Assembly: GCA_008080735.1 (NCBI GenBank)
Contig: SHMW01000027.1
Location: 35,250 to 45,573, forward strand
Direction: 5' to 3'
DNA length: 10,324 nt
Source: Promethearchaeota archaeon
GTDB lineage: Archaea; Asgardarchaeota; Lokiarchaeia; Sigyniarchaeales; SOKP01
Positions 1 to 10,324 of this stretch are shown here, piece by piece. Each line of letters begins with the position of its first letter. The stretch's first letter is position 1. The notes beneath the pieces are model-generated. The model was given only the letters and a program-made list of their open reading frames with translations, did no database searches and had not been told where the DNA came from. The position numbers and the translations under genes are program-made.

Positions 1-2
1 CC

Positions 3-446
3 AAGAAAGCAGGTGCTAAGGTAATTAATAATCCTACGAATCTTGGACTTGGTTATTCCTTTAAGAGAGGATTATTAGAAGGTCTAAAAAGAAAAGGAGA
101 CTTAATTGCACATTATGAATACGAGGAAAGAATATTAAAGAAGCTTGGAAACTATCTCCTTTCATTTTTCATTTCAAAAATCCTACTGCACCAAAATGAG
201 TTATATGATTCACAATCTTCTTTTCGAGCCTTTGATATTAATCTTGGTAGATTTTTAATAAAGAATCTAAAATCAGACTATAATTATGCTCAAGAGATGT
301 TAATATTAGCAAAAATGAACAATTTTAGAATAGATCAAATTCCAATTAAATGCTATAAGAGAAAAAGTGGTGACTCTAAACTTATAAATAATGTGTTCTC
401 TCATCTTGGAAAAATTCTTTGGAGTAGTATTATATCTATTCGATAA
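3..446 (+). CDS. GT2-family glycosyltransferase (DPM1/dolichol-phosphate mannose synthase-like), 5'-partial; DxD segment apparently missing
   Basis: Not in the ORF track; translated by hand in frame 3: KKAGAKVINNPTNLGLGYSFKRGLLEGLKRKGDLIAHYEYEERILKKLGNYLLSFFISKILLHQNELYDSQSSFRAF...EMLILAKMNNFRIDQIPIKCYKRKSGDSKL...SIR*, with stop TAA at 444-446. It matches DPM1-like motifs NxGxG, GN, DSQSxFRA, E-M-L, IPI..R..G.SK. Confidence 0.85.
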   Translation, partial: KKAGAKVINNPTNLGLGYSFKRGLLEGLKRKGDLIAHYEYEERILKKLGNYLLSFFISKILLHQNELYDSQSSFRAFDINLGRFLIKNLKSDYNYAQEMLILAKMNNFRIDQIPIKCYKRKSGDSKLINNVFSHLGKILWSSIISIR

Positions 447-459
447 AATTTTTGAATTC

Positions 460-1113
460 CTATTTATCCTCGATTCCTAATTGAGAGATCATTTCTTTTT
501 TCATTTCCTCAACATTTTTGGGTAAGCTGAAAGTTTCAGCATATTTCTCAGTTGTTGTTAGTTCAGAAGTGCGACCCTTTTTTACAGAATTAATAAATCC
601 GTTATCTTCTAAGTATTGTACATGTTCATAGGCACCACTTCCTCGTATTTTAACAAGTGTAGATTTTAAAATGGGTTGTTTCAATGCAATAATAGTAAGC
701 GTGCGTAAATATTTTTCTGCCATCCCCCCACCCTCTGCGAATTGGGAAATCGGATCTGTGTATTCACTTTTTATCTGCATTTGATATTTATCTCCTATAT
801 TTATTATAGTGAGAGCTGTGGTTCTTTTATTATATTCTTCAACTAATTCATCCATATATTTTTGGACATCAGATTTAGAAATATCCAGTCTTGTATATAA
901 TTCTTCAACGGTTAGTGGTTCTCCGGAAGCATATAGCGCGCCTTCTATAAGATTTCTTTGATATACTTCAATATCAATGTCGATATTTGCCTCTTCTTCA
1001 GTATCCTTACTGGATTCGAAGAGGTCTTGAGTCGCTATTAATTTATCATTTTGGGTATTGTCAAGATTTTGATCGAGTTCCTTTTTTAGCTCTTCTTTTT
1101 CATTATTTGACAT
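460..1113 (-). CDS. scpB: Segregation and condensation protein B (KITE subunit, tandem winged-helix)
   Basis: ScpB motifs IEGALYASGEPLTVEEL, YQMQIK, LRTLTIIALKQPI, IRGSGAYEHVQYL..GFI, GRT..L.TTEKYAETF. It has a ~50-aa acidic N-terminal extension and lies directly downstream of scpA. Confidence 0.95.
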   Translation of the reverse strand: MSNNEKEELKKELDQNLDNTQNDKLIATQDLFESSKDTEEEANIDIDIEVYQRNLIEGALYASGEPLTVEELYTRLDISKSDVQKYMDELVEEYNKRTTALTIINIGDKYQMQIKSEYTDPISQFAEGGGMAEKYLRTLTIIALKQPILKSTLVKIRGSGAYEHVQYLEDNGFINSVKKGRTSELTTTEKYAETFSLPKNVEEMKKEMISQLGIEDK

Positions 1114-1154
1114 CTTTTACGAGACTTAAGGTTTTATTAAAAAATTTACTAAGA

Positions 1155-2159
1155 TCATGCTATTGATATGTTTATATCTTTGAATTCGTCATCTTGATTT
1201 AGTTTAATTCTATTGTTCGTGCTCAAAAACATCAAAGCTAAAAACATTCGTATAAATTCGTACTTTCTTCCTAAAATGCTCTCTTCATCTTCATTAATTA
1301 GTTTGACCAAGTTATAAAATGAAGTTTTATCCTTATTTTCAAGTTTAATTTTCGTCTTGATTTTATTGAACCATGAATCGTGCAGTTCCTCTACTGATTG
1401 TTCTCTCCCGCTAATATGTTTGAGGAGCTCTTTTGGAAGGCTCGCATTAGACTTTTCTTCTTTACGCTGTTCTTTCTCTTTGTTCCGTTTTAAACGTCTC
1501 CGTTTTAATTTTTCCTTTTTTTGCATTGTTTCGATGATCGCAGCCCGCATTGCGTCATATAACTCATCTTTACTTGTCATTTTCATTTTCGGTTTTACTG
1601 GTTGGGAGAGGGTTTTCGGGATTTTTCTTCTGGTTCTTTTTCTCATTTCTTCTATCTTTTCTTGTTTCTGTATCTCCTCTTCTTGTTTTATAACGCTTGT
1701 GATTTTGTCATGATGTAAGGAAGCCGAAGTTTTTAAGGCAATGCCAGAAATTTTATAATTTATAAAATCCTCTCTTAGCATTTTATCAAAAAATTTATCA
1801 ACCAATGAAGATAAATCATAAAAGGCTACATCAGAATCTTTTGCTAAATCAATATTCAATAGGGTAGAGTATGGAGGTTTATGCCAGAATTTCAAATCTG
1901 TTTTATCTTTCCTAAAAAGAGGGCCTTTTTCATCCTCCTCTACCGCGCCCTCTCCAGCATTTAACTCTTCGTCTAAGACATCTTCTTTAGTTCGGTCGAC
2001 AAACTCAGGATGAGAAACTACTCCTTCTAATATTTCTATGATTTCATTTTTTTTGCTTCCAGACGGTAGTGAGATATTATTAGTTGAAGCAAAATCACGC
2101 AATTCATTAACTGTCCACTCCCTAAACTCATATTCTACTTCTTCATCCTTTTCTGACAT
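1155..2159 (-). CDS. scpA: ScpA-type kleisin with extra N-terminal Rho_N/SAP-like domain
   Basis: Kleisin N-domain-like block YDLSSLVDKFFDKM...INYKISGIALKTSASLHHDK. Central TSKDELYDAMRAAI resembles the archaeal ScpA T-x-x-EL-x-x-A block. C-terminal winged-helix signature FIRMFLALMFLSTNNRIKLNQDDEFKDINI. Adjacent to scpB and near smc. Confidence 0.88.
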   Translation of the reverse strand: MSEKDEEVEYEFREWTVNELRDFASTNNISLPSGSKKNEIIEILEGVVSHPEFVDRTKEDVLDEELNAGEGAVEEDEKGPLFRKDKTDLKFWHKPPYSTLLNIDLAKDSDVAFYDLSSLVDKFFDKMLREDFINYKISGIALKTSASLHHDKITSVIKQEEEIQKQEKIEEMRKRTRRKIPKTLSQPVKPKMKMTSKDELYDAMRAAIIETMQKKEKLKRRRLKRNKEKEQRKEEKSNASLPKELLKHISGREQSVEELHDSWFNKIKTKIKLENKDKTSFYNLVKLINEDEESILGRKYEFIRMFLALMFLSTNNRIKLNQDDEFKDINISIA

Positions 2160-2163
2160 ATAT

Positions 2164-2205
2164 TCACTCTCAAAGTTTATGCTTCACTGAGTCTCAGTAT
2201 AAAAA
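2164..2205 (-). promoter_or_regulatory. Putative scpAB promoter/RBS region (TATA-like TTTTATA, palindrome, SD-like GAGAGTGA)
   Basis: The minus strand reads TTTTTATA-CTGAGACTCAGT...GAGAGTGA-ATAT-ATG. The TATA-like element is at ~2198-2205, the inverted repeat at 2186-2198 and the SD-like element at 2164-2171. The AT-rich context makes the TATA call uncertain. Confidence 0.35.
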
Positions 2206-2243
2206 GTAATAATTATAGTTTATATTTTTGCTCCTTTTTAGTA

Positions 2244-2283
2244 TTAAAGATCTTTAAATATTTCTATTTGAAATAAAGGGGTG
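2244..2283 (+). promoter_or_regulatory. Putative promoter/RBS of the radical SAM gene (TTTAAATA box overlapped by a 14-bp palindrome; SD-like GGGGTG)
   Basis: TTTAAATA at 2253-2260 matches the archaeal TATA consensus, ~25 nt before the ATG at 2285. The perfect palindrome TTAAAGATCTTTAA spans 2244-2257. AGGGGTG lies just before the ATG. Confidence 0.45.
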
Positions 2284-2284
2284 T

Positions 2285-5200
2285 ATGATTAGTAATAAAA
2301 AAAAAGAGAAAAATAAACTCAAATCATTTAAGATTTTATATATTTATCCTTTTGAATCTTTTGGCAAGCCGAGCTTCTTGGTTAATTTTTTAAGAATCTC
2401 CAATTACTTGAATTCGAAAAAATCTAGTTTTACAAATGTTTCGATTAAAGAAGAATATTTAGATTTGAGATTTGAACACTTACCAAAATTTATTCCAGAA
2501 AATCTGTCTCTGTACAGAGATAAACTCAATAACCTATTATGTCAAACTAAAAAACAATTTAAATTTGATCTGGTCGCAATTTCTTGCTATAGCTCGTTTA
2601 ACTATTTAAATACATTGGAAGTGGCAAGTATGATTAAATATGAAATTGCTCCAGAGAGTATCATTGTTGTAGGCGGCGTACATGCCAGTATGAGACCTCA
2701 AGATTTCCAACCGGGCGGATTATCTCGCCTTATAGAGAAAGAATATCCGAAAAATACCACACCCTTCGATTTTTTAATTCAAGAAGAGGGTGAGATTTCA
2801 TTTTTTAAGTTAGTGAGAGATCTTATCAATAATAACATATCAATTCGAAATAGTGTCTATGAAGAATGTATTATCAGAGAAAGGGAAATAGTAAATAATC
2901 TGGATGAAATACCAATCATCAATCCCGAGCTTTATGAAAAATATCGAGAAACTCTTAAAATTCATGATAATTTTTATTTGGATTTTTCAAGAGGTTGTTT
3001 ATTCAGGTGTAATATATGTCCAACGTCACAAGACCATATGAAATCATACAAAAAAGTTCGCTATAAATCTATTGACCGATGCATTGAAGAATTAAAGGTG
3101 ATTAGAGACACTAAGTGGCTTGAAGTTAAATCCGTATACATTGTAGATTTAACCTTCTTACCTAAAAGGAGTAAGAGAAAGGAGTTTTATTTAAAACTGA
3201 ATAATTCAATAAATTCAGAAGGGCCATTACCTTTTAATCTTTATCTCAACGAGAGAATTGACCTATGTTGGGATGAGGATTTGATTTGGTATAAAAAGTT
3301 AAACATTATCCCTCTTATCGGCTTAGAAACGGGTTCAAAAACATTGTTGTGGAAGATGAATAAGATTCTGGGGAAAAATGATAACCAAAAAAAATTAAGA
3401 ATTGCAAGGTATTTAAAAAGGGCGGAACAAATTATAGTGAAATGTAATGAATTAGATTTAAAAGCTGTTTTCTATTATATGATGGGCGTTCCGGGAACAG
3501 ATAGCAAGATCTTTAAGGAAAACAGAGAATTCTTCCTAGAACCGAGATTTCAGGGTGAATCCTTGATCGAGAAATATGATATTAATTTAAGCATCTCAAA
3601 ATATATAGCCCTGTGTGGTTCAGAAATATATAAAAATGCTCATAAAAAATATAACGCGAAAGTTTATTGTAAGGAGTGGTGGAAACGGTTCCATAAATAC
3701 TCCCCATTTTTAGGAGCTTTAGTGGATCCAGAAGAACATTATTCATTGCTTAATTGCTTAAATCACGAATATGGTTTCATTAAACAATTATTTAAAGCTC
3801 AATTAAGAAGGAAAAATAAATTTTATTCCATACCGAAATTACTAATCCAAAAAAGAAATTTTGAATTGTTAAAAAAACTTTATAAGGAAATAGGTGGTGC
3901 TGAAGAGCTAGCAAAAAAAAGAAAAAATCCCATAAAAAAATCTATCAAAATACTATATATATATCCTTATGAATCGGTCGGGAAAAAGTTTTGCCTTCCC
4001 GGAATTGCCAGAATCTCAAGTTTTATTAATTCAAAGAAAGAGATAATAAACGCAAACATCGAGGCTGAGATTCTTGATCTGAAATATGAGCTATTGCCAG
4101 AATATATTCCCGAAAATCTAAGTGAATATAGAAAGAAGGTAAGAAAAATTTTAAAACATCTCAATGAGAAATTCAGATTCGATATTGTCCTGATTATGAA
4201 CTTCGATTCATTCAACTATACAAATACTCTGGAGGTAGGGAACATAATTAAACATAACGTAAATAAGAATGCGATTATTGTTGTTAATGGTTTTCATCCA
4301 ACAACTTGTCCTGAGGATTTTGAAATTAAAAATATTCCCGTGTACTTTAATAAAACTTATCCAGAAAATACAACCCCTTTCGATTTCATAATTTTAGAGG
4401 AGGGTGAAATTCCATTTTTAAACCTTGTCAAAAAATTTAGTAATAATGAACTTTCTGTAAGAAAATCTATTGAAGACCCATCAAAAGTGTTAGGTCCAAT
4501 GAATATTGATGATTTAGATGAAATCCCAATAATAAATTTAGAGATTTTTAAAAAATATGCTGATAAAATTCAAAATTTTTACGTAGAATTTAATCGTGGA
4601 TGTATGTTTAATTGTAACTATTGTTCACTTTCGGGTTATAATATTCCATCTTTAGGGAAAATGCGTTTCAAATCAATTAAGAAATCTATCGAAGAGCTTC
4701 GTATATTGAATGAGACAGATTGGTTAGATTTACAGCATGTATTTATTATTGATTTAGTGTTCTATCCAAATAGAAAAATGAGAGAACAATTTTTTGAAGG
4801 ATTAGAGCGTATGATCGAGGAGGTAGGTCCTCTTTCTTTTCAAATTTATGTAATGGATAGAGTAGATATATGCACTCCCTCAGATCTTGAAAAATACAAA
4901 CAATTAAATATAATTCCCCATATTGGACTTGAATCTGGTGCCAAGCAAAATCTTTTCAATATGAATAAGATTCTTGGAAAGAAAAATGAGAACTATAAAA
5001 AACGATTGGACCTATTTTTAGAAAAAACGATTATGCTTTTTGAAAAGATAAATCAATTGGATTTAGACGCTGTGTTTTTCTATTTAATAGGTCTCCCAGG
5101 AGAAAATGAAGAAATAATAAAAGAAAATTTTCGATTCTTTTTTAATCCCAAATACGATGGTAAATCTCTAATGGAAAAATACAAAATCAACCTCAGTATT

Positions 5201-5527
5201 TCAAAATATGCTGCGCTTCCTGGATCTTATTTCTATGAGCATTCTGAGGAGGATTTTGGAACTAAAATTCATTTTCCAGAGTGGTGGAAATATCTTCATA
5301 AATATAAAAAATATTTTCCAACAATCGTGGATCCAAGTGTAGATCTAAATTTAGTTGAGTCCTTAAGAAAAAACCATAAGTTAGTTAAGAAAATATACTA
5401 TTCTCAAAAGGATTTAAAGAATAGTTATTATACTCCAATCAAGGCTTTTATTCAGAAACATGGGGAGGAAAACATGATCGAAGTTTATGAAAAAAGAGAA
5501 TTGATTAAAAAGGAATTATTAAAATGA
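2285..5527 (+). CDS. Tandem (double) cobalamin-binding-domain radical SAM protein (class B rSAM-like), two complete modules
   Basis: Module 1: B12-binding-like FDLVAISCYSS...IIVVGGVHAS...EEGE, SRGCLFRCNIC (C238/242/245, nt 2996-3019), IGLETGS, YMMGVPG. Module 2: FDIVLIMN...IIVVNGFHPT...EEGE, NRGCMFNCNYC (C773/777/780, nt 4601-4624), IGLESGA, YLIGLPGE. The Cys motifs are offset by 535 aa. Confidence 0.9.
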   Translation: MISNKKKEKNKLKSFKILYIYPFESFGKPSFLVNFLRISNYLNSKKSSFTNVSIKEEYLDLRFEHLPKFIPENLSLYRDKLNNLLCQTKKQFKFDLVAISCYSSFNYLNTLEVASMIKYEIAPESIIVVGGVHASMRPQDFQPGGLSRLIEKEYPKNTTPFDFLIQEEGEISFFKLVRDLINNNISIRNSVYEECIIREREIVNNLDEIPIINPELYEKYRETLKIHDNFYLDFSRGCLFRCNICPTSQDHMKSYKKVRYKSIDRCIEELKVIRDTKWLEVKSVYIVDLTFLPKRSKRKEFYLKLNNSINSEGPLPFNLYLNERIDLCWDEDLIWYKKLNIIPLIGLETGSKTLLWKMNKILGKNDNQKKLRIARYLKRAEQIIVKCNELDLKAVFYYMMGVPGTDSKIFKENREFFLEPRFQGESLIEKYDINLSISKYIALCGSEIYKNAHKKYNAKVYCKEWWKRFHKYSPFLGALVDPEEHYSLLNCLNHEYGFIKQLFKAQLRRKNKFYSIPKLLIQKRNFELLKKLYKEIGGAEELAKKRKNPIKKSIKILYIYPYESVGKKFCLPGIARISSFINSKKEIINANIEAEILDLKYELLPEYIPENLSEYRKKVRKILKHLNEKFRFDIVLIMNFDSFNYTNTLEVGNIIKHNVNKNAIIVVNGFHPTTCPEDFEIKNIPVYFNKTYPENTTPFDFIILEEGEIPFLNLVKKFSNNELSVRKSIEDPSKVLGPMNIDDLDEIPIINLEIFKKYADKIQNFYVEFNRGCMFNCNYCSLSGYNIPSLGKMRFKSIKKSIEELRILNETDWLDLQHVFIIDLVFYPNRKMREQFFEGLERMIEEVGPLSFQIYVMDRVDICTPSDLEKYKQLNIIPHIGLESGAKQNLFNMNKILGKKNENYKKRLDLFLEKTIMLFEKINQLDLDAVFFYLIGLPGENEEIIKENFRFFFNPKYDGKSLMEKYKINLSISKYAALPGSYFYEHSEEDFGTKIHFPEWWKYLHKYKKYFPTIVDPSVDLNLVESLRKNHKLVKKIYYSQKDLKNSYYTPIKAFIQKHGEENMIEVYEKRELIKKELLK

Positions 5528-5580
5528 GCATTCAAAAGATTAGCTCGTTTTTTAATTAGGACGATAATAAATCAATTTTT

Positions 5581-8500
5581 TTAGGTTTTAGAAACAGCTT
5601 CTTCAGTTTCTAACAAGCGTTTTGCTTCCTCTTCTAAATCTACGCTAAAAATATCTGTTATTCCGCTTTCTTGCATGGAAACGCCATATATCCTATCAGC
5701 ATTCACGATATTCTCTTCACGATGGCTGATGATAAGAAATTGGGCTTGTTCAGCGAATTCTTTTATTACCATTGATACGCGATGTACATTCGGGCCATCG
5801 AGAGCGGCATCAATCTCGTCCATTACGTAGAATGGCGCGGGATAGAACTCTTGGACGGCAAAGATGAAGGAGAGCGCTACGAGCGTTTTCTCACCCCCGC
5901 TAAGAATTTCCAGCGAAGCGATCTTCTTTCCTCGTGGTCGAGCCTCAATGCTTATCCCACCTTCAAATGGTTTATCGGGGCGGTCTAAAATCATTTTGGC
6001 TGAGCCCCCAGGAGAAAGCTTCTGGAAGATTTTGGAGAATTCTCTGTTAATTTCGTGATATGATTTCATGAACGTTTGAGTCTTTTCCAGTTCTATTTTC
6101 TCTATAGCGTCTAAAATTGATTTCCTTTCACGTTGGATGGTCTGTCTTCTCATATCAATCTCATCGAAGCGCTCCTTTACTGAATCATATTGTTTTATAG
6201 CTTTAAGATTCACGGGTTCAAGAGCTTCTTTCTTTTTAGTAGCACCTTTGATATCAGAGTGTAAATTTTCTTCTGAAATATCTTCTGTAAGATGTGGTAG
6301 AGCCCCATAATCTTTCGATCTCTGATAAAGAGTTTCAATTTGATCATTAGTCGCAATTTTTTTCGATTCTAAATTATTTAATTTTGATTGCTTCATTGAA
6401 AGGTCTGATTTCAGATCGGTATACATTTCTTGATATTTCTTTTGCTTATTCCACGATTCATCTTTCTCTTCCGTTAATTTATCAATCTCCTGTTGCTTTT
6501 GAGTTTTTTGTGTATTAACCTCTTGTAGATTCTCTTTGATTATATCGATTTTTTCATTCAAGTTAGTGATTTGGTCTTTAGTTTGAGAGATTTCCTTCGA
6601 GATGGACTCAATTCTGTCTGCTCTCTCTTTGCTACTTTTTAAATCATTTAATTTATTCTGAGCATCTTGAAGATTTTTATTTAGTGTATTTAAGTCTTTT
6701 TGGGCGTTTTTCTGAGCGTCAATTTCCTTATTTTTTTCGTCTCTTAATCCATTTACCTCTTCTTCGAAAGTTTCGACCGATTTTTGGATCTCTGAGATGT
6801 TTTCATTGAGTTCATCTATTTCTTTTTGATTTTGTTTAATTTTATTCTCAGAATCGAGATTTTCACTCTTAAGGTCCTCAATAGTATTAATTATTCTTTG
6901 AATATTCTCTAAAGAACGGAGTTTATCTAAAATAGACTCCAGTTTTTCATTCTTATCATCGATTTTATCCTGTAAATTTCCCGTTTCTTCCCAAAATCTT
7001 TCTTTTTCATTATTAAGATCTTCAATTTCCCCGTTAATACCCTTTTTTTTCTGTTCTAATGAGTTAATTTTGTTATTTATCTCAGAAATACTTTTTTTCT
7101 TATCATCAATTATGCTTTTTGACTTTTTTGTTGCCTCTTCAATGGCATCTATATTATCAAAAAGGGATTGAATATCTCGTAGATCTTGCAGTTTTGATTG
7201 TATTTTTTCCAGTTGTCTCTGTTTTTCATCAATCTTTTCTTGAATCTCAGAGATCTGATCCCAATGAGTTTCTTTAGATAATTTCAATTGATTTATTTTT
7301 TCTTCTAATTCCCTCTTTTCTTGTAATTTCTTTTCAATGACTTTATCCCTTTCTTGTTCTTCCGCTCTTAATTCTTGATTTTTCGTATTTAAATCATTAA
7401 TATTCTCTTTAACCTTGTCAAGTTTGCTCTTGGAAATTGATAAATCTTCCGAATCGTGTGATTTTTGGATCTGAAATTCTGAAATCTGTTTTTCTATATC
7501 ATTCAAATCATCTTCTTGACTTTTTATGTTATTAATGATTTCCTCTAGTTGTTTGTATAAATCCTGACTTTTTGAGACGGTAAGTTTTCTTAAAGAAATA
7601 TGCATATTTTCTAGGATCTCCATTAAATCTTGTACAAAATTATCAAAATTAGAGGTAGAATCTTGAACAGCTACATCGACAGAATCTTTAACTTTCGTTA
7701 TCAATTGTCCAATGGTTTCATCAGCATTATCCGTGAACAAAGATAAAGTTTGCATGATGGAATTTAGCATTTTATCCGTCTCCTCAGTTTCTTCCACTTC
7801 ACAGCTCACATCTTCAACAGTCTTCATCATATCGATTACATCTAATATGAATTTTTGAAAATCCTCGGCAGACATTTCAATTGCTTCGGCGTTTGATTGC
7901 TGTATATTACTTTTTATAGACTCGACGGAGATGTTTATATTCTGGGTGAGCATGTTCAAAATTTGTAAAATCCCTTCAATATCTTTTTTATCTTTTTGAT
8001 ATTCTTCCTCTGCACGATCTATCCTACTCTGTGTTTTTTGTTTCTCTGCTTTTAGTTCATTTAAACGCCTCAACACATTTTCTTTTCGTTTTATTAGGTT
8101 ATCGCGTTTTTTATCGATAGAAGAAATATTCTCTTTTAAGGATTGAATTCTCATAGAAAGATTTTTCTCTTCTCTTTCCGATTCTTTTAGATCTTTTTCA
8201 TAAAGATTTTCCCGAGTTTTAATATTACTTATTTTTGATTGATTATCATTAATTTCCGAGATGATTGACTCGAATTTCATCTGAAATAGTTCCAAGTTTT
8301 TCTCATTTTGTTGAAATTCAAAATTTCTGTTTTTTAATTCTTTACGTAATTTTTGAATTTTTTCCAATATTTGCTCTTTAGTTTGGTTTAATTCTTTTAA
8401 TGCAGCTTCAATATCTTTTCCCTTACTAAGAGATTCAATTTTAGATTTCATTTGCTTTTTTTTTTCTTGCAAATCTGTAATATTTTCATTATGCATTTTG

Positions 8501-10020
8501 ATCTCTGTGTTAATGGATGAAAGATTAGAATTAAAAGTGGATATCTTCGAATTAATCTGGTTAATCTCCTCTCTTTTTGAATCTATTTGATTCTCGAGTA
8601 ATCTTCGATTTTCGTTTTCTTTTGAAATCTGGTTTTTTAAGTTATCAATTTCCGACCGTAAATTTTCTTCTTCTTGTTTTTTTTTTTTTATGGCTTCCTG
8701 AATGCTTTCGGCATCGCCTTTAAGAGTATTTAATTCATTTTGTAATTTTTCTTTTTTTTCCAGATTTTTCTTTATACTATTCTGTAAATGTGTTATAGTT
8801 GATTCCTTAGAAGAGATTTGTTGTTTTAACTCCGATATATTAGCCTTTAGCTTACTCTTTTCTTTTTCCTTAGAATTGATTTTATTGTCAATTGCTGTTT
8901 GGTTCTGTTGTCGTTTGTCGATCTCTTGTTTCGCGGTCTCCAGTTTTGATTCAATCATTTCAATATTTTCTTCTGCCTTAGAGATTAACGATTCATAAGT
9001 CTGATCTTCCTCTAATTGTGTTTGCTGACTTTCTAGTTCAGTCTTTTCTGCGTTCAATTTTTTAAGCGATTTCTCTGCTAATTTTAACGTTGTTTCATTA
9101 GACGACAATTCTGTTTTAAGTTCTGTTATATGTTCATTAATCTCATCTCGTTCCTTTTCTTTCTGATTTATAGAGTTTTGTATATTTTCCATTACCAATG
9201 ATTCTTGTTCTACGATATCTTTTTGACGCCCTATTTTTTCCTCAAGTTCGTCAATCATCTTATTGGTTTCTTCAATTTGTGCTTCGATAGTCTCCTCTTC
9301 TTCTTTTAATTTTGAAATCTTTAACGCAATTAATTTGGATTTTAAGTTATTAATTTCTTGTTCCAGTTCTTTCCAGGCCAAGGCATCATTTTTTTCCTTT
9401 TCGACCTTTTTTAGTTGAGAAGAAACTTCCTTAAAAATTGCTTCAAACTGTCCCAAATCTCGCTCTGCTTTCTCTAACTCCTTCATAGTCTCTTCCTTCA
9501 TATCATCATATTTCTGAAGGCCGATTAATTCCTCTATAAATTCCCGCCTTTCAATTGTACCCATATGAGTTAATTCAACAATTTTTCCTTGCAATACAAA
9601 TTGATTGCTTCCATCTGGATCTATATTCGCTGATGCTAATGTATCAAGAATTTGCTGCCGTGTGGTAATCTTATCATTCATTTTATATTTATTTCCTTTA
9701 TTTCTTCTCACCACTCGTGTAATCTGAAATTCATCAGTCCCTCCTGGGAAAATTCCTTCTGAATTGTCAAAATATAATGTTACAGATGCCCTATTACCTT
9801 CTTTATGCCCTCTCGAGCCTGCGAAGATAAGATCCTCCAGTTTTTCTGCCCTCATTGTCTTTTTAGATAGTCTGCCAAGTGCAAAACATAGTGCATCAAT
9901 TATATTAGATTTTCCAGCACCATTGGGGCCGACTATACAAGTAAAGCCTGGAGAAAGCCTAACTGTGACGGTTCTATTCCCGAATGACTTAAACCCAGTC
10001 ATACTGATTCTTTTAATCAA
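5581..10020 (-). CDS. smc: Chromosome segregation SMC ATPase, atypical (1479 aa, no recognisable canonical hinge)
   Basis: GFKSF, Walker A GPNGAGKSN, R-loop MRA..LEDLIFAG, Q-loop VLQG, the PVNLKAI..Y motif typical of Smc proper, signature LSGGEK, Walker B/D-loop YVMDEIDAALD, H-loop IISH, long heptad arms. TTG start, with an in-frame stop 7 codons upstream. Confidence 0.95.
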   Translation of the reverse strand: MIKRISMTGFKSFGNRTVTVRLSPGFTCIVGPNGAGKSNIIDALCFALGRLSKKTMRAEKLEDLIFAGSRGHKEGNRASVTLYFDNSEGIFPGGTDEFQITRVVRRNKGNKYKMNDKITTRQQILDTLASANIDPDGSNQFVLQGKIVELTHMGTIERREFIEELIGLQKYDDMKEETMKELEKAERDLGQFEAIFKEVSSQLKKVEKEKNDALAWKELEQEINNLKSKLIALKISKLKEEEETIEAQIEETNKMIDELEEKIGRQKDIVEQESLVMENIQNSINQKEKERDEINEHITELKTELSSNETTLKLAEKSLKKLNAEKTELESQQTQLEEDQTYESLISKAEENIEMIESKLETAKQEIDKRQQNQTAIDNKINSKEKEKSKLKANISELKQQISSKESTITHLQNSIKKNLEKKEKLQNELNTLKGDAESIQEAIKKKKQEEENLRSEIDNLKNQISKENENRRLLENQIDSKREEINQINSKISTFNSNLSSINTEIKMHNENITDLQEKKKQMKSKIESLSKGKDIEAALKELNQTKEQILEKIQKLRKELKNRNFEFQQNEKNLELFQMKFESIISEINDNQSKISNIKTRENLYEKDLKESEREEKNLSMRIQSLKENISSIDKKRDNLIKRKENVLRRLNELKAEKQKTQSRIDRAEEEYQKDKKDIEGILQILNMLTQNINISVESIKSNIQQSNAEAIEMSAEDFQKFILDVIDMMKTVEDVSCEVEETEETDKMLNSIMQTLSLFTDNADETIGQLITKVKDSVDVAVQDSTSNFDNFVQDLMEILENMHISLRKLTVSKSQDLYKQLEEIINNIKSQEDDLNDIEKQISEFQIQKSHDSEDLSISKSKLDKVKENINDLNTKNQELRAEEQERDKVIEKKLQEKRELEEKINQLKLSKETHWDQISEIQEKIDEKQRQLEKIQSKLQDLRDIQSLFDNIDAIEEATKKSKSIIDDKKKSISEINNKINSLEQKKKGINGEIEDLNNEKERFWEETGNLQDKIDDKNEKLESILDKLRSLENIQRIINTIEDLKSENLDSENKIKQNQKEIDELNENISEIQKSVETFEEEVNGLRDEKNKEIDAQKNAQKDLNTLNKNLQDAQNKLNDLKSSKERADRIESISKEISQTKDQITNLNEKIDIIKENLQEVNTQKTQKQQEIDKLTEEKDESWNKQKKYQEMYTDLKSDLSMKQSKLNNLESKKIATNDQIETLYQRSKDYGALPHLTEDISEENLHSDIKGATKKKEALEPVNLKAIKQYDSVKERFDEIDMRRQTIQRERKSILDAIEKIELEKTQTFMKSYHEINREFSKIFQKLSPGGSAKMILDRPDKPFEGGISIEARPRGKKIASLEILSGGEKTLVALSFIFAVQEFYPAPFYVMDEIDAALDGPNVHRVSMVIKEFAEQAQFLIISHREENIVNADRIYGVSMQESGITDIFSVDLEEEAKRLLETEEAVSKT
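6361..7329 (-). repeat. Exact 90-aa-period repeats in the SMC C-terminal arm strand (~4 copies)
   Basis: Trp at aa 920, 1010 and 1190 (CCA at nt 7261, 6991, 6451), with Ile at the in-phase position 1100. Example matches: INQLKLSKETHWDQ / IEDLNNEKERFWEE / VNGLRDEKNKEIDA / IDKLTEEKDESWNK, each followed by an in-register KL..L. Confidence 0.8.
7603..7980 (-). repeat. Two-copy, 71-aa-period helical repeat at the SMC apex (aa 681-806)
   Basis: Ungapped alignment of IEGILQILNMLTQNINISVESIKSNIQQSNAEAIEMSAEDFQKFILDVIDMMKTV with LNSIMQTLSLFTDNADETIGQLITKVKDSVDVAVQDSTSNFDNFVQDLMEILENM gives 11/55 identities by hand count and a conserved hydrophobic pattern. Confidence 0.75.
8137..9183 (-). repeat. ~97-98-aa tandem repeats in the SMC N-terminal arm strand (3 clear copies plus 1 partial)
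   Basis: An (L/I)S(S/N) anchor recurs at aa 305, 402, 500 and 597. Example matches: INQKEKERDEINEHITELKTELSS / INSKEKEKSKLKANISELKQQISS / IDSKREEINQINSKISTFNSNLSS. Confidence 0.7.
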
Positions 10021-10030
10021 ACTTTTCCCG

Positions 10031-10040
10031 TCCCTCCCTT
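10031..10040 (-). promoter_or_regulatory. SD-like AAGGGAGGGA upstream of the smc TTG start
   Basis: Purine-rich GGAGG core 12 nt before the TTG at 10020, in an otherwise AT-rich intergenic region. Confidence 0.45.
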
Positions 10041-10216
10041 ACTAGTTACCAATTATCAATTTTTTTCGCTAAATTCTCTTTTTTCTTCTCTTTTATTGTC
10101 AATGAGATTAGATTTACTAAATTAGACCCAATTAACTGATGAAAATGACATACTAAAATCTTTAATTAACCCTCTCATCGAAATAGTCTCAATTCTAATT
10201 ATTGATCGCAATTAGA

Positions 10217-10324
10217 CTACTCATTTAAGTCAATTATTTTATACTTCTGTTTATACGCTCCCTTATGACAATTGACGCATAAATAGCATCCCGAGTCTTC
10301 CTCAAATACGAGATCCTCCTCTTT
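10217..10324 (-). CDS. 3' end of a small Cys-rich (probable zinc-finger/ribbon) protein, 5'-partial
   Basis: Hand translation from the window edge: KEEDLVFEEDSGCYLCVNCHKGAYKQKYKIIDLNE*, with stop TAG at 10217-10219. It contains CxxCxxCH and is co-oriented with smc. Confidence 0.55.
   Translation of the reverse strand, partial: KEEDLVFEEDSGCYLCVNCHKGAYKQKYKIIDLNE

Follow-up and report, generated by a model that had tools for sequence, protein, structure and literature searches.

The locus and its products

The analyzed window, a stretch of 10,324 nucleotides from a Promethearchaeota archaeon (assembly GCA_008080735.1, contig SHMW01000027.1, positions 35,250 to 45,573), encodes an SMC protein with unusually long arms and, on the same strand, a ScpA-like kleisin and the kite protein ScpB. 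The following features were assigned, with positions given as those of the window:

5581..10020, minus strand: smc, 1479 aa (P0001), a hinge-less, long-armed paralogue (open reading frame, translation, Pfam, TIGR, 5xei_A)
9511..10020, minus strand: N-terminal half of the ATPase head, aa 1-170, with Walker A GPNGAGKSN (SMC_N at aa 2-136)
7999..9510, minus strand: N-terminal arm strand, aa 171-674, about 500 aa (two-stranded coiled-coil-type composition)
7816..7998, minus strand: apex repeat 1, aa 675-735, predicted ascending tip helix (hhalign of repeat 1 against repeat 2)
7786..7815, minus strand: acidic, variable hairpin turn, aa 736-745 (break in the AF2 model, variation in the alignment)
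7603..7785, minus strand: apex repeat 2, aa 746-806, predicted descending tip helix (hhalign, alignment, AF2)
7501..7602, minus strand: conserved junction of the apex with the C-terminal arm, aa 807-840, containing SLRKLTVSKSQDLYKQLEEI (conservation, AF2)
6172..7500, minus strand: C-terminal arm strand, aa 841-1283 (90-aa internal periodicity)
5584..6171, minus strand: C-terminal half of the ATPase head, aa 1284-1479 (C-terminal SMC_N match at window positions 5656-6171)
1155..2159, minus strand: ScpA-like kleisin, 334 aa (P0003; SMC_ScpA PF02616 at aa 197-333, 26.7 bits with a cut-off of 24.6)
460..1113, minus strand: kite protein ScpB, 217 aa (P0004; SMC_ScpB PF04079, 119 bits; TIGR00281, 102 bits)

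The heads of P0001 are of the canonical Smc type, as had been read from their motifs in the preliminary description. SMC_N matches both ends of the protein (124.6 bits in Pfam), and the C-terminal half of the head carries, according to the translation, the signature LSGGEKT, the Walker B motif FYVMDEIDAALD and the H-loop. With Q-loop and D-loop included, the motif set of an ABC ATPase head divided over both termini is complete. The protein scores 629.9 bits with TIGR02168, which exceeds the cut-off of 567.35, and it reaches 670.5 bits in four stretches with the archaeal-type TIGR02169, which is below the cut-off of 729.4, as compared to 828.5 in one stretch for the canonical paralogue of a relative. 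The Smc head of P. yayanosii (5xei_A) matches with 394.6 bits (E 9e-117). The start codon is TTG at 10020, and with this start the region aa 681-806, in which the unusual apex had been noticed, corresponds indeed to positions 7603-7980 of the minus strand.

The hinge-less smc is accompanied by genes for a ScpA-like kleisin and a ScpB of its own, in line with the earlier recognition of scpA and scpB nearby, and these two proteins are predicted to be the partners of the SMC. The kleisin has at its N-terminus a SAP/HeH/Rho_N-like motif (Pfam Rho_N/HeH match at aa 15-45), and its orthologues are found directly after the hinge-less smc in four other genomes, in which smc, kleisin gene and scpB are contiguous in that order. 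P0004 is the sole PF04079 match in this genome (G000), and relatives that possess a canonical Smc have two or three such matches. The Pfam ScpA model is too weak for counting kleisins in relatives.

Each arm strand comprises about 500 aa as compared to the usual 340 aa or so, which is an about 1.5-fold extension, and is made of repeated modules of 90-97 aa. The N-terminal arm has an internal periodicity of 97/195 aa, and the C-terminal arm gives at an offset of 90 a mean score of 0.755, with a maximum of -0.06 after shuffling. In BLASTP, aa 981-1475 pair with residues 695-1196 of canonical Smc at 31% identity, and the C-terminal arm can be aligned to the canonical arm only from aa 981 onward.

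A duplicated helical apex in place of the hinge

In the middle of the protein, where the hinge would be expected, the preliminary description had recognized two ungapped copies of a helical unit with a period of 71 aa, 11/55 identical residues and a shared F..F..D motif, and this duplication was reproduced. In a self-comparison at an offset of 71, aa 659-735 and 730-806 give an ungapped BLOSUM62 score of 84, as compared to 34 +/- 5.8 in shuffled controls, none of which (0/300) reached 84. With the information of 35 homologues, hhalign aligned aa 675-735 with aa 746-806 in exactly this register (98.8%, E 9.4e-17). The F..F..D motif terminates in D727 and D798, which are the sole two invariant columns of the family alignment and are kept down to 18% identity. 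Repeat 1 includes L688, L691, I695 and K703 besides the invariant D727, repeat 2 includes S788 and F792 besides D798, and in the junction that follows, L810 and L813 are nearly invariant. The acidic linker that had been noticed between the copies corresponds to EDVSCEVEETEETDKM at aa 736-751; aa 735-752 have a mean charge of -5, and the hairpin turn varies in length and sequence across the alignment.

A canonical hinge was not detected by any of the comparisons. PF06470 has no match at E<=1 in the whole of P0001 or in aa 560-900 and is absent from all of the more than 120 homologues, and the apex profile aligned to the profile of the canonical hinge with an hhalign probability of 0.2-0.9%, whereas the hinge of another SMC, used as positive control, gave 90.5%. 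Glycine and proline together make up 2/176 residues of the apex region and 19/186 residues of a canonical hinge. There is no CxxC in P0001, and the single cysteine of aa 600-900, C740, is located in the variable turn. Together with a structural model that is free of strands, these data agree with the original observation that hinge, beta-strands and CxxC are missing. The alpha/beta hinge is thus absent, and two homologous helices with a short, variable and acidic turn are present instead, which bears out the earlier reading of a different, duplicated and all-helical apex. A profile search with aa 590-900 against PDB sequences resulted in generic coiled-coil matches only (tropomyosin and similar), and an ESM Atlas feature search with the apex in unnamed clusters only.

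Predicted structure and surface of the apex

AF2 modeled aa 590-900 (311 residues, 47-sequence alignment, pLDDT 86) as an entirely helical structure without any strand. In this segment, aa 591-741 are one helix, the only break at the tip is at aa 742-745 (model residues 153-156, with the pLDDT minimum of 61), and the second helix has a break at aa 815-816 (model residues 226-227) in the junction. The arm parts reach pLDDT values of 90-95, and a long antiparallel coiled-coil arm is therefore present in the modeled segment, which also matches 5nnv_D (Z 13.7) and 5xg2, both of them arm fragments of Smc. Confidence at the tip is moderate (pLDDT 61-83). According to this single model, the tip would be the top of one continuous two-helix hairpin. 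The earlier term “domain” consequently holds for a duplicated helical apex, but not for a separate globular bundle, as the repeats would be the ascending and the descending strand at the end of the hairpin, with about 70 residues per strand. Single-chain chemoreceptor hairpins superpose on the 311-residue model (2ch7_A, Z 15.2, 304 residues aligned; 9a69_B, Z 15.6; Foldseek with 2ch7_B, TM 0.59/0.60). Matches to rod-like helical proteins with Z values of about 15 can be taken as support for a common arrangement, and for nothing more. A two-copy prediction of aa 640-850 scored 0.03, which gives no answer and weighs neither for nor against dimerization.

The apex is conserved as strongly as the heads. 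Family conservation is 0.81-0.94 in the apex and 0.85-0.87 in its junction with the C-terminal arm, as compared to 0.57-0.75 in the flanking arms, and the N- and C-terminal parts of the head have values of 0.86-0.98 and 0.89-0.98, respectively. According to these values, the tip is under strong purifying selection. Its hydrophobic face is also broader than that of the arms, with 2.74 (repeat 1) and 2.84 (repeat 2) conserved hydrophobic positions per heptad as compared to 1.6-1.8 in the arms. Large hydrophobic residues account for a fraction of 0.36-0.39 in the tip and 0.26 in the arms, charged residues for 0.24-0.27 and 0.40, respectively, and the net charge of the tip is about -16. The roughly one additional conserved hydrophobic position per heptad suggests that some surface is buried at the tip.

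Distribution and paralogues

The same apex is shared by homologues in more than 100 assemblies. It was found in 130/153 other genomes of the same Asgard order, which split by family into 113/134, 1/1, 14/14 and 2/4 genomes, and in 2/246 genomes elsewhere in the phylum. Apart from these two, all members found of the hinge-less family belong to a single Asgard order (labels Lokiarchaeia/Promethearchaeota). The 21/134 genomes of the largest family in which the apex was unmatched are mostly incomplete, a few being more than 90% complete. No RNA datasets carrying the smc gene are listed.

Three closed genomes (G135, G138, G143) encode on the same chromosome both a hinge-less SMC and a hinge-bearing Smc of 1197-1206 aa, the latter with its own adjacent ScpB, and they carry in addition a divergent third SMC. 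As the hinge-less SMC coexists with a canonical hinge-bearing Smc, it belongs to a separate, paralogous SMC-kleisin-kite complex. In a tree of the heads, the hinge-less SMCs group in a single clade with a support of 89/100, apart from the clade of the order's canonical Smc proteins (96/100); the tree gives no firm order of branching between the hinge-less clade and the clades of canonical Asgard Smc. The term “non-canonical archaeal condensin”, which had been proposed from the window, is therefore appropriate, but to regard the protein as “the” Smc in which only the hinge was exchanged would be too simple: it represents a distinct paralogous lineage with its own kleisin and kite.

In the genome studied here, there is a single hinge match, which is weak and belongs to a divergent paralogue on another contig (C7), and a canonical copy is absent. 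The six other genomes of the genus likewise have only a weak hinge match (6/6), and among the genomes of the family with a hinge match, about 111/124 have only a weak one and 13 a strong canonical hinge. The canonical Smc and its ScpB are thus missing in this genus and in most of its family, and the hinge-less complex is therefore the only condensin-type SMC complex left there. SMC_N fragments at the ends of contigs C58 and C117 were considered as a hidden canonical Smc and rejected, as they overlap into one Rad50 with a CPVC hook, and two genes on C46 encode further Rad50-like proteins with cysteine pairs at mid-length (C..C; C......C). The paralogue on C7 could not be identified as SMC5/6-related by a PDB search, which found Smc, Smc1-4 and Smc5 about equally weakly, so that such a label rests on the two-complex scheme in the literature for Asgard archaea.

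The apex domain occurs also outside of SMC proteins, namely in a protein of 920-1180 aa whose N-terminus carries two tandem copies of it. This protein is present in the family that includes the closed genomes and absent from the genome studied here, which has a single apex match, and from its family. The predicted fold of aa 1-520 of one such protein (P0148; 9-sequence alignment, pLDDT 86.4, pTM 0.57) gave uninformative Foldseek matches with TM <=0.25. In one member of this protein family, the tail is rich in Lys and weakly matches HC2 (histone H1-like).

Comparison with known SMC-type systems

Canonical Smc-ScpAB, as in B. subtilis or Pyrococcus, resembles the system described here in its ABC heads, its long antiparallel arms and the ScpA-like and ScpB proteins encoded alongside. 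The main differences are the hinge and arms of about 340 aa in canonical Smc, in contrast to the duplicated tip, predicted to be a helical hairpin, and arms of about 500 aa in P0001, which also has a head clade of its own and is found in relatives side by side with a genuine canonical Smc. Rad50/SbcC and the ASRP group (ClsN, Sph; PMC9389158) share with P0001 the SMC-superfamily heads and a small, non-hinge apex at the hairpin turn, but they dimerize via a CxxC zinc hook, which P0001 does not have. Moreover, Rad50/SbcC partners Mre11, whereas P0001 has ScpA and ScpB as presumed partners and heads that are far nearer to Smc than to Rad50. Rad50 models score at most 113 bits with P0001, with cut-offs of 700-1087, and the ASRP model NF045487 scores 169.3 bits with a cut-off of 300.

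The bacterial SMC-like proteins MukB, MksB and JetC likewise combine an unusual apex with own kleisin and kite subunits, but they possess a small alpha/beta hinge and MukEF-type partners, in contrast to the helical apex model and the ScpAB-type proteins of the present system. The MukB family is not among the Pfam or NCBIfam matches of P0001, and among the matches of the AF2 model, MukB occurs only with a coiled-coil “elbow” fragment (6h2x), a match that is due to rod geometry. RecN is an SMC-family protein that is reported to dimerize via an all-helical coiled-coil tip without hinge or hook, and it is a short-armed bacterial repair protein that has neither kleisin nor kite; RecN models score only about 20 bits with P0001. 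The best full-length superposition is that with the cytoplasmic signaling hairpin of chemoreceptors, the methyl-accepting chemotaxis proteins (2ch7), a long two-helix hairpin that is rich in small and polar residues and forms a homodimeric four-helix bundle. This likeness is architectural only and serves as an analogy, as there is no relation in sequence or Pfam family and the Z-scores are in a range that is common to helical rods.

“Hinge-less” SMC homologues have been described from metagenome proteins of marine Actinobacteria (PMC12153180). They belong to another domain of life, and their description mentions neither a conserved, duplicated tip nor long arms or a ScpAB of their own (PMC12153180). 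In B. subtilis, an Smc in which the hinge is replaced by the Rad50 zinc hook has been described as a functional chimera, so that Smc-ScpAB can operate with a dimerization module other than the hinge, and arm length is tuned in discrete steps (PMC5344682). In contrast to this artificial, metal-dependent Smc(Zh), the apex of P0001 is natural and, judged from its sequence, metal-free, and the arms are about 1.5-fold longer. In the searchable literature, including papers on SMC evolution in Asgard archaea, no description of the hinge-less lineage was found, which is no proof of novelty.

A possible mechanism and its alternatives

On balance, it is somewhat more probable than an even chance that the product of the smc gene is the SMC subunit of a third SMC-kleisin-kite complex, specific to the lineage and without hinge, in which the tips close the dimer and which acts as a DNA-entrapping and loop-extruding motor. 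The preferred mechanism is a homodimerization of the apex. In this mechanism, a four-helix bundle of about 10 nm length would arise from the lateral packing of two tips and would hold the SMC dimer together at its upper end, in the manner of a hinge or a zinc hook. The complex would then retain the shape of a ring or rod of SMC and kleisin, and with its arms of about 75-85 nm it would act on DNA by entrapment and loop extrusion, an activity that we infer from family membership. As the tip is acidic, DNA contacts of the hinge type may no longer exist or may have been taken over by other parts, such as the heads, ScpB or the SAP-like motif of the kleisin. The broad hydrophobic face would be equally suited to binding a different protein or to folding back within the molecule.

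What alternatives exist for such a closure by the tips? The whole feature could in principle be an artefact or a sign of decay, i.e. a misassembly in the middle of the gene, a degenerate hinge or a decaying paralogue. The arms are internally repetitive, and Logan contigs from two runs of one study join position 7315 directly to 8332. The reading of this joint as a deletion or misassembly was set aside, as one of its sides has only 22 letters, the sequence there is rich in repeats and the jump is no multiple of three, and a public contig of 868 nt from the same run spans 7367-8234 unbroken with one mismatch. As, moreover, more than 100 independent assemblies, the three single-contig closed genomes among them, share the same open frame of 1470-1500 aa, the misassembly that the preliminary description had named as a potential refutation is not borne out. 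With the strong purifying selection on the tip and the negative hinge comparison beside its positive control, an explanation by artefact or decay is highly improbable. It may also be that the tips do not join at all, so that free hairpin arms are held together only by ATP-engaged heads and the kleisin. There would then be no closed SMC compartment, and the tip would serve arm stability or signaling along the rod. Such an open top would fit to the monomer model, in which the hairpin appears self-sufficient, to the natural occurrence of hinge-less SMC homologues elsewhere (PMC12153180) and to the fact that none of the methods applied here gave support for a dimer. Nevertheless, a mere turn needs neither a head-level conservation over about 140 residues nor two invariant aspartates, the tip has about one more conserved hydrophobic position per heptad than the two-stranded arms, and the truly variable part is the turn alone, which makes an open top unlikely.

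Alternatively, the hydrophobic and acidic tip might bind another protein or another part of the complex rather than itself. Within the complex, the heads, the kleisin or ScpB might be reached by folding at an elbow, and further candidates are a basic chromatin protein and the protein with the tandem apex. Contacts of the hinge with the heads after elbow folding are established for cohesin and MukBEF, the strongly negative charge of the tip would suit a basic partner, and the same domain is found in tandem in a non-SMC protein, of which one member has the Lys-rich tail with the weak HC2 match. On the other hand, the tandem-apex protein cannot be a universal partner, as it is absent from this genome and its family, and the operon encodes no candidate besides ScpA and ScpB. 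A docking instead of self-association is thus not very probable, and homodimerization would be compatible with it. For the preferred homodimerization, the chemoreceptor hairpins, which are obligate four-helix-bundle dimers, may serve as a structural analogy.

Implications

To our knowledge, all textbook models of SMC function assign a role to the hinge, be it as dimerization point, as DNA-binding site or as DNA gate. The functions in which the hinge takes part are ring entrapment, gate opening, contacts with DNA, and an elbow folding that brings it to the heads. An archaeal order with a hinge-less SMC is a natural experiment on what the hinge is needed for, especially as the hinge-less complex, being the only condensin-type SMC complex left in most of the largest family, is presumably sufficient for chromosome maintenance there. 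Since closed genomes are available in the order and the proteins are ordinary soluble ones, these questions are directly testable. The growth of the arms by modules of 90-97 aa fits to the discrete length regimes of B. subtilis Smc and may inform on how arm length is tuned. The system also bears on the diversification of SMC complexes by duplication of whole complexes, in a lineage that is thought to be ancestral to eukaryotic cohesin and condensin.

In its furthest form, the interpretation would be that the tip is a new metal-free and hinge-independent closure module, that a motor with arms of about 80 nm is the sole condensin-type complex in more than 100 species, and that the tip is part of a wider interaction system, a combination that we regard as a serious possibility with a somewhat less than even chance. 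If true, the hinge with its DNA-binding and gate functions would be dispensable in nature, and this among the closest archaeal relatives of eukaryotes, and the tandem module with the H1-like tail would point to a wider system of tip interactions in archaeal chromosome organization.

Smc heads and partner genes in the window

Five large frames lie in this stretch:

5581-10020, minus strand: smc, 1479 aa (P0001), with a TTG start at 10020
2285-5527, plus strand: protein of two collinear B12-binding/radical-SAM modules, 1080 aa
1155-2159, minus strand: kleisin gene, 334 aa, Pfam SMC_ScpA 26.7 bits on the C-terminal part
460-1113, minus strand: ScpB gene, 217 aa, 119 bits
5' in the window: a truncated frame

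The only globular Pfam domain in P0001 is SMC_N, matched at the N- and C-terminal ends. It scores 629.9 bits with TIGR02168 (cut-off 567.35) and 670.5 bits with TIGR02169 (cut-off 729.4), and the head construct 5xei_A of Pyrococcus yayanosii Smc matches its heads with an E value of 9e-117. The preliminary description was thus right to assign true Smc heads, and the ScpA and ScpB genes that it placed nearby are both in the window. Near its N-terminus (aa 12-45, window 2025-2126), the kleisin resembles Rho_N, HeH and SAP helix-extended-helix motifs (Pfam E 7e-4 to 1e-2, with the Rho_N/HeH-like part at aa 15-45), and an acidic linker comes next; by sequence this motif is a possible DNA-binding module. 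The B12/radical-SAM gene lies on the opposite strand between the smc and kleisin genes. In four relatives (G135, G138, G143 and G149), the genes for the hinge-less SMC, an orthologue of the kleisin in the window and ScpB stand in this order; as the three are directly adjacent there, the B12/radical-SAM gene is an insertion into the window's operon.

Absence of hinge and zinc hook

The hinge model PF06470 gave no match at E<=1, neither with P0001 nor with aa 560-900 alone, and precomputed and fresh scans of more than 120 homologues found 0 carriers. Against a profile in which the hinges of 11 canonical Smc proteins from Asgard archaea were combined, the apex alignments reached hhalign probabilities of only 0.2% and 0.9%, whereas the single divergent hinge of the other SMC of the same genome, used as positive control, reached 90.5% (E 1.4e-6). 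Glycine and proline account for 2 of 176 residues in the apex versus 19 of 186 in a canonical hinge, and a C..C motif was found nowhere in P0001. The earlier reading that hinge signature and zinc hook are lacking thus stands.

A duplicated helical tip

With the TTG start, window 7603-7980 corresponds to aa 681-806, which had been described as two ungapped copies with a period of 71 aa. The top ungapped self-alignment of aa 641-840 indeed has an offset of 71 and a score of 84, which none of 300 shuffled controls attained (34 +/- 5.8). When the profiles of the two halves, cut from a 35-sequence family alignment, were compared by hhalign, the probability was 98.8% (E 9.4e-17), in the exact register of aa 675-735 versus 746-806. 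The figure of 11/55 identical residues was reproduced, and D727 and D798, the aspartates of the shared F..F..D (one per repeat), are the sole two invariant columns in alignments that extend down to 18% identity.

An AlphaFold2 model of aa 590-900, based on a 47-sequence alignment (18-79% identity to the query), has a mean pLDDT of 86 and 0 strands, in agreement with the preliminary description, which saw no apparent beta-strands. Helices are modelled at 591-741, 746-764, 766-814 and 817-899, and the break at the tip (742-745), where the pLDDT drops to 61, is within the acidic, length-variable linker. In Foldseek and VIA-align comparisons, the whole model superposes on single-chain helical hairpins, such as the chemoreceptor cytoplasmic domains 2ch7_B (TM 0.59/0.60), 2ch7_A (Z 15.2, 304 residues aligned) and 9a69_B (Z 15.6), and further matches are dynein stalks, the MukB elbow, and Smc and Smc5/6 arm fragments; as Z values of such size are common among helical rods, these matches establish geometry, not kinship. 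In this modelled geometry, the repeats would be the ascending and descending strands of the tip, packed against one another.

Judged by its sequence, the tip is more than a turn, in view of its conservation, an extra hydrophobic seam, its composition and its charge. Among 106 full-length homologues (59-80% identical to the query), conservation, taken as the fraction of sequences with the commonest residue, is 0.81-0.94 at aa 661-720 and 0.79-0.87 at aa 751-840, equally high as in the heads (0.86-0.98); the flanking arms have 0.57-0.75 and the bin with the linker 0.66. Per heptad, 2.7-2.8 positions of the tip are conserved and hydrophobic, versus 1.6-1.8 in the arms; the tip also has more large hydrophobic residues (0.36-0.39 versus 0.26), fewer charged residues (0.24-0.27 versus 0.40) and especially few basic ones (0.07-0.08 versus 0.17-0.19). 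Its mean net charge is about -16, and because of this acidity a hinge-like DNA binding is unlikely.

Lengthened arms

In BLASTP with a relative's canonical Smc, only aa 981-1475 align, to canonical residues 695-1196, and hence the tip is separated from the start of the canonical C-terminal arm by an additional coiled coil of roughly 165 residues. The arm strands of P0001 have about 500 aa each; the wild-type Smc arm of B. subtilis has 344 aa and about 47 nm (PMC5344682). Periodicities far above shuffles occur at an offset of 90 aa in the C-strand (window 6172-7500) and at 97 and 195 aa in the N-strand (window 7999-9510), which suggests that the arms were lengthened through matched tandem duplications.

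Assembly support

Public contigs of two marine-sediment runs contain 87% and 71% of the sampled words of the smc gene, one 868-nt public contig spans 7367-8234 with a single mismatch, and a related strain in tidal-flat runs covers 7676-9131 at about 92% identity. Logan contigs from two runs of one marine-sediment study join 7315 to 8332 and skip 1016 nt, with 22 letters on the shorter side; this is probably a repeat-driven assembly join rather than a true deletion variant.

How the top of the complex may be closed

We propose that two tips pair to a four-helix bundle of about 10 nm length, which would close the SMC dimer at the top. The proposal draws on the conservation of the tip, on its extra hydrophobic seam, on the analogy to chemoreceptor hairpins, and on a published case of the B. 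subtilis hinge reportedly exchanged for a zinc hook with function retained (PMC5344682). Rival explanations are a complex that is open at the top and a tip that docks another partner. An additional hydrophobic seam per helix is, we infer, what a two-helix hairpin would require for burying further surface, as in a four-helix bundle. As to the docking of another partner, there is a tandem-apex protein that, by its sequence, may be a tip-binding or chromatin-linking partner.

This non-SMC family (920-1180 aa) was seen in one family only, the one to which the closed genomes belong (P0148, P0150, P0151 and P0153; L019:1997-5122, minus strand; L020:2981-5746, minus strand; L021:3688-7044, plus strand). 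The proteins have two copies of the SMC apex near the N-terminus, at about aa 53-225 and 315-472, the second copies with E values of 1e-10 to 1e-20. In P0148 and P0153, the middle part that follows does not look helical, and after it come a coiled coil at the C-terminus and a Lys-rich tail, which in P0153 gives a weak match to Pfam HC2 (histone H1-like). A gene of about 470 aa adjoins the tandem-apex gene in 3/3 loci.

A third paralogue and the loss of canonical Smc

At least 169 proteins of 1470-1487 aa came up in a word-indexed search; those with a label are assigned to Lokiarchaeota, Promethearchaeota or Lokiarchaeia, and a few to Thor or Hod. An exhaustive search of aa 620-850 against 1.84 billion representatives gave only 32 matches, among them SMCs of 1464-1497 aa with 20-38% identity and one 1296-aa protein labelled Sigynarchaeota. 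The order of the window comprises four families, and in a survey of 400 genomes of the phylum the apex profile matched in 113/134, 1/1, 14/14 and 2/4 of their genomes. Outside the order it matched in 2/246 genomes, at least one of which is apparently a mixed bin, with three matches spread over three contigs.

The hinge model was searched in the same 400 genomes. In three closed genomes (G135, G138 and G143) and in several genera of the family to which the window belongs, a frame of about 1200 aa has a strong canonical hinge (E about 1e-30 to 1e-35); these genomes also hold a weak hinge and the hinge-less SMC. The canonical Smc of G135 matches TIGR02169 with 828.5 bits in a single stretch. G135, G138, G143 and G149 have a separate ScpB beside each of the two Smc types. 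At the canonical smc of G135 and G149 (L012:3177-7393, L018:2373-6543), ScpB is next with no kleisin gene between, and weak ScpA-like matches are elsewhere on the chromosome. In a head-domain tree (26 rows, LG+C20), the hinge-less SMCs form one clade (89/100, stem 1.01) and the canonical Smc proteins of the same order a separate one (96/100), without resolved branching among Asgard Smc clades. The hinge-less SMC is a third paralogue. The Smc with a hinge-less apex thus has its own head clade and its own kleisin and ScpB, but it is not the sole Smc in relatives, where canonical Smc coexists.

For Asgard and TACK archaea, the literature on SMC evolution describes two SMC complexes and hints of more duplications on the SMC5/6 side, with no mention that a hinge was lost. 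Marine Actinobacteria have been reported to contain a "hinge-less" SMC clade (PMC12153180), and zinc hooks are present in ASRPs (PMC9389158). We found no description of a hinge-less Lokiarchaeia SMC lineage in the searchable literature.

The genome of the window does contain a second, hinge-bearing smc: the sole match of the hinge search, weak with 41.5 bits, is in P0005, a 1153-aa SMC on contig C7 (L010:5747-10393) with very divergent heads (TIGR02169 230 bits) and a weak but real hinge (PF06470 36.7 bits). Two small genes (219 and 174 aa) without family matches follow, and together with P0005 they probably represent an archaeal complex related to SMC5/6 that has a kleisin and a kite of its own. 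All other SMC_N matches belong to the Rad50 type. One Rad50 gene, whose zinc hook is CPVC, lies in two pieces at contig ends (C58:26258-27436 and C117:1-1593, 25-residue overlap), and C46:7517-13064 has two tandem Rad50-like genes (909 and 839 aa), both with a pair of Cys residues half-way along the protein. Only a weak hinge was found in the six other genomes of the genus, and the same holds for about 111 of the 124 genomes of the family in which the hinge model matched, many of these >95% complete; the window's genome has a single ScpB. This part of the family has thus lost the canonical Smc-ScpB set and retained the hinge-less complex.

Follow-up and report, generated by a model that had tools for sequence, protein, structure and literature searches.

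In Bacillus subtilis Smc, viability recurs with an arm-length period of 91 aa, and a zinc hook can replace the hinge with the same periodic pattern; the natural arm-length modes are 238, 341, and 515 aa (Burmann et al., 2017; PMC5344682). A superhelical period of about 99 aa has also been reported for this protein (PMC5344682). The initial annotation of the DNA analyzed here had cited a functional period near 91 aa for B. subtilis Smc, and did so accurately. The protein that we describe has the head family, the kleisin and kite partners, and the arm as a functional unit in common with B. subtilis Smc-ScpAB; however, each strand of its arms runs to about 570 aa (344 aa in B. subtilis), and the hinge is absent. 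Furthermore, the period is visible here as tandem sequence repeats on both strands, and the whole-period step that was engineered in B. subtilis is found here as a natural difference between sister clades.

Other known systems share some of these properties. The canonical archaeal and Asgard Smc proteins (Pyrococcus Smc, and the Asgard proteins L014-L024 of 1187-1203 aa) have heads that are collinear with those of our protein and 30-36% identical to them, and they too have ScpA and ScpB neighbors; in the canonical Asgard Smc the PF06470 hinge is present and the 90- and 97-aa repeats are absent, while the reverse is true of the long form. Rad50/SbcC likewise joins an ABC ATPase to a long antiparallel coiled-coil hairpin without a hinge, and its arm is matched in structure searches with Foldseek, but it has a CxxC hook and Mre11, where our protein has Smc-type heads and ScpAB and no CxxC. 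The hinge-less SMC variants of marine Actinobacteria (PMC12153180) combine an SMC-type head with an arm that has no hinge domain; these are bacterial and highly divergent, and neither arm repeats nor length classes are described for them. In tropomyosin, another long coiled coil, a long-range period of the sequence is linked to the superhelix, and whole-repeat deletions are tolerated but partial ones are not (as cited in PMC5344682). Tropomyosin is a parallel, two-chain, actin-binding protein, in contrast to the antiparallel intramolecular hairpin predicted here, in which each strand has its own repeat family. The literature recognizes two SMC complexes in Asgard archaea, with a possible third; our literature search found no paper on these arm repeats or on a hinge-less Asgard Smc.

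The window, by which we mean the whole 10,324-nucleotide stretch of DNA analyzed, encodes a 1479-aa protein with a complete ABC/SMC motif set (Walker A, Q-loop, signature, Walker B, and H-loop). PF02463 (SMC_N) matches both ends of this protein, with the head split between the N and C termini. It scores 629.9 bits with TIGR02168, above the cut-off of 567.35, and 670.5 bits with TIGR02169, just under the cut-off of 729.4. Genes for ScpA and ScpB lie downstream of smc on the same strand, and a fused double B12-radical-SAM gene on the opposite strand sits between smc and this pair. The contiguous order smc-scpA-scpB, without the B12-radical-SAM insert, is seen in two relatives (G144 and G089); in G144 an scpA orthologue, 61% identical, is directly 3' of smc, and in both relatives an scpB orthologue follows scpA. 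The nearest homologues of the 1479-aa protein are 58-80% identical, 1469-1492 aa long, and labelled Lokiarchaeota, Promethearchaeota, or Lokiarchaeia. The best explanation of these observations is that the gene encodes the Smc subunit of a Smc-ScpA-ScpB complex from a Lokiarchaeia (Asgard) archaeon, with ScpA and ScpB as its predicted partners. The features of the locus are collected in Table 1.

Table 1. Features of the smc locus and unit map of the Smc arms. Coordinates are window positions; residues are numbered on the 1479-aa Smc.
Feature	Coordinates	Strand	Description
smc gene	5581..10020	-	1479 aa, TTG start; long minus-strand ORF
smc head motifs			Walker A 31-38, Q-loop 142-146, signature LSGGEK 1373-1378, Walker B 1397-1404, H-loop 1430-1434
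Unit N1	9031..9321	-	Residues 234-330; lag-97 diagonal on family profile; maps to N1' of the 3+3 family
Unit N2	8737..9030	-	Residues 331-428; opens with predicted 10-residue loop 332-341
Unit N3	8446..8736	-	Residues 429-525; predicted Gly-containing loop 434-439
Unit N4	8155..8445	-	Residues 526-622; predicted loop 533-536; most diverged N unit
Apex hairpin in place of hinge	7444..8154	-	Residues 623-859; predicted all-helical, turn 739-746
Unit C1	7174..7443	-	Residues 860-949; W920; extra relative to the 3+3 clade; predicted partner N4
Unit C2	6904..7173	-	Residues 950-1039; W1010; predicted helix kink 949/950
Unit C3	6634..6903	-	Residues 1040-1129; I1100 in Trp position; predicted break 1034-1041 precedes
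Unit C4	6364..6633	-	Residues 1130-1219; W1190
scpA (kleisin)	1155..2159	-	334 aa; PF02616 match; Rho_N-like segment at N-terminus
scpB (kite)	460..1113	-	217 aa; PF04079, 119 bits

The PF06470 hinge has no match in the 1479-aa Smc, nor in three members of its family at 42-43% identity, whereas canonical Asgard Smc proteins score 107-116 bits with this model. The sole PF06470 match of the source genome, which is 93% complete, is a different protein, encoded elsewhere: a divergent SMC-like protein (1153 aa) that does have a hinge. In place of the hinge the center of the protein (residues ~677-830) is predicted to be helical, and no other part of the sequence between the heads is as well conserved. 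A PDB sequence search with the apex region returned no meaningful relative. The CxxC zinc hook is absent, with Cys found only at positions 28, 45, and 740, and the Rad50 models score far under their cut-offs against this protein.

Between the heads and the apex we observe sequence repeats on both strands. The initial annotation had proposed an exact 90-aa period on the C strand, marked by W920, W1010, I1100, and W1190, and these residues are as it stated: Trp occurs in the protein only at 216, 920, 1010, and 1190, with Ile at position 1100. Residues 860-1219 of this strand consist of four units of exactly 90 aa, and their BLOSUM62 autocorrelation peaks at lag 90 (1.10), while the ordinary heptad lags reach only about 0.2. 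As a control we permuted whole heptad blocks (n = 1000), and not one of the shuffles reached the lag-90 value (z 13.9). The N strand, residues 234-622, also has four units, with spacings of 97, 98, and 97 aa; its best single lag is 195 (0.79), which was again reached by none of 1000 heptad-block shuffles (z 8.5). A family profile built from 124 members of the long form gives lag peaks at 90, 180, and 270 for the C arm. For the N arm, sliding diagonals on this profile return lags of 97 (residues 234-330), 98 (332-430), and 97 (444-525), which are the spacings that had been proposed for this strand. The estimate of about four copies per side also holds, with four on each strand at matching places in the predicted hairpin. 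The span that had been given for the repeats, 6361-9183 in the window, corresponds to approximately residues 280-1220; its start at residue 280 is slightly late, as N1 begins at about residue 234 (window 9321).

Individual units can also be aligned by BLASTP when they are searched piecewise against a masked copy of the protein, with composition correction and E values calculated for a single-sequence search space. Residues 900-958 match 990-1048 without gaps (36% identity, E 1e-7), residues 1068-1140 match 1158-1231 (32% identity, E 3e-5), and residues 377-424 match 280-328 (47% identity, E 4e-7). A self-BLASTP of the whole protein gave the identity match alone and no repeat matches. There is no detectable similarity between the N units and the C units. 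Tandem Repeats Finder (TRF) found no tandem repeats with the periods of the 90- and 97-aa units in the DNA, and the lack of a DNA-level repeat implies that the duplications are old. Since 90 and 97 both leave a remainder of 6 when divided by 7, the period is not a multiple of the heptad. The lags of 90 and 195 are kept in three long-form members at 42-43% identity, and the 90- and 97-aa sequence repeat is absent from all eleven canonical Asgard Smc proteins considered (1187-1203 aa). Arm indels are almost nil among the 124 long members and nine short members of the family; arm length is strictly invariant within each class (more than 130 sequences), which implies a strong constraint on length. 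The conclusion that the repeats are true products of duplication, far above the heptad background, is supported.

The family divides into two arm-length classes. A query made of residues 520-960, spanning N4, the apex, and C1, was run against 1.84 billion representative proteins and gave only 34 matches; the full-length ones among these were 1464-1497 aa long, with the addition of one protein of 1296 aa (P0257), labelled Sigynarchaeota. With P0257 as the query we found eight further full-length sequences, 1290-1304 aa long and 65-70% identical, and thereafter only the class of 1462-1505 aa. The hinge-less clade accordingly consists of a form with 4+4 units (1462-1505 aa) and a form with 3+3 units (1290-1304 aa), the latter in a sister clade labelled Sigynarchaeota. 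No full-length match of intermediate length (~1386-1393 aa) was present in any of the homologue searches. One protein of the 4+4 form (P0296, 1505 aa) is labelled Candidatus Lokiarchaeum ossiferum, which we take to be a cultured organism. In the 3+3 family the arms are free of indels; the three N units recur at lags of 97 and 99 and the three C units at a lag of 90. This family differs from the 4+4 form by 96-97 aa on the N strand and by exactly 90 aa on the C strand. The expectation that the allowed arm lengths of two natural classes differ by about one period of 91-99 aa on both strands is met by these observations.

Comparison of the two family profiles indicates where the extra material lies. 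On the C strand the offset between the profiles changes from -97 to -187 at about residues 949/950, and on the N strand it changes from +4 to -92 somewhere within N2-N3. The C units map as C2 to C1', C3 to C2', and C4 to C3', with C1 as a second, more diverged match to C1'. The N units map as N1 to N1', N2 to N2', and N3 to N3', which is clear for the first halves of the units and ambiguous for the second halves; no unit of the 3+3 clade corresponds one-to-one to N4. The Trp pattern of the C units is W, W, -, W in the long form and W, -, W in the short form. Taken together, the unit mapping and the Trp pattern imply that the extra material is N4 and C1, which are adjacent to the apex and are predicted to be mutual partners.

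In a survey of 201 Asgard genomes the long form is confined to two families of one order, plus one stray match; the stray match sits on a contig of 8.6 kb with near identity to a member of the order, and is therefore probably mis-binned. The 3+3 form occurs in a third family of the same order. Other Asgard families have an Smc of 1187-1234 aa (1187-1203 aa in the eleven that were retrieved), with a hinge in all four of those scanned with Pfam. Some genomes of the order also hold a canonical paralogue of ~1195 aa, which has its own ScpB-like neighbor; no such paralogue was found in the source genome (93% complete) with the query used. Head trees place the hinge-less clade (100/100) among the canonical Asgard Smc proteins, and within it the 3+3 clade (100/100) is sister to the 4+4 clade (97/95). 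Because the two clades are sisters, the gain of a module pair cannot be distinguished from its loss, and the direction of change implied by the initial annotation, which spoke of arm extension, is not supported. The suggestion that N- and C-strand copy numbers should co-vary is borne out, in that only the 4+4 and 3+3 forms were found, with steps of 96-97 aa (N) and 90 aa (C); as only one evolutionary event underlies the difference, the co-variation cannot be read as a statistical result.

To describe the organization of the units we scanned the family profile for its heptad frame, which we observe to be constant inside every unit. The C-strand frame drops one residue at ~948, ~1039, and ~1133. 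On the N strand, one residue is dropped at ~338 and ~540 and none at the N2/N3 border; the N2/N3 spacing of 98 aa equals 14 heptads, which matches a border without a frame drop. A C unit thus amounts to 13 heptads minus one residue, and an N unit to 14 heptads or 14 minus one. An AlphaFold2 (AF2) monomer model of residues 200-1260, built with an 83-sequence alignment, has a mean pLDDT of 80.7; the chain is all-helical and is interrupted at 332-341, 434-439, 533-536, 739-746 (a turn, with pLDDT below 50), 949, 1034-1041, and 1236-1249. Unit borders coincide with predicted breaks at all three borders of the N strand and at two of the three on the C strand (949 and 1034-1041); the model has no helix break at the C3/C4 border. 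The N-strand break loops comprise 10, 6, and 4 residues; in this protein Gly is present in two of them, and in the family consensus it is present in the third. Part of the additional heptad of the N units is probably accommodated in these loops.

In the AF2 model the helices that flank the turn, 537-738 and 747-948, have 202 residues each. This equality places the N-strand break at 533-536 opposite the C-strand kink at 949, and the break at 434-439 opposite that at 1034-1041; the facing breaks in turn imply the pairs N4-C1, N3-C2, N2-C3, and N1-C4. The register of N unit k with C unit 5-k is inferred in this way, and it depends solely on the secondary-structure breaks of the monomer model. Foldseek searches with the model gave the arms of MukB, Smc2/4, Smc5/6, JetC, and Rad50 as the best matches. 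That the arm is a long intramolecular antiparallel coiled-coil hairpin is a prediction only. When the helical apex is counted, the N strand would extend over residues ~170-738 and the C strand over ~747-1343, and the figure of roughly 500 aa per arm strand given in the initial annotation is then an underestimate.

Consideration of the canonical arms does not reveal the ancestral number of units. We folded a canonical paralogue with AF2 as a control. The arms of our protein are about 228 aa per strand longer than those of the paralogue, which corresponds to ~2.4 units, and this figure includes the apex hairpin that replaces the hinge. The predicted breaks of the paralogue are at 290, 375-381, and 461-466 on the N strand and at 802-808 and 925 on the C strand, about 85 aa apart, and are not collinear with the unit borders of the long form. 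We attempted to count ancestral units on canonical arms by single-unit hmmsearch and by profile-profile comparison, and discarded this approach; it gave generic coiled-coil scores (z ~3 at many positions), and only C4 matched its collinear canonical site slightly better. With nothing beyond these generic scores, the ancestral copy number is not recoverable. The proposal that the arms carry about two extra periods relative to canonical Smc cannot be demonstrated: the difference is ~2.4 units, the hinge is missing, and the canonical arms have neither homologous repeats nor collinear borders.

The explanation that we favor, and consider probable, is that this protein has the arm of a hinge-less Smc-ScpAB with four modules per strand in an N(k)-C(5-k) register, which arose by old duplications and has undergone one matched-pair change. 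The arm would be a single antiparallel coiled-coil hairpin without a hinge, with its modules in tandem on each strand. A module consists of ~13 uninterrupted heptads, measuring roughly 13 nm, or about one superhelical turn of the coiled coil; the C modules have 90 aa and the N modules 97 or 98 aa, one heptad more. Pairing of N(k) with C(5-k) would set the discontinuities opposite each other and so yield a segmented arm. The modules arose by old tandem duplications on both strands, and the arm length of the clade would have changed by one whole matched pair (N4 and C1, beside the apex), to give the 4+4 and 3+3 classes. The natural step of 90 and 96-97 aa fits the 91-aa rule of Burmann et al. 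(2017). The repeats with their periods, the heptad phase, the two length classes, and the unit mapping are demonstrated by the present data, and the pairing register is inferred. A tie between module size and the superhelical period is also our inference, as is the view that selection favors steps of a whole turn for preserving the rotational phase of the heads relative to the apex, in accordance with this rule.

Several other readings of the repeats have to be weighed against this explanation. A generic coiled-coil or low-complexity background, or an artefact of assembly, would be easy to suspect in a region with abundant Lys, Glu, Asn, and Ile and a heptad pattern, and with many weak BLASTP cross-matches between the arms. 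We regard this as practically excluded: the lags are not multiples of seven, no repeat exists at the DNA level, and the heptad-block shuffles (0/1000), the negative canonical Smc controls, and the recurrence of the same periods in more than 130 independent sequences from metagenomes and isolates rule it out. An explanation that accepts the repeats as real is that the two strands match only since a hairpin needs strands of equal length, and that nothing but historical chance set the unit size at ~90-97 aa, which would then be unrelated to the superhelical period or to any phase rule. We consider this unlikely, but a constraint of equal strands remains a live rival, as only one step in copy number is seen, the extension over canonical Smc is a non-integer number of units (~2.4), the N and C units are unequal by one heptad, and canonical arms break about 85 aa apart without any sequence repeats. 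Against it stand a step that brackets the 91-aa functional period and is near the ~99-aa superhelical period (PMC5344682), and the strict constancy of arm length in both classes, seen in more than 130 sequences.

The resemblance among units could also be maintained by selection for binding, and not just by ancestry, if the arm carried periodic binding sites comparable to the actin-binding quasi-repeats of tropomyosin, used for arm-arm zippering in the rod state or for a periodic partner. The Trp at the same unit position of C1, C2, and C4 is invariant or nearly so family-wide, and the units are still recognizable at 42% overall identity, which speaks for this reading; however, no partner is known, C3 has no Trp, and the N and C units are mutually dissimilar. 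We judge this reading improbable; it is compatible with an origin by duplication and not opposed to it.

Our explanation of a duplicated, modular arm may extend to a more general and more tentative proposal, which we regard as possible, with odds slightly below even: SMC arms would be resized as a chain of modules of one superhelical turn each, with matched N/C pairs added or removed beside the apex, and joints at every module border would produce a segmented, hinge-free arm of ~85 nm. If this is true, the periodic arm-length rule, for which engineered B. subtilis Smc has so far been the sole direct evidence, would have its parallel in nature.

The use that SMC motors make of their long arms, and the reason for the conservation of arm length, are an open mechanistic question. 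The clade described here amounts to a natural experiment on this question, with two invariant arm-length classes that are one matched module apart, normal heads, kleisin, and kite, and a lost hinge. The predicted arm lengths are ~85 nm for the 4+4 form and ~70 nm for the 3+3 form, compared with ~50 nm for canonical Smc. The interpretation of this system as a Smc-ScpAB with a modular, quantized arm and no hinge is supported in its core. No known organisms are closer to the eukaryotes than the Asgard archaea, and the system is therefore also relevant to which SMC architectures were present near eukaryogenesis; and, if the more general proposal of resizing by modules is true, neither a hinge nor a fixed arm length would be essential for a condensin-type Smc-ScpAB complex.

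In the long-form Smc of the window, the position of the canonical hinge is taken by a conserved all-helical hairpin at the apex of the arms, within which BLASTP finds a weak internal match between residues 672-721 and 743-792, at a lag of 71. The apex-like helical domains are also seen at the N-terminus of six non-SMC proteins of 620-1179 aa (P0266, P0267, P0263, P0269, P0274 and P0272). One of these domains was recovered as a search match and the second was recognized by eye only; after them come a region of another kind, without repeats, and a tail rich in Lys. Their presence in these proteins indicates that the apex domain is possibly not confined to Smc, and it may also be present outside this family.

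Coordinates of the features discussed in the text
Feature	Location	Strand	Remarks
Apex hairpin of Smc	window 7444-8154, residues 623-859	-	conserved, all-helical, turn 739-746
Double B12-binding radical-SAM fusion, 1080 aa	window 2285-5527	+	two complete modules
ScpA kleisin	window 1155-2159	-	weak Rho_N / SAP-like match, N-terminal residues 15-45
Second SMC-like gene, 1153 aa	L010:4747-9393, contig C7 of the window's genome (G000)		weak hinge match, 36.7 bits
Canonical hinge-bearing Smc, ~1195 aa	L026:7043-10624 and L028:7043-10654

The B12-binding radical-SAM fusion gene lies between smc and scpA, on the strand opposite to both, and is missing from the contiguous smc-scpA-scpB loci of two other Asgard genomes (G144 and G089).

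Searched with the Smc of the window at an E-value of 1e-30, several Asgard families gave no Smc match (f5, 0/21 genomes; f14, 0/7; f17, 0/5), a result that rests on one query and is not proof that condensin-type Smc is absent. A long-form smc was found on an 8.6-kb contig (G193:C70, locus L013) whose host genome is assigned to another family; this gene is almost identical to the smc of genome G165, and the contig is therefore probably mis-binned.

The genome of the window carries a second SMC-like gene, whose product reaches no more than 230 bits with the TIGR02169 model. Downstream of this gene lie two short ORFs on the same strand (219 and 174 aa), and the gene may belong to the SMC5/6-related complex that has been reported in Asgard archaea. 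In addition to the long form, a canonical hinge-bearing Smc is retained in some genomes of the order to which the window belongs, and at both loci listed the ORF after its gene measures 188-189 aa and shows only 24-27% identity to ScpB. The canonical paralogue and this weakly ScpB-like neighbor together suggest a third SMC complex in some genomes of the order.
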